DNA from: Octopus vulgaris | Lineage: Eukaryota | Length of the DNA: 64,000 nucleotides | Direction: 5' to 3' | Assembly: GCA_951406725.2 (NCBI GenBank) | Contig: OX597827.1 | Location: forward strand, 10,416,001-10,480,000 | Shown: one piece after another, positions 1 through 64,000 of the stretch | Position numbering within the stretch: position 1 is the first letter of the stretch | Layout of the letters: each line of letters begins with the position of its first letter | Position numbers and translations under genes: made by a program | Notes under the pieces: generated by a model | Database searches by the model: none | Seen by the model: only the letters and a program-made list of their open reading frames with translations | Told to the model about the DNA's origin: nothing

Positions 1-587
1 TTAAATGAACTCTTTTAAGTTTGTTTTAAAAAAACTTTAGAGGATATAACGTCAAAGGTGGCCTATAGAAAGACAAGGGGTAAATGAAAGAAAAAAGCCA
101 AATGAATGAGAAGTATATAACGGTATGTAAATTAAAAAAAAATTTGTAGTCTTGGAAAATGATATATCCAGTCACTGTGAAATGTAAGAAGAAAATTAAA
201 GTTTAAATTATATATAATGATAGATATCATTTATATGAACTAAAGTTGTGTTTCTGCCAATGTTTACATCGGTAAGCATGCTCTATAACCATGTTTAAAA
301 GGGAATTTTTAGCAAAAAGAATAAAAGATAGTTCAGAATTACAGAGAAGACAGAATTCCTTGCCTTTATCATAAGGTACCGAAATTAGGAGAATCAACCA
401 TATATTTCGCTTGACAACCAATGTTGGTGTGTTTATGTCCCTGTAATGTAGCAGTTCAGCAAAGGAGACTGATAGAATAAGTACTAGGCTTACAGAGAAT
501 AAGTCCTGGGGTCAATTTGTTCGACTAAAGGTGATGCTCCAGCATGGCTGCAGTCAAATTACTGAAAGAAATAGAAGATTAAATGAG

Positions 588-952
588 CAAGAGCACTCAG
601 AGAGTGCAAACCTCTGTCAAGTCAACACCAACGTCCTCTCAATAATTAGCTGGAGATGATTTTTAAAATGAGAATATCTGAAATAAACTCGGCAGCTTTC
701 ACAAATAAGAATAGTGAAAATGAACCCGACTGTTTCAAAAATTAAGTAGAAAATATGAAAAATAATCCAGAATCCTTCTCCGGTGTTGGATTGATCCCAA
801 AATCTAATCAGTTCATGCCAGTCATGAGGCCAAGCATCCCTGAAAGTTTCATCAGAATCCATCTGGCAATTCTTGAGTTATCTTGTCCACGGTCAAACAA
901 ACAAACATAACTGAAAACAATACCTCCAGCTTTGCTAAGGTGGAGGTAATAA
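588..952 (-). mobile_element. Helentron/HINE-like non-autonomous element
   Basis: Minus strand starts TTATTACCTCCACC...GGAGGT (hairpin), has an internal (TTTG)n tract and ends GAGGTTTGCACTCTCTGAGTGCTC. This layout is typical of HINE/DINE-like elements. Confidence 0.55.
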
Positions 953-992
953 AAGAATAAAAGAATACATATCTGTATATGTGTGTATATAC

Positions 993-1032
<40 letters not shown>

Positions 1033-1239
1033 ATACATATAAATATATGTATATGTGTGTATGCATAGGTTTATACACGTACATACACACACAGAGGTAT
1101 ATGTTTATATGTGTGTCATTTTGTGTTTGTCATCCACCCCCACAGTTTTCCAATCAGTGTTGGTTTGTTTATGGCTCAGTAACTAAGTTTTAAAAAAACA
1201 TAAGCTTTGTGGTTAATTTGCTTGACCAAATGATGTAAT

Positions 1240-1887
1240 CATTAATTGTTTGAATGACATTGTAGGGTTGGTGTGAGAAGCCAGATTTGGCTGATTTGAG
1301 CATAAAAAATGGTAGAAAATTTCAGCTAGATTAAAAGTTACTTTAAGTTCTAAAGGTTTAATTAGCCCTTTAGCTTTTAAAGCAGCCATATCTGGCCAAA
1401 ATATTCTACATATGTTCAAACTGGCTGGATCTGGCATCTCACACCAACTCTACAATATCGTTCTAAGCGTTAACAATTCCCTCATCAAAAGAATGCGAAT
1501 AAATAAGCATTACATTTGGCAAAATAATGTGGATGCTGAACTGGCAGCCCATCAGTTATGATGACAAGGGTTCCTGTTGATCTGATCAATGGAACATCCT
1601 GCTCGTACAATTAACTTGCAAGTGGCTGAGCACTCCACAGACATCTGTACCCTTGACATAGTTCACAGGGAGAATCAGCGTGACACAGAGTATGACAAAG
1701 CTGGCCCTTTGAAATACAGGCACTATTCATTTTTGTCAGCTAAGTGGACTGGAGCAATGTGAAATAAAGTGTCTTGCTCAAGGACACAACGCACCACCGG
1801 GAATTGAACTCATGACCTTATGTTCATGAACCGAATGCCCTAACCACTAAGCCATGCACCATCACAAGTGAATGCTAAGGAGTTAAG
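1240..1887. mobile_element. Two decayed, oppositely oriented copies of a TTAACCC-terminated MITE; the second is interrupted by a SINE (1541-1865)
   Basis: Similar to 30043-30270 (GTGTGA.AAGCCAGAT.TGGC, CCCTTTAGC termini). The second copy resumes at GAATGCTAAGGAGTTAA after the SINE. Confidence 0.45.
1541..1865 (-). mobile_element. Chimeric SINE (family E-type head plus family B 3' body)
   Basis: 1710-1860 matches the family E head and body (6876-7020). 1550-1715 matches the 3' half of family B (8830-9000). Confidence 0.65.
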
Positions 1888-2229
1888 GGAATAATTTTCC
1901 CAACTGAATGTTTGGGGACTTGTGTCCCATCGTTGATGTGTTGAATCTTGAGTAATGTGCGAATAGGTTTAAATTATTGAACAAAACTCTGATCCCAGCT
2001 CTCCACTCTGCCCTACTCACTAATCTCAGAGAGTAAGGTATGAGACGGAACTAATACTGAAAGCCCTACCATAAATATTTTATGCCTTAATATACTCCCC
2101 CACCACCATCATAGCACTAGCCTTATCGTCATCATCATACTCATTGTCGTCATCATCACCACCACCCCTACTACCACCACTCTCATCATCATTCTCATCA
2201 CAATCCCTGCTACCACCACAGTCACCTCC

Positions 2230-2526
2230 AGGTTACCGTGGTCTTTTCCGTAGGCTTTTCTTTCCACGGGTAAACCTCACCTGTCCTCCCCTTTACACTT
2301 CATATTGACATTTCTGTCATAACGATCCCTATTGATCCAACTTTTTTCCTCCCCACCTTTTTTTATATTTTTATTTTTTCCCTCCCTTTTTTTGTCCTCT
2401 TTCTTTCCATTTACGATCCCTTTTGATCGAAAATCAAAACCCCTTCTTTTACCCCCAAAAGAAAATCTCTACCTTGTAATTTTGTCCTGTCTCTGTGCAG
2501 CCCTGTGTGGCTAATAAAGAAACATA
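2230..2526 (+). mobile_element. Probable retroposon 3' end (pyrimidine-rich, ends CCCTGTGTGGCTAATAAAGAAA)
   Basis: The terminus resembles the family C SINE tail. No ORF. Confidence 0.35.
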
Positions 2527-2528
2527 TC

Positions 2529-2759
2529 TATTTCTTTACTACCCACAAGGGGCTAAACACAGAGAGAACAAACAAGGACAGACGAACAGATTAAGTCGAT
2601 TATATCGACCCCAGTTCGTAACTGGTACTTATTTAATCGACCCCGAAGGATGAAGGGCAAAGTCGACCTTGGCGGAATTTGAACTCAGAGCGTAGCGGCG
2701 GATGAAATACCGCTAAGCATTTCGTCCAGCGTGCTAACGTTTCTGCCAGCTTGCCGCCT
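2529..2759 (-). mobile_element. tRNA-derived SINE family C
   Basis: A/B-box-like head (TGGCAGAAACGTT...GAGTTCAAATTCC) and a GCC.TTCATCCTT.CGGGGTCGAT central block. Multiple copies in the window. Confidence 0.85.
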
Positions 2760-4783
2760 TAAATCATCATCATTATCATCATCATCACCACTACCACACT
2801 ACACCACCACCATTACCACCATCACTACTAACACCACCGCTACTACTGTCATTATCATCATCACTGTTTCCCTGAATGCTTTTCTATGTGTTGGGCAAGA
2901 TAGTTTTTGCTATGTGTTGGGAAGGACATTTTTGAGATAGTCTGTTATGGTCTGGTACCTTTTCCATTGCCACCCCCTTTTAGTTCTTTCTTACAGCACA
3001 AGGAACACAGCAACAAAAAAAAAATTCCTGGAATACATATCATTATAATAAATTATAATTAATTATATAAATCACAGTCTTTTTCTCATTGAAAGCTTAG
3101 CAAATCAAATACCATTTTATTGTTTGTATAAACTATTAGAAACATTTCAAAATACCTTTTCCAATTTTGTACATAGTAGTACTTCTCCCTTAAAGATCTG
3201 CATTTTATATACATTTATACATATAGATATACATACACACACACATATATACAGTTGTATATGAGTGTGTGTGCATGCGTATGTGTGTGTGTATGTGTGT
3301 GTAAGTGTGTTTGAAAGTGTGTGTGTATGTGTGTGTACATATTCCAACCAGTGGATAATACCGCACCTATAAAGCATGCAGAAAACATGCATTATGATCA
3401 TCAATGGAAAGTTTCATTGCTTATAAAAGATTTGTCAGAACTGGAACAACTCAGAATTGATGATAATTAAAATGAAAAGATACGTAATTAAATTTTTAAG
3501 ACTCTTTGTTAAAAATATTTCAACAATGTAAAACACTTTTAGTAATTATACCTGGCTAATTAAATTTAAATTGCATTTTATATCCAATGCTATGCTTTTG
3601 CTATACCAAGCATCATGGAGTATTGTTATAGAAGTAAATAAAGTTTTATAATTTCTATGCTTCAATTATCTAATATAAATGCTTCAGGAAGATTATATAC
3701 AGTAATTGAAACAAGGAATACTTGAACTATCCTGTGCTAGATTTTCCTATGAAATAATCCAGATGAGCTACAATGGACATTTATAAAAGAAATGGAAAAG
3801 TGAAATTGAATATGGAAAGGTTTGAATTTCTCTGTATCTAAATACAATAGCACCTACAATGCTGTCTCGGTTTTCTTGTGATATTTCTGTAATTATGTGT
3901 ATCTGTGTATGCATTTGTGCATGTATCTGTATTTATGTGTGTGTGTATCTGTGTGTGTGTGTCTGCTTGTGCATTTCTCTAACCATGTGTATATGTGTAT
4001 GTATTTATGCATGTATCTGTATATTTATGTATGTGTATCTCTGTGTGTGTGTGCATCTGCATTTAAGGCTGTGGATGTGTTGATATGTGTATGTGTATAT
4101 ATATATGTGTGTGTGTGGAGGTACATGGCCTAGTGGTTAGAGAGGGATCGCGGGTTCAAATCTCAAACTGGGCGAAGTGTGTGTTTATGAGCGAAATACC
4201 TAAAATTCTCGCAGCTCCGGCAGAAGGTAATTGCGAACTTCTACTGATTCTTTCGCTAACTAAAATCTTCCAAGGTGGTGCTCCAGTATGGCTTCAGTTC
4301 AATGACTGAAATACGGAAAATATAAAATATGCATACATATATGTATATGTATATCTATATATCTATATACATATATATAAATATACAACTGGATTCTGAA
4401 CAGTTCCTATCAAATTTCACTGACAAGGCGATAGCCAATATAAGATTACTGAAGAAGATATTTGCTCTCAGAGCAACATGCAGTGTGATCGATCCTAGAA
4501 CCATGTGGCTGCAAAACAAATTTCTTAAACCACATAACCATACCAGCACTGTTTACAATTTGTTCCAATATTTTTTGCTTATTGATTCCACCTTCTTCCT
4601 ACATGTTTCTCTTGCATTCATTTCTGTAACTTAAAGTTCTTGTTGCAATTTCTGTACAGTTTTATTTAATTTATTTCCCACAATTTGTTTCCTCATTGGA
4701 TCACTTTTAGCATTTTCCTTCTATTTTTGTCATAAAACCTATTATTGGCTGTCTGTTAGCTCTAGAAGTTATAATCAAATCAC

Positions 4784-4815
<32 letters not shown>

Positions 4816-5240
4816 TTATTTTCATTCTGTTCAAAATTTTATCATTCTGGAAGCTTATTGGTCTTCACATTTGACTTACGTTCTTTATTTTGTTAAACCA
4901 TTGTTAAGTGAGGGCAGATAAAACTACATTGCTATATCTTCTAGGTAGCAACATTCCTTTCCTTTCTTTTAATAGCTTAGTCCAAGGCTTATGCTTAGGG
5001 GCTATGACACTTTGAGAGTGGTTGCAACTGATGAAGGAAAGGATAGAAATTATTCCTCTGCTTCCAACCCGACCCAAATATTCTCAGCAAAGTGGACTAC
5101 ATTAAAGGAATGGAAGAATTCTGTAGTGAGTGTCAGATGAAGCTTCTTTCTCAAAAGGATTGAAATATGGGTCCTCCATCAATAAAATTCTACACAATTA
5201 TTATCAAACAGATTACCAAATTTCAGTCACAGCGCTTTAG

Positions 5241-5588
5241 CGGTTATAGGATCACAGTTTCGATTCCCAGACCGGGCATTGTGAGTGTTTATTGAGCGAA
5301 AATACCTAAAAGCTCAACGAGGTTCTGGCAGGGTATGGTGGTGATCCCTGCTGTACTCTTTCACCACAACTTTCTCTCACTCTTTCTTCCTGTTTCTGTT
5401 GTACCTGTATTTCAAAGGGCCAGCTTTGTCACACTCTGTGTCACGCTGAATCTCCTTGAGAACTACGTTAAGGGTACACGTGTCTGTGAAATGCTCAGCC
5501 ACTTGCACGTTAATTTCACGAGCAAGCTGTTCCGTTGATTGTATCAGCTGGGACCATCATCATTGTAACCGACGGAGTGCTCCTATTC
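5241..5588 (+). mobile_element. 5'-truncated SINE family B between ~139-bp direct repeats
   Basis: Matches 8660-9004. The flanks 5103-5241 and 5589-5726 are near-identical. Confidence 0.85.
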
Positions 5589-5840
5589 TAAAGGAATGGA
5601 AGAATTCTGTAGTGAGTGTCAGATGAAGCTTCTTTCTCGAAAGGATTGAATATGGGTCCTCCATCAATAAAATTCTACACAATTATTATCAAACAGATTA
5701 CCAAATTTCAGTCACAGCGCTTTAGCTGATTCAAGGTTTTCCTAGAAGACACATTTGTAGTATATCAAACAACCTAACAACCTGGTGTCTGACCTTCCAA
5801 AAAAAGTTGCATTTCCTTTCAAAGAAAAAATGAAACATAT

Positions 5841-6248
5841 AGGCGCAGGAGTGGCTGTGTGGTAAGTAGCTTGCTAACCAACCACATGGTTCCGGGTTCA
5901 GTCCCACTGCGTGGCATCTTGGGCAAGTGTCTTCTGCTATAGCCCCGGGCCGACCAATGCCTTGTGAGTGGATTTGGTAGACGGAAACTGAAAGAAACCT
6001 GTCGTATATATGTATATATATGTATATGTATGTATGTGTATGTGTTTGTGTGTCTGTGTTTGTAACCCTAGCATTGCTTGACAACCGATGCTGGTGTGTT
6101 TACGTCCCTGTCACTTAGCGGTTCGGCAAAAGAGACCGATAGAATAAGTACTGGCCTTACAAAGAATAAGTCCCGGGGTCGATTTGCTCGACTAAAAGGC
6201 GGTGCTCCAGCATGGCCGCAGTCAAATGACTGAAACAAGTAAAAGAGA
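5841..6248 (+). mobile_element. tRNA-derived SINE family A, full length
   Basis: A box TGGCTGTGTGG, B box GGTTCAGTCCC, CTTGGGCAAGT block, internal (TA/TG)n and 3' tail GGTGCTCCAGCATGGCCGCAGTCAAATGACTGAAAC. More than 10 copies in the window. Confidence 0.9.
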
Positions 6249-6750
6249 AAAAGAGTATATGTTACTTGACTTTTACAATGTTTACAATGATACATCAAAC
6301 AAAATAATAAAACAGTTACTGAACTGAATTTGAGATGTCAAAATATTGACCTGAATAAGATGCCTGCCTACATTGCTGACAATGTTAGTGTAAACCAGTG
6401 ATTCTTGATTTGCATAACAGTGTCCCCTTAGAAGCATTGTGAGCTCACAAAGGAGACAGCAAACAACAAGGGTTCCTTATTGGCAGGTGTTGGGTATTTA
6501 GAAGAGTGAGTCATCATGTTTGCAGAGCAAGTGTCTTCTACGATAGCCTAGGACCAACGAAAGCCTTGTGAGTAGATTTGGTATTTGATGGAAACTGGAA
6601 GAAGCCCATCGTATGTATATTGCAAGGTTGGATTTGCAACAGTGAGTAGTTGCTGCAGCAGAAACATGTGTAAGTCATTATAATATGCTGTAAATAACTA
6701 TAAAATAAATTTTGTGGATGTACAAGTCTCCATACACTTTATTATTAATA

Positions 6751-6874
<124 letters not shown>

Positions 6875-6875
6875 T

Positions 6876-7155
6876 GAAGGTGCATGGCTCAGTGGTTAGA
6901 GCGTCAAGCTTACGACCGTGAGGTTGTGAGCTTGAATCCCAGACCGGGCTGCATGTTGTGTTCTTGAGCAAGACACTTTATTTCACATTGCTCCAGTTCA
7001 CTCAGCTGTAGAAATGAATTGCCAAGCTGCATCGGCCTTTGCCTTTCTCTTGGATAACACTGGTGGTGTGGAGAGGGGAGCTGGTATGCATGGGCGACTG
7101 CTGGTCTTCCATAAACAACCTTGCCCGGACTTGTGCCTGGGAGGGTAACTACCAG
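6876..7155 (+). mobile_element. tRNA-derived SINE family E (3'-truncated)
   Basis: TGGCTCAGTGGTTAGAGC head and CTTGAGCAAGACACTT block. A longer copy lies at 53651-53976. Confidence 0.85.
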
Positions 7156-7304
7156 CACTGGGCTCACAACTACAATTTCCATTTTGATTTAATTTTGATT
7201 TTGCTGATGTTGATGTACTTGACTCAATAAGTCTCTTCAAGCATGGCATGTCGCCCTACGATCCAAAGTACTTTTGAGTGGGCTGGTTATACATAGCTGT
7301 GGTG

Positions 7305-7925
7305 TCATTTTAATTGCCGGGTCTTCTCAGTCACAGCATACCTCCAGAGGTCTTGATCTTTTGTCATTACCTCTGTGAGACCCAATGTTCGAAGGTCATG
7401 CTTCACCACCTCATCCCATGTCTTCCTAGGTCTCCCTCTACCCCGGATTCCTTCAACTGTTTGGGAGTGGCACTTCTTCACATGGCTCTCCTTGTCCATC
7501 TGAAGTACATGACCATACCAACACAAAATTATCTCTTGTACAACACATCCGGCACTTCTTACGTCTAGCATTCCTCTCAGGGTGCTTACACTCTATCGTG
7601 TGTGCACACTGACATTACACATCCAGCAGATCATGCTAGCTTCATTTCTTTCGAGCCTACGCATGTCTTCAACAGTCATGGCCCATATTTCACTGCCATG
7701 AAGCATGGCAGTTAACATACATGCATCATACAATCTACCTTTCATTTTGAGCGAGAGGCTCTTTGTCACCAGAAGGGGTAGAAGCTTTCTGAACTTTGAC
7801 CAGGCTATTCGTATTCTAGTGGTAACACTCTCTGAGCAGCCACTCCCCACTACAGACTTGGTCACCTAGGTAGTGGAAGCTATCAGCTACTTCTAGTTTC
7901 TCCCCCTGGCATCTGATGGAGTCCG
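7305..7925 (-). mobile_element. RTE-clade LINE 3' ORF fragment (decayed)
   Basis: Peptides RIRIAWSKFRKLLPLL...KGRLYDAC...HGSEIW and WYGHVLQM...GRGRPRKTWDEVVKHDL are typical of the RTE C-terminus. Confidence 0.9.
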
Positions 7926-8501
7926 TCTACTGTTAATAAAAGCCAGGATGTATTGCATTCCATTACTGAATAAATGAAAAAATGTATTACAAATACACAA
8001 AATACAAGTAAAAATCGTTTCTATTTGCACACTCAGTGTACATTATACATTATTTCTTGCCATTTGTGTATTTGCACACATTTGTGTATTACACACACAC
8101 ACGTACACACATACACACACATACATACATGCACACACGCACACACACATATTATCATAATCATCATTTAACGTTTGTTTTTCACTACTTGCATGTGTTG
8201 GATGGTTTGACAGGAGCTGGCATGTCAGAAGACCGCACCAGACGTTATTGTCAGCTTTGGCAGGGGTTTCTATGGCTGGATGCCCTATCTAATACTGACC
8301 ACTTCACAGAGGACTGGGTACTTTTTATGTGGCACCAGCACCGGTGAGGTCACCAAGTAACCTGCAAGATAAAGACCTCTTATCTGAGATGGGGAGTTGT
8401 ATAGAGGAAGGTGAGTTTGTGCCAGGTGATGAGAGGTTAAACTGTAATAGGGGGATAAAAACAGATGTCTTGCTGGAAAGGAGATGCATAGTTACCCCAC
8501 T

Positions 8502-8535
<34 letters not shown>

Positions 8536-8619
8536 GCAGATGGTGATGTGCTAAAATAGGAATGCATCATATGGAATATTCTCCTTTTGGAGATTCATTC
8601 TAATTCTGATCTTGTAGAA

Positions 8620-9004
8620 GTGGAGGCGCAATGGCCCAGTGGTTAGGGCAGTGGACTCGCGGTCGTAGGATCGCGGTTTCGATTCCCAGACCGGGCGTTG
8701 TGAGTGTTTATTGAGCGAAAACACCTAAAAGCTCCACGAGGCTCCGCCAGGGGATGGTGGTGATCCCTGCTGTACTCTTTCACCACAACTTTCTCTCACT
8801 CTTACTTCCTGTTTCTGTTGTACCTGTATTTCAAAGGGTCGGCCTTGTCACTCTCTGTGTCACGCTGAATATCCCCGAGAACTACGTTAAGGGTAAACGT
8901 GTCTGTGGAGTGCTCAGCCACTTACACGTTAATTTCACGAGCAGGCTGTTCCGTTGATCGGATCAACCGGAACCCTTGTCGTCGTAACCGACGGAGTGCT
9001 TCCA
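8620..9004 (+). mobile_element. tRNA-derived SINE family B, full length
   Basis: A box TGGCCCAGTGG and B box GGTTTCGATTCCC. Flanked by an 11-bp TSD, ATCTTGTAGAA. Confidence 0.92.
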
Positions 9005-9276
9005 TCTTGTAGAAATACACTTAGCAGCTGATTTTTTTTCTTTTCCTATCAATGGCATCCATTATCCTCTCCAGCAAGTCATCCATAAAATGAGGGCTTA
9101 GTTGTATCAACAATATAATTTTATGTGTTCCCATAAAATAAAACTGAAATGATTATTAATTTTACTTATAATTAATATTCATTTGTATGCATTTGGCGGT
9201 GCCCCAGCATGGCCACAGCTCATAAGCTGAAACTAGAATCAATCAATCAATCAATTTATATATCTTTAGTCTTTTA

Positions 9277-9473
9277 TCTTTTACCTGTTTCAATCATTAG
9301 ACTGCGGTCATGCTGGGGCACTGCCTTGAGTTTTTAGTTGAATGAATTGACACAAGTACTTATTTTTTTATGTTTGATTCTTATTCTGTCAGTCTCTTTT
9401 GTCAAACCACTAAGTTATTGGGACATAAACACACCCACACCGGTTGTCAAGTGGTGATGGGAGGACAAGAACA

Positions 9474-9534
<61 letters not shown>

Positions 9535-9697
9535 GACAGACTTCTTTCAGTTTCTGTCAGCCTGAGGCTATAGTAGAAGGAGAGACAGAGAGAGACAGAG
9601 AGAGAGAGAGACTTGCTAAGGTGCCACACAGTGGGACTGAACCTTGAACCATGTGGTTGAGAAGCAAGCTTTTTATCACACTGCCACTCCTGCACCT
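9277..9697 (-). mobile_element. SINE family A (diverged)
   Basis: Reverse-complement similarity to 5841-6248. Confidence 0.8.
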
Positions 9698-10961
9698 GTG
9701 TGTGTGTGTGTGTGTGTATTTATAATAACTTTTGTGAAGGACAATGGTAAAACAGAATAATCTGACCGTTGCTCTTTACAGAGTAATTCCATCACGTAAA
9801 GAACTAAGTTTTAAAAGGGTTCAAAAAATTAAAAATTGTACATAGAATTTATAATGGCACTGCATAATATATAGTCTCTTGTATATACGTTATACTGTAT
9901 AATACCTGTTGAATAGCATTTTTCTTTTTGTATAGTGTTTCATGTATATTATATAAATCAAATGTTTTTAAGTGTACACTGTTTTATAAAGTGTATTTAG
10001 CATAATTTATGACGTATGCAGCTAGGTGAGTAGAATTTGAAGTGTATATAGTCTATTGTATGCAGTCAATTTTATAATGTGCCTTGTATTTTGACATGTA
10101 TTGAGAATCTGTTTTATACAAGTCTAAAATCTTGACAGTCTGATATATTTAAGAAAGTACCATTACTAATATCATACAAAAAAAATATTATTAAAAAACT
10201 ATATATAATAAATTGTGTATGTCTGACAATTTATTAAACATTTTACAACTATATTCTTCATGAACTACACTAACTGAAATTTCATTTTTAAAATAATTTA
10301 GAATTTCGTTGGGTAGAGTTAAATAACTGAGTATTTTATTTATAAGACGGTGCTTGAAAAAGCGAAAGGTTTATATATAAAACTGTAATAGTATGTTATA
10401 ATTTTTAAAATTTGAAACAAGATGTGTTTCATATGATATGAGATGAGGCGATCTCAAGTGGGTTAGTATTGAAAGTGTTAAATATTTATTCAACAGAGGC
10501 TGTACAATGTACGACATTCAACTTAAAATCTATAGCATAATGCACAGTATAATGTAAAGTTACTGTAAAAAACAAACTTCGGCAGACAGTGTACAAAAGA
10601 CAGTTTTGAACAAGCTATAACTCGATAGAAAATTGAGTGCTTTTCAGAGTCAAATTCTTATATAATCACTTTTAAAAAAAAATTGTTTAGGAAAAAAAAC
10701 ATTTATTTATTTATTTATTTATTCCTCTCATATTACAGACTCCATATGTATTCTTTGATTAAATTTTACTTCCAGAATTTTAAAAGTAATCCAAATTATG
10801 GCAAAACTAAATGTAAAAATAATGTTTGGAAGTAATCATATTGCATTGCATTTTATGATAAAAAAAATAACAATAACAATATTTATATACATGCAAACAT
10901 GTATACAAATTTTACATAGACTTATCAATATATACAGCCCTGCAAACCAATATATACTGAA

Positions 10962-11111
10962 TACATACATACATGCATACATACATACACACATACATAC
11001 ATACATACATACATACATGCATACATGCATACATACATACATACATACATACATACATACATACATACATACATACATGCATACATACATACATACATAC
11101 ATACATACATA
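10962..11111. repeat. (TACA)n tetranucleotide microsatellite
   Basis: Direct reading. Confidence 0.95.
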
Positions 11112-11488
11112 AAAATAGATAATTTCTTTGAGATGGTAATTATAACTTCCACCATTATGGCAACAAACAACAATAATAATTTAGCTTCAATTCCTTGGCT
11201 ACAGAATCTAATTCTATGGAAGTTCTCTTTCTAAAACATTATGGTCCACTTGCTATGGATGTTTTATTAAAACAATGAGTTCAATAAAAGGCCTTTTGTT
11301 TTGTTTGGAAATGTATCAGGAATGCCTTACCATATTTCACTGAATCGGTAACTCAAGGATTTTACTCCCCCGTTTCCTTCTGCTACTCTTTCTTTAGTCT
11401 CTTTCTCAATATATGTATGCATATTGCATGCGTGTGTGAATGTATGCATAAACATATATGCATGTACTCATGCATATATATATATATA

Positions 11489-11888
11489 CTAGCAGTATCG
11501 CCCGGCGTTGCTCGGGCTTGTAAGGGAAATAACTATATAAGCATTTTTAGAGAGTTATAGCCAAAAAATAGCAAAAAAATGCATTAAAAATGGGAAAAAA
11601 ATTATGGTAAATTTTTTTTTAAATCGTTGACTCATCGTAGACATTTTTAGAGAGTTACTTCCCTTATATAATAGCGAAAAAAATGCATTAAAATGGAAAA
11701 AAATGATGGTAAATTTTTTTTTTAAATCGTAGACTCATCATAGGCGCGCGCTAATACCCAGAAGGGCTCGATATGAATCACGACTATAAGATATCCGGTT
11801 TTGGTTAAACTGCATCGCAAAATGTGGGAGTAGTTAGGAATCTAAATCGTAGGAGACAGACACACAACTTCACTTTTATATATAAAGA
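11489..11888 (-). mobile_element. Non-autonomous Helitron
   Basis: Minus strand has 5' TC and a 3' hairpin CCCGAGCAACGCCGGG followed by CTAG, inserted between A and T. A second copy lies at 51578-51971. Confidence 0.85.
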
Positions 11889-14564
11889 TATACACACAAA
11901 CATCCATGTTTAAATTTGTGTGTGCATATAATTATATATATGTTTATGCATATATATATATATGCCTGTATACTTACATTTATATATGTAATATGCACAC
12001 ATATATATATATGTGTGTATAAATGTGCATATGCAAATATACTAACACTCACACACATAAGCTCATACATATGCATATCCTTTTACTAGTTTCAGTCTAT
12101 AAATATGTGTGATGGTGAGGGGGGGGGTGCAACAGAACATAACCACATACAATTGTACATACATCCACATATACCCAATAAACATGATTAGAAACAAACT
12201 ACAATCAGATTGCATCCGTATTACAATGAAATATTTAATTCTTATTATCCACCATTTTTTCTGACAGTATTAGTTGATGTAGACGTCTATAAACGTTATT
12301 TAATAATCAGACATTGAAGCCATTTTTTTTTTAATCATTCATCACATATTTGAATTTTGGAAATGTTGTAAAATGAGATAATTACTTACAAGGCTTGGAA
12401 GGTTCTTTAGCTTAAAGAAAGCTTATGTATTTGTAGCACTTCCTGGCAAACATGATGGCAGTGGTGAGACAAAATCCTTAAAATATTAGGTAACATGTCT
12501 ACAGTGTTCAGTTACAAGTCTTTTTTTTCTGAGAGCTAATCCTGATGGTATCAATTTTGCCTTTCATTTTCCTGGGGGTCGATGAAGTAAAGTATTGGTC
12601 AAATGCTAAGGGTTTGTAAAATATTCCAGTAAAGTGTTTTAGACATGATGGAATTATAATAAAAGAAGTTCTTTGCCCTTCATCAAGGTAGTGAAGGATC
12701 AAATATGTTCAGTGACTTTTGCCATCTGCTGAAGGAAGACTAACTTTCACTTTCGCTATCAACTTTATTAAAATCAATCAATGTAATAAAAGATTAGTGA
12801 TTAGTAAATTAGCACACATATGCATTCACCTAAATGCACTTTCACCACTACTTCTTTCTACACTCACGTACATAGATACACATACAGACGCATTACACAT
12901 ACAAATATCCATGTACACTGAAACAAACACAAAGTGGTAATACGTAGTCATAAACACATGCTAATAACATGCACATATACACACATATAAAGCTAGCATC
13001 AAACAACATACAGAGTATAATACCATTTACTCAATCATATACAAACACATGCACAAATGCATTTGCTGTGTTTGGTCCATGTTTCACAAAGAGGATAATA
13101 ATAAAAAAAAATCTTGAAATGGGGTTAGCAATTCCTCCATTACAACAGCAGATGTTCAATTTCAAATGGTTTTTCAGTCAAAATTAGATTTTCAAAATTA
13201 GATTTCAATGTATTGAAACTGTTTGTACATATTGATAAAAAGTAAAAATTTGTATCCATCTGACTGTGTTGATTTGATATTTTCTTGGATGTAAACATCA
13301 TTGTCAAAATACCTTTCATTCTATATCAGAAAAAAATTTAAAATGGGTTAATTATTGTCCCATGAACAGTAAATTTTAATGGTCGGCTTATCATGTTTTA
13401 GAAATCTCAGTATTTTATTTTTTAAATGAACTATCAGCATCCTGCAAAGAAATCTATTGAATTTTTTTTTTATTTTTGCTTTTATTTTTATACATTTGGC
13501 AAGCATTCAATTATCCGTAAGTGTTACTTTTTTTTCATTCTATTCATTAGGTAATTATCAAAGAATTTTTATTTTAAAATCTGATCAAGGAAAAAGCTTT
13601 TGTATCATGAAATCTTTAAAAATCTGATCATTATAGTTAACTTTGAATTATTATCTGAAATTTGCTTTCAGTAACAATATCAATTTTATCTTTATTTTGT
13701 GAAGTACAATTTTTGTTAATTCAACATCCAAGTGACATGAGAAAATTCAGAGGAAATCAACGACATCTTTAGAAATCTTTGAAAATTTATAGACTTGGTC
13801 CATTTTTTTACTTCCTTTTCTTTCTCTCAGTCATGACAATAAGTTTTGACTTGAAATAGAAACTTCTCGGAACTTTTACATATCTAAGAAGCATTTAGAA
13901 TGCAAAGGCTATCATTTTCTCATAAATAAAGATTATGTTTTTAGTATTTATAGCTTTATGTGAAAGTGTAACCATTCCTATCAACATGAACTGTTTTAGG
14001 CTATGTTTAGGTATTTTCACAATCTATCTATAATTGTCATAGTATTATTAGCTGTTTGTCACAGCTACTCTGTTGATAAGTATCGTTTGTTTAACAAAAG
14101 TTTTCACAGCTAAAAATTTATCAACTATATTAGTATATTAGTCAGTCTGCCATATGCTACTTTTATCATCACCAAAGATGAACAATTTTAACTCAGGCAC
14201 AGACAAACTGCATATTTGATTTATTCAATTTTTTTTTTTTTAATATAAAAGAAACATTTAATACCTCGATAAAATGCATCCAGGATATTTCGTGAAATTT
14301 GCCATAAGACAGGCATCCTACCATAGAATCCATGCAAACAGTGAAACTTATGAGTGGAATATGGCTGCCACCCTGTCTGTCTTGGAGAGCAGTAACTCCA
14401 AATAAGAAATTACTCAGACTGTGATGATTCACCTAACTCATTCCGATATGAAAAAGCAAGCGCAAAATGATGACAATGATGACAATGACAAATACTACAA
14501 CAACAGCAATAATAGTTATGATAATTGTAATGATGACGGGTGTTGTTGTTGTTGTTCTTCTTCT

Positions 14565-15045
14565 TCCAATCAGGACTCATGCCATTAGCCACAAAGAATA
14601 ATCTCTAATTCGAGACTACTCTAAGCTGCTAAGAATGTGTGTGGCAACTTGAAGATCCACCCACCACACGCGATAGACTGGTGGTTGCAAGGGCACGAAA
14701 GCTACGTTGTTATCCTCATTCTGTAAACGGTCACTTTTAACAGGTGGAGAGCTGAACCATCCTGGGGTACAGAGGATTCACAATCTAGACTAGGGTCTGA
14801 AAGTTTACCACACCATAGTGGGCTACACCATGGATCCGCTGCTTTGTGGAAGAAGTAGGAAGAAAGAGTGAGAGAAAGTTGTGGTTAAAGAGTACAGCGG
14901 GGTTCACCACCCTCCCCCGCTGGAGCCTCATGGAGCTTAGGTGTTTTTGCTCAATAAACACTCACAATGCCTGTACCAGGAATCGAAACTGTGTTCTTAT
15001 TACTGTGAGTCCACTACCCTAACCACTGGGCCATTGTGCTTCCAC
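14565..15045 (-). mobile_element. SINE with a family B head and an alternative 3' body
   Basis: 15045-14855 matches the family B 5' part. The remainder is unrelated and ends in (GAA)/(CAA) repeats. Confidence 0.6.
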
Positions 15046-15175
15046 GGGTGTTGTTGTTTGTTTTGGTAGTGATCGCCAATCTTTCTCCTCTTGTCTCAAT
15101 GCTTCAGAGTTGGCCTTCAGTTCTTGTTAATACTTTCCTAAATATTTCTATTATTCTCACCATTGTCCTGTTTTC

Positions 15176-15233
<58 letters not shown>

Positions 15234-15523
15234 ATCTACAGCAGGCTTCTTTCAGATTCTATCTATAGTAGAAAACACTTGCCATGCTGAGGAACTGAAC
15301 TCAGAACCATGTGGTCTTAACACACAGCCATACCTGCACCGACACTTTAAATACTAACAATTTTATTGTTAATCTCCAGTGCTATCTGAGTATTGGTTTT
15401 ACTTGTTACACGGATAGGGTACTGTCTACTGTTCATTGTGTACTCAGCGTATATGGTCAGAAATGAAAGATGTGGTGAAATATCATATAAACTGATAGGA
15501 TATCAAGACTTTAAAACGTAATA

Positions 15524-16485
15524 CAGGGCATCCATAAAGTCATGGTGCAATGCTACAAAATTATTTCATTCCTAAGCATGAACAATTAGACCGAACAGAG
15601 AATACAGTTTTGCAACAAGTTGGTGCACTTTGTCACTTTGCTCTGCAAGTTAGGCAGTTTCGAAATGAGAAATTCCCTAACAGATGGATTGGAAGAGGTG
15701 GACTGTTATTTTGGCTGCCATATTCACCAAATTTGGCTCCATTAGATTTTCTTTTTGTGGATACATGTGAAAAGTATTGTTTATAGGTGCAGGAGTGGCT
15801 GTGTGGTAAGTAGCTTGCTTACCAACCACATGGTTCCAGGTTCAATCCCACTGCATGGCATCTTGGGCAATTGTTTTCTACTATAGCCTCGGGCTGACCA
15901 AAGTCTTGTGAGTGGATTTGGTAAATGGAAACTGAAGAAAGCTCGTTGTATATATGTATATATATATATGTATGTATGTGTTTATATATGCTTGTGTGTC
16001 TGTGTTTGTCCCCCCCAACATTGCTTGACAACTGATGCTGGTGTGTTCACGTCCCCATAACTTAGCAGTTCAGCAAAAAGAGCCCGATAGAATAAGTACT
16101 AGGCTTACAAAGAATAAGTCCTGGTGACAATTTGGCCGACTAAAGGCAATGCTCCAGCATGACCACAGTCAAATGACTGAAACAAGTAAATGAGTAAAAG
16201 AGTAAAAGAGTATTCCACTAAGCCTCGACCTTTAGAAAATTTGAAAGCAAGGATAACTGATATGATTGAAAGTATCTCTGCAGCTGGAAAATATTTTTTG
16301 AGAACTACAGAATCGTATTTCTCTTTGTATTATTAATGATGGTGGGCATGTTTTACAAAATTGAGAAGAAGAATAAAAAATTTAGGTCATTTTCCTTTCT
16401 TATTCTTTTTACAGATTAATTCTATTGTGTGTATTTATGAAGATACAGATATTTTAAATTGCACCATGACTTTATGGACACCCCG
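15524..16485 (+). mobile_element. Internally deleted Tc1/mariner-superfamily transposon interrupted by a SINE A
   Basis: TIRs CAGGGCATCCATAAAGTCATGGTGCAAT / ATTGCACCATGACTTTATGGACACCCCG with a 5' TA. Peptide LQQVGA...FPNRWIGRGG...WLPYSPNLAPLDF is a decayed DDD/E domain. Confidence 0.85.
15784..16210 (+). mobile_element. SINE family A nested in the Tc1/mariner remnant
   Basis: Matches 5841-6248. Confidence 0.9.
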
Positions 16486-16553
16486 TGCTATTAAGTTAGA
16501 CATGGCCTGGGCCAATAATGGCCGAAACCTATCAAAGTATCAAAGTATCAAAG

Positions 16554-16588
<35 letters not shown>

Positions 16589-16979
16589 GCAGACTGGGTC
16601 TAAAACTATTGGTTGCCAGGAGATTAAAGGGCCTACCCCCAACTACAAGGAGGCCCACCCACAACTACAATGCTATCATTTATTTATTTATTTGTTAAAA
16701 GTATTCTCAACTGCCTACAAACACAGCCAGGCTGAAATAATTAATGTATTCTTCCAGGAATGAAAATTCTCAAACTTGAGGGGATGGGCCCCTTAGATAC
16801 TAACATGGGTCACCGATATATGGATTCTAATGCCACAGGGGCCCACTTGCCATTAGGCAAGCTGGCAACCTGGCCAGTCCACCACTGTATATATATATAT
16901 ATATATATATGTGAATTCGTGTGTACCGTTGGCAATTTTTTCCTCTGTCTTCCCTTCTCTGGATCTTTCCTTTTCCTAT

Positions 16980-17014
16980 GTTTCTGACGAAGAGCTCCGC
17001 TCGAAACGTTAAAC
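16980..17014 (+). ncRNA. Minimal type I hammerhead ribozyme motif in a ~205-bp (TA)n-flanked element (16911-17116)
   Basis: gttt-CTGACGA-a-gagc-tcc-gctc-GAAA-cg-TT-aaac. Stems I and II pair, and AACGTT is palindromic, as in minimal Penelope-type HHRs. Confidence 0.7.
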
Positions 17015-17110
17015 CCTCCTTCTTTCCTTCTTTCCTGAGCGTCCAATAATACTATATTTGTTCCACGTCCTCGCGTTGTTGTGTTTTTTTGTGCTTTCTT
17101 GTTTGGATTA

Positions 17111-17151
<41 letters not shown>

Positions 17152-17399
17152 GACTTTAATATACTTAACAAATTTTTTATTGAGTTTATATGTGTACATA
17201 AATGAAAACTCATGCTATAACATTATAGTTTGTCGTAAGTTGTTATTATGTGATAACACTACAAAACAACTATTGAACTAAATTGTGATGGGCAACCGAA
17301 TTTCTCTTAAAATTATATTGTATTAAGTTTATATGCACATATTTCATTCCAGAGACTTTGAGTTAGTTACATTACAGCACTGCTGACTGAACATGTGTA

Positions 17400-17860
17400 A
17401 CTCGTTAAGCAGATATATTTGACTTCAGTATCAAATTTCAATTCCATGACAGTGGAAGACAGAGTTCAGAAGTAATCCATCACTGAAGAGAATGATTAAT
17501 ATACTGCTTTGCAAGTAGGAGAGTACAGGTTCAATTAATGCTGAACTAAGTGTCAGTTAGGACAGAAAAGAATGTTTCATCAGCTTTCATGAGCAACATC
17601 CTCAGGCTTTGACATGCAAGGCTCATATCAAGTAAATATCAGCTAAACATCATTTGGTCCATTCTGAAGGATTTAAATTGATGTTGCTTCTCTCAAGACT
17701 AATACACTAAATGAAGACAATTTTGGTTATTGAGCACTATTCTGCAAAGATATGTTGATGTTCTTAGGAAATGAAAATTTGGTCAAATTTCATGTGGTTG
17801 ATGTTCTTAATTAATACAACTACTGGAATGAATCATTAGCTCATTTGTACATTAAAAAAG
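17400..17860 (+). mobile_element. Highly decayed Tc1-like transposase remnant
   Basis: Fragmentary translation (LNEDNFGY*ALFCKDML) resembles the region upstream of the first catalytic D. Confidence 0.3.
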
Positions 17861-18244
17861 AGTTAATTAAGTAATATAAAGATGTACATGAATACAAACA
17901 ATAAAGAATAAATCAAATATCATTATATGACTTGGCCTCATTCTTGGATTGCAAAAATGTGAAAACTTTCGATCAGAATTTTCGTGTGTGTGTGTATTTA
18001 TTTATACACATAAATGCATATCAAGCCACAATATATGGATTCAACTAATCTAGTGGTACTAGTATAAAAAGCTCTTTAATGTATCATTCTACAAAATACA
18101 CAGAATACATAGTATGATGCAAAATAAAACATAAGAAGCGTTAAGATTATAAATAGAGAAATATGCTATAATAAAATTTATTTTACCATTGTATATCCAT
18201 GGAATATATGTGTATGTATATACATATATACATATATACATACA

Positions 18245-18440
18245 TCAGCACCATGATAGATCATTAGCCACTACACACATTTTTTCTCTCCTTGTTTTTT
18301 CTGTATCCCCTTCTGTAGAAGAGCGTAGGCTCAAAACCTAAAAGACTTTTTCTATTCCTGAGCATTATACTAATACATCTGTTTGTTTTGTACACCACCT
18401 GTCTTCGTCTTTTGTTTTTTTTTTGTAAACTCTCCCTATA
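18245..18440 (+). mobile_element. (TA)n-anchored short element with a decayed hammerhead-like motif
   Basis: Homologous to 60487-60670 (minus). Motif cctt-CTGTAGA-a-gagc-gtag-gctc-AAAA-cc-TA-aaag at 18309-18344; ends CTCTCCCTATA. Confidence 0.65.
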
Positions 18441-18959
18441 TATATATATATATATATATATGTTGCTCCTCTCAAGACTAATTTATATATATAAAGTGAA
18501 CAACAGGTTGTATGGTTCACCACATTGATAAATCAAAGGTAGGACAGAAAGAACATAACAGGTAGGATCGAACAAAACACAACACGAGAAAAGATAGATG
18601 ATAATGTAAGTGATAACATAGACAATAACATAAGAAGAAATAAACAGGACAGAAACAAGATACATGGAACATTCAAAGCAAATTTCTTGCTCAAAATTTT
18701 ATTACCATTAATTGCTTTGAAAAAATTTCTCCTTACTGTGAGAAAAAGAGACATGCCAAAAAACATTTTGCAAAAAAGAATTACAAAATACAAATATGAA
18801 AATCGAGCCTACAGGAGACACCAAAAAGAGGTATTGCAGAAACAGAAATTATCAACTCTAATTTTTGACTGAAATTATTCCCAAGTTCAGTCTCACTCAA
18901 TAATCACAACTCAGAACATAAAGAATCAGAACAATTACTATCATTGAGCCTAAATCAGA

Positions 18960-18960
18960 A

Positions 18961-19020
<60 letters not shown>

Positions 19021-19045
19021 GCTACTGCTGCTGCTGCTGCTGCTA
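18960..19045. repeat. (CTA)n/(CTG)n microsatellite
   Basis: Direct reading. Confidence 0.95.
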
Positions 19046-20294
19046 TCAAGACAGATGGAGGAGGAGGAAAACTTGACTTCTATTTCTAGTATGTTTAATA
19101 TCCAACGGGATGTAACAGGGTACTTCTAGAGGAATTAGACCAAGAGTGACTTAAAAAGAAGTAAGGACTGTTTTATAACTGAATTTTTGTCACCTCATTT
19201 ATGACTGGTGGGGAGTGTCTCAGTTTTCATTAGATTCTAAATATTTTCTCCTTAGTTTTTGGAAATTTGTTTTTAAAAAGACGATGACATGTGATCAAAA
19301 TGCATAAGATATACTATATTGCAAACTCAGCCAAACTATTTCAGCATAAAACATAAATAAGCATGAGACCATAATAATGATAATTAATATACATATAGTA
19401 ATCTCTGACTAAGGCCATTAAGATAAAGGAAGTAATTATCCCTTCAAAACAAGGCAAGATTAGAAATTTCAGATTGAAATTTAGGAGCACAGTGAAGAAG
19501 ATGCATAGAGTTTGCAAATATTTTTTCACCATTACAAACTTCTTACAATTTCCAGTTGGTCGTAATTATGTGTAGCACTATTTCATTCTCTTTAGAAATC
19601 TTCAGTATGATTTAACCTGTAACACTTTAAGAGCATATATTACAAAGAGAGGCATTTCATTAAAATTCAGATAGAATTAATTATAGTATGGAGGATATTT
19701 TGCTAACCATAATGATAATGAGACTGAAATAAAATAGTTCTTTCTCAGAGACCAGTGTCTTGAAACTAGAGTTACTGGAAAAAGTATTCACTTAACATCC
19801 GTTTTCCCATGGCACCAAGGGCTGGATAGGAACATATTAGTGGCAGGGTTTTATGATCTGTTGCCCTCCTGTCGATTTTAATGTGTGAGTGATCAATTTT
19901 ATGTAAAGTATCTCACAAACGCATATTCTCTTAATGTAAATTCATTTTCTAAGTATAATTAGGGTGAGATGCTGTGACAAAGCTGAACATTTACTGATAC
20001 AGTCAATTTTACAGGTTTCTACATAGTTTCCACCCACCTAAATATATTCACAAGGCTTGAAAAAACCCAAAGCTGAGATAAAACACTCAAGATGCTATAG
20101 AGTGGAATTGAACCTGAGACCACACAGTGGTGAAGTGAACTTCTTCATCGCATAGCCATGTCAGTCTCCATCCACGTGTGTGTGTTTGTGTGTATGTAAT
20201 TATAGTTATAATCATTAATTAATGTAATATAATTATGAATGAATAGCATAGACAGCTATAATTATTACTGTACATTTAGCTATGCATGCATGAG

Positions 20295-20357
<63 letters not shown>

Positions 20358-20372
20358 ATATGTATGTGTATG

Positions 20373-20403
<31 letters not shown>

Positions 20404-21427
20404 ATGCATATACATGTTTGAGTGCGTATTTGCAGATGTATTTGTTTGTATTGATATATTGATATTCATCTTTAATATTCTATGTGCTAACAGACATACA
20501 CATTTGAGAAGAGCAGTTTTATATCCCCCACCACCACGTAAAACGTCTTTACTCCAAGAAATTCAAAATAATTATTTTCTATCTTCTTTAACATTTTTTC
20601 ACAATTTCTTTCTTTCTTCTCTTCCTCTAATTTTAGCAAACATGTTTCAGTTTTTCCTCCTGCTTTTCAGTCCAATGTAGTGTCCTTCTCCGCAGATTTT
20701 TCTGTTGAATTGAATCATCTCAGTTTAAATGGTTCACATCTGGTCAACATCGATTATTTTTACACCCAGCAAGGCAGATTAAATTAGACAGCTGGTCTGA
20801 ACTTTCTACATATCTATCATGTTTCATCAATTTTTCAAATCTTATTGGGTTTTACCTTTTTTCCCAGCCCCACTACTTCAGTGTGTAGCTTTTTAATAGC
20901 ATTATGAATTCAATTTTCTCTAATAGATGTCAAGGTATTTTCCCCAGCTATTCAAGCTTATGTTACTTAAATTAAATAATGCTGATTTGCTTTGTGAATG
21001 CAGTTTTTACTGTTGGCAAGTAGTACCAGTCATCCTTGTATGTTCAAGCAAGATAAAGAAGTTTGAACAATTTGTATCATGTAGCCAAGATATGCTGTCA
21101 TTTATTGTATGTATTCTGTCTTCTGCCATCCAACGTTTTGTCATTGTGAGATGCTGATTGGCTTTCAGAATATGTAGCATTTTGCTTGTAGAATTTGTCT
21201 AACATATCTAGTGAGTCTATGTTGTCACACAGTCTGGTAGGTTGCAACTGTGGTGGGTAGGTAGGTAGGTAGGTAGGTAGTTCTGTTCTGGAGGTAATAA
21301 AACTGACTGTAAAACACAAGAGAAGTCAGCTTTCAAAATACCAGCAAAAGTGTGCTGCAAAGATGACTGCACTTGTATAGAGATGAGTCTGTTTTTTTTT
21401 ATTTTACTTATGTATTTGTTTTATTAT

Positions 21428-21459
<32 letters not shown>

Positions 21460-21673
21460 GTCATCCTGCCTATTTTAGGCAAGATCCTGGGGTCATTCTT
21501 CAGTACCTCATTCCATGTCTTCCTGGGTCTTCCTTTTCCGCGTGTTCAATCCATTTGTTTTTGCTAAATACATTCTTGAATGATAACCATGTTAGATGCA
21601 TGAGATCAATGAGGGATTGAACTGGTCTATCAAAGTTCATTTTTGAACAAACAATGAGCTCTCAACTATAATA

Positions 21674-22239
21674 TTGGGTTGTCTGGAAAGTTTGTACCAA
21701 TTTACAGTAGCTTACCTTTCGACTTATTTCAGAACATGGTCGAGTCCATAAAATAGGATTTGACTACACCTCCATTTAGAGCACAGTTTAAGCTATCTTT
21801 TCGTGGAAGAAGGTTTATGTTCCTATAACCTGTGTTAATTCTGTAACCCTTTAAAATGGAAGATAAGAAAGTTCATTTTCGGCATTTGATGCTTTGGGAA
21901 CCAGACAAAAATTGCTGCAGCTCAACTGGGATGTGTTACCCAACCCTCTATATTCACCAGATATTGCTCCTTCAGATTTCCACTTAGTCAGGTCTCTGCA
22001 GAATAGTCTTAATGGTAAAAATTTCAATTCCTTGGATGACGTAAAAAAATACTTTGATGAATTCTTTGCCATGAAACCACCTCAGTTCTGGGAAGAGGGT
22101 ATTTTCAAGTTAAAGGAAAGATGGAGATGCGTTGTGCAACAAAATAGTTCATATTTGGTTGATTAAAAATGTAATGGCAAGCATTTATTGACCTTTTTCT
22201 TTCCTTTAAAAATCAGCACGAACTTTCCGGACAACCCAA
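21674..22239 (+). mobile_element. Internally deleted mariner element
   Basis: TA-flanked TIRs TTGGGTTGTCTGGAAAGTT / AACTTTCCGGACAACCCAA. N-terminal MEDKKVHFRHLML abuts C-terminal YSPDIAPSDFHL...GIFKLKERW. Confidence 0.92.
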
Positions 22240-22589
22240 TATTTACACAGAGAAAATAAGAATCTATGCATATTGAAGACTAAGAAAAATATAAGGAAAA
22301 TTAGGAAGCCCAGCTTTCAGGTTATAGAGCTTTATAGAGAAGATAATGGAAAGTAAGGAGGAATCTTTGTTGTTGAGGCTGTTCTTCTTTGCCCCAGGTG
22401 AGCTCTGAATGAATATGCTTATGATCAATAATGATTATAATTTAGTCCAGTTTATGACCAACCTGTTATTATTTATCTAGAATTTGTGCTTCTCAATGTA
22501 GCCTTCCTTTTTTTAAGACAGTATAGGACAAACAGTATAGGATAGAAATGAAAGTAGATTTGGCTGGTATTTCTCATGGATAGAGTTTC

Positions 22590-22832
22590 TAAATTGGCTC
22601 AAACAAGAAAGTTTATGCCATATTAGTTTCTTGCACAAGGCCAATAATTTCAGGAGAGGGATTAACTCAATCACATCGCCTCCAGTGCTCAGTTGGTACT
22701 TCATTAATCGACCCCAAACAGAAGAAAGGCGAAGCTGACCTCAGCAGAATTTGAGCTCAGAACACAAGGATGGACAAAATCCACCTACACATTTTGTCTG
22801 GCATGCTAATGATTCTGCCAGCTCACTGCCTT
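22590..22832 (-). mobile_element. Diverged SINE family C variant
   Basis: Head and central block similar to family C, with a different tail. Confidence 0.6.
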
Positions 22833-22904
22833 AAATGTCTGCTAAAATGCAGACTAATTTAATTCAATTCTGTATGAGAAACTAGATTCTAGAATGTTGA
22901 CAAT

Positions 22905-23239
22905 AGCCTTGTTGTTGTTGTTTTTTTGTTGTTGTTACTGGTAGCAATCTGGTGGTGATGGTGGTGGTAGCAGTGGTGGTTGAAGTGGTAGTGCTAGTGG
23001 TGCTAGTGCTGGTGCTGCCACTGTGAATGGTTTTGGCAGTGGTGGCGGTAGTACTGATGATGATGATTATGTTGATGGTGTGATGTTGATGATGATGAGA
23101 ATAATAATGATGACGATGATGACGATGACAATGGTGGTGATGATGATGATAATCATAACAACAATGATGCTGATGATGATGATGATTATGCTGAGTATGA
23201 TGCTGATAGCGGTAGCGGGGAAGTGATGGTAATATTTGA

Positions 23240-23273
<34 letters not shown>

Positions 23274-23310
23274 GGTGTTGGTGGTGGTGGTGGTGATGAT
23301 GATCATGATG
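22905..23310. repeat. Compound (GAT/GGT/GTT)n trinucleotide tract
   Basis: Direct reading. Confidence 0.9.
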
Positions 23311-23642
23311 AATGTCTTCAGTGTTGCCCCAATAACCCATCAGTTTACAGAACATATTTCATTTTTCCAATACTCTATTTCTCTTGATAAATAATGTTTT
23401 CTTTTTTGCCTTTCTCTTGTCCTGAATATTTTATAAGCCACTGGTGTAAAGTAGTGGAGCAGTATATATATATATATATATAGTCAAATAGTCAACTGAT
23501 GAAATCTATAATCCAGTTCATATTTTCACTTAGTTGTTTGGTGGTAGGTATCGGAAAATTTATATTTCACATTCGTTATAAATATTTAAATTGGTATCTG
23601 TGTGTATGCATCAATATCTGTGTGTGTGTGTGGTGTGTGTGC

Positions 23643-23675
<33 letters not shown>

Positions 23676-23774
23676 AGAGAGAGAGAGAGAGAGAATTATG
23701 TGGGTAAACAAATTAAGTACATTAAACATATTAAATATAATAATTTGGGTATGAAATACAAAATATGTATATAT

Positions 23775-23944
23775 AGGCTTAGGAGTGGCTGTGTGGTAAG
23801 TAGTTTGCTTATGAACCACATGGTTCCGGGTTCAGTCCCACTGCGTGGCACCTTGGGCAAATGTCTTCTGCTAGGGCCGCGGGATGTCCAAAGCCTTGTG
23901 AGTAGATTTGGTAGACAGAAACTGAAAGAAGCCTGTCGTATATA

Positions 23945-23979
<35 letters not shown>

Positions 23980-24190
23980 TTGTGTGTCTGTCTTTGTACT
24001 CCCGACATCGCTTGACAAGCGATGCTGGTGTGTTTATGTTCCCCGTAACTTAGTGGTTCGGTGAAAGAGACCGATAGAATAAGTACTAGGCTTACAAAGA
24101 ATAAGTCCTGGTGTCGATTTGCTCGACTAAAGGTGGTGCTCCAGCATGGCCACAGTCAGATGACTGAAACAAGTAAAACAGTAAAAGAGT
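23775..24190 (+). mobile_element. SINE family A
   Basis: Matches 5841-6248. Confidence 0.9.
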
Positions 24191-24699
24191 GAAAGAACTT
24201 TATTATGAAAGAATTTTCCTCTTCACAAATAGTTTGATTGTGGAGCAATGAGTGAGAGCCAAGAAAATCCTTGCGATTAGAATCTGATAAGCTTGATTCT
24301 TGTCAACTTAACTGTTTTCCTCGGAGATGTTGGGCACCATAACAAAACATGGAAAGAGATAATGTTTTCTTCTTCATCTATTTTACCAAACAAGAGTAAA
24401 CCTGTCATTGAATTCAAGTATTTCAGTTTCTTCTGTTAAGGGATCACTTTTTTGCTGTTTTCAAGAAGTATTTTTCTTTCTTGCTGTTTTTTTTTTCTTT
24501 TTTTTTTGCTGCTAAAGGACAAGAACTACAAAACATTTGCTCAGAAGGCAATGAGATTCTGACCAAAAAAAGAGCATCCAAAAAATAAATAAACAAATAA
24601 ATAAATAAATAAATAAATAAAATTAAATTGATCTTGACAAATGTCACTGAAGACAGAGATTAAACATCTTCCCCATGGAATATTTTACCGTTTATCTAT

Positions 24700-24896
24700 T
24701 ATTTGTTTCAGCCATTTAAGCCACTGCCTTTAAGAATTTTAGTTGAAAGGATCAATCTCAGTACATATTTTCTTTTAAGCTTGGGGGTACTTCTTCAATC
24801 AGTCCCTATTGCCAAACAGCTAAATTATAGGGATGTAATCACACCAACACTAGTTGCCATGTGGTAGCATGGGACAAACACAGACACACAGACACA

Positions 24897-24933
<37 letters not shown>

Positions 24934-25130
24934 CACACACACACACACACACACACATGCAGCACACACCTACGACAGGCTTCTTTCAGTTTCTGTCTAT
25001 CAAATCCACTCACAAAGCCCTTTATTGATCTGAAACTATTGTAGAAAACACTTGCCCAAGGTGCCACATATTGGGACTGAACCCTGAATCGTACGGTTGA
25101 GAAGCAAACTTCTAACCGCACGTCTGCACC
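24700..25130 (-). mobile_element. SINE family A (diverged)
   Basis: Reverse-complement similarity to family A, with internal (CA)n. Confidence 0.75.
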
Positions 25131-25556
25131 AAGAAGATTCTGAGCCTCCATGCTTAAAATTGTTTTATCGTTTATCATTTACCTGTTTTCTAACATTGGA
25201 CTGCAATCATGTTCCGTCACTGCCTTGAAGCATTTTGAATCAAACAAATCGATCCCAGGACTTATCTAATGCCTGATTCTTATTCTATTGATCTGTATTG
25301 CAGAATCACTAAGAATGCATGTTGTTAACTTTCTCCTTGTCCAAACATACATTTGTATGTGTGCATATTTAGTCATATACATGCATAAATATGTATGCAT
25401 GTTTATGGATACCATGTAGAAGCGCATAACCTTTTCTTATTTCTTTTTCAATGAAATGAAAGGCAACATGTTCAATTTTCCTGCTCACTGCATATTTGCT
25501 ACATGTAGCCGTATATGAACATACATGTTGATTATATGGATTTATGGATATCAAAC

Positions 25557-25562
25557 TTGGCA

Positions 25563-25593
<31 letters not shown>

Positions 25594-25798
25594 CGACAAT
25601 GACGATAATGATGTCAACAATGATGATGACGACGATGATGATGACAACAGTGATGACGACAACAATGGCAATGATGATGATGATGACGATAACGATGATG
25701 ATGACGATGATGATTGTGATGGTGGTAGTGATAGTGGTGGTGCTGTGCTGGTGGTGTAATGATAATGATGATGATAACAATTATAATAATGATGATGG

Positions 25799-25830
<32 letters not shown>

Positions 25831-25897
25831 GTGATGGTTGTGGTAGTGGTTGTGATGATGGTAATGATGCGGGCAATAACGACGACAATGTCGATGA

Positions 25898-25931
<34 letters not shown>

Positions 25932-26108
25932 GGTAGTGGTGATAGTGGTGCTGGTGGTGTGGTAGTGGTGATAGTGGTGCTGGTGGTGCTGGTGGTGGTT
26001 ATGGTGGTGGGAGTAGTGATAATAATGATGATAATGATGATAATGATGCTGGTGACGGTAATGGTGGTGATGGTTGTGGTGGTGATGGTGGTAATGATGA
26101 TGGCAATA

Positions 26109-26152
<44 letters not shown>

Positions 26153-26765
26153 AATGATGCTGGTGATGGTGATGAGGATTGTGGTGGTGGCTGTGGTGGT
26201 GATGGTGGTAATGATGATGGCAATAACGACAACAATATCGATGATGATGATAATGATGATGATGACGGTGATGACGATAATGACGATAATGATTGTGATG
26301 GTGGTGGTGGTGATAATGGTAGTGGTGATAGTGGTGGTGGTGGTGGTTATGGTGGTGATAATGATGATAATGGTGCTGGTGACGGTAATGGTGGTGATGG
26401 TTGTGGTGGTGATGGTGGTAATGATGATGCCAATAATGATGACAATGTCGATGATGATGATGATGATGATGACGATGATGATGATGATGGTGGTGATGAT
26501 GATGATGATGATGATGATTGTGATGGTGGTGTGGGTGATAGTGGTGGTGGTACTGGTGCTTGTTGTGGTGCTGGGAGTAGTGATAATGATGATGGTAATA
26601 ATGATAATAATGATGGTGATGGTGGTGATGGTTGTAGTGGTTGCTGTGGTGGTGATGGTGGTAATAATGATGGCAATAACGACAACAATGATGATGATGA
26701 TGATGATGATGATGATGCCACTAACACCAATGAGGGTGGTGATGTCGGTGTCAATGATGATGCAC
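25557..26765. repeat. 1.2-kb compound (GAT/GGT/GAC)n low-complexity array
   Basis: Direct reading. Recurring blocks such as GGCAATAACGAC and GTGACGGTAATGGTGGTGATGGTTGTGG. Confidence 0.95.
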
Positions 26766-27114
26766 ATCTACAACTTATTTATATTATTTATGGGGTGAAA
26801 ATGGAGATGATGAAAGTAACTGCTCGTATGATTTATATTTAGATATTCCTGGTGTACAAACATGGAGCTTGGACTCAATTTATTTCAAATTCTCCCATTT
26901 TTCAATCTTGATCACTGCTTCTGTCCGTCATGTGTTACGGCTTCGTCTTTCATAACTAATAGTCATTGCCCGTAAACTGGTTCCTATCATTAGCTTGTGT
27001 TTCCGATTCGGTGTTTTCCACTGGATAGTATTCAAATGATAAATCAAACAAACTGAACAGACTTCAAGCTTTTGTAAAACCAAAACTACCAATATTTTCT
27101 TGTGAGAGGAACAT

Positions 27115-27499
27115 GTGGAAGCACTCCGTCGGTTATGACGATGAGGGTTCCGGTTGATCCGAATCAACGGAACAGCCTGCTCGTGAAATAAACGTGTAAG
27201 TGGCTGAGCACGCCACAGACACGTGCACCCTTAACGTAGTTCTCGGGGATATTCAGCATGACACAGAGAGTGACAAGGCCAGCCCTTTGAAGTACAGGTA
27301 CAACAGAAACAGGAAGAAAGAGTGAGAGAAAGTTGTGTTGAAAGAGTACAGCAGGGATCACCGCCATCCCCTGGCGGAGCCTCGTGGAGCTTTTAGATGT
27401 TTTCGCTCAATAAACACTCAAACGCCCGGTCTGGGAATTGAAACCGCGATCCTATGACCGCGAGTCCGCTGCCCTAACCACTGGGCCATTGTGCCTCCA
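27115..27499 (-). mobile_element. SINE family B, full length
   Basis: Reverse complement of 8620-9004, with a 12-bp TSD TGAGAGGAACAT. Confidence 0.92.
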
Positions 27500-28104
27500 T
27501 GAGAGGAACATATAAAATAGTTAAAAGGAAGATACAAAATATTTGAGAGAAACATATGCAGTATAATTTCTTCGTTAAAGTTTACAGAAAACTTCTTTGC
27601 AGATGAATATTATTAGATTTATTTTGAATTCTTTATAGAATTCTAGATACCAGATATGGTTTACAAATAGGATTATCACAGTAATGTGATCATTTTGTTT
27701 TTCTCTAAATCACATTTCTCCTTTTGTATATTTGCTTATATTTGTGTAATATTAAGAAAAGTAAAATGTTTTTATCCAATTTAATATGATACTTCTCACT
27801 AGGTCACTGCTAAAAATGAATATTTTTCCCTGACAAATTTTGAATTATTTTGAAACCATGAAAGGATAGAAAAAAAAAATAATCTATTAAGGCTTTCGGA
27901 GAATAGAAAAGGAAACTGGAAAGAAATTTGTATGCTTGATGCAAAAATGAAATATCATGAGATGATATTTGCAACTGAATAATTTTCCAAAATATAAAGA
28001 ATATTCTTGTGAATGTATGTGTATGTGCATGAGTGCATTCTTGTGTGTTTGTGTATGTGCATTTGTGTGTGTGTGCATGTGCATGTATGTGTGTACATAC
28101 ATAC

Positions 28105-28226
<122 letters not shown>

Positions 28227-29893
28227 TGTTAGGGATAATACATTGTAACTACAAGTCTTGTGCTCACTTTCAGCTGACAAACTCAACCAGTTTCTAGAGT
28301 ATCCAGGAATTATTCTTTTTGATGGAGTGGGTACTATGACATAGAATTTCTTGTATTGCATTTTGGTAAAATGGTGTAATGGTTCTTAACTCATTACATA
28401 TGGATACTGTTGAGATTGAGTTATCCCATTTTGATTATTACAAATAGTGAAGCTGGAGGATGTAAGAAAATTTGAAGGATTTATGGATATGTTTTAAGAA
28501 AATGGAAATGATTTGCAAGAATGTAGAACCTGAAGGTCTAAAAATTATACAGCAAAGATGGTGGGGAAATAAACAGAAAACTGCTAATTGAAGATAAGAA
28601 TGTGAACTCAAGGAGTTTAAATATAAAGTATCAATGAGTGGATTAATTTGAGCTGTTGCAAAATTGGGAATATCTATTAATAGATTACAACTAAATAATA
28701 AAGAGAGGGAGTGAGTGTAATTGTTCCTTACAACTAGTTAAATATTGATCCAACATGCTATATGGAAAATAGCATGGAATGATACAGACTTGAAACTATT
28801 AAAGAATGTATTAAGTATAGTGAAATTAGAGGGAAATAAAGTGTATCACTGTTCTTAGCAAAATGCTAAAGATTGGTCCAATAAATCAGGTGGTGGTATG
28901 ATGATCTTCCTGTATTGAAGAAAGTATTTGCTTAAGTGACGATATTTAATGAAAATCTCTGATCTAACAATTAAACTAGTTTTTGAATTTATGAATTTAT
29001 TAAAATTTTACAGTATGAAGATCTTCTCAACTGTACATTTAAACAATATTTTAAGTTTATTTCTGTGGCCTGAATATCTCAAGAATTTTCTACTTTATGT
29101 TAAAATCAGAATGTATGTGCTTGCAAACTCAAACATTATTCAATAGATTTGCTCTATTTTCTTTTCTATATTTCTGAAGGAATAAGATTTGTTCTAGTAT
29201 CATTGCTTAAATCTTACCTCCATCATGCCTATGTGGTGTTTTCAGCATGGTGTTATGATTTGAGATGGCAATAGCTGATTGAAATGAATCACCAACATTT
29301 TAATTCTTTATTATATTCACTCTAGAATGATTCAAACAAAGTATAGAAACAGTAAAGTAACTACAATAAAAGACTTAGTTTTTGTAATATCCACTGTTCT
29401 TATAAGATCGTTACCAAAATGGAATAACAAATTTCTAACAGAAGTTTGCAAACATCTATTTTGGAATTAAATATAGTTACTTATATTGAGCCCAATACCT
29501 GACAAGTACATTATTTCATGAAATTCAGAAGACTGTAAGCTAAAGTAACCTCAGTAGGATTCAAACTCTGATTGTGAAGGGCTACAGCTGCAGCTCTACT
29601 ATAGGGATAAGGTTTTAAAAATAACAAAATATTCAAGATCAGTTTTTAAAATGGCAATGTCATTTGCATAACAAAATTCATTGAAATATATTTTATTTTT
29701 AGTTTTTGAGATATGGACACAGATAATGTAAAAAATGTTTGCCTGTTTCTTCAGATTTTGTCTAGTATCTCTGAATGTGTCGCTGAATGAAACAAAACGA
29801 AGTGAAACTGAAACAACAAAATTGTAATGTATAATATTTTTTTACACAAGGCCCTAAATGATTTAAGTGGACAATGATATATTTATTATAAAC

Positions 29894-30035
29894 ATTATTT
29901 GCCAACATAACACAGCAGTCCTGGTTTAGGACAGACGTTACTGTTATTTAGCCCCATAGCTGGTGGCGGGGGGGAGGCTAAATAACAGTAACATTCATCC
30001 TAAACCAGAACTGCCATGTTATGTTGGCAAATAAT
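29894..30035. repeat. Foldback/MITE-like inverted repeat (~60-bp arms)
   Basis: ATTATTTGCCAACATAAC...GTTACTGTTATTTAGCC pairs with GGCTAAATAACAGTAAC...GTTATGTTGGCAAATAAT. Confidence 0.8.
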
Positions 30036-30042
30036 CTTTACT

Positions 30043-30270
30043 TTAACCCTTTAGCATTCATATTATTCTGTCAAGTGTAATGTTTATTTATTAACCTTCT
30101 TTTGAATTAATCACACATTATCTTGTAGCTCTGAGATTTCAATGATGTAGTTGTCTATTTTTAAAGTGACATTGCAAGGTAGGTGTGAAAAGCCAGATCT
30201 GGCCAGTTTGAACATAGAACCAGTAGAATATTTTGGCCGAATATGGCCGGTTTAAGCACTAAAAGGCTAG
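30043..30270. mobile_element. MITE with TTAACCCTTTAGC-type termini
   Basis: Short imperfect TIRs. Related copies at 1240-1540. Confidence 0.55.
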
Positions 30271-30728
30271 AGTACTCTTACTGAATGTCTCACATTGAGA
30301 GATTTACTAAGAGAAATTTTCTATTTGATATATTTATTTGTTTTGATGTTCTCACAGCATTTTTTAATGTTTATTACTAATATTCTCGACACATTGGTAA
30401 CATCCTCCTTGCCTGAATTTGTTGACTTGCAAGCCACATGGTAACCTCAACAGTGCCAGGGGCATGAGAAAAAAAAGCACCCAGTGTACACTGTAGAGTG
30501 GCTGGCTTTGGGAAATGACATCCAATAAAAGAAACCACGTCAAAGCAGATATTGAAGTACAGTGCATTTCTGGCCTCATCAGATCTTTGTCAAATCATCC
30601 AACCCATACCAGCATGGAATCTGGATGTTAAAAGATGACAATGATTATAATGACGATGACGACGTTGACAACAATGATGACGACAGTGATGACAAAGAAG
30701 ATATATTCATTCACATATTTTACATATA

Positions 30729-30895
30729 AGCACCCACTACACTCACGGAGTGGTTGACGTTAGGAAAGGCATCAGGCTGTAGAAACACTGCCAGATCAGA
30801 CTGGAGCCTGGTGCAGCCTTCTGGCTTCCCAGATCCCCGGTCGAACTGTCCAACCTATGCTAACACGGGAAACGGACGTTAAATGATGATGATGA
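30729..30895 (+). mobile_element. Family D retroposon (RTE-related, (GAT)n tail)
   Basis: GTTG.CGTTAGGAA.GGCATC block and CCA.CC.ATGCTA.CA.GG...AAA.GATGATG tail. Many copies. Confidence 0.8.
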
Positions 30896-31680
30896 ATTCA
30901 GTTTTAAATATTTTTGAAATTTACTATATTAATTATGTCATTATATCCTTCAAATCTAATATATTACTTGTATGGTTGTCCTATAATGCACCTGTGATAA
31001 TGGTTTTGTTATTTGTAAACCACTCACACATTAACTTGGTTTGCGTTCAGTGTCACAGCCACATCACACATAACTTGACGGTATTGTTAAAGGTAATTAA
31101 ACAACCATCTCCATTGTCATGAAGAAATTTTGGTTTAGGCTTAAACAACCAAATGTCTCATACTTGGTAATGAATATTGTGTAGAAAAGGAAAATTTTCA
31201 AAGTGAGAGAATATGGATTATTCTAATCCAATTAAAACCAAACCGCTTAAAAGAGATGAATTCAGTTATACTATTTTTGAGAGGATTTGAGAATTCTTAT
31301 AAACTGCTGACTCATAAGTTGTAAGCCAAGTATTTACTTCCCTTAAAGGAGAGATAATTAAAAATGGTTATTATTTATGCAAATGAGAATGCCAGAGAAT
31401 AGAATAAATGCATAAAATTTAGAGACAAAATACTGTAAGTACAGATACCCCAAAACATAATGTGAGGGCGTGCTTGCAACATGTAATCTGGAAGATAAAG
31501 CTGTGATAATAAAAGCATATGTAATGTAAATGTATTTGTCGAGAAGATAATAAAAATTATAAATGCTTCAAGGGAAAGTCCTTTTTCAAGATAGAGAAAG
31601 GAGAATAATATAAAAATATGTGTTATACAGGAGTTACAGTTAATAATGGATGAAGGAAGTGGGTAGGTATGCAGTTATTT

Positions 31681-31893
31681 GCATTCTCTCATCAGTCAAA
31701 TTTCCAAATTATCCTTACAATTTCGGCCAGTCAAGTGTAACCAGTCAAAACTGTAAGGATAATCTGGAAACTTAACTGAGGAGAAAAGGCCACTAATGAC
31801 CCATCCTTGTTTTTTCCTGTCTGTCTTTGTATCGTCTATCTGTCCAGATGCTTTATTGTCATCTGTTGCATTCTTGTTCCATTTTTGGGATTT
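31681..31893 (+). repeat. Foldback (31681-31790) with a one-sided tail ending in a TA-rich tract
   Basis: ~50-bp imperfect arms, each carrying CTGATGA or CTGAGGA when read outward. Confidence 0.65.
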
Positions 31894-32087
31894 ATATATG
31901 TATATATAGCAGTGTACGTACACTTTTGCTCACCTCATATATATGTGTGTGTGTGTGTGTATATATGCAAATGTACATAATATATATATAGAGAAATATA
32001 TACATATATATGTATATGTATGTAAACATATATGTATATACAGACACACATATATATATTTATATATACATATTCATACACACATAC

Positions 32088-32129
<42 letters not shown>

Positions 32130-32141
32130 GATATATGTATG

Positions 32142-32197
<56 letters not shown>

Positions 32198-32598
32198 ATA
32201 TATATTTGGTGGGTGTGTCATTTACGGCCAGTTTTTTATTCAAGAATTATTCAAAAATAAAACACCAAAATAAAATAAAACGATCGTTAATGTCATTAAT
32301 TATGTACCAGTCTAATACACACACGCACACATGCACACACGCATATACACATATAATTTTACAGACATACATGTACATCCATATGCATAGAGTCAAAAGG
32401 TCAGGTGTAGAGATACTCAATATAGAAAACAAATAGTATTCAAATGATTCGAAATTACTCTCCAGAATCTTTATTGATAATTAGGTCCAAAGGATAAATA
32501 GTAAGAGAAATGCAAGTGAGCTGATAGAGATATTGATGCAGGTAGTGAGTTATGTATGTATCTCTTTATGTATATCTATGTGTATCCATCATGTGTGT

Positions 32599-32633
<35 letters not shown>

Positions 32634-32689
32634 ATATATATATGTGTGTATATATGTATATATATATATATATATATGTGTGTTATATA

Positions 32690-32761
<72 letters not shown>

Positions 32762-32876
32762 GAATAATCATGTTTGTCTGCGTCACTATCTCCATGTATG
32801 TGTGTGTATATGCATATGTATGTACATGTATGTATAAGTAGGTTTGTGTATCTACATATATAAATGTAAATACATA

Positions 32877-32920
<44 letters not shown>

Positions 32921-33020
32921 AAGAAAAAAATATATATATATACATATAAATGGTGGTGCCCCAGCATGGCCACAGCTCGTGAGCTAAAACTAGATAAAAT
33001 AAAAAAATAAAAAAATATGC

Positions 33021-33051
<31 letters not shown>

Positions 33052-33750
33052 CATATATACATACATGTATACATATATGTGCATGTATATATATTTATAT
33101 ATGCATATATAAAGTTAAGTTTAGTATGTCTCCAAGACACCAATTAGACTTTCTCACTAACTGCTGGTCTTCGTGTTAACCGAATATTTTTTTGTAGGCT
33201 TTCCATTTATTGTCTTTGCATATTTCTATATTTCTGCTATATCATAAGCTGTCCGATCATTACTGCTGGGGTTTTATCCATCTGGCTGTATCTAATCAAA
33301 ATTCTTCAGACAATATATTATTTTTGCACGTAGTTTAAAAATTCCCTGAGCAATTCTTCATTAATCCACAAATACAACAGGAAGATGAAAAGCATTTGGT
33401 ATAAAGAAACAAATTTTCTTAGGTTTAAAATATATTCCTGCAGTGTTGTGAAACTTGGAGAATGCATTCCATGTTGCCTGCAGAATTAATTTTATGAGCT
33501 TAAATATAACCAAAGTCGAATTTGCTTTTCATCATTGTTAAAATAAAATGCAATGTGAATACTCTGAATGAATTAAGTGGCTGTACCCATCCTTCACATC
33601 TGTGTCTTGGTGCTTATGTAATAAATAAATCAATATTACTAATTTCTGATTTGCACACCAGGCAGTATGCTCAGTGACATTCCATCCGTCTCCATGCTCT
33701 GAGTTCAAATACCACTGGGGTTGACTTTGCCATTCATCCATTTGGGGGGT

Positions 33751-34157
33751 TACTCTTTTACTTGTTTCAGTCATTTGACTGTGGTCATGCTGGAGCACCA
33801 ATTTTAGTCGAGCAAATCGACCACAAGGCTTATTTTTTGTAAGCCTAGTACTTATCCTATCAGTCTTTTTTGCCGAACCGCTAAGTTATGGGGACGTAAC
33901 ACACCAGCATCGGTTGTCAAGCGATGTTGGAGAGGGACAAACACAGACACACAAACACACAAACACACACATATATATACATATACATATATACGATGGG
34001 CTTCTTTCAGTTTCCGTCTACCAAATCCACTCACAAGGCTTTGGTTGGCCCGAGGCTATAGTAGAAGACACTTGCCCAAGGTGCCACGCAGTGAGACTGA
34101 ACCCGGAACCATGTGGTTGGTAAGCAAGCTACTTACCACACAGCCACTCCTGTGCCT
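33751..34157 (-). mobile_element. SINE family A
   Basis: Reverse complement of family A. Confidence 0.9.
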
Positions 34158-34512
34158 ATTTGAGTCAACCTGTCACTGAATGTGCTGGTCTTGAGCTAAA
34201 ATTTGCAAACAATATTATTCATTTATTAATAGTTGTCTAACTACACAAATATGCAATTAAATGTATAAGTGTCATGATGGCTAGAAACATGACTACCATT
34301 TTGTTTAGAAATAAAGATTCCTAATTCTTATCCAAGGATAGGGCATCTGATCATGATCAGAGATCAAGCAAAGGCTTAAATATTGACTACATAGACATAA
34401 GGCCATTGATCTGAAGGTAGGTGTGTAGGTGGTTATATTGATCCAATACTTAATTGATTTTATTAATCCTATAAAGGTGTAAGGCAAAGTTGAAATTTAC
34501 TCTTTTTTCTCA

Positions 34513-34715
34513 TTTACTTGTTTCAGTCATTTGCCTGTGGCCATGCTGGAGCACCGCCTTTAGTCAAGTAAATCGACCCTAGTACTTATTCTTTGTAAGC
34601 CTAGTACTTATTCTATCGGTCTCTTTTGCCGAACTGCTAAGTTATGTGGGGCACACCAGCATCGGTTATCAAGCGATGTTGGGGGGACAAACACAGACAC
34701 ACATGCACACACACC

Positions 34716-34756
<41 letters not shown>

Positions 34757-34919
34757 GCATATATATGACAGGCTTCTTTCAGTTTCTGTCTACCAAATCC
34801 ACTCACAAGGCTTTGGTTGGCCCAAGGCTATAGTAGAAGACACTTGCCCAAGGTGCCACGCAGTGTGACTGAACCTGGAACCATGTGGCTGGTAAGCAAG
34901 CTACATACCACACAGCCAC
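34513..34919 (-). mobile_element. SINE family A
   Basis: Reverse complement of family A. Confidence 0.9.
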
Positions 34920-36164
34920 AGAACATAAAAGGTCTTGACCATAAATTGCAAAGGATTTGCATATTGTGCTACCAATTTTGTTAATTTATAACCTTGTGTA
35001 AATATTAGTTTCAAATTCTGGCACAAGGCCAGAAATTTTGGGGTATGGGCTTAAATGTTGGTTTCAAATTTTGGCACAAAGCCAACAGTTTTGAAGGCAA
35101 AGTTAAGTCAATTACATCAACCCCAGCAATCAACTGGTACTTATTTGATCAATCCTGAAAGGATGAAAAGTAAAGTTTACCTCAGCAGGATTTGAACAAC
35201 AACAACAGCAAAAATTATTATTAATTATTATTGTTGTTGTTGTTGTTGTTGTTGTTATTATTATTATTATTATTATTCATGAGCTGTGAGTTGATGCAAT
35301 CATAAGCGTGTTTGACAAGGATACCTTATGATGTTTGTTTTGTACTCTCTCCCTGTAGTGTTCTCTTTCACCAAAGGGAATTTTTGACATACATCCATTT
35401 GGGGATAAGATAGGATCAAGTATCAGTATAGTAATCAAGCTAAATTAATCTATAAAACTATTCTCCTTAATTTTGGGCCTTGCTTCTGTTATAAACAATT
35501 CATATTATTATATGACATGTTAATATTATCACTGTCAATTCTTAGTAATATTATTAACATAATTTATCATAATTACCATCATAACAGTTATGCTAATGAA
35601 GAAGTTAACAGCCACAATAAAAATAACTCAACTAAAAATAAGATAAAAAAAAATAATTTTCACATTCTTACATTTCTTTTATAATCATAGAGAAAATAAA
35701 TTTTTGCATCTGATATATCTCTAGGATATGTATTTCATTGAATATAAGTTTCAATATAAGTTTCATTCATTTATTATTTCAAAAACTTTTTGAGGATTCT
35801 AGATATTAAAAAAAAATAAAATGAAATTATTAAATAAATTTTTCAAGTGTATAAAAAGAAATACTTGCTCTGATTTTCACTCTCTCTTTCCTGATCACAC
35901 GTTCTTTCTTTCTTGCTTTCAAATTTTCTTCCCCTCATGATATACAGCCATATATATCCATGTATTTCCTCTCTCTCTCTACACACACACACATATATAT
36001 ATGCACATACACACACACATATATACATACATATACATATGGATATATATATATATATACATACACATATCTTTATATATATATATACATATATACATAT
36101 ATACATACATACACACACATATATATATAGTAGAATAATAAAAAGGAAGGTCTTGGTACAGTAT

Positions 36165-36330
36165 TATATATTTGAAAAATGTATAGAGGCGGCTTTTTGG
36201 GATGAATTTTACTTTAATAATAAAGTGTACAGTGAGTGACTCTAGTGAAACTGATACCAGAGTCAACCACTGTAAACATTATTATTGAAATAAAAATTAT
36301 CCAAAAAAGCCATTTCTACTCACTTTTTCA

Positions 36331-36336
<6 letters not shown>
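36165..36336. repeat. Diverged foldback (~80-bp arms) within TA-rich microsatellites
   Basis: TTGAAAAA...GGCTTTTTGGGAT...ACAGTGAGTGACTCT pairs with AGAGTCAACCACTGT...ATCCAAAAAAGCC...TTTTTCAA. Confidence 0.7.
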
Positions 36337-36401
<65 letters not shown>

Positions 36402-36810
36402 CCATCATCATCATCTTCATTATATATATATACATATATATATATGTATATATATATGTATGTATGCATATATGCATATATATATACACACACACACATA
36501 TATATATATATATACACATACACACACGCACACACACACATATTTACATCCATTTGCTGACATACATACACGTGCATATATTTACTCATTTCTTTACATT
36601 TTAAAGTAAAGTGTATATGTATGTATATATATGTGTGTATGGGGGTGTATGCATATATGTGTATACAAATATATTTGTACACGTATATATATGTATACTT
36701 GCAATATACATATATATAATATAAACAAATATTTGCTTTATTTATGTACACACATTTTGTGAATATTATACAACAGCACAAAAATATACATGCACACACA
36801 CACAACACAA

Positions 36811-36843
<33 letters not shown>

Positions 36844-36925
36844 TCTGTTTGCTATAAATATATACTGCAATAATGTGTGTGTATACGTGTGCATATATAT
36901 ATATATGTTTGTGTAAATATATATA

Positions 36926-37047
<122 letters not shown>

Positions 37048-37860
37048 TATGTACTTGGCTATAGAAATTCATTGAAAAATGGAGGAATTATTAAAACAAT
37101 GCACAGGCGACACATTTCATCCATAAAGAAAAATATAATGAAAATAGCAAAAGAAAATAAGACCAAAACCAAACCACAATGTAAAAATCTAAAATATATC
37201 ATATTCAGTTGTAAATATTCTTCAACATCATCTGCAATTAAATCTAAAATCTATTGTATGATCATGTAATATCACGATTGTCTGTATACTTCTCATTCCA
37301 TGCACGAAATATAAAAAAAAGTAGGGAAAGAGGAAAAAAAAAAGAGCATAAGAAAACCATGCTGCATTGTCTTTGAAGAATCTTGCCTCCTCAATTAGAA
37401 TCTCACTCCTATAATCATTGAATGTTGCAATTATCCCATTTCATGGAACATCATGTCTCTAATAGCGATATAATGGAAACACGAAATCTGAAGTTAAAAT
37501 CATGGGTATTTTTATTGTTCTTGGAAACAAGGCTTCAGCGATTTTCATATTTCTTAAGTAAAGTAAATGTTATACTATGGAGGAATATATATGAAATATT
37601 GACTGTGTAAAGCATAAGTACATATTCTATTAAACACTGGATTATTTAACATATTCCTGAGCCTGTAGATTTTTTTCTTTTTTTAATCTTTTTGCCTTTG
37701 GAATGTACTATAACAGAGCTTCGATGATTCATTTGTTGCATCAATCTTCTTCAATATTATTATTTTAACGCTCCAAGTGAATCTGTAGAGACTAGAGGCC
37801 ATCTCAGATGTATCTCATGCCACCCATGCAATAGTCCAATGTGGTATAGATACCAAAGCA

Positions 37861-38093
37861 GGGCGGCGAGTTGGCAGAAACGTTAGCACGCTGGGCGAAA
37901 TGCATAGCAGTATTTCGTCTGCCATTACGTTCTGAGTTCAAATTCTGCCGAGGTCGACTTTGCCTTTCATCCTTTCGGGGTCGATAAATTAAGTAGCAGT
38001 TATGCACTGGGATCGATATAATCGACTTAATCCGTTTGTCTGTCCTTGTTTGTCTTCTCTGTGTTTAGCCCTTTGTGGGTAGTAAAGAAATAG
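37861..38093 (+). mobile_element. SINE family C, full length
   Basis: Flanked by the duplication GGTATAGATACCAAAGCA (TSD). Confidence 0.9.
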
Positions 38094-38209
38094 GTATAGA
38101 TACCAAAGCAATGCAACATTAGTACTGTTTATATTGTATATGTATGATTCTATGTCTGTATGTCATTATTCAGTTTATTTCAAGATTTCTTGTCAATAGA
38201 GAAAGAACT

Positions 38210-38430
38210 GGTTTCAAACCTAGATCCAAGGCTTTGCAGAGTTTTACAGTTCCACTGATGGATTGGATCTGTAGTCTTAGATTTAGCTTTCTCTTTTCTG
38301 GATTTGAGAAGCCTAATTTCTCAAGATTGATATTTAAGCAGTGTTTTGCATATCCCACTGCCCCAATAATTACAGGTATAAACCTGAACCTCGGATAGAG
38401 TAACAGTAGATTTCTCAATAGTTCAGCATA
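38210..38430 (-). mobile_element. R4/Dong-like (restriction-like endonuclease) LINE 3' fragment
   Basis: Peptide YPRFRFIPVIIGAVG...LQIQSISGTVKLCK resembles the RLE C-terminus. Confidence 0.6.
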
Positions 38431-38501
38431 GGTATGTTTTTATGTACATACATATATAAATATGTATATATGTGTGTGTAAATACATGTATTTATGTGTC
38501 A

Positions 38502-38546
<45 letters not shown>

Positions 38547-38549
38547 TAC

Positions 38550-38621
<72 letters not shown>

Positions 38622-38623
<2 letters not shown>

Positions 38624-38815
38624 CATCATCATCATCATCATCGTCATTTAGTGTCCGCTTTCCATGCTAGCATGGGTTGAACGGTTCAACTGGGGTCTGG
38701 GAAGCCAGAAGGCTGCATCAGGCCCAGTCTGATCTGGCAGAGTTTCTACGCCTGGATGCCCTTCCTAACGCCAACCACTCCGTGAGTGTAGTGGGTGCTT
38801 TTTACGTGCCAACCG
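38622..38815 (-). mobile_element. Family D retroposon
   Basis: Reverse complement of family D, with a (CAT)n tail. Confidence 0.85.
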
Positions 38816-38984
38816 CACATATATACATATATATATGTATATATAAATATATATCTGTAAAAAATGTAATATATATATATTACATTTTAAAGTTCTCTCA
38901 AAAGATTTTCTAAACAAGTTAAAGCTGGCACTGAAAGCTACCAAATTTGCATTTGGAAATGTCTTTGTAAACAATATGATCAAA

Positions 38985-39227
38985 GATAGAAGAATAGTTA
39001 ACTTGGATGGAAAAAATATGAATTTTGTAGATGAGGATAGAACAGTATTTTTCGTCATGGACAAGTGTATTTTGAAAGAGGAACCTTGAAAGTCTACCAG
39101 ATAGATGGTAGAGCATGGTAGAAAATAATGGAGAGTATATTTTAGATTAAAAAAGAACTTTGTTTATCTTAATTTAGAAAAATAAAAGAAGTAGGAAAAA
39201 CGCATTATTTATGGCATGAGCCAATAA
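38985..39227 (+). mobile_element. Mariner 3' remnant
   Basis: Translation ...LESLPDRW*SMVENNGEYILD* matches a mariner transposase C-terminus, followed by a TIR-like end. Confidence 0.6.
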
Positions 39228-39325
39228 TAATTATAGCTCACTCGTGAAAGCTAAGACACAAATGCATAGCAGAAAAGAAGAGGCTGGATGGTCAATGCTG
39301 TTGCATACCATGTCTTTCCACTTTG

Positions 39326-39358
<33 letters not shown>

Positions 39359-39418
39359 TCTCTCAAGCGTGCATGCATGATATATATATTTATGTATGTG
39401 TGTATAGATATCTTTATA

Positions 39419-39452
<34 letters not shown>

Positions 39453-39756
39453 TATATATTTATGAAGTATAAAAATCATTATTATGAATCATTATAGAGA
39501 TTCAAAATCATACCGGTATCATCAGAGCTGATCACTGACTTTGAATGAACACTGATTTTCAAACAGTGTTGGGTCTAATAGTACCTGAGTGAAAAGATTA
39601 CCTGCAAAGGAGGTAAGCAGTTCTGGAAGGGATGCAATTAAGGTAGATATACCTCATAAATACTGGAATATGAATAGTGTATGGAATGTATGGAAATTAG
39701 TGGGATTATTGGTAAGGTTAGTAGCTCTGTCACTTCTTTTGGACTGCATGCATATG

Positions 39757-40496
39757 CCATAAATCCTCGAGTATAGACCGCCCTTGAGTATAATATGCAG
39801 GGGACTTTTGGGGGGGGCTGTACCTCTGAAAAACCTAAACCTTGTGTATAATATGCACCCTTTCTCTAACTTGAGCCAAGGTGGTCTGTATAACGTTCTT
39901 GGTTTGTAAAAATGTATACGGTAACGTCCTTTATTATTATTATTGACGTAGCATGCCGGGTGAAATGTGTAGCTGTATTTCGTCTGCTGTTACATTCTGA
40001 GTTCAAATTCCGCCGAGGTCGACTTTGCCTTTCATCCTTTCGGGGTCGATTAAATAGGTACCAGTTACGCACTGTGGTCGATATAATCGACTTAATCCAT
40101 TTGTCTGTCCTTGCTTGTCCTCTCTGTGTTTAGCCCCTTGTGGGTAATAAAGAAAAATATATTATTGTGTATATAATATAATGCAAACGTGTAGCTTTTT
40201 TGTGCATTTTGTTTGCAGAAAATAAGGAAATAACAGTAATAACGTTTAATAAATGTTGCTTATTACAAGTTATAGGATGGTCCCTTTATGACTTCATTGC
40301 TTTCAGGCTTAGCTTAAGGTATTTTCGCGCCCGACATCACAAAATGCGTCTGAATAAACATTGCCGGACAGCAAATAGAGACTCGGACATTGCTTAGAAT
40401 ATAATTTTCATTTTTAACCTCATATATAGTATGTACTAGGGATTTTGACCTTTAAATTTTGGGGAAAAAATGCGGATTATACTCGAGGATTTACGG
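39757..40496. mobile_element. Tc1/mariner-superfamily (Tc2/pogo-like) MITE containing a SINE C (~39940-40155)
   Basis: TIRs CCATAAATCCTCGAGTATA / TATACTCGAGGATTTACGG with a 3' TA. Confidence 0.75.
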
Positions 40497-40599
40497 TATT
40501 TTTTTTTTTGAGTGCTTGAATATGTGCTTGTATGTGTGCATGCGTGTGTATGCACTTGTGAATATATATCTGTATGTGTGTTTTGTGTGTTTGTGTATG

Positions 40600-40984
40600 A
40601 TGGAAGCACTCTGTCGGTTACGACGACGAGGGTTCCGGTTGATCCGAATCAACGGAACAGCCTGCTCGTGAAATTAATGTGTTAGTGGCTGAGCACTCCA
40701 CAGACACGTGTACCCTTAACGTAGTTCTCGGGGATATTCAGCGTGACACAGAGAGTGACAAGGCCGGCCCTTTGAAATACAGGTACAACAGAAACAGGAA
40801 GTAAGAGTGAGAGAAAGTTGTGGTGAAAGAGTACAGCAGGGATCACCACCATCCCCTGCCGGAGCCTCGTGGAGCTTTAGGTGTTTTCACTCAATAAACA
40901 CTCACAACGCCCGGTCTGGGAATCGAAACCGCGATCCTATGACCGCTAGTCGCTGCCCTAACCACTGGGCCATTGCGCCTCCAC
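40600..40984 (-). mobile_element. SINE family B, full length
   Basis: Reverse complement of 8620-9004. Confidence 0.92.
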
Positions 40985-41933
40985 GTTTATGTATATATAT
41001 ATGTATAAGAGTGTGTGTGTGTGTGTGTGCATGTGTGTGCATGTGTGTGCATGTGTGTGCATGTGTGTGCATGTGTGTGTATGTGTAGCAATCCATATAT
41101 GTCTGTTTGTGGTTCTGATCAAAAAAGTTAATACTGAGTGTGTTTGATCACTCGCCTCTTATTAGAGTTTGAAAGAAAGCTTTTCACATTTTTAAAAGGA
41201 ATCAAATCCCTTCATCTTAAATTAATCTTCTTTGAAATACAACCCACCTTAGTGCATAAAGAAAAGTCATACTGTTAGTTGATCAAAAATTTACTAATAT
41301 ATACTCTCAGTTTCTTATAGAACACACATCTATAAATGTGCAAATCAAGAGGAAAATATTTTCATGTTGAAATAATAAAGAAAGATTGAAGCAATCACTA
41401 CCAATATTTTATAATCTAACTAGCTTCAATTTTTAAAGAGGAAATCCCCAGTAGAATTAAGTCTTTTATATATCGTTGAATTCCTCTTGAAGAATTTTAG
41501 AAGTCAACCTCCTTGTGTTATAACAGATAGACTGGCTGACATTGGAACCAGCTGGAAATATAGGCCATTTATGATCACCATGGTTGTTGACTAAAATGTC
41601 CACAGGCAAAGGAATCGGAAACATGACTTTGAAAGCTGAATCGTCGATAGATCAGAGACAAATTTTAACATACTCATTCTCCTACAATAAAAAGTATCTA
41701 TCAAATGCACATGAAACATAGTAAAGGTAAATAATTGTGTGTGTGTGTGTGTGTGTGTGTGTGCATGCATGCATGCATGTGTGTGTGTATTTGTGTGTGT
41801 GTCTGTGCATGTGTATATATATATATATATATATATATGTTCATCTATCTCCTGTTTGTGTGTGTATATATATTATATATATTATATATATTATATATAT
41901 TATATATATATATTATTATTATTGTTATTATTA

Positions 41934-41975
<42 letters not shown>

Positions 41976-42068
41976 GTGTGTGGGTGTGTATTCTTTTATT
42001 CTTTTACTTGTTTCAGTCATTTGACTGTGGCCATGCTGGAACATCATCTTAATGCATATATATGTATA

Positions 42069-42184
<116 letters not shown>

Positions 42185-42229
42185 TATATATATAAAGAAG
42201 ATCGTTTCTTTGCAACTGCTCAGCTACTG

Positions 42230-42712
42230 GGAATGGCTGAAACAGCTAAGACTCTAATCCCTGTTAAAAAGGCGGGAGAGGTATGCAGTAATATACATCT
42301 GGGAGATCCTAGAAGGAATTGTTGCAAATTTTGGCATTGAAAACTAGATAAATCCCAGAACGGGTCGACACTGCATAGTGTCAAAAATCCCAGCAATGCC
42401 ATCGCGCTTCAGGACCAGCTACTGCAACAACCTGGGTTTCAGGAGCCCACAGCTTTTTAATATTCTCCCAAAGAGCCTGGGGAACCAGCACAAAGTAGAT
42501 GTTGGTGTTTTTAAATCAAAGCTGGACATCTTCCTGTTGAGAGTCCCAGATGAACCTACATCATGGCAAGAGGTGCAAATGAGGGTAGCTACATCAAACT
42601 TCATCTTTCACTAAGTGCCACATATTGGAGGAGGCTCTCAGTAATAACAGTGTAGCAAAATGGTAGTGCAACAGCATGGCCGCAGCTCTGAGCTGAAACT
42701 ACAGAAAAAAAC
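42230..42712 (+). mobile_element. CR1-group LINE 3' fragment
   Basis: Peptide GFRSPQLFNILPKSL...FKSKLDIFLLRVPDEP. The 3' end is CAGCATGGCCGCAGCTCTGAGCTGAAAC. Confidence 0.75.
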
Positions 42713-42722
42713 TATATACATA

Positions 42723-42789
<67 letters not shown>

Positions 42790-43114
42790 TTAACGTCTCT
42801 GTCTATATATCTTTGTAATGTTGGCAAATGAAATAAGTATAAGAATGTGCATTGTCCGTTTAATTAAAAATATCTATATGTGGCTGATGATTGCTCGACA
42901 TTTTAAAACTGATATAATACTTACAGTGTTTAATAAAATGAAGTAGCATGAAACAATTGTACTACACTACCTTGGATATACTTGTTGCTTATTTTGATTA
43001 TAATCACCCCATTTGATTTATATGGATAATACCATACAAAATTCTGGTGCCTTTAACTTAAGTATCATATTCATCTGAATCTAAATTTTGCAGAACTTAT
43101 ATTTATATATATAT

Positions 43115-43207
<93 letters not shown>

Positions 43208-43769
43208 GCACACACACATGCATAAATATAAACAGATAGATAAATAGATATAGATATCGATGCATATGTATACTTGCTTATGTGTGTATATATATACCCC
43301 TATATATATATATATATCATATATTTTATACTATATAATATATATGTTATATAGTATATAATATATGTATTATATGTAATATATATTTGATATACACACT
43401 TACATTTATGTGTGCTTGTATGTGTGTTTAAACAGATGGATGGATGCATGCATATGCACGCTTCACTCATGTATATTGATATACACATGTGTGTGTGCAC
43501 ATGTGCATCTGCATGCACACACATACATGCATGCACACGCACACACACACACATACACACACACATACAGAGGCACACACACACACACACACTAGCACGC
43601 TCATGAACTCACTCAGGAATATATACATTCATACATTGATTTTTGTATAAAGAACATGACTAGTTTTATAAAATTCCTTGAATTTAATAATTAAAGTTAT
43701 TTGTTCTATGCTACATCAAAGAAACTCGCAAGTCTCCAAATTGATAGGGAGTTGTGCAAGTGCCTAAGC

Positions 43770-43775
43770 ATGCTT

Positions 43776-43819
<44 letters not shown>

Positions 43820-43867
43820 AAACACACACACACACAAACACACAAACACACACACACACACACACAA

Positions 43868-43927
<60 letters not shown>

Positions 43928-44187
43928 ATACACACACACACACAAACACACACAAACACACATACACACACACAAACACACATACACACACACATACACA
44001 CACACAAACACACATACAAACACACACACACACACATACACACATACACACACACAAACACACATACACACACACACAAACACACATACACACATGCACA
44101 AACACACATACACACACACACAAACACACATACACAAACACACACACACACACACACACAAACACACATACACACACACACACAAAT

Positions 44188-44218
<31 letters not shown>

Positions 44219-44246
44219 CACACATGCACACATACACACACACACA

Positions 44247-44291
<45 letters not shown>

Positions 44292-44295
44292 ACTG
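43770..44295. repeat. Long compound (CA)n microsatellite
   Basis: Direct reading. Confidence 0.95.
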
Positions 44296-45549
44296 CATGC
44301 AAGCATCATTGTGTCTATCTCCAAACAGTGTTACACACCAGAGCCCAATATCTACGAGGGTAACATATCAAGCAATTAATATGAAAATATTGGTATTTTT
44401 TTTCCTGTGAATTTCATTCTTTTGGCATAAACTTGCACCCATATGAAGCATGAAGATAATGGTATAGGAACATTTCAAACAGTTAATATCGAAAATATTG
44501 GAATTTTTGGTGTAAGTTTTTGTCTCGTGGTTTAAACTTGCACCCATATAAAGTACGAAATTATTACAACAATTCCAGGCTTATACTCTCATATTACAAT
44601 GTATCTCACAATATCTTATAATATTACACCTCCTGTATACAATACTAACATATATATATTATACTGCATTAAATTTTTTTTTTAAATTAAATATAGAAAA
44701 CAATTTTGATAGCTAAGGCAGTTACGCCTCAATATTTCATCAAGTTTTATTCCAAAAACTTATACACAAACCAAAAATAAATATATTGTTAAATAAAAAT
44801 AAAATCTGAAAAATATATAAAAGCAACATATATATTTTTAATGTTTCATTTAGATCTAGAAGCAGACAGCAACAAAAGAGCTGATACTTTCTATGAAGAT
44901 GGTGAGGGGAAAGTTTGTTCATATAATATTTGCTTAATTATTCACACTTATTATAGATTTTAATCTATAATTGAATGTCTTTTAGGTCTATCTGAGAAGT
45001 TTAATCATATTGAACCCCATCAGAAAACATACTTACTACTTACCACTACTTTCGCAACCAACCCCAGCCGACGCCAGCACCTACACCACTACCACCACCA
45101 ACACAACAACAACATACATTTTTAATTATTACTCTTTTCTGTAAATTAGCTTTGAACGTTTGATGCCTTTTAATTAACAAATCTCCTCTGTAGAATATTT
45201 TATGTTTAAACAATTTCCCTCTTCCTTCCACCTCTTTCTTTTTCTTCATCCGTTTCTGCGTTCTTATAGATTTTTGAATTTCGCTTTGGCCACTAATTGG
45301 TTGGGTGGTGTATAGCCAATTTAATTTCCCCTGATACAAAACTGGTATTTATTTGGTATAATCAAACTCTGAGTCACAAAAGATATAATCAACTAGAGTA
45401 GGATATGAACTTGGAACATTAAAAGCAATAAATAATACTACACTGTATCTAGTTCAACACAATAGCATTTTGGTCACTTCCGTACCAAATTTTTCTCTCT
45501 TTATAAAATGAAGAATATTCTATCTAATAAGGAAGCTTTGAGTTATTTT

Positions 45550-45769
45550 CTTGCCTACAAAGTCAGAAAACAACACAGCTCCCATGACTTTCGGAAACAT
45601 TTTTTCACGCTCAGAGTTGCTGAAGCATGGAATAAACTGCCTGCATCAGTTGTTGACTGCCATGACACTGCATCCTTTAAGGCCCTCATGCTTTCCGAAA
45701 TCCGCCGAAACTACACCTGATTATATATATACACTTTAGATGAGTTGTAGTGCACCTGAGCACTGTACA

Positions 45770-45803
<34 letters not shown>
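45550..45803 (+). mobile_element. CR1-group LINE 3' end with an (ATT)n tail
   Basis: Peptide FRKHFFTLRVAEAWNKLPASVV...SFK is typical of the CR1 ORF2 end. Confidence 0.8.
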
Positions 45804-46110
45804 GCTAGAAATATATTACTTCAAGCTGTTGGTATTGTGTAGTTAAGAAGTTCACTTGCCTAGCATTTAGCCTTGGGTTTAGTCTCACTACACCACACCT
45901 TGAAAAGTGTCTTATACTAGACACCAATGTTATTGTGAGTAAACTTAATAGATAAATGTTGTGGAAGTCTGTCACATATTTATATATATATATAAGCATA
46001 CACACACATATATATATATACACATACATACATGTTTATACACATCATTTAAACATCTATGTATCTATATCTATATAAATAGATAGATAAAAAAAATGGA
46101 TATATATAAT

Positions 46111-46499
46111 AGGTGCAGGAGTGGCATGTGGTAAGTAGCTTGCTTACCAGCCACATGGTTGCGGGTTCAGTCCCACTGCGTGGCACCTTGGGCAAGTGTA
46201 TTCTACTATAGCCTCGGTCTGACCAAAGCCTTGTGAGTGGATTTGGTAGACAGAAACTGAAGTAAGCCTGTCATATATATGTATATATATATACACATAT
46301 ATATATGTATGTGTGTCTGTGTTTGTCCCCCCCCCCCCAACATCACTTGACAACCGATGGTGGTGTGTTTACATCCCTGTAACTTAGTGGTTCAGCAAAA
46401 GAGACCGATAGAATAAGTACTAGGCTTACAAAGAATAAGTCCTGGGGTTGATTTGCTCAACTAATGGCTGCAGTCAAATGACTTAAACAAGTGAAAGAG
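46111..46499 (+). mobile_element. SINE family A
   Basis: Matches family A. Confidence 0.88.
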
Positions 46500-46762
46500 A
46501 GATATGTTTGTATGTATATGTATGCCAGAAGGTCTGTAAATCTATCAGTGGCTTCAAAAGACATTTTAAGATCCTAAACGATCAGAACTTAACTGCAGCT
46601 CTTGATGGTCCAAATCGGATATGCAATCTATTGTGGGTGTCTCAAAACCTTGTCTGTTTTAAAAAGCCACATCAGATGCCATGATAGTTCTAAGGTGTAG
46701 GTACAAGAGGTGGTCTAACTCTACATAAGGAGTAAACAACCACTATAAATATATATATATGT

Positions 46763-47020
46763 TCCGTGCCGGTGGCACGTAAAGATCACCATCCATCCGT
46801 GGCCGTTTGCCAGCCCCGTCTGGCACTTGTGCGAGTGGCACGTAAAAAGCACACACTACACTCGCGGAGTGGTTGGCGTTAGGAAGGGCATCCAGCCGTA
46901 GAAACACTGCCAGATCAGACTGGGCCTGGTGCAGCCTTCTGTCTTCCCAGGCCCCAGTTGAACCGTCCAACCCATGCTAGCATGGAAAGCGGACGCTAAA
47001 CGATGATGATGATGATGATG
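46763..47020 (+). mobile_element. Family D retroposon with repeated GTGGCACGTAAA subunits
   Basis: Matches family D and has a (GAT)n tail. Confidence 0.85.
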
Positions 47021-47041
47021 TATATACACACATACACACAC

Positions 47042-47073
<32 letters not shown>

Positions 47074-47549
47074 GCATATATATATATACATAAGATACAT
47101 ACATCTATAAACCTATGCAAATATACACATGTATATATAAATATGTGTGTGTGCATGTATATCTATATCTATCTGTCTATCTATCTATACACACATGCAC
47201 TCACACATATGCCCTACTAGATTTATAATTATACATTTACGATGGACTTCCCATAACGCATGTACAATGATATACAGTAACTGACCCGGGTTAGCTGAAG
47301 CATACTTACACCTCAGCAAATTTCTTATTTCTTTATTGCCCATAAGGGCATTTTTGCTTTTTTGCCAAATATTAACAATTTTAAATTCAACACATAGTTC
47401 CAGATCAACATTTTAGTAAAACAAACTTTGAAACACTTTTGCTAATTTTAAACACTTCTATACATGTTCTACATTATCAACGTAATCAACCCCTGCACAT
47501 TACTATCTCAAGTCCTTGGACTGATAGGGCCAGTTACTCTGTTCTCATG

Positions 47550-47768
47550 CAGCGAGCTGGCTGAAACGTTAGCTGCTTAGGGGTATTACGTCCGCCACTG
47601 CGTTCTGAGTTCAAATTCCACCGAGGTCGACTTTGCCTTTCATCCTTTCGGGGTCGATAAATTAAGTACCAGTTACGCACTGGGGTCGATGTAATCGACT
47701 TAATCCCCTTTGTCTGTCCTTGTTTGCCCTCTCTGTGTTTAGCCCCTTGTGGGTAGTAAAGAAATAGG
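47550..47768 (+). mobile_element. SINE family C
   Basis: Matches 37861-38093. Confidence 0.85.
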
Positions 47769-48169
47769 TATATAAGTGAGTGGAACCCCCTGGACATGAT
47801 ACTAGTCCATCACAGGGCTACTCATTTACAGCTGAGTGAACTGGAACAATGGAAAATGAAGTGTTTTGCTCAAGGATACAAGGATACAATGCATCATCGG
47901 ACAGGAAATTGAAACCACGATCTTGTGATTATGAGATCAGCACTCTAACCTCTTGGCCATGCACTTTTCTCCAAGATCATACCTAATTCTTGACCCTAGG
48001 AAGGAAATTCTTGATGTCTTTTTCAAACCATGAATAATAATGGCAAATTACACACCTTATAAATCATGTTCAGAGTTTGATACTTAAACTTATGGATGGT
48101 CATAACATTGTTTCATTAAGTTAAAAATTTCAGTTATGTCTTCAATGTGATTCCATAGTTAAATCTGTA

Positions 48170-48267
48170 TTATTATGGTGGTGGTGGTGGTGGTGACGAT
48201 GATGATGATTATAAATATGATGGTAATGATGATAATGATGATGATGATAATGACGATGATGATGGTA

Positions 48268-48305
<38 letters not shown>

Positions 48306-48311
48306 AATGAC

Positions 48312-48366
<55 letters not shown>

Positions 48367-48425
48367 ATGGTGATGATGGCGGTGGTGATGATGATGATGA
48401 TGATGATGATGGTAATGATGATCAT
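48170..48425. repeat. (GAT/GGT)n trinucleotide tract
   Basis: Direct reading. Confidence 0.95.
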
Positions 48426-48546
48426 GGCACCTGCTTTCTACCACAGAATTTTTGAAATGGAATTTTAATTTTTCACATTCAAAGTATTTTCCATTTTGCA
48501 ATAACTACACTAGCAACATCAGCAGATGCTGCAAGCCACAGCAACA

Positions 48547-48577
<31 letters not shown>

Positions 48578-49340
48578 AATGAAGATCTCTTTTGTGACAT
48601 CAGCAGCAACTATCAGTATAACCATTGTAGCTTTGAGTTTATAAAATTATTTTGATATCATTGAATTTTATTTATTTTATTTTTTTTTCATTGAATATTA
48701 TAAAGATAGCTTAAAGAGAAAGAAAAAAGTGATATCTTTAAAATATATAATTTTTCTCAGCTGGGGACAATAATTTATTTAGAAAATATAGTGAGGTGGG
48801 GGAAAACGATTTATCAAATTTTTATTCATTTTCTTCACATTATTGCAGTGATAACTTATTAAAAAAAAAAAATCTTAATAAAAAGTCCAAAATATGTAAA
48901 AGTATTATTTAAAATTTTTAGTCACTTTGCTTTTTCAATATGCTTTAAATTTTCTGTTATATACATGAAAAATATTTTTTTTTTAAATTCCATTTGTTTT
49001 GCATACATTAAGATTTTTTCGGCTTAGATATAATGTTTTATTATATCGAAGAAAACAAGGAAAAGAATTCAGGTAAAATAAAAAGACATAAATCATTGAG
49101 AATTTTATGAATATGTTTCTGGACTTATAAGATGAAATGATAATGAATGCACTACAGTTAGAATGGTGAGGGTTTTCATTGACATCATTGAATGTTAAAG
49201 AAAAGAAAGCAGTCTCTATTAAATTCCCTATATATATGTGTGTGTTTGTGTGTATATATGTGTACATATACATATATGTACACACACACACATGCATATA
49301 TATGTGTGTGTGTGTGTGTTGATGATATATCTACACACAT

Positions 49341-49467
49341 AACTGGGGTCTGGGAAGCCAGAAGGCTGGGCCTGGTGCAGCCTTCTGGCTTCCCAGACCC
49401 CAGTTGAACCGTCCAACCCATGCTAGCATGGAAAGCAGACGCTAAACGATGATGATGATGATGACGA

Positions 49468-49470
<3 letters not shown>
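49341..49470 (+). mobile_element. 5'-truncated family D copy with an inverted 5' duplication
   Basis: 28-bp perfect inverted repeat, 49341-49368 / 49378-49405. Confidence 0.8.
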
Positions 49471-49531
<61 letters not shown>

Positions 49532-49556
49532 TGATATATATATATATTCGTTTATC

Positions 49557-49981
49557 CTTTTACTTGCTTCAGTCATTTGATTGTGGTCATGCTGGAGCAC
49601 CACCTGAAAGGGTGTTAGTCGAAGAAATTGACCTCAGGACTTCTTCTTAGTAAGCCTAGTCTCTTTTGCCAAACTGCTAAGTTATGGGTACATAAACACA
49701 CCAGCATCGGTGCTCAAGTGATAGCAGGGAGACTAACGCCCATACACACAAACACACACACATAAATATATGCATGCATGTATATTTATATCTATGTATA
49801 TACATATATACACACACATATATATATATCTGACGGCCTCTTCTAGTGTCTGTCTATCAAAATCCACTCACAAGGATTTGGTTGGGCCATGGCTATAGTA
49901 GAAGATATTTGCCCAAGGATCATACAATGAAGGACCATGTAGATGTGAAGGAAAATTCTTAACCACTCAGCCATGCTTGCA

Positions 49982-49984
<3 letters not shown>
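49557..49984 (-). mobile_element. SINE family A (diverged)
   Basis: Reverse-complement similarity to family A. Confidence 0.75.
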
Positions 49985-50058
<74 letters not shown>

Positions 50059-50279
50059 TAGCTTAAGGTGACCCACTCTACGCGCGGGTTAGAGTGTGGT
50101 TGTTACTTTCTTTTTGGTTCCTTTCTGTTTTTTATCATCGCATTCTCCCTCTTTGTTTCTCTCTCCTTTCTCTCTTACTCTCTGTCTTTCTCTATCTATC
50201 TCTCTCCCATTTATAAACAACAAAAGATCTTCAGTAAGTTGAGAAAAAAAATATTTTGAAAGATCAATCATAAATATCT

Positions 50280-50820
50280 TCTAAGACCTTAATCGTTTCT
50301 CATTGACTCTGTGAGGCCTAACGTTCAAAGGTCATTCTTCAACACCTCATCCCATATCTTCCTGGGTCTACCTCTTCCACAGGTTCCCTCCACTGTTAGG
50401 ATGTGACACTTTTTCACACAGCTGTTCTCATCCATACGCATCACATGACCATACCAGTGCAGTTGTCTCTCTTGCATACCACATCTGATGCTTCTTAGGT
50501 CCAACTTTTCTCTCAGGATGCTTGCATTCTGTCATGCATGCACACTGACATTACACATCCAACGGAGCATACTAACTTCATTTCCTTCAGGCTTATGCAT
50601 TTCTTCAACAGCCACAGCCCATGTTTCACGACTGTGTAGCATGGCTGTTCACACACAGGCTTCATACAGTCTACCTTTCACTCTGAGTGATAGGCTCTTT
50701 GTTATCAGCAGAGGTTTCCTCTCTGAACTTTGTCCAGCCTATTCTTATTCTAGCTCCCAGAGCATCCACCCCAACTACTGACTTGATCACCTAGGTAAAG
50801 GAATCTATCAACTACTCTAC
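50280..50820 (-). mobile_element. RTE LINE 3' fragment
   Basis: Colinear nucleotide similarity to 7350-7900. Confidence 0.8.
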
Positions 50821-51108
50821 TCCCCCCCCCCCAACATACATATATATAGCTGAAGGATTAAAATTAATCAAAGGACATATTTAATATATCATTTGATTAA
50901 TTTTAATCCTTAAGCTATTTAATGCTTTTTTGGCGGGGCCTGCAATCGCCTATATTATTGATTCTGTTATTATCATTTTTAAATTGTTACACTAGATAAT
51001 AATAGAGTCAATGATATCTTCACAAATTATTTTTACGTGAATTATTTGCTCTACATAAATATATGTGTGTGTGTGTGTATGTATGCATGCATATGTATGT
51101 ATATATAA

Positions 51109-51331
51109 AGGCGGCGAGCTGGCAGAAACGTTAGCACGCTGGGCGAACTGCGTAGCTGTATTTCGCCTGCCGTTATGTTCTGAGTTCAAATTCTGCCGAG
51201 GTCGACTTTGCCTTTCATCCTTTCGGGGTCGATAAATTAAGTACCAGTTATGCACTGGGGTCGACATAATCCGTTTGTCTGTCCTTGTTTGTCCCCTCTG
51301 TGTGTAGCCCCTTGTGGGTAGTAAAGAAATA
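51109..51331 (+). mobile_element. SINE family C
   Basis: Matches family C. Confidence 0.88.
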
Positions 51332-51577
51332 TATATGTATATATACACACACAAACACACACATACAAGGCATTAGGTAGTCAGAAGGTATAAGAGAAGA
51401 CACTTGCCCAAGATGCTGTGCAGTGAGATTAAAGCTGAAACCACAGGGCCACGAAATAAGCTTTTTAACTACATAGCCATGCCTGCACTAATAAAGGGAT
51501 ATGTCAATGCTGGAATTGTCCTTGTCCTGATCCCTTGATTCTTCCTATTTAGTGTTGCTTGTATCCTTTATCATTCA

Positions 51578-51971
51578 CTAGCAGTATCGCCCGGCGTTGC
51601 TCGGGTTTGTAAGGGAAATAACTATATAAGCATTTTTAGAGATGTAAAGTATAATAGCCATCTCAATATGGCTAACCACAAAGGGGGGGTTACTGTAGCT
51701 TTTTACGTTCTGAGATTTAATAATAAATTTTTAGAGAGTTACTTCCCTTATATATACCAAAAATGCATTAAAAATGGGAAAAATTGACGGTAATTTTTTT
51801 TTTAAATCGTAGACTCGTCGTAGACATGTGCTAATACCCAGAAGGGCTCGATATGAATCACGACTATAAGATACCCGGTTTTGGTTAAACTGCACCGCAA
51901 AATGTGGGAGTAGTTAGGAATCTAGATAGTAGGAGACAGACAGCACACAACCTCACTTTTATACATAAAGA
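51578..51971 (-). mobile_element. Non-autonomous Helitron (second copy)
   Basis: TC start, hairpin plus CTAG end and A|T target. Same termini as 11489-11888. Confidence 0.85.
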
Positions 51972-52071
51972 TTTCCTCTGGTTCTCCACACATCCAGATA
52001 ATCATCCATCTCACTCCGCACCAAATCCAGTGATCCTATTACTTTGCTATCATACTATAACATTTTCCCAA

Positions 52072-52400
52072 TTATCTCTTTCTTACAAGCACTGTATATT
52101 TGTCAATACCTAGCTGTATCCTGGTATTTCTGCGGAAAATTTTAACTGATTGCATCAAAGAATCCAACACTAACTCAGTTTTGAAGTGAAGTTTGAGGTT
52201 ATCCACGTATATTACATGGTTAATTCTTTCATTAATTTTCGTTAGAAGATTCCTATATTTGCACTTTCGCAATATATACAATAACAGGGGAAAATCAAAG
52301 CGATTACAAATAGAACTGATTGGGAGGATAATGAATCTCCTTGGAAAAATAATTCTTTTAATCTCCATTTCACCCAACAACACTTGACAATATGTCAATT
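52072..52400 (-). mobile_element. R4/Dong-like reverse transcriptase fragment
   Basis: INHVIYVDNLKLH...DSLMQSVKIF...LGIDKY resembles the ISHLLYMDDLKL...FG.DKC region. Confidence 0.6.
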
Positions 52401-52721
52401 CAACTCATTATGACCTCATAACTTGTCTTGCTTCAATGAAGTGTTGTATTCCCTCGGGAATGATGAGATTACTAGAATAGAGGAATGAAAAAATAGAAGG
52501 ATGATATACAGGTTTTTCATCTGGCAATCAATCTTATGTTCTTCTTCTTATTATTATTCACCTCCTGCACAAGCATGGTGTGTGGATACAGTGCTCACTT
52601 CACAACCATGGGGCAAGTGATTGCTGCTGCAGACTTGAGTAGACCGATGCTTTACAAATAAAAAATGGTAGGCAGAAACTGTGCGGAATCCCATTTCATA
52701 TGGATATATATATATATATAT

Positions 52722-52805
<84 letters not shown>

Positions 52806-52808
<3 letters not shown>

Positions 52809-52932
52809 GCGTTAGGAAGGACATCCAGCCGTAGAAACACTGCCAGATCTGACTGGGCCTGATGCAGCCTTCCGGCTTCACAGACCCCAGTTGAACCGTC
52901 CAACCCATGCTAGCATGGAAAACGGACGCTAA

Positions 52933-52975
<43 letters not shown>
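52806..52975 (+). mobile_element. Family D retroposon 3' part
   Basis: Matches family D and has a (GAT)n tail. Confidence 0.85.
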
Positions 52976-52976
<1 letters not shown>

Positions 52977-53275
52977 ATATATATATTCATATATATTTCG
53001 ATAGGTGAATGAATTATCCTATGTTTACCGACAACATGGAAAATTCGATGAACCGATACCAGGGTAGCAAATTCACGCCCAACTCCATTTATCTATTTAT
53101 TCATATATATTCATATATATATATATATATAAATAACTTATAAACACAGGCAAAATAAAAAAATTTCTAATGCCAAATATGCCGAAAACAGACACATCGT
53201 CAATAACCATATAATTCATCACTATAAGCACGCGTCTCGAACAAAGCTGACAGAAATTACTAAAAAATTCCATTA

Positions 53276-53336
53276 TTATCATATCGGACCCGATTTCAGA
53301 GTTAATTCATAAGAACCTTCTCTTCGTCAGTGATAA
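53276..53336 (-). ncRNA. Type I hammerhead ribozyme motif with a canonical core
   Basis: ttatca-CTGACGA-agag-[18 nt]-ctct-GAAA-tcgggtccga-TA-tgataa. All three stems pair. Confidence 0.82.
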
Positions 53337-53650
53337 ATGTGGCAAATAAATAAATGAAATACTTACTTATACCCATGGAAGAAGCAAACACTAAGTCATG
53401 AGCACAATTAAGTACCCCAAATATATCCAAAATAGAAATTCTCCAGCACACCTTGAGGTTGACCTTGCCTTTCAGCCTTTCCGGGTTGATAAAATGAATA
53501 CAGTTGAACACTGGGGTCAATGTAATTGACTTATCTGCCCCTTCCTCAAGCTACCCTTGTGGAAAAAATTTGAAATAATTATCATTAGTATTCTCATTAT
53601 TATTGTTGTTGTTGTTGTTGTTGTTGTTGTTATTATTATTATTATTATTA

Positions 53651-53976
53651 AAAGACCCCCTTCGGTCATGAATGACCATGGGATTGCACCTAGAAAGTTA
53701 CCCTCCTAGACACAAGTCCGGGCAAGGTTGTTTATGGAAGACCAGCAGTCGCCCATGCATACCAGCCTCCCCTCTCCACGCCACCAGTGTTATCCAAGGG
53801 AAAGACAAAGGTCGATACAGCTTGGCACCAGTGATGTCGCAACTCATTTCTACAGCTGAGTAAACTGGAGCAACGTGAAATAAAGTGCCTTGCTCAAGAA
53901 CACAACACGCAGCCTGGTCCGGGATTCAAGCTCACAACCTCACGATCGTAAGCTCGACGCTCTAACCACTGAGCCA
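53651..53976 (-). mobile_element. SINE family E, near full length
   Basis: Reverse complement of 6876-7155 plus the 3' tail. Confidence 0.88.
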
Positions 53977-55358
53977 TTATTATTATCATCATTATTGAGT
54001 GAGAGAGCAGTTCATGCCATCAAAGTGACACTGGGGTAAAATATACAAAGCCCAGTATATCAATCATGACTACCTGTCCGATAAGGGTACACCTGGCACA
54101 TGCATCACAGCCATATGTGCATGACATGATGATCTTATATCAAGATAAACAGCACATGACCTTGCAGGTGGGGCCCAGTTAGAATTTTTTCAAGTTGAGT
54201 AGCCTATCCTGCCCAAAAAGACACTGAATAAGGGTTGTTTAAGGATGTTAAACAAAACACCCGTTTCCCAAAGGTGAATTATCCAAACACCAAAGAATTC
54301 CTCTCGACACAGGGCTATCATGCTCCTACACTACTTCTGCTCATGATCAGAGATGCACATATGGTCAGCCACTAAGGGACATGCTCAACTGGTTAAGGTC
54401 AAACAACTGACAAGCAAATCTGTGGTATTGAGCAGATTATATTTGCTGTAGCCCATCTTTTATACCAAAACTAAAACAATATACATGATAACACTTCCAG
54501 TAAGTTAAGATCAGAAGCCATGAAAACCACTGCTTGGTACTGCATCAGGGCATTATTATTATTATCATCATCATCATCATCATTACTTTTACTACTACTA
54601 CTAAGGTGGCGAGCTGGTAGAATTGTTAGAATTTTGGCTTTATATTCTGAGTTCATATCCTGCTGTAGTCGACTCTACCTAGCATTCTTTTGGGGTCAAT
54701 AAATAAGTACCAGTTGAGCACTAGGGTTGGTGCAATCGACGTGCCCCTTTCCCTAAAATGTTAAGCCTCATACCAATACTTGAAACCATTATTATAATTA
54801 GTACTGTTGTCGTTATGGTTTTTAATTTGCATTTTCTCTTCAAAACCATTCATTCTAAAGTTCTATTTTCCTTTCTGGTTTACTTTTAATAATATATTTA
54901 TTTATTTATTTATTTTCTTTTTAATTGTTTTAATTTTAATGTTTTGCTTTCAGTGATCAAATATTAAATCTAAATCAGATTTATTTGTAAATAAACTCCA
55001 AATGAATATGAAAAAAGCTTTTAATTTCAGTTTCAACAGCTTTTACGTGTGAATTAAAGTTTAGTTCTTTGAAAATAGATATCATTAAAGAAATAAATCA
55101 CATTACAAGAAAGATTTCTGCAAAGATTAATGCTTAAGAAAATGTAATGATATAAAATATATATATATAATATTTTATATAATTTAATTTATTTGTTGTT
55201 TATATAATATTTTAGCATTCATTAAAAAATATTTTTAAATGATTTCTTTGTAGTACATTGGAATAATCTTTTGAGTGCTAATTTATATTAGGGAAATTTG
55301 AAAGGTTTGATTTGATTCTGAGTGGTTTCTTAATCCTACAAGAAATTTCATCATTTAA

Positions 55359-55418
<60 letters not shown>

Positions 55419-55641
55419 GTATCTCCTGAATGCTTATGTGATGTGAAAACTAATTAGATAAGTGAAATTGCATCAATAAATATTGACATTAAACAACATG
55501 AATTTATATGCACCAAAGAATGCTTCCTAACCTACCTAGCTTTGGAATTCATGGATTTCATTCCTAACATTTATTTATCCGAATTGTAAATCTGTATAGC
55601 CTAGAATGAGAGGCAGACCTTATTACTCTTTTATTCTTTTA

Positions 55642-55871
55642 GCGGCGAGCTGGCAGAAACGTTAGCATGCCGGGCGAAATACGTAGCCACATTTCATCAT
55701 CCGTTACGTTCTGAGTTCAAACTCCGCCGAGGTTGACTTTGCCTTTCATCCTTTCGGGGTCGATAAATTGAGTACCAGTAACGCACTGGGATCAATGTAA
55801 TCGACTTAATCTGTTTGTCTGTCCTTGTTTGTCTCCTCTATGTTTAGCCCCTTGTGGGCAATAAAGAAATA
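55642..55871 (+). mobile_element. SINE family C
   Basis: Matches family C and is flanked by a TATTCTTT duplication. Confidence 0.88.
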
Positions 55872-56108
55872 TATTCTTTTAGTTGTGATATTCATTGGGC
55901 CACATCCATGCTGGAGCATGAACATGGCCCAATAGTAGAATGAAAATTATTGTAAAATTTGAGTTGGTGGGGACTTTATGTTTTGGCATATTCAACCAGT
56001 AATTGATTGTATAATCTGATAGAAAAACATTGTGATATCCTAATTAATTTGTGATTGAATGTGTGGGTGTGTGTGTTTGTGTATATATATATATATATAT
56101 ATATATGA

Positions 56109-56493
56109 ATGGAAGCACTCCATTGGTTACGACGACGAGGGTTCCGGTTGATCCGATCAACGGAACAGCCTGCTCGTGAAATTAACGTGTAAGTGGCTGA
56201 GCACTCCACAGACACGTGTACCTTTAACGTAGTTCTCGGGGATATTCAGCGTGACACAGAGAGTGACAAGGCCGGCCCTTTGAAATACAGGTACAACAGA
56301 AACAGGAAGTAAGAGTGAGAGAAAGTTGTGGTGAAAGAGTACAGCAGGGATCACCACCATCCCCTGTCGGAGCCTTGTGGAGCTTTAGGTGTTTTCGCTC
56401 AATAAACACTCACAAAGCTCGCTCTGGGAATCAAAACCGTGATCCTACGACCGCGAGTCAGCTGCCCTAACCACTGGGCCATTGCGCCTCCAC
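56109..56493 (-). mobile_element. SINE family B, full length
   Basis: Reverse complement of 8620-9004. Confidence 0.92.
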
Positions 56494-56953
56494 ATATATA
56501 TATATAAATATAGTTCAACAGATAAGATCCAGAGATTCTCTGTAGAGAAGACACTTAGAAGTGCTCAAAAGGTTCAAACTTAAACTCCGATGTCTTTACA
56601 GGGGACCATTCCACAGGGTAAAGAAAGCTGTAAGATGTATTATGTTGCACAGGTATAGAGGTACTTATGCAGATAAACAAATTAGATAATCAAATATATT
56701 AGATATATTAAATTCATTAAATATATTAGTTTGTTTATGGAATACAAAAAACGTATATGTATATATGCATACATGCAAAATGAGAATAAAGCAGAAATTG
56801 ATGACTTTCAGATGATGAATTTTTAAGTATAAATATTTAGATATTTATATTAATAGGTCCAACTTACACAGAATACAAACGATATAGAAAATTAAAGGGA
56901 AGGAAGGGAGATGTTATATATATATATACATACACACACACACATATATGCAC

Positions 56954-57026
<73 letters not shown>

Positions 57027-57052
57027 TATATATATGTATATGTATATGTATG

Positions 57053-57094
<42 letters not shown>

Positions 57095-57519
57095 TGTATG
57101 TATGTATGTATTTTAGCACAGGGAGGAAAGCATAATCAATGGTGAACATATCAGTTTGAGGTTGAAGGAGAAGGGGATATGAATGGGTCAGAGATGAGGA
57201 GGTGATGCTGGTATTGGGATTTATGAGAAGGTGTTCGGGGGGGAAAAGAGGTCATCTGTGGAAAATTATGTGATAAGGGATGATATATGGAGGATGCAGA
57301 ATGGATGGCAGCAAAGAAGGTAGTACAAATGGGAAATAAAACATGTGCCGTTAAGCTCTCATATAGTTAGAGGATTTGGGTAAAAAGTGCTGTTGCTAGA
57401 AGAGTGAAGGTGGAACCTTCATTAGGAAGATGAGTTATGGAGAACACTCTACAGGGATAGATCGAGTGTAACAACATGCTTTTAGGAGCTCATTTTTTGC
57501 TGAAATTGATAGTTTTTCT

Positions 57520-59110
57520 CAAGCACAATGATTTGATAATCATCTCTGCATTGTCATCTTTTTCATGAGGTTCAATATTCTGAGGGTGGTCTCCACTACT
57601 CCTGGAGCTCCCTCTTCCAAACATTCCATTTACATTCAATGGTCAGTACTTCTTTATACATCCATACATTTCACATGACCAAACCCACACAATCTTTTCT
57701 TTTGAATTCTGGCCTCCGTTCTGTGGGCACGTAACAAACACCATCCGATCGTGGCCGTGCCAGCCTCGCCTGGCCTCCGTGCCAGTGGCATGTAAAAAAC
57801 ACCATCCGAGCGTGGCCGTTCGCCAGCCTCGTCTGGCACCTGTGTCGGTGGCATATAAAAAGCACCCACTACACTCACGGAGTGGTTGGCGTTAGGAAGG
57901 GCATCCAGCTGTAGAAACACTGCCAGATCTGACTGGCCTGGTGCAGCCTTCGGGCTTCCCAGACCCCAGTTGAACTGTCCAACCCATGCTAGCATGGAGA
58001 ACAGACGTTAAAAGATGATGATGATGATGCCGTTTATTCTCAAATTGTCTCTCAACTAATTTGTACTTTGTTGTGTATGCACACTGATGTTGCACAACCA
58101 ACAAGCATAGTTGTTTAATTTCTTTTCTAGTTCTCACCTGTCCTCTGAATTTACAGCCTATGTTTCACCATCATGAAGCATTGATGTTCATATGCAAGCT
58201 TCATATAATTGGCCTTTCACTTAATGAGAGAGGGCTTGTTACCAACAGAGGTAATATCACTCAGAACTTTCTGTAACTGGTTCTTATTCAAGTAACTATA
58301 GTTTCAGAACATCTGCTTTCACTGCTAATTTGGTTGCCTAGGTAACAGAAACTATCTGCTATCTCTAAGGATCCCCCTAAGCATTTGAGAATAAGTATTT
58401 CCTTCATATGTTCTAAGTTTTACAGCTTCCTATGCATTTGTCACAAATAAGGTCTACTTTCCCTTTTAACCCTTTTTTGATTCCATTGCACCTCTTATGT
58501 AACCCTAATTTGCTTTGGCTGTTCTATACTGAAATTCTACCACCATCTTTTCTACACATTGAACAGGGCTATTTTCATGAAAGGGTTGGCACCCTGTCAG
58601 TTTTTTGCATACTGTAACCTTATCCTTTCCTAATTTAACTTTGATTCCAGGTTTTATTTCTACACCTGGAATTTCTTTTCTAATTCTACTACAGATTCAG
58701 TGACAAGAACAAAGTCATCAGCATAGAAGAGTTCCTACAGACGATCAGTCTTAATCTGCTATGTTATGGCCTGGAGGACTATGATAAATTGGTGGTAACT
58801 GAGAACCAAGTTCTGCTGAACTCCTCAGTGCACACAAAAATCCATTACTTTACTCACAAACTCTTGTATTACTGCCAGTACCCTCCTACATAATTTGAAT
58901 GGCTCTAATCAGCCTTTCATCTACTCCTAGCTACCATAGTGACCACATGATTTGAGAGTAAGGAATGCTGTTGAAAATCTTTTTCCAGACTGACAAATGC
59001 CAAGTTCAATGGTTTACTTTTCAAAAATCTCTCTGCAGGTGCATTACTAGCAAGATAGCATCAGTAATACTTCTGACTAGTACAAAACCAAAGTGCATCT
59101 CAGCTTCAAT
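57520..59110 (-). mobile_element. Old RTE LINE (RT domain to 3' end) interrupted by a family D element (57710-58030)
   Basis: Minus strand reads ELFYADDFVLV at ~58702-58736 and KRLCGFGHVKCMD near 57660-57700. Similar to 7305-7925. Confidence 0.75.
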
Positions 59111-59169
59111 GACTTTCTTCCTGATTAGTTGAGTTATAACTCTTTCTGTAACTTTCACACACACACACG

Positions 59170-59248
<79 letters not shown>

Positions 59249-59470
59249 TCAATATAGGGTGGCAAAAAATTTCGCAGAATTTTTTTGCCACCAGCGGCCT
59301 AGTGGGAAAAAAGTAAATAGTCATAGACCATTTATAAATTCAACAGCAAAATTAAGGAACGGCCATAATAGGCCATTCAACCCACTAGAAATAACAGCCA
59401 AGGCTTCAACCGCAAAACAATATTAATTCCGTAAACCAGGAGAAAATTTAAAAAACATTTACCCTGTAAT

Positions 59471-59573
59471 ACTTTATACGATGCATTGTTTCGTCTATTC
59501 TTTAATGGTAAATCAACCTGATTAAATTAAATCAAGCTAATCTTCCATAGGCCAGTAGATTCATCAGTAAAGT
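59471..59573 (-). ncRNA. Mirror copy of the hammerhead with two stem mismatches
   Basis: CTGATGA-atcta...tagac-GAAA-caatgcatcg-TA, i.e. G10.1>A and one G>A in stem III. Confidence 0.7.
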
Positions 59574-59870
59574 CAGCCAGATCGGGGCAGATATTTTCAC
59601 GAGGCAGTTCCACTACTGTCTCGGCAATATCTGACCTAAAATTTTCAAATCATCGCACTCGCGCCAAATTTATAGGCAGCAAATATAAGCTGCCGATTCC
59701 ATTACAGAATTAAACAGAAAAATTTTCTGTTTAATTCTGTAATGGAATCGGCAGCTTATATTTGCTGCCTATAAATTTGGCGCGAGTGCGATGATTTGAA
59801 AATTTTTGGTCAGATATTGCCGAGACAGTAGTGGAACTGCCTCGTGAAAATATCTGCCCCGATCTGGCTG

Positions 59871-59973
59871 ACTTTACTGATGAGTCTACTGGCCTATGGA
59901 AGATTAGCTTGATTTAATTTAATCAGGTTGATTTACCATTAAAGAATAGACGAAACGATGCATCGTATAAAGT
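59871..59973 (+). ncRNA. Type I hammerhead ribozyme with a canonical core
   Basis: acttta-CTGATGA-gtcta-[hairpin insert]-tagac-GAAA-cgatgcatcg-TA-taaagt. GUA cleavage triplet, predicted cut after 59967. Confidence 0.88.
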
Positions 59974-60096
59974 ATTACAGGGTAAATGTTTTTAAATTTT
60001 CTCCTGGTTTACGGAATTAATATTGTTTTGCGGTTGAAGCCTTGGCTGTTATTTCTAGTGGGTTGAATGGCCTATTATGGCCGTTCCTTAATTTTG

Positions 60097-60138
<42 letters not shown>

Positions 60139-60199
60139 AGAGACGGAGATGTACTTGCATAGCAAGTGATTTGATCTGAGATCGTGTGCTGAAACGAAA

Positions 60200-60487
60200 A
60201 CAATTGCAGCATGGAAGGTGTTTGTAAGCCATTTAAGAAACACACAAAAGCCGTTCGATTCACTTCAACATTTAAGTTTAATTTGTCAAAATATTTTCGT
60301 CGCTTTAAGATCGCGACCTGTTCACTGACAAAAATCTGTGCTGCATCTTGGATTTTTGTCAGTGAACCGGTCACGGTCTTAAAGCGACGAAAATATTTTG
60401 ACAAATTAAACTTAAATGTTGAAGTGAATCGAACGGCTTTTGTGTGTTACTTAAATGGCTTACAAACACCTTCCATGCTGCAATTGT
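60200..60487. repeat. Palindrome with 137-bp arms and a 14-bp spacer
   Basis: Arms 60200-60336 and 60351-60487, with few mismatches. Confidence 0.95.
60282..60332 (-). ncRNA. Hammerhead variant with a G3-C8 swapped core
   Basis: tttgtca-GTGAACA-g-gtcgc-gatcttaaa-gcgac-GAAA-atat-TT-tgacaaa. The mirror copy at 60355-60405 (+) is mutated. Confidence 0.65.
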
Positions 60488-60670
60488 ATAGGGAGAGATT
60501 TCACACAAAAAAAAAGACGAAGAAAGGTGGTGTAGACAACAAAAAGATGTATTAGTTTAATGGTTGAGAAGTGAAAAAGTCTTTAAAGTTTTGAGCCTAT
60601 GCTCTTCCACAGAAAGAAACAAGGAGAGAAAATAAAGAATGTGTAGTGGCTAGCGATTTATCATGGCGAA
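60487..60670 (-). mobile_element. (TA)n-anchored element of the 18245-18440 family, with a decayed HHR-like motif at 60581-60616
   Basis: cttt-CTGTGGA-a-gagc-atag-gctc-AAAA-ct-TT-aaag; ends CTCTCCCTATA. Confidence 0.65.
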
Positions 60671-60994
60671 TATATATATATATATATATATAAATTAAGA
60701 AAAAGAGTCAAACACAGGTGTTATTCAAATCATTTATACTTCCAGCATATGTTTCAAAGAAAGTATTGAAATAATTCTGGAGGGAATAAAAATGATGTAA
60801 AACAATGCAATCATCTCATCAGGGAAAAAAATAGAAACAAAACACATCAATAAGCCATTTTAACTGAATGTTATTACCATGTATATGATGAAGGAGAAAG
60901 CTGGAAAGTTATTTTTTAAAAAGCTGTTAATAAATTTAACGTCGAAGGTAATTTAGAGAAAGAGAACAAGGCGAAAGACAGAAAATATATATAT

Positions 60995-61397
60995 ACTCTT
61001 TTACTTGTTTCAGTCATCTGACCGCGGCCATGCTGGAGCACCGCCTTTAATCGAGCAACTCGACCCCAGGACTTATTCTTTTTGTAAGCCCAGTACTTAT
61101 TCTATCGGTCTCTTTTGCCAAACCGCTAAGTAACGGGGACATAAACACACCAGCATCGGTTGTCAAGCAATGCTAGGAGGACAAACACAGACACACAAAC
61201 ACACACACGCATATATATATATATACATATATACGATGGGCTTCTTTCAGTTTCCGTCTACCAAATCCACTCACAAGGCTTTGGTCGGCCCGAGGCTATA
61301 GTAGATGACACTTGCCCAAGGTGCCACGCAGTGGGACTGAACCCGGAACCATGTGGTTGGTAAACAAGCTACTTACCACACAGCCACTCCTGCACCT
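60995..61397 (-). mobile_element. SINE family A
   Basis: Reverse complement of family A. Confidence 0.9.
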
Positions 61398-61402
61398 ATA
61401 TA

Positions 61403-61580
61403 TATCATCATCATTTAACGTCCACTTTCCACACTGGCATGGGTTAGTTAGACTTGAACTGGTAAGCAGGAGGGCTGCACCAGGTTCCAGTCTGATTTGG
61501 CATGATTTCTGTGGCTGGATGCCCTTCCTAATGCCAACCACTCCACAGAGTGTAGTGGGTGCTTTTTATGTGCCACCAGT
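61403..61580 (-). mobile_element. Family D retroposon (diverged)
   Basis: GGATGCCCTTCCTAATGCCAACC block and a (CAT)n tail. Confidence 0.75.
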
Positions 61581-61958
61581 ATGGGTTCCATTTACATGAC
61601 ACCAGCAACTGCCACGACTACGATTTCATGGGTGCAGTTGACATGAGACACTGGCCACAATCATGACTACAAAGTCTCTTGGTTTGATGAGTTTCCTCAA
61701 GCACCAAAGATCTTGGTCACATGTCATCACCTCTGGGAAGCTCAACATTCAAAGGTCATGACACTGGTAGTGGCCACGATTATGATTTCACGAATGCTAT
61801 TCACATGACACTGGCAATGGTTATGACCATGATTTTATTTGGCTTGACGAGTCTTTTCAAGCACAGCATATTGCCAAAGGTCTTGGCCATTTGTCATCCC
61901 CTTCGTCAGGCCCAACATTCAAAGATCATGCTTCACCACCTCGTCACACACATACTTA

Positions 61959-62750
61959 TACATATGAAGGGACAAAAATAAATTTCTGAGAATTAGACAG
62001 AAGAATCACTTGAAACCTCACCCTTGTATTGTCTTCTTTATTTATTTTGGTGATGTATAACAATTTACATTTGTATCTAATAAGGTCTAATACATATGAA
62101 GGGACAAAAATAAATTTCTGAGAATTAGACAGAAGAATCACTTGAAACCTCACCCTTGTATTGTCTTCTTTATTTATTTTGGTGATGTAAAACAATTTAC
62201 ATTTGTATCTAATAAGGTCTAATACATATGAAGGGACAAAAATAAATTTCTGAGAATTAGACAGAAGAATCACTTGAAACCTCACCCTTGTATTGTCTTC
62301 TTTATTTATTTTGGTGATGTATAACAATTTACATTTGTATCTAATAAGGTCTAATACATATGAAGGGACAAAAATAAATTTCTGAGAATTAGACAGAAGA
62401 ATCACTTGAAACCTCACCCTTGTATTGTCTTCTTTATTTATTTTGGTGATGTAAAACAATTTACATTTGTATCTAATAAGGTCTAATACATATGAAGGGA
62501 CAAAAATAAATTTCTGAGAATTAGACAGAAGAATCACTTGAAACCTCACCCTTGTATTGTCTTCTTTATTTATTTTGGTGATGTATAACAATTTACATTT
62601 GTATCTAATAAGGTCTAATACATATGAAGGGACAAAAATAAATTTCTGAGAATTAGACAGAAGAATCACTTGAAACCTCACCCTTGTATTGTCTTCTTTA
62701 TTTATTTTGGTGATGTAAAACAATTTACATTTGTATCTAATAAGGTCTAA
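61959..62750. repeat. Tandem array, 6 x 132 bp
   Basis: Units start at 61959, 62091, 62223, 62355, 62487 and 62619. They are identical except for one alternating T/A site. Confidence 0.97.
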
Positions 62751-63185
62751 CAGCAATCTAAAAATTTAATTGATGGGAAAATTAATATTTTAACTAGGCT
62801 AAATAACAGGCATAGTCTTTTATGGTACTACAGTAAAGAAAGTAAAAGAGAAAATAATATATTTCTAATCAGTATGTAAACATTTTCAAACAATAAAAGG
62901 TCTTAAGATCAAATACTTAAATCTAGCGCTGACATATGACAGCATTGCTGCCAAATCCTACATTAAAACTAAGCTTCTTTGTTTGCATCCAGTTATATTT
63001 ATTGATCATTGAACTTGTTTTTAACCCTCTTGATACCAGTCTGCCCAAGAAATCTCATACTTCATGATACAATTTCACAGTCTTAAAGTGGTCTAAATTA
63101 AGAGTTTCCATTAAATTTTCATCTTAATTTTTGCTTGAAACACCTGCTTGATAATGATGCTGGTATTTTATTAAATTCTCTATAT

Positions 63186-63347
63186 AGATGCAGGTGTGGC
63201 TGTGTAGTAAGAAGCTTATTTCTTAACATGGTTTTGGGTTCAGTTCCACTGTATGGCACCTTGGGTAAGTGTCTTCTACTATAGCCTCAGGCAGACCAAA
63301 ACTTTATGAGTGGATTTAGTAGATGGAAACTGAAAGATGCCTGTCTG

Positions 63348-63421
<74 letters not shown>

Positions 63422-63633
63422 CTTTGTATGTATCAACCCCACCACCACTTGACAACCGGTATTGGTGTGTTTACATCCCTGCAGTAAAGGGGTTTAGCAA
63501 GAGGGACCAATAAAATAAGTACCAGGCTTAACAAAATATAAAAACTGGGGTCAATTGATTCGACTCAAAAACAAAAATTTTTGAAAGTGGTGCCACAGTA
63601 TGGCCACAGTCTAATGACTAAAATGAGGAAAAG
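63186..63633 (+). mobile_element. SINE family A (diverged)
   Basis: Matches family A, with internal (TG)n. Confidence 0.8.
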
Positions 63634-63636
63634 GTA

Positions 63637-63980
63637 TGATGTGGTATCAAAATGTTCCTGGACTAGTTCTGTAGCACACCAAAAGATGGCAGCACGTGGT
63701 TGCATGCACAGTGAGAGCTAGCCATGACCATCATGAGGCAGTGTACTGAGTGACATTGCTGTGTGAAATTTGTGTTTTTGTGAAATTTGTGGTTTTGTGA
63801 TCATATGTATGTTGTAGTCTGCAATTGTTTTCATGGACCGGAACAAAGAGCCCACAGGAAATTTTGTGTTAAACTTAGGAAGTCTGCTACAGAGACATTG
63901 AGCATTCTTTGGGAAGCTTACGGTGATGAGGAAACGGGTCGTGTGCAATGTTTTGAGTGGCACAGGTGCTTGAAAAGCAT
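63637..63980 (+). mobile_element. Mariner 5' end (TIR plus frameshifted transposase N-terminus)
   Basis: From 63841: EQRAHRKFCVKLRKSATETLSILWEAYGDEETGRVQCFEWH, a mariner HTH region. TA plus a TIR-like start at 63635. Confidence 0.8.
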
Positions 63981-64000
63981 AAGCATAAACATCACCTCCA

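Follow-up and report, generated by a model that had tools for sequence, protein, structure and literature searches.

The locus consists of four short hammerhead-bearing repeats, U1 to U4, in which the motif is either intact or decayed and which lie end to end in a single TA repeat within a 64,000-nucleotide stretch of Octopus vulgaris DNA (the window). Read along the minus strand, the order is SINE-like repeat B, SINE-like repeat A, (TA)5, U4, (TA)11, U3, TATA, U2, (TA)19, U1, and (TA)35, with (TA)5 separating U4 from repeat A (Table 1). A preliminary description had recognized the four-unit stack in (TA)n, and the coordinates bear this layout out. The stack is extended by the two SINE-like repeats, which that description overlooked; they are putative SINEs of tRNA origin, and ARAGORN detected no tRNA genes.

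The bodies of U1–U4 give no cross-matches by BLAST, in line with the earlier view that they are otherwise unrelated. U2 and U3 end alike, as had also been proposed, in CTCTCCCTATA, which occurs three times in the window against 0.02 expected (three is reached in 0 of 100 shuffles); all three copies are 3′ ends, the third belonging to the 18245 element. U3 is 79% identical (BLAST) to the 18251–18440 element on the opposite strand and has an apparent distant relative in the 16911 element. An inverted copy is absent in U3 and U4.

Table 1. Features of the stack and of the solo elements, numbered from the first letter of the window
Feature	Position	Strand	Description
(TA)35 tract	59173..59243	.	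At 3′ end of U1; likely target and primer
U1 one-sided 3′ tail	59244..59345	-	~102 nt (105 if three TA-like bases belong to the element)
U1 direct arm	59346..59721	-	Hammerhead core at 59567, decayed: G10.1>A and stem III change
U1 palindrome centre (AATT), monomer head	59721..59724	.	Run X7: U1 tail end joins head-to-tail
U1 inverted arm	59723..60097	+	Intact type I hammerhead
(TA)19	60098..60135	.	U1/U2 separator
U2 one-sided 3′ tail	60136..60200	-	65 nt, ends CTCTCCC(TATA)
U2 direct arm and 14-nt head	60201..60350	-	Arm itself 60201–60336
U2 minimal type I hammerhead, swapped G3:C8	60282..60332	-	Predicted cut after 60289
U2 inverted arm	60351..60486	+	G3:C8 core too, with A9>C and a stem II change
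TATA	60487..60490	.	U2/U3 separator; leftover target or 3′ end of U3
U3	60491..60669	-	Single copy; decayed minimal hammerhead, core at 60612; ends CTCTCCC(TATA)
(TA)11	60670..60691	.	U3/U4 separator
U4	60692..60984	-	Single copy, hammerhead-like, core at 60822
SINE-like repeat A	60994..61400	-	Adjoins U4 via (TA)5, same polarity; 16 copies/fragments in window
SINE-like repeat B	61404..61640	-	Adjoins repeat A, same polarity; 10 copies/fragments in window; 5′ end approximate
Solo element	16911..17115	+	Minimal hammerhead of canonical type, intact (core 16984); flanked by (TA)n on either side
Second U3-family copy	18246..18440	+	Also A6>U, G12>A; then (TA)12; no U2 adjoining
Solo element	53132..53360	-	Core of the hammerhead at 53330, stem III near-palindromic (10 nt); ends 3′ in (TA)n; 5′ end provisional

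Family structure of the units

Contigs of 4 of 24 sequencing runs, from four organisms, were placed on 58500–61200. The compared region included 200 nt of SINE-like repeat, which dominated the contig tables; these listed 40 of 201 variants, 15 of 709 joints, 12 of 567 joint inserts, 24 of 4386 loose ends, and 32 of 516381 pieces. Relative to the unique left flank, the summed contig depth is 6 × 10^3 to 5 × 10^4 for U1, 5 × 10^4 to 1.5 × 10^5 for U2, 1 × 10^4 to 3 × 10^4 for U3, and 70–260 for U4, values that do not represent copy numbers. Each unit is a separate multi-copy family in all four runs. The preliminary description had allowed that the four might always occur together as one composite repeat; the steps in depth between neighboring units in 4 of 4 runs rule this out, and the units behave as separate families.

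U2 and U3 are found elsewhere with other flanks (contigs and BLAST within the window), U2 in contig records 12, 19, and 29. Record 29 begins, after 194 other letters, at 60200, which is the end point of the U2 inverted arm, and record 11 stops at 59347, the corresponding point of U1. Record 19 contains another U2 palindrome with an inverted arm of only ~50 nt and joints at 60332 and 60335, so the end of the inverted arm is not always fixed. The junction of U4 with repeat A is bridged in organism B (record 16, run X3) at single-copy depth (43.9 versus 44.2) and is thus likely shared by descent. None of the listed contigs bridges U1–U2, U2–U3, or U3–U4, and an empty site was not seen in the contigs of the four runs. 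Arm divergence (4/376 in U1 versus 4/136 in U2) points to no significant difference in relative age (Fisher p = 0.22).

That the palindromes are assembly or library fold-back artefacts is exceedingly unlikely. As might suit such an origin, the U1 centre is crossed by none of the listed contigs, nor is the stretch as a whole; yet the arms differ at four places each and have recurrent end points in TA, and record 19, a contig of a different organism, runs across the centre of a U2 palindrome with another flank.

Palindromes and hammerhead motifs

U1 consists of an inverted arm joined head-to-head to a direct arm, followed by a one-sided tail that carries a 36-nt hairpin, then CCCTATA, and ends in (TA)n. 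The arms are 98.8% identical (BLAST), with three substitutions and one indel between them. The letters that distinguish this copy from the family majority are common to both arms (9 of 9 checked), which indicates that both arms derive from one template, and none of the 14 listed U1 arm variant positions is a difference between the arms. In run X7, six contigs place the end of the U1 tail directly before 59721 with an agreement of 0.99 (this run only, among the 24 of 4386 loose ends listed), and 28 of 30 junction letters agree with the U1 tail in a by-eye comparison. Because this head-to-tail junction falls at the palindrome centre, the direct copy 59724–59241 (484 nt) would correspond to a tandem or circular unit copied through exactly one round. 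The U1 insert is therefore likely, judging by its sequence, to be one whole ~484-nt retrozyme-like monomer and not a random truncation. No tandem array is present in the window, and the head-to-tail U1 junction in run X7 is a single one.

U2 is organized likewise: its 136-nt arms, which differ by four substitutions, are separated by a 14-nt spacer, and its one-sided tail measures 65 nt and ends in (TA)n. Long inverted repeats flanked by TA, together with the GC-rich hairpin close to the 3′ end of U1, would suit foldback or MITE-like DNA transposons at TA, or a Helitron-like U1, with the hammerheads as passengers or chance matches. Such an origin is very improbable. The repeats are asymmetric, one end bearing an unpaired tail, unlike terminal inverted repeats; both arms come from one template; the intact hammerheads score beyond 200 shuffles; and U3 has the U2 terminus but no inverted repeat. 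Helitrons end in CTRR, an end that U1 lacks. A target duplication is unreadable inside (TA)n.

The hammerheads were sought with two descriptors. The first required CUGANGA and allowed no extra base, and it missed U2 and the 16984 motif. The second accepted type I motifs with any Watson–Crick 3:8 pair and was written and scored after the motifs had been seen, so that its null is generous. It gave 62 matches, of which five score at least 13, versus a null mean of 0.03 (200 block shuffles): 59877 in the U1 plus arm (score 19; scores of at least 15 in 0 of 200 shuffles), 60325 in the U2 minus arm (score 16, reached in 0 of 200 shuffles), 16984 and 53330 (13 each), and one false match. The latter, at 38456, is a microsatellite. 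The U3 and U4 motifs did not rise above noise in either scan. Hammerhead families were absent from the Rfam matches (0 of 45, and none among the 150 of 338 matches listed), which fall short of the gathering scores and reflect look-alike hairpins and microsatellites. At 21286, U4 has a weak match that lacks a hammerhead.

The U1 plus-arm hammerhead (core 59877–59883) has a 6-bp stem I, a 5-bp stem II with a long loop, and a 10-nt palindromic stem III, with a predicted cut after 59967. Together with that of the U2 minus arm, it is the only intact hammerhead of the stack. The earlier claim of a hammerhead or hammerhead-like motif on the minus strand of all four units thus holds for the intact motif of U2 and needs revision for U1. 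In each of the two palindromic units, both strands bear the motif, and it is the plus-strand copy that is intact in U1; the U1 minus copy, U3, and U4 are decayed. U3 has A6>U, G12>A, and an altered loop III. The window copy of U4 has U16.1>C and a poorly paired stem II, while 86–95% of contig depth has U at 16.1 (60745 G>A), which supports the earlier description of the U4 motif as decayed. By their letters, most hammerhead copies here are decayed.

The core of the U2 hammerhead, GUGAACA (60325–60319), has C3 and G8 exchanged, a feature that the preliminary description missed, and the swap is present in both arms. Next come an extra G, stem II (5 bp, beginning with G10.1–C11.1), and GAAA; the 3′ part comprises a palindromic AUAU, a UU triplet end, and a 7-bp stem I. 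Once any Watson–Crick 3:8 pair is permitted, the motif has no mismatch to the hammerhead core: G5, A6, A9, G12, A13, A14, A15.1–U16.1, H17, and three helices are all present, and only the canonical C3:G8 pair is absent. At the mirror position 60368, 95–99% of contig depth has A, restoring A9, and at 60311, 97–99% differs from the window. Neither position 3 nor position 8 appears in the 40 of 201 variants listed, an indirect indication that the U2 family as a whole carries G3:C8. As a compensated change, the swap in turn suggests selection on the hammerhead fold.

Engineered swaps indicate what activity may be expected. A C3G/G8C double swap partly rescues cleavage (PMC11167929), and a 3:8 double swap partly restores it in other hammerheads (PMC8495972), so the U2 swap is predicted, by analogy, to leave weak cutting activity. 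U3–A8 is a natural swap (PMC3088659, which also gives low activity for A6C) and a natural variant of minimal hammerheads (PMC4209133). A natural G3:C8 core was not found in the literature searched, where such swaps were engineered only, and in Fig. S3 of PMC4209133, 0 of 56 hammerhead rows start with G3. The predicted helix III of the U2 dimer is very weak (−0.2 kcal/mol), and in a transcript that covers a complete palindrome, the ribozyme would be hidden within a single long hairpin.

TA tracts and polarity

Six of the seven hammerhead cut sites in the window have a (TA)5+ run no more than 240 nt to their 3′ side (background 0.20); with the stack counted once, this is 4 of 4 loci (P ~0.002). 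The 240-nt cut-off was chosen after the data had been seen, and the count covers one window. The seventh site, that of U3, ends in TATA because U2 follows U3. Enrichment near (TA)n, which the preliminary description had put forward as a check, is thus found within the window, and the stand-alone elements end 3′ in (TA)n in all three cases, as it had stated. Its suggestion that the elements may help to generate the TA tracts of the genome fares less well: hammerhead elements abut 8 of the 96 (TA)5+ runs (234 of 2270 bp) and so cannot account for most TA tracts in the window, and cause and target are indistinguishable.

The common polarity of the stack, read earlier as a signal, is not significant for the four units (p = 0.125) and reaches p = 0.031 for six abutting elements when the two SINE-like repeats are included. 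When the 33 annotated elements are shuffled, 31% of the shuffles contain a same-strand run of at least six, the solo hammerhead elements are split two plus to one minus, and the SINE-like repeats are divided evenly by strand; the shared polarity is likely due to chance. A mechanistic polarity, imposed by the targeting of earlier 3′ ends in one set orientation or by movement of the stack in the form of read-through composites, appears rather unlikely. Beyond the six elements on one strand, it would draw on the landing of U2 4 nt from the 3′ end of U3 with the same CTCTCCCTATA end, on PLE (Penelope-like element) insertion into or next to earlier PLE copies (PMC6765202), and on the nicking by PLEs of their own pLTR (PMC11167929). 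It is opposed by the origin of the pattern in one locus noticed post hoc, by the frequency of such runs in shuffles, by the opposite orientation of the two other abutting pairs in the window (one possibly a single mis-split element), by the symmetry of (TA)n, by depths differing more than 100-fold between neighbors, and by the single-copy U4–SINE junction in run X3.

Relation to Penelope-like elements and retrozymes

Known PLE biology accounts, with good probability, for most of the stack. EN+ PLEs (Penelope/Poseidon, Neptune; PMC8557442, PMC3846280, PMC11167929) resemble the units in the head-to-head inverted copy with a one-sided tail, a repeat that contains a hammerhead, targets that are AT-rich or (TA)n, and clustering beside older copies. 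Thus, PLEs form head-to-head palindromes with a tail (PMC3846280), leave an inverted 5′-truncated copy with a 30–40 bp tail and prefer (TA)n (PMC8557442), and insert next to older PLE copies (PMC6765202). In PMC11167929, both strands of an AT-rich target are nicked and extended, and the tail is the stretch between two RT starts. At the present locus, the pseudo-LTR arrangement is found as a head-to-head inverted plus direct copy in U1 and U2, a type I (minimal) hammerhead lies in the repeat (U1 plus arm, U2 minus arm), and the (TA)n bias is as given above for one window. The differences from EN+ PLEs are the lack of an ORF, the presence of four families in one tract, and tails of 65 and ~102 nt instead of 30–40 bp; the tail boundary recurs in records 11 and 29 but not in record 19.

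An ORF with the telomerase-like RT and GIY-YIG of autonomous EN+ PLEs is absent from the frames scanned, and the units are at most non-coding derivatives. Among the 145 longest of 208 filtered stop-to-stop frames in the window, Pfam revealed no RT or GIY-YIG remnant; two of the 145 frames matched, both below the cut-off. No autonomous PLE partner of U1–U4 was found in metagenome, genome-contig, and viral-contig collections. Scans for further copies or host DNA gave one match, a bacterial contig, in the metagenome collection; in the genome-contig collection, they gave 28 matches to an 18-mer, all prokaryote-titled and taken as chance, and 0 in two other scans, and in the viral-contig collection, 0 and 0. 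In Octopus vulgaris, 31 recently active PLE families have been described (PMC13282606), and that paper makes no mention of a hammerhead or ribozyme.

The minimal type I hammerheads of PLEs (PMC4209133) share with those seen here the CUGANGA-type core, an extra base before stem II, G10.1–C11.1, a short palindromic helix III suited to dimers, and U-rich flanks; they differ in that U2 has G3:C8 and U3 has A6>U in both window copies. This likeness is seen in the 16984, U1, and 53330 motifs. Animal non-LTR retrozymes (PMC7229834; bioRxiv 10.64898/2026.07.22.740005) are likewise short, protein-free units with type I hammerheads; the U1 head-to-tail junction matches them, and a PLE origin has been proposed for retrozymes on the basis of co-occurrence and phylogeny (bioRxiv 10.64898/2026.07.22.740005). 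In contrast to retrozymes, the units do not form tandem arrays but occur as scattered inserts, single or palindromic, in (TA)n, and U1 measures ~484 nt versus monomers of 220–390 nt; the word “inverted” is absent from PMC7229834. Chlamys elements such as MRC1 (PMC8557442) are also non-autonomous PLE derivatives with head-to-tail insertions and a microsatellite bias, but they reside in green algae, target (CA)n or (C)n, and mostly have no canonical hammerhead.

Four separate families were likely inserted serially into one (TA)n tract by a PLE RT-endonuclease encoded elsewhere. The GIY-YIG endonuclease would nick the TA tract, and the nicked end would anneal to the element RNA at its UAUA or UUAU terminus, priming the cDNA of the direct arm and tail. 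The inverted arm of U1 and U2 would be copied from the same template, with its start at an invariant position inside the element, 65 or ~102 nt away from the 3′ end; this internal second start would leave the tail one-sided, and the arms would join at the head. Priming by the second nicked strand and fold-back at the head are both compatible with the start of the inverted arm. Each insertion would leave (TA)n at its 3′ end as a target for the next. U1 would represent the likely whole ~484-nt monomer of a tandem or circular, retrozyme-like RNA, and the hammerheads of the source elements would likely process multimeric RNA as dimers.

The same enzyme and insertion mechanism would serve if all four units were 5′-truncated ends (pseudo-LTRs) of autonomous PLEs, with the fold-back point a chance RT stop and a distinct small non-autonomous RNA lacking. 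This is unlikely for the four together and may hold for U3 and U4, which are single short copies; four of the listed contigs leave U4 at 60920–60922 into other sequence. PMC4209133 regards most minimal hammerheads as single and probably part of truncated PLEs and reports some opposite-strand hammerhead pairs 100–700 bp apart. A chance stop is at odds, however, with the joining of the U1 tail to the U1 head exactly at the palindrome centre in run X7, with the breaks of other U2 copies near the same head (60332 and 60335 in record 19), and with the start of the two U3-family copies in the window at about the same 5′ point.

Serial insertion by PLE enzymes also frames the broader claim of the preliminary description, that of a diverse group of non-autonomous ribozyme retroelements. 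The elements are diverse, protein-free, independent, stacked, and 3′-terminated by (TA)n; that they are non-autonomous is inferred, as U1 is monomer-like but U3 and U4 may represent shortened ends of autonomous PLEs.

As a whole, the stack conforms to expected and largely published PLE behavior. What appears new here is the G3:C8 hammerhead, which from the contig letters is likely family-wide, and a probable unit-length, retrozyme-like insert with PLE anatomy. A further-reaching proposal, possible but offered tentatively, is that U2 spread with a working natural G3:C8 hammerhead that standard searches miss and that in U1-like families PLE enzymes made exactly one circuit of a retrozyme monomer and inserted the copy with an inverted-arm-plus-tail signature, (TA)n tracts serving as landing pads.

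In PLE-type elements, cleavage by the ribozyme was dispensable for insertion in vitro (PMC11167929). If true, the natural G3:C8 pair of a high-copy family in animals would amount to a compensatory change at two positions and show selection on the ribozyme fold, with the U3 family, both window copies of which have A6>U, as a natural contrast; families with G3:C8 would escape hammerhead counts based on CUGANGA. A unit-length monomer with an inverted arm and tail would, in turn, tie retrozymes to the PLE enzyme by anatomy, and the anatomy of insertion sites would then be evidence that PLE proteins mobilize retrozymes.

Termini, heads and tails of U1 and U2

Two types of terminus occur among the hammerhead-bearing repeats stacked in the (TA)n site (U1 to U4): U1, U2 and U3 share the motif CCCTATA, and U1, U4 and the solo 16911 element, apparently a distant relative of U3, carry a second, TTAA-Y-TATA-like type. 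A hairpin in the U1 tail lies immediately 5′ of CCCTATA.

In U2, the head, i.e., the end at the palindrome center, shows partial complementarity to the stretch where arm and tail meet, with TGCTGCA shared, so that the RNA head could pair with the presumed internal reverse transcriptase start. The U1 head is similar, by eye and in AT-rich sequence, to the surroundings of its own tail boundary as a direct repeat, which may be due to chance.

A single-copy contig of sequencing run X6 holds a second U2 palindrome with a shorter spacer than in the window, and its inverted arm ends about 3 nt beyond the mirror of the predicted hammerhead cut (after 60289). The arm may stop there because synthesis was primed from the end left by RNA cleavage, or this may be coincidence. 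Contigs of run X3 show a joint with ATAT in between at a depth of 1587; it is a candidate for a tandem U2 arrangement. A frame that opens with ATG and spans about 33 codons, seen by eye, reaches the 3′ end of U2, as would be possible for the start of a Penelope-like element ORF; this is likely chance.

Coordinates of features in the window
Feature	Position	Strand or size
U1 tail hairpin	59258-59294	36 nt
U1 head	59721-59737	
U1 tail-boundary surroundings	59337-59353	
U2 head	60337-60350	14 nt
U2 tail-boundary sequence	60201-60212	
Second U2 palindrome (X6)	60286-60437	
Joint (X3)	60335 to 60212	
U2 ATG frame	60132-60231	minus
U4 departure point	60920-60922	
U4 multi-copy stretch	60922-60984	
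Left flank, raised depth	58590-58860	
Left frame	58684-58890	
Tandem array	61958-62750	132-bp unit
U3-family cores	60612, 18313	
16911-element core	16984	

U4 and the flanking repeats

Among the contigs listed, at least four, from three runs, depart from U4 into other sequence, and the stretch beyond the departure point is multi-copy in its own right; U4 may be made up of two segments, or its 5′ portion may vary. Contig depth is raised in the left flank, which points to another repeat fragment; the left frame has no match in Pfam. The tandem array comprises six near-perfect copies (99%), and its unit is absent from the top matches of the window's type I hammerhead descriptor scan.

Hammerhead core of the U3 family

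The core of the 16911 element is canonical. In the two U3-family copies of the window, core position 6 is U and position 12 is A. The family is nonetheless abundant, and the ribozyme with which it spread may have had little or no activity.

What the first reader, a model, noticed from the sequence alone, without database searches (positions are those of the whole stretch)
60200..60487. Second palindrome with a hammerhead whose core has a compensatory C3G/G8C swap
Seen: the minus strand at 60282-60332 reads tttgtca-GUGAACA-g-gucgc(gaucuuaaa)gcgac-GAAA-auau-UU-ugacaaa. It has a 7-bp stem I, a 5-bp stem II and a palindromic AAAATATTTT stem III, all spaced as in a type I HHR with a 1-nt insertion after A9. 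The core is GUGAACA rather than CUGANGA. Both arms show G3 and C8; the + arm has additionally lost A9 and one stem II pair. Known: positions 3 and 8 form a Watson-Crick pair in the active hammerhead, and compensatory swaps can retain some activity. Inference: this is a natural G3-C8 hammerhead family that standard CUGANGA motif searches would miss.
Basis: partly seen in the sequence, partly recalled or inferred. Interest (0 to 1): 0.85.

Follow-up and report, generated by a model that had tools for sequence, protein, structure and literature searches.

The report
Octopus retrotransposon's swapped-core hammerhead ribozyme
This palindrome is a short insertion of a young, multi-thousand-copy Penelope-type jumping gene in an octopus; every branch of the family sampled carries a hammerhead-shaped RNA with two paired core letters swapped (G3-C8 instead of C3-G8), and sister families use U-A or C-G at the same place, so it is likely a working self-cutting RNA, though cutting is untested.

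Summary
Confirmed and extended. The minus strand at 60282-60332 is a type I minimal hammerhead with G3-C8; the + arm is a damaged inverted copy. The swap is the family state. Two patterns give 2,906 exact matches in the genome; 195 of the 200 listed are G3-C8 and none is C3-G8.

The motif lies in the pseudo-LTR of a Penelope-like retrotransposon (reverse transcriptase plus GIY-YIG, ORF about 1,070 aa), 56 nt before the start codon. The window holds a 5'-truncated inverted pair with a tail and a target duplication.

Two sister octopus families carry U3-A8 and C3-G8 at the same place, with compensated stem II. This argues that the 3-8 pair of the active fold is under selection. Engineered G3-C8 is partly active (PMC11167929, PMC9901934).

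Against strong activity: most insertions were copied from uncleaved RNA, folding energies do not favour the dimer, and one sister family has lost A9.

I found no natural G3-C8 in the papers I could search; one key paper was unavailable. This scan noted G3-C8 before, in phages and behind other Penelope-type genes. Verdict: a new variant of a known kind; cleavage untested.

The parts
60132..60143 (+). Left copy of the target-site duplication (TATAGGGAGAGA; one base at each end is ambiguous), next to a (TA)n tract
   Evidence: Same 12-mer at 60487-60498
60143..60347 (-). Main copy of the pseudo-LTR 3' part of a Penelope-like element: 5' boundary at AG|ATGCAGCAC, hammerhead, 5' UTR, first 30 codons of the ORF, long 3' end
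   Evidence: 93% identical over 206 nt to the ORF-linked pseudo-LTR in L121; family ends
60143..60199 (-). 'Tail' present on one arm only; copies end either at GCAATTGT or about 55 nt further at CATCTCCGTAA
   Evidence: Two 3' end classes; tail described for Penelope-like elements in PMC8557442 and PMC11167929
60143..60232 (-). Start of the element's ORF (30 codons, MAYKHLP...), cut off by the element end
   Evidence: The same frame continues into the RT-GIY-YIG ORF in L120 and L121
60282..60332 (-). Type I minimal hammerhead motif with intact G3-C8 core; predicted cut between 60289 (U17) and 60288
60326..60332 (-). Stem I, 5' strand (pairs with 60288-60282)
60318..60325 (-). Core G3 U4 G5 A6 A7 C8 A9 plus the extra G before stem II; G3 = 60325, C8 = 60320
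   Evidence: Sequence; family state
60299..60317 (-). Stem II (5 bp, G10.1-C11.1) and 9-nt loop II
   Evidence: loop II carries most subfamily changes within the motif
60289..60298 (-). G12 A13 A14 A15.1, palindromic stem III (AATATT) and U17
   Evidence: Sequence; stem III is unpaired in the monomer fold
60350..60487 (+). Inverted copy without tail; ends at GCAATTGT
   Evidence: same short end in other inverted copies
60355..60405 (+). Damaged hammerhead copy: G3 (60362) and C8 (60367) kept, A9>C (60368), stem II mismatch (60373)
   Evidence: C at position 9 in 1 of 139 sampled copies; misfolds
60487..60498 (+). Right copy of the target-site duplication

Best explanation
The palindrome is a truncated, inverted-pair insertion of a high-copy Penelope-like retrotransposon of an octopus, and its hammerhead-shaped motif carries a family-wide G3-C8 core pair that likely preserves the active fold, so the RNA is predicted to cut itself slowly after U17, probably as a dimer or with help from the element's protein. 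Shown: the family, its RT + GIY-YIG ORF, the position of the motif in the pseudo-LTR 56 nt before the start codon, the G3-C8 state, and U3-A8 and C3-G8 in sister families. Inferred: (1) the 3-8 pair is kept by selection for the catalytic geometry; (2) stem III forms between two motifs through the AATATT palindrome; (3) cutting is slow or conditional, and serves to process or limit read-through and tandem transcripts rather than to set the ends of new insertions; (4) the window copy arose by target-primed reverse transcription starting inside the ORF start, with two start sites giving the tailed and untailed arms; (5) U17, shared by all relatives examined, may have made G3 tolerable by avoiding a G3-C17 mispair.
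For: Family state: 946 + 1,960 exact matches, reversed controls 0; G3-C8 in 97 of 100 and 98 of 100 listed; 129 of 139 aligned copies are G-C and none is C-G. Link to the ORF: 29 of 30 endonuclease-bearing loci and 7 of 7 long-ORF loci carry the GTGAACA motif; GIY-YIG PF01541 E = 1.6e-5, above the curated cut-off; the pseudo-LTR continues into the ORF in L120 and L121. Covariation: a sister family (about 50% aa identity) has TTGAAAA-g-gttgc..gcaac-GAAA in 11 of 20 loci; another (52-58%) has CTGATGC-g-gtcac..gtgac-GAAA in 15 of 15. The three families form one clade (SH-aLRT 100, quick tree). Distant relatives have C3-G8 (L193, L194, L197) or U3-A8 (L195, L200). Over 10 motifs, 57 of 57 cells of stem II plus the 3-8 pair are paired (3-8: CG 4, UA 4, GC 1); 0 of 500 shuffles reach this and slid controls give 21-60%. 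No shared non-CpG change falls in the 28 core, stem II and stem III positions, while loop II changes in 5 of 9 columns. Literature: C3G/G8C partly restores cleavage of a lizard Penelope-like hammerhead, which cuts only with protein (PMC11167929); the G:C swap was the only rescue in that region of a full double-mutant scan (PMC9901934); G3-C8 was more active with G17 than with C17, data not shown there (PMC3884650).
Against: No cleavage was observed, and the runs offered were contigs only, which cannot show RNA ends. Of 30 copies picked by a downstream anchor, 21 run through the whole core, 4-5 more start inside the motif upstream of the cut, 2 start downstream, and only one locus (two arms) starts within 3 nt of the cut. 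Insertions therefore come mostly from uncleaved RNA. Turner energies put the active-type dimer (-25.4 kcal/mol) above two monomers (-27.6) and an alternative dimer (-32.7). The C3-G8 sister family and L195 have C at position 9, and L194 has G4, so the core is relaxed in this clade. The 10 motifs were chosen by me for looking like hammerheads, and G3-C8 is a single evolutionary event among them. The within-family constraint test is weak, because the flanking UTR also has few shared changes (3 of 49). In 6 of 11 metagenome loci no motif was recognised.
Confidence: 0.7

Rival explanations
1. The fold is real and conserved but works mainly as a structural signal (protein binding, translation or packaging control in the 5' UTR), and G3-C8 is catalytically dead or negligible in cells.
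For: Insertions derive mostly from uncleaved RNA. Catalytic mutants did not affect insertion in vitro and no RNA ends were found at the cut site for the lizard element (PMC11167929). C9 and G4 variants occur in relatives. The dimer is not favoured by folding energies.
Against: Positions 3 and 8 pair in the full-length hammerhead structure (PMC9901934), yet they covary three ways across the clade. G12, A13 and G10.1-C11.1 are invariant in all 10 rows, and G5/A6 in every motif read.
Confidence: 0.22
2. The motif is a decaying hammerhead: two unrelated mutations at 3 and 8 were fixed in the master lineage by drift and amplified with it, and the restored pair is coincidence.
For: All copies descend from few masters (median 3.5% from the majority letter), so uniformity among copies is not itself selection. 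G3-C8 is one event.
Against: Only the two partner positions differ from the core consensus, they form a Watson-Crick pair, and the rest of the core and the stems are intact. The sister families show the two other pairs at the same place.
Confidence: 0.06
3. A chance look-alike inside an inverted repeat.
For: No Rfam hammerhead match.
Against: 0 hits in 200 shuffles. The motif sits 41-101 nt before the start codon in seven related elements, the usual place for hammerheads of Penelope-like elements.
Confidence: 0.01

Closest known systems
Minimal type I hammerheads of Penelope-like elements (Cervera and de la Pena 2014, PMC4209133)
   Same: Located in the pseudo-LTR; extra nucleotide between 9 and 10.1; G10.1-C11.1; short palindromic stem III that needs a dimer; many solo copies and opposite-strand pairs.
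   Different: Core is GUGAACA. The rows of the paper's representative alignment that I read (supplement parts 1-2 of 3) have C3-G8, U3-A8 or U3-G8, and none has G3-C8. Stem I is longer (7 bp).
Natural U3-A8 core variants (Perreault 2011, PMC3088659; Schistosoma Cercyon elements, PMC4209133)
   Same: A compensatory change of the same 3-8 tertiary pair; U3-A8 also occurs here in a sister family.
   Different: G3-C8 is a double transversion from C3-G8, with no wobble intermediate available directly.
Hammerhead of the Anolis Poseidon element PAc and its engineered C3G/G8C mutant (Frangieh 2024, PMC11167929)
   Same: Hammerhead next to the ORF start; two internal RT start sites giving an optional tail; insertion from uncleaved RNA.
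   Different: There the swap was made in the lab and partly rescued activity; here it is the natural state of thousands of copies. Here the motif lies wholly in the 5' UTR, the tail is about 55 nt (30-40 nt described), and the protein has the CX2-5CxxC linker that Poseidon lacks.
Neptune/Nematis-type EN+ Penelope-like elements (Craig 2021, PMC8557442)
   Same: C-terminal GIY-YIG, C-x3-C-x2-C linker, (TA)n targets, inverted 5'-truncated copies, tail on one end.
   Different: Clade placement was not tested against named reference elements; the hammerhead core is non-canonical.

Membership tests
Type I hammerhead ribozyme | Three-way junction with stems I and II, ends open in stem I | tested here: met
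   Minimum-energy fold shows both stems; stem II covaries across relatives
Type I hammerhead ribozyme | Core U4 G5 A6 A9 G12 A13 A14, A15.1-U16.1, H17 | tested here: met
   Minus arm has all of them; 137 of 139 copies have A9 and 139 of 139 have U17. The + arm lacks A9.
Type I hammerhead ribozyme | Watson-Crick pair between positions 3 and 8 | tested here: met
   G-C here; U-A and C-G in relatives; 9 of 9 cells paired
Canonical-core hammerhead (CUGANGA consensus; Rfam models) | C3 and G8, and a match to an Rfam hammerhead model | tested here: not met
   No C3-G8 copy found; no Rfam hammerhead hit up to E = 10, though Rfam also missed the neighbouring canonical motif
Type I hammerhead ribozyme | Site-specific self-cleavage | not testable with these tools
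   Only contigs were available; 5' ends of genomic copies show no clear peak at the cut site
Type I hammerhead ribozyme | Tertiary contact between loop II and stem I | not tested
   Loop II varies between subfamilies; minimal Penelope-type motifs usually lack this contact (PMC6155905)
Minimal hammerheads of Penelope-like elements | Extra nucleotide after A9, G10.1-C11.1, palindromic short stem III, location in the pseudo-LTR | tested here: met
   features listed in PMC4209133
Minimal hammerheads of Penelope-like elements | Active as a dimer | tested here: inconclusive
   The dimer can be drawn (6-bp shared stem III) but is not the lowest-energy state; direct tandem copies exist (L061)
EN+ Penelope-like retrotransposon | Single ORF with RT and C-terminal GIY-YIG endonuclease | tested here: met
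   GIY-YIG Pfam hit above cut-off. RT was recognised by eye from its motifs (YVDD etc.); Pfam gave no RT hit.
EN+ Penelope-like retrotransposon | Pseudo-LTR partial tandems, inverted 5'-truncated copies, optional tail, AT-rich targets | tested here: met
Neptune/Nematis clades | CX2-5CxxC linker before GIY-YIG | tested here: met
   CQSNCAVC in P0003; definition from PMC8557442
Neptune/Nematis clades | Phylogenetic placement with reference elements | not tested
   The tree holds no named reference elements
Retrozyme (non-autonomous, non-coding hammerhead repeats) | No protein-coding partner within the element | tested here: not met
   The motif is part of an RT-EN coding element

The most novel reading that the evidence does not exclude
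An octopus retrotransposon family of thousands of copies runs on a catalytically active hammerhead with a fully inverted G3-C8 core pair, not yet reported in nature. Its clade has tried three Watson-Crick pairs at 3-8 plus C9, G4 and U15.1-A16.1, which would show that Penelope-type hammerheads are under selection for the catalytic fold and that whole families are invisible to CUGANGA searches.
Probability: 0.45. Interest if true: 0.68.

Novelty: new variant of a known kind. Interest (0 to 1): 0.52.

Why it matters
What hammerheads do in endonuclease-bearing Penelope-like elements is an open question. Craig 2021 calls their function unclear, and Frangieh 2024 found cleavage dispensable for insertion in vitro. 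The 3-8 pair belongs to the full-length catalytic fold, so three different pairs in three sister families argue that this fold is selected. The families also give a ready natural series (G-C, U-A, C-G with C9) in near-identical scaffolds for kinetic tests. In practice, descriptors and Rfam miss at least 2,900 motifs in one animal genome, so elements described as lacking hammerheads should be searched again with G3-C8 and other core variants. The surprise is moderate: the swap is known to work partly in the lab and U3-A8 is known in nature.

Tried and rejected
Rfam scans returned only hairpin and microRNA look-alikes, and no hammerhead family.

A coding constraint as the cause of the swap was rejected. 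One frame is open through the motif in the 9-nt-loop subfamily, but the ORF-bearing subfamily has a 1-nt shorter loop and the real ORF starts 56 nt after the cut site.

A canonical-core ancestor inside the family was not found. One search covered only the 9-nt-loop type (11 C3 copies, all C8); for the 8-nt-loop type only 100 of 1,960 matches were seen.

The two window arms as a cis dimer was rejected: they are on opposite strands, and a read-through RNA folds into one long hairpin.

No ORF remnant of the element lies in the window (tblastn).

Read laying gave contigs only. Its variant table was cut and listed no core positions, so it says nothing about the core in other organisms; it shows only that runs under four organism labels hold the family.

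The careful tree did not finish, so the quick tree was used. The order of events (C3-G8 or U3-A8 ancestor) was not tested.

Stem I covariation was not counted, because the automatic alignment was off by one there.

Papers. Not held: Lunse 2017 on about 150,000 Penelope-linked variants, which is the paper most likely to contain natural G3-C8; also Przybilski and Hammann 2007, Hammann 2012, Arkhipova 2017, Lee and York 2008 (ids recalled or taken from reference lists). Searches for natural G3-C8. Seen: PMC4209133 main text parts 1-2 of 4 and supplement file 2 parts 1-2 of 3 (file 1 not available); PMC11167929 parts 1-2 of 4; PMC2920678 part 1 of 2; passages only of PMC3088659, PMC8557442, PMC9901934, PMC3884650, PMC6765202, PMC6155905, PMC2377424, PMC6257768. 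Supplements of the other papers were not seen and could list G3-C8.

Full report
Observation. The minus strand 60332-60282 has a 7-bp stem I, GUGAACA, one extra G, a 5-bp stem II, GAAA, a palindromic AAUAUU and U17. The + arm keeps G3 and C8 but has C9 and a stem II mismatch. A descriptor scan of the window found this motif as the only GTGANCA hit and none for the mismatched cores CTGANCA or GTGANGA; 200 shuffled windows gave no such hit. The 51-nt motif folds into stems I and II, with stem III open (z = -2.86). Rfam reports no hammerhead here, nor at the canonical motif in the neighbouring palindrome.

The family. The host genome is 2.8 Gb. A protein 98% identical to the element's ORF is named Octopus vulgaris by its source, so the host is an octopus. 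With positions 3, 7, 8 and the extra base left free, one pattern gave 946 matches and a second, for the 8-nt-loop subfamily, gave 1,960, with reversed controls at 0. G3-C8 was present in 97 and 98 of the first 100 listed, and the rest were single changes. A downstream 33-mer occurs 3,922 times. C3 in the 9-nt-loop context occurs 11 times, always with C8. Among 139 aligned copies (153 minus 14 rows from loci selected for C3), 129 were G-C, 5 G-G, 2 T-C, 2 G-T, 1 A-C and none C-G; median divergence was 3.5%. The swap is thus the state of the master elements, not a quirk of this copy.

The carrier. [quoted passage not shown] 29 of 30 endonuclease-bearing loci and 7 of 7 long-ORF loci carry the G3-C8 motif; among 13 more diverged loci only 2 passed the strict scan. 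In L120 and L121 the same sequence continues downstream into the ORF start, so it is a pseudo-LTR, with the predicted cut 56 nt before the ATG. Copies end at either of two sites about 55 nt apart, are often paired with an inverted truncated copy, and sit in (TA)n. These are the hallmarks described for Penelope-like elements (PMC8557442; PMC11167929). The window locus is such a pair: a tailed minus copy (60347-60143), an untailed + copy (60350-60487) and a 10-12 bp target duplication. The window holds no RT or endonuclease sequence.

Covariation. Searching the genome with a related protein from Octopus bimaculoides revealed two sister families. One has cta-TTGAAAA-g-gttgc..gcaac-GAAA-attt^tag (U3-A8; 11 of 20 loci). 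The other, with intact ORFs of about 1,310 aa, has ggacca-CTGATGC-g-gtcac..gtgac-GAAA-gaactt^tgg (C3-G8 but C9; 15 of 15 loci). The three families form a clade (SH-aLRT 100, quick tree), with the G3-C8 family branching first. Five of 11 metagenome relatives show a motif at the same place: three C3-G8 and two U3-A8, two of the five read by eye. In seven elements the cut lies 41-101 nt before the presumed ATG. Across 10 motifs, all 57 cells of stem II and the 3-8 pair are paired, beyond all 500 shuffles and all slid controls. I chose these rows for looking like hammerheads, one row lacks position 3, and one (L192) is not linked to an ORF. Within the family, shared non-CpG changes fall in loop II (5 of 9 columns, about four events) and none in the core, stem II or stem III (0 of 28). 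The one stem I entry is a T-run alignment artefact, and the UTR has 3 of 49, so this test alone is weak.

Mechanism. Positions 3 and 8 pair in the full-length hammerhead structure, and the G:C swap was the only rescue in that region in a complete double-mutant scan (PMC9901934). In a Penelope-like hammerhead, single mutants were dead, the double partly active, and cutting needed the protein (PMC11167929). I infer that the octopus motif cuts slowly after U17, with stem III supplied by a second motif or stabilised by the element's protein. All relatives examined have U17, and G3-C8 was reported to be more active with G17 than with C17 (PMC3884650, data not shown there), so U17 may have allowed the swap; this is a hypothesis. 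Cutting does not set the ends of insertions: about 25 of 30 copies picked by a downstream anchor extend upstream past the cut, and only one locus starts within 3 nt of it. Its likely role is to process or limit tandem and read-through transcripts.

Against. No cleavage data exist. Folding energies favour monomers or another dimer over the active-type dimer, though such models treat multiloops poorly. C9, G4 and U15.1-A16.1 in relatives show a relaxed core. A mainly structural role (0.22) or drift (0.06) remain possible.

Comparison and novelty. It works like the minimal hammerheads of Penelope-like elements and meets all their sequence and position features, but not the C3-G8 consensus; membership as a ribozyme awaits a cleavage assay. 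Natural U3-A8 is published (PMC3088659, PMC4209133). My searches and the rows read in the PMC4209133 supplement showed no natural G3-C8, but Lunse 2017 could not be read. Unchecked notes of this scan report G3-C8 in phages and behind Penelope-type genes of other genomes, so the swap may be recurrent. What this locus adds is a high-copy animal family with sister-family covariation. Verdict: new variant of a known kind, interest 0.52.

Noticed in passing
window 59444-60000 (motif at about 59871-59964, + strand): A second, unrelated palindrome (278-nt arms, 98% complementary) with a canonical CTGATGA hammerhead, a long loop II and a CGATGCATCG stem III; probably another Penelope-type pseudo-LTR pair. 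The G3-C8 element sits next to the (TA)n tract that follows it.
   Followed up: partly
window about 53290-53336, - strand: A third hammerhead-like motif with a canonical core (CTGACGA) and a tcgggtccga stem III.
   Followed up: no
L174-L188 (e.g. L185:1636-1670): A very young sister family with intact ORFs of about 1,310 aa, whose hammerhead has C3-G8 but C at position 9; C9 also occurs in L195, so it may be a tolerated variant when an extra G follows.
   Followed up: partly
L197:4964-5016 and L194:1674-1722: Relatives with further core variants: U15.1-A16.1 with a TAGCTA palindrome (L197) and G at position 4 (L194, single contig).
   Followed up: no
L061 (G000:C2:17.908-17.913 Mb): A head-to-tail array of about 30 units of about 166 bp, each with the G3-C8 motif; a transcript would hold many motifs in direct orientation, the natural substrate for dimer cleavage.
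   Followed up: partly
window 60221-60292, laid contigs X10 and X14: Runs guessed to be RNA show excess A-to-G in the element's sense strand (e.g. 60234: 7% and 29% against under 0.1% in two other runs and 1 of 132 genomic copies), a hint of A-to-I editing of double-stranded transcripts from the palindromes. There is no same-individual DNA control.
   Followed up: partly
window 60346-60348 and family 5' boundary: 14 of 49 distinct junctions read G-AG|ATGCAGCAC with unrelated upstream DNA, whereas ORF-linked copies read CTAAC..TTCTCAG|ATG or TTCTTAG|ATG. This is either a 3' splice site with a very short first exon or a transcription start with a cap-derived G.
   Followed up: partly
L192:8363-8405 (same place as L116): Another palindromic element with a U3-A8 hammerhead (TTGAAAA, cgcgtc stem III), not linked to an ORF here.
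   Followed up: no
window 61955-62750: A near-perfect tandem repeat of a 132-bp unit, about six copies.
   Followed up: no
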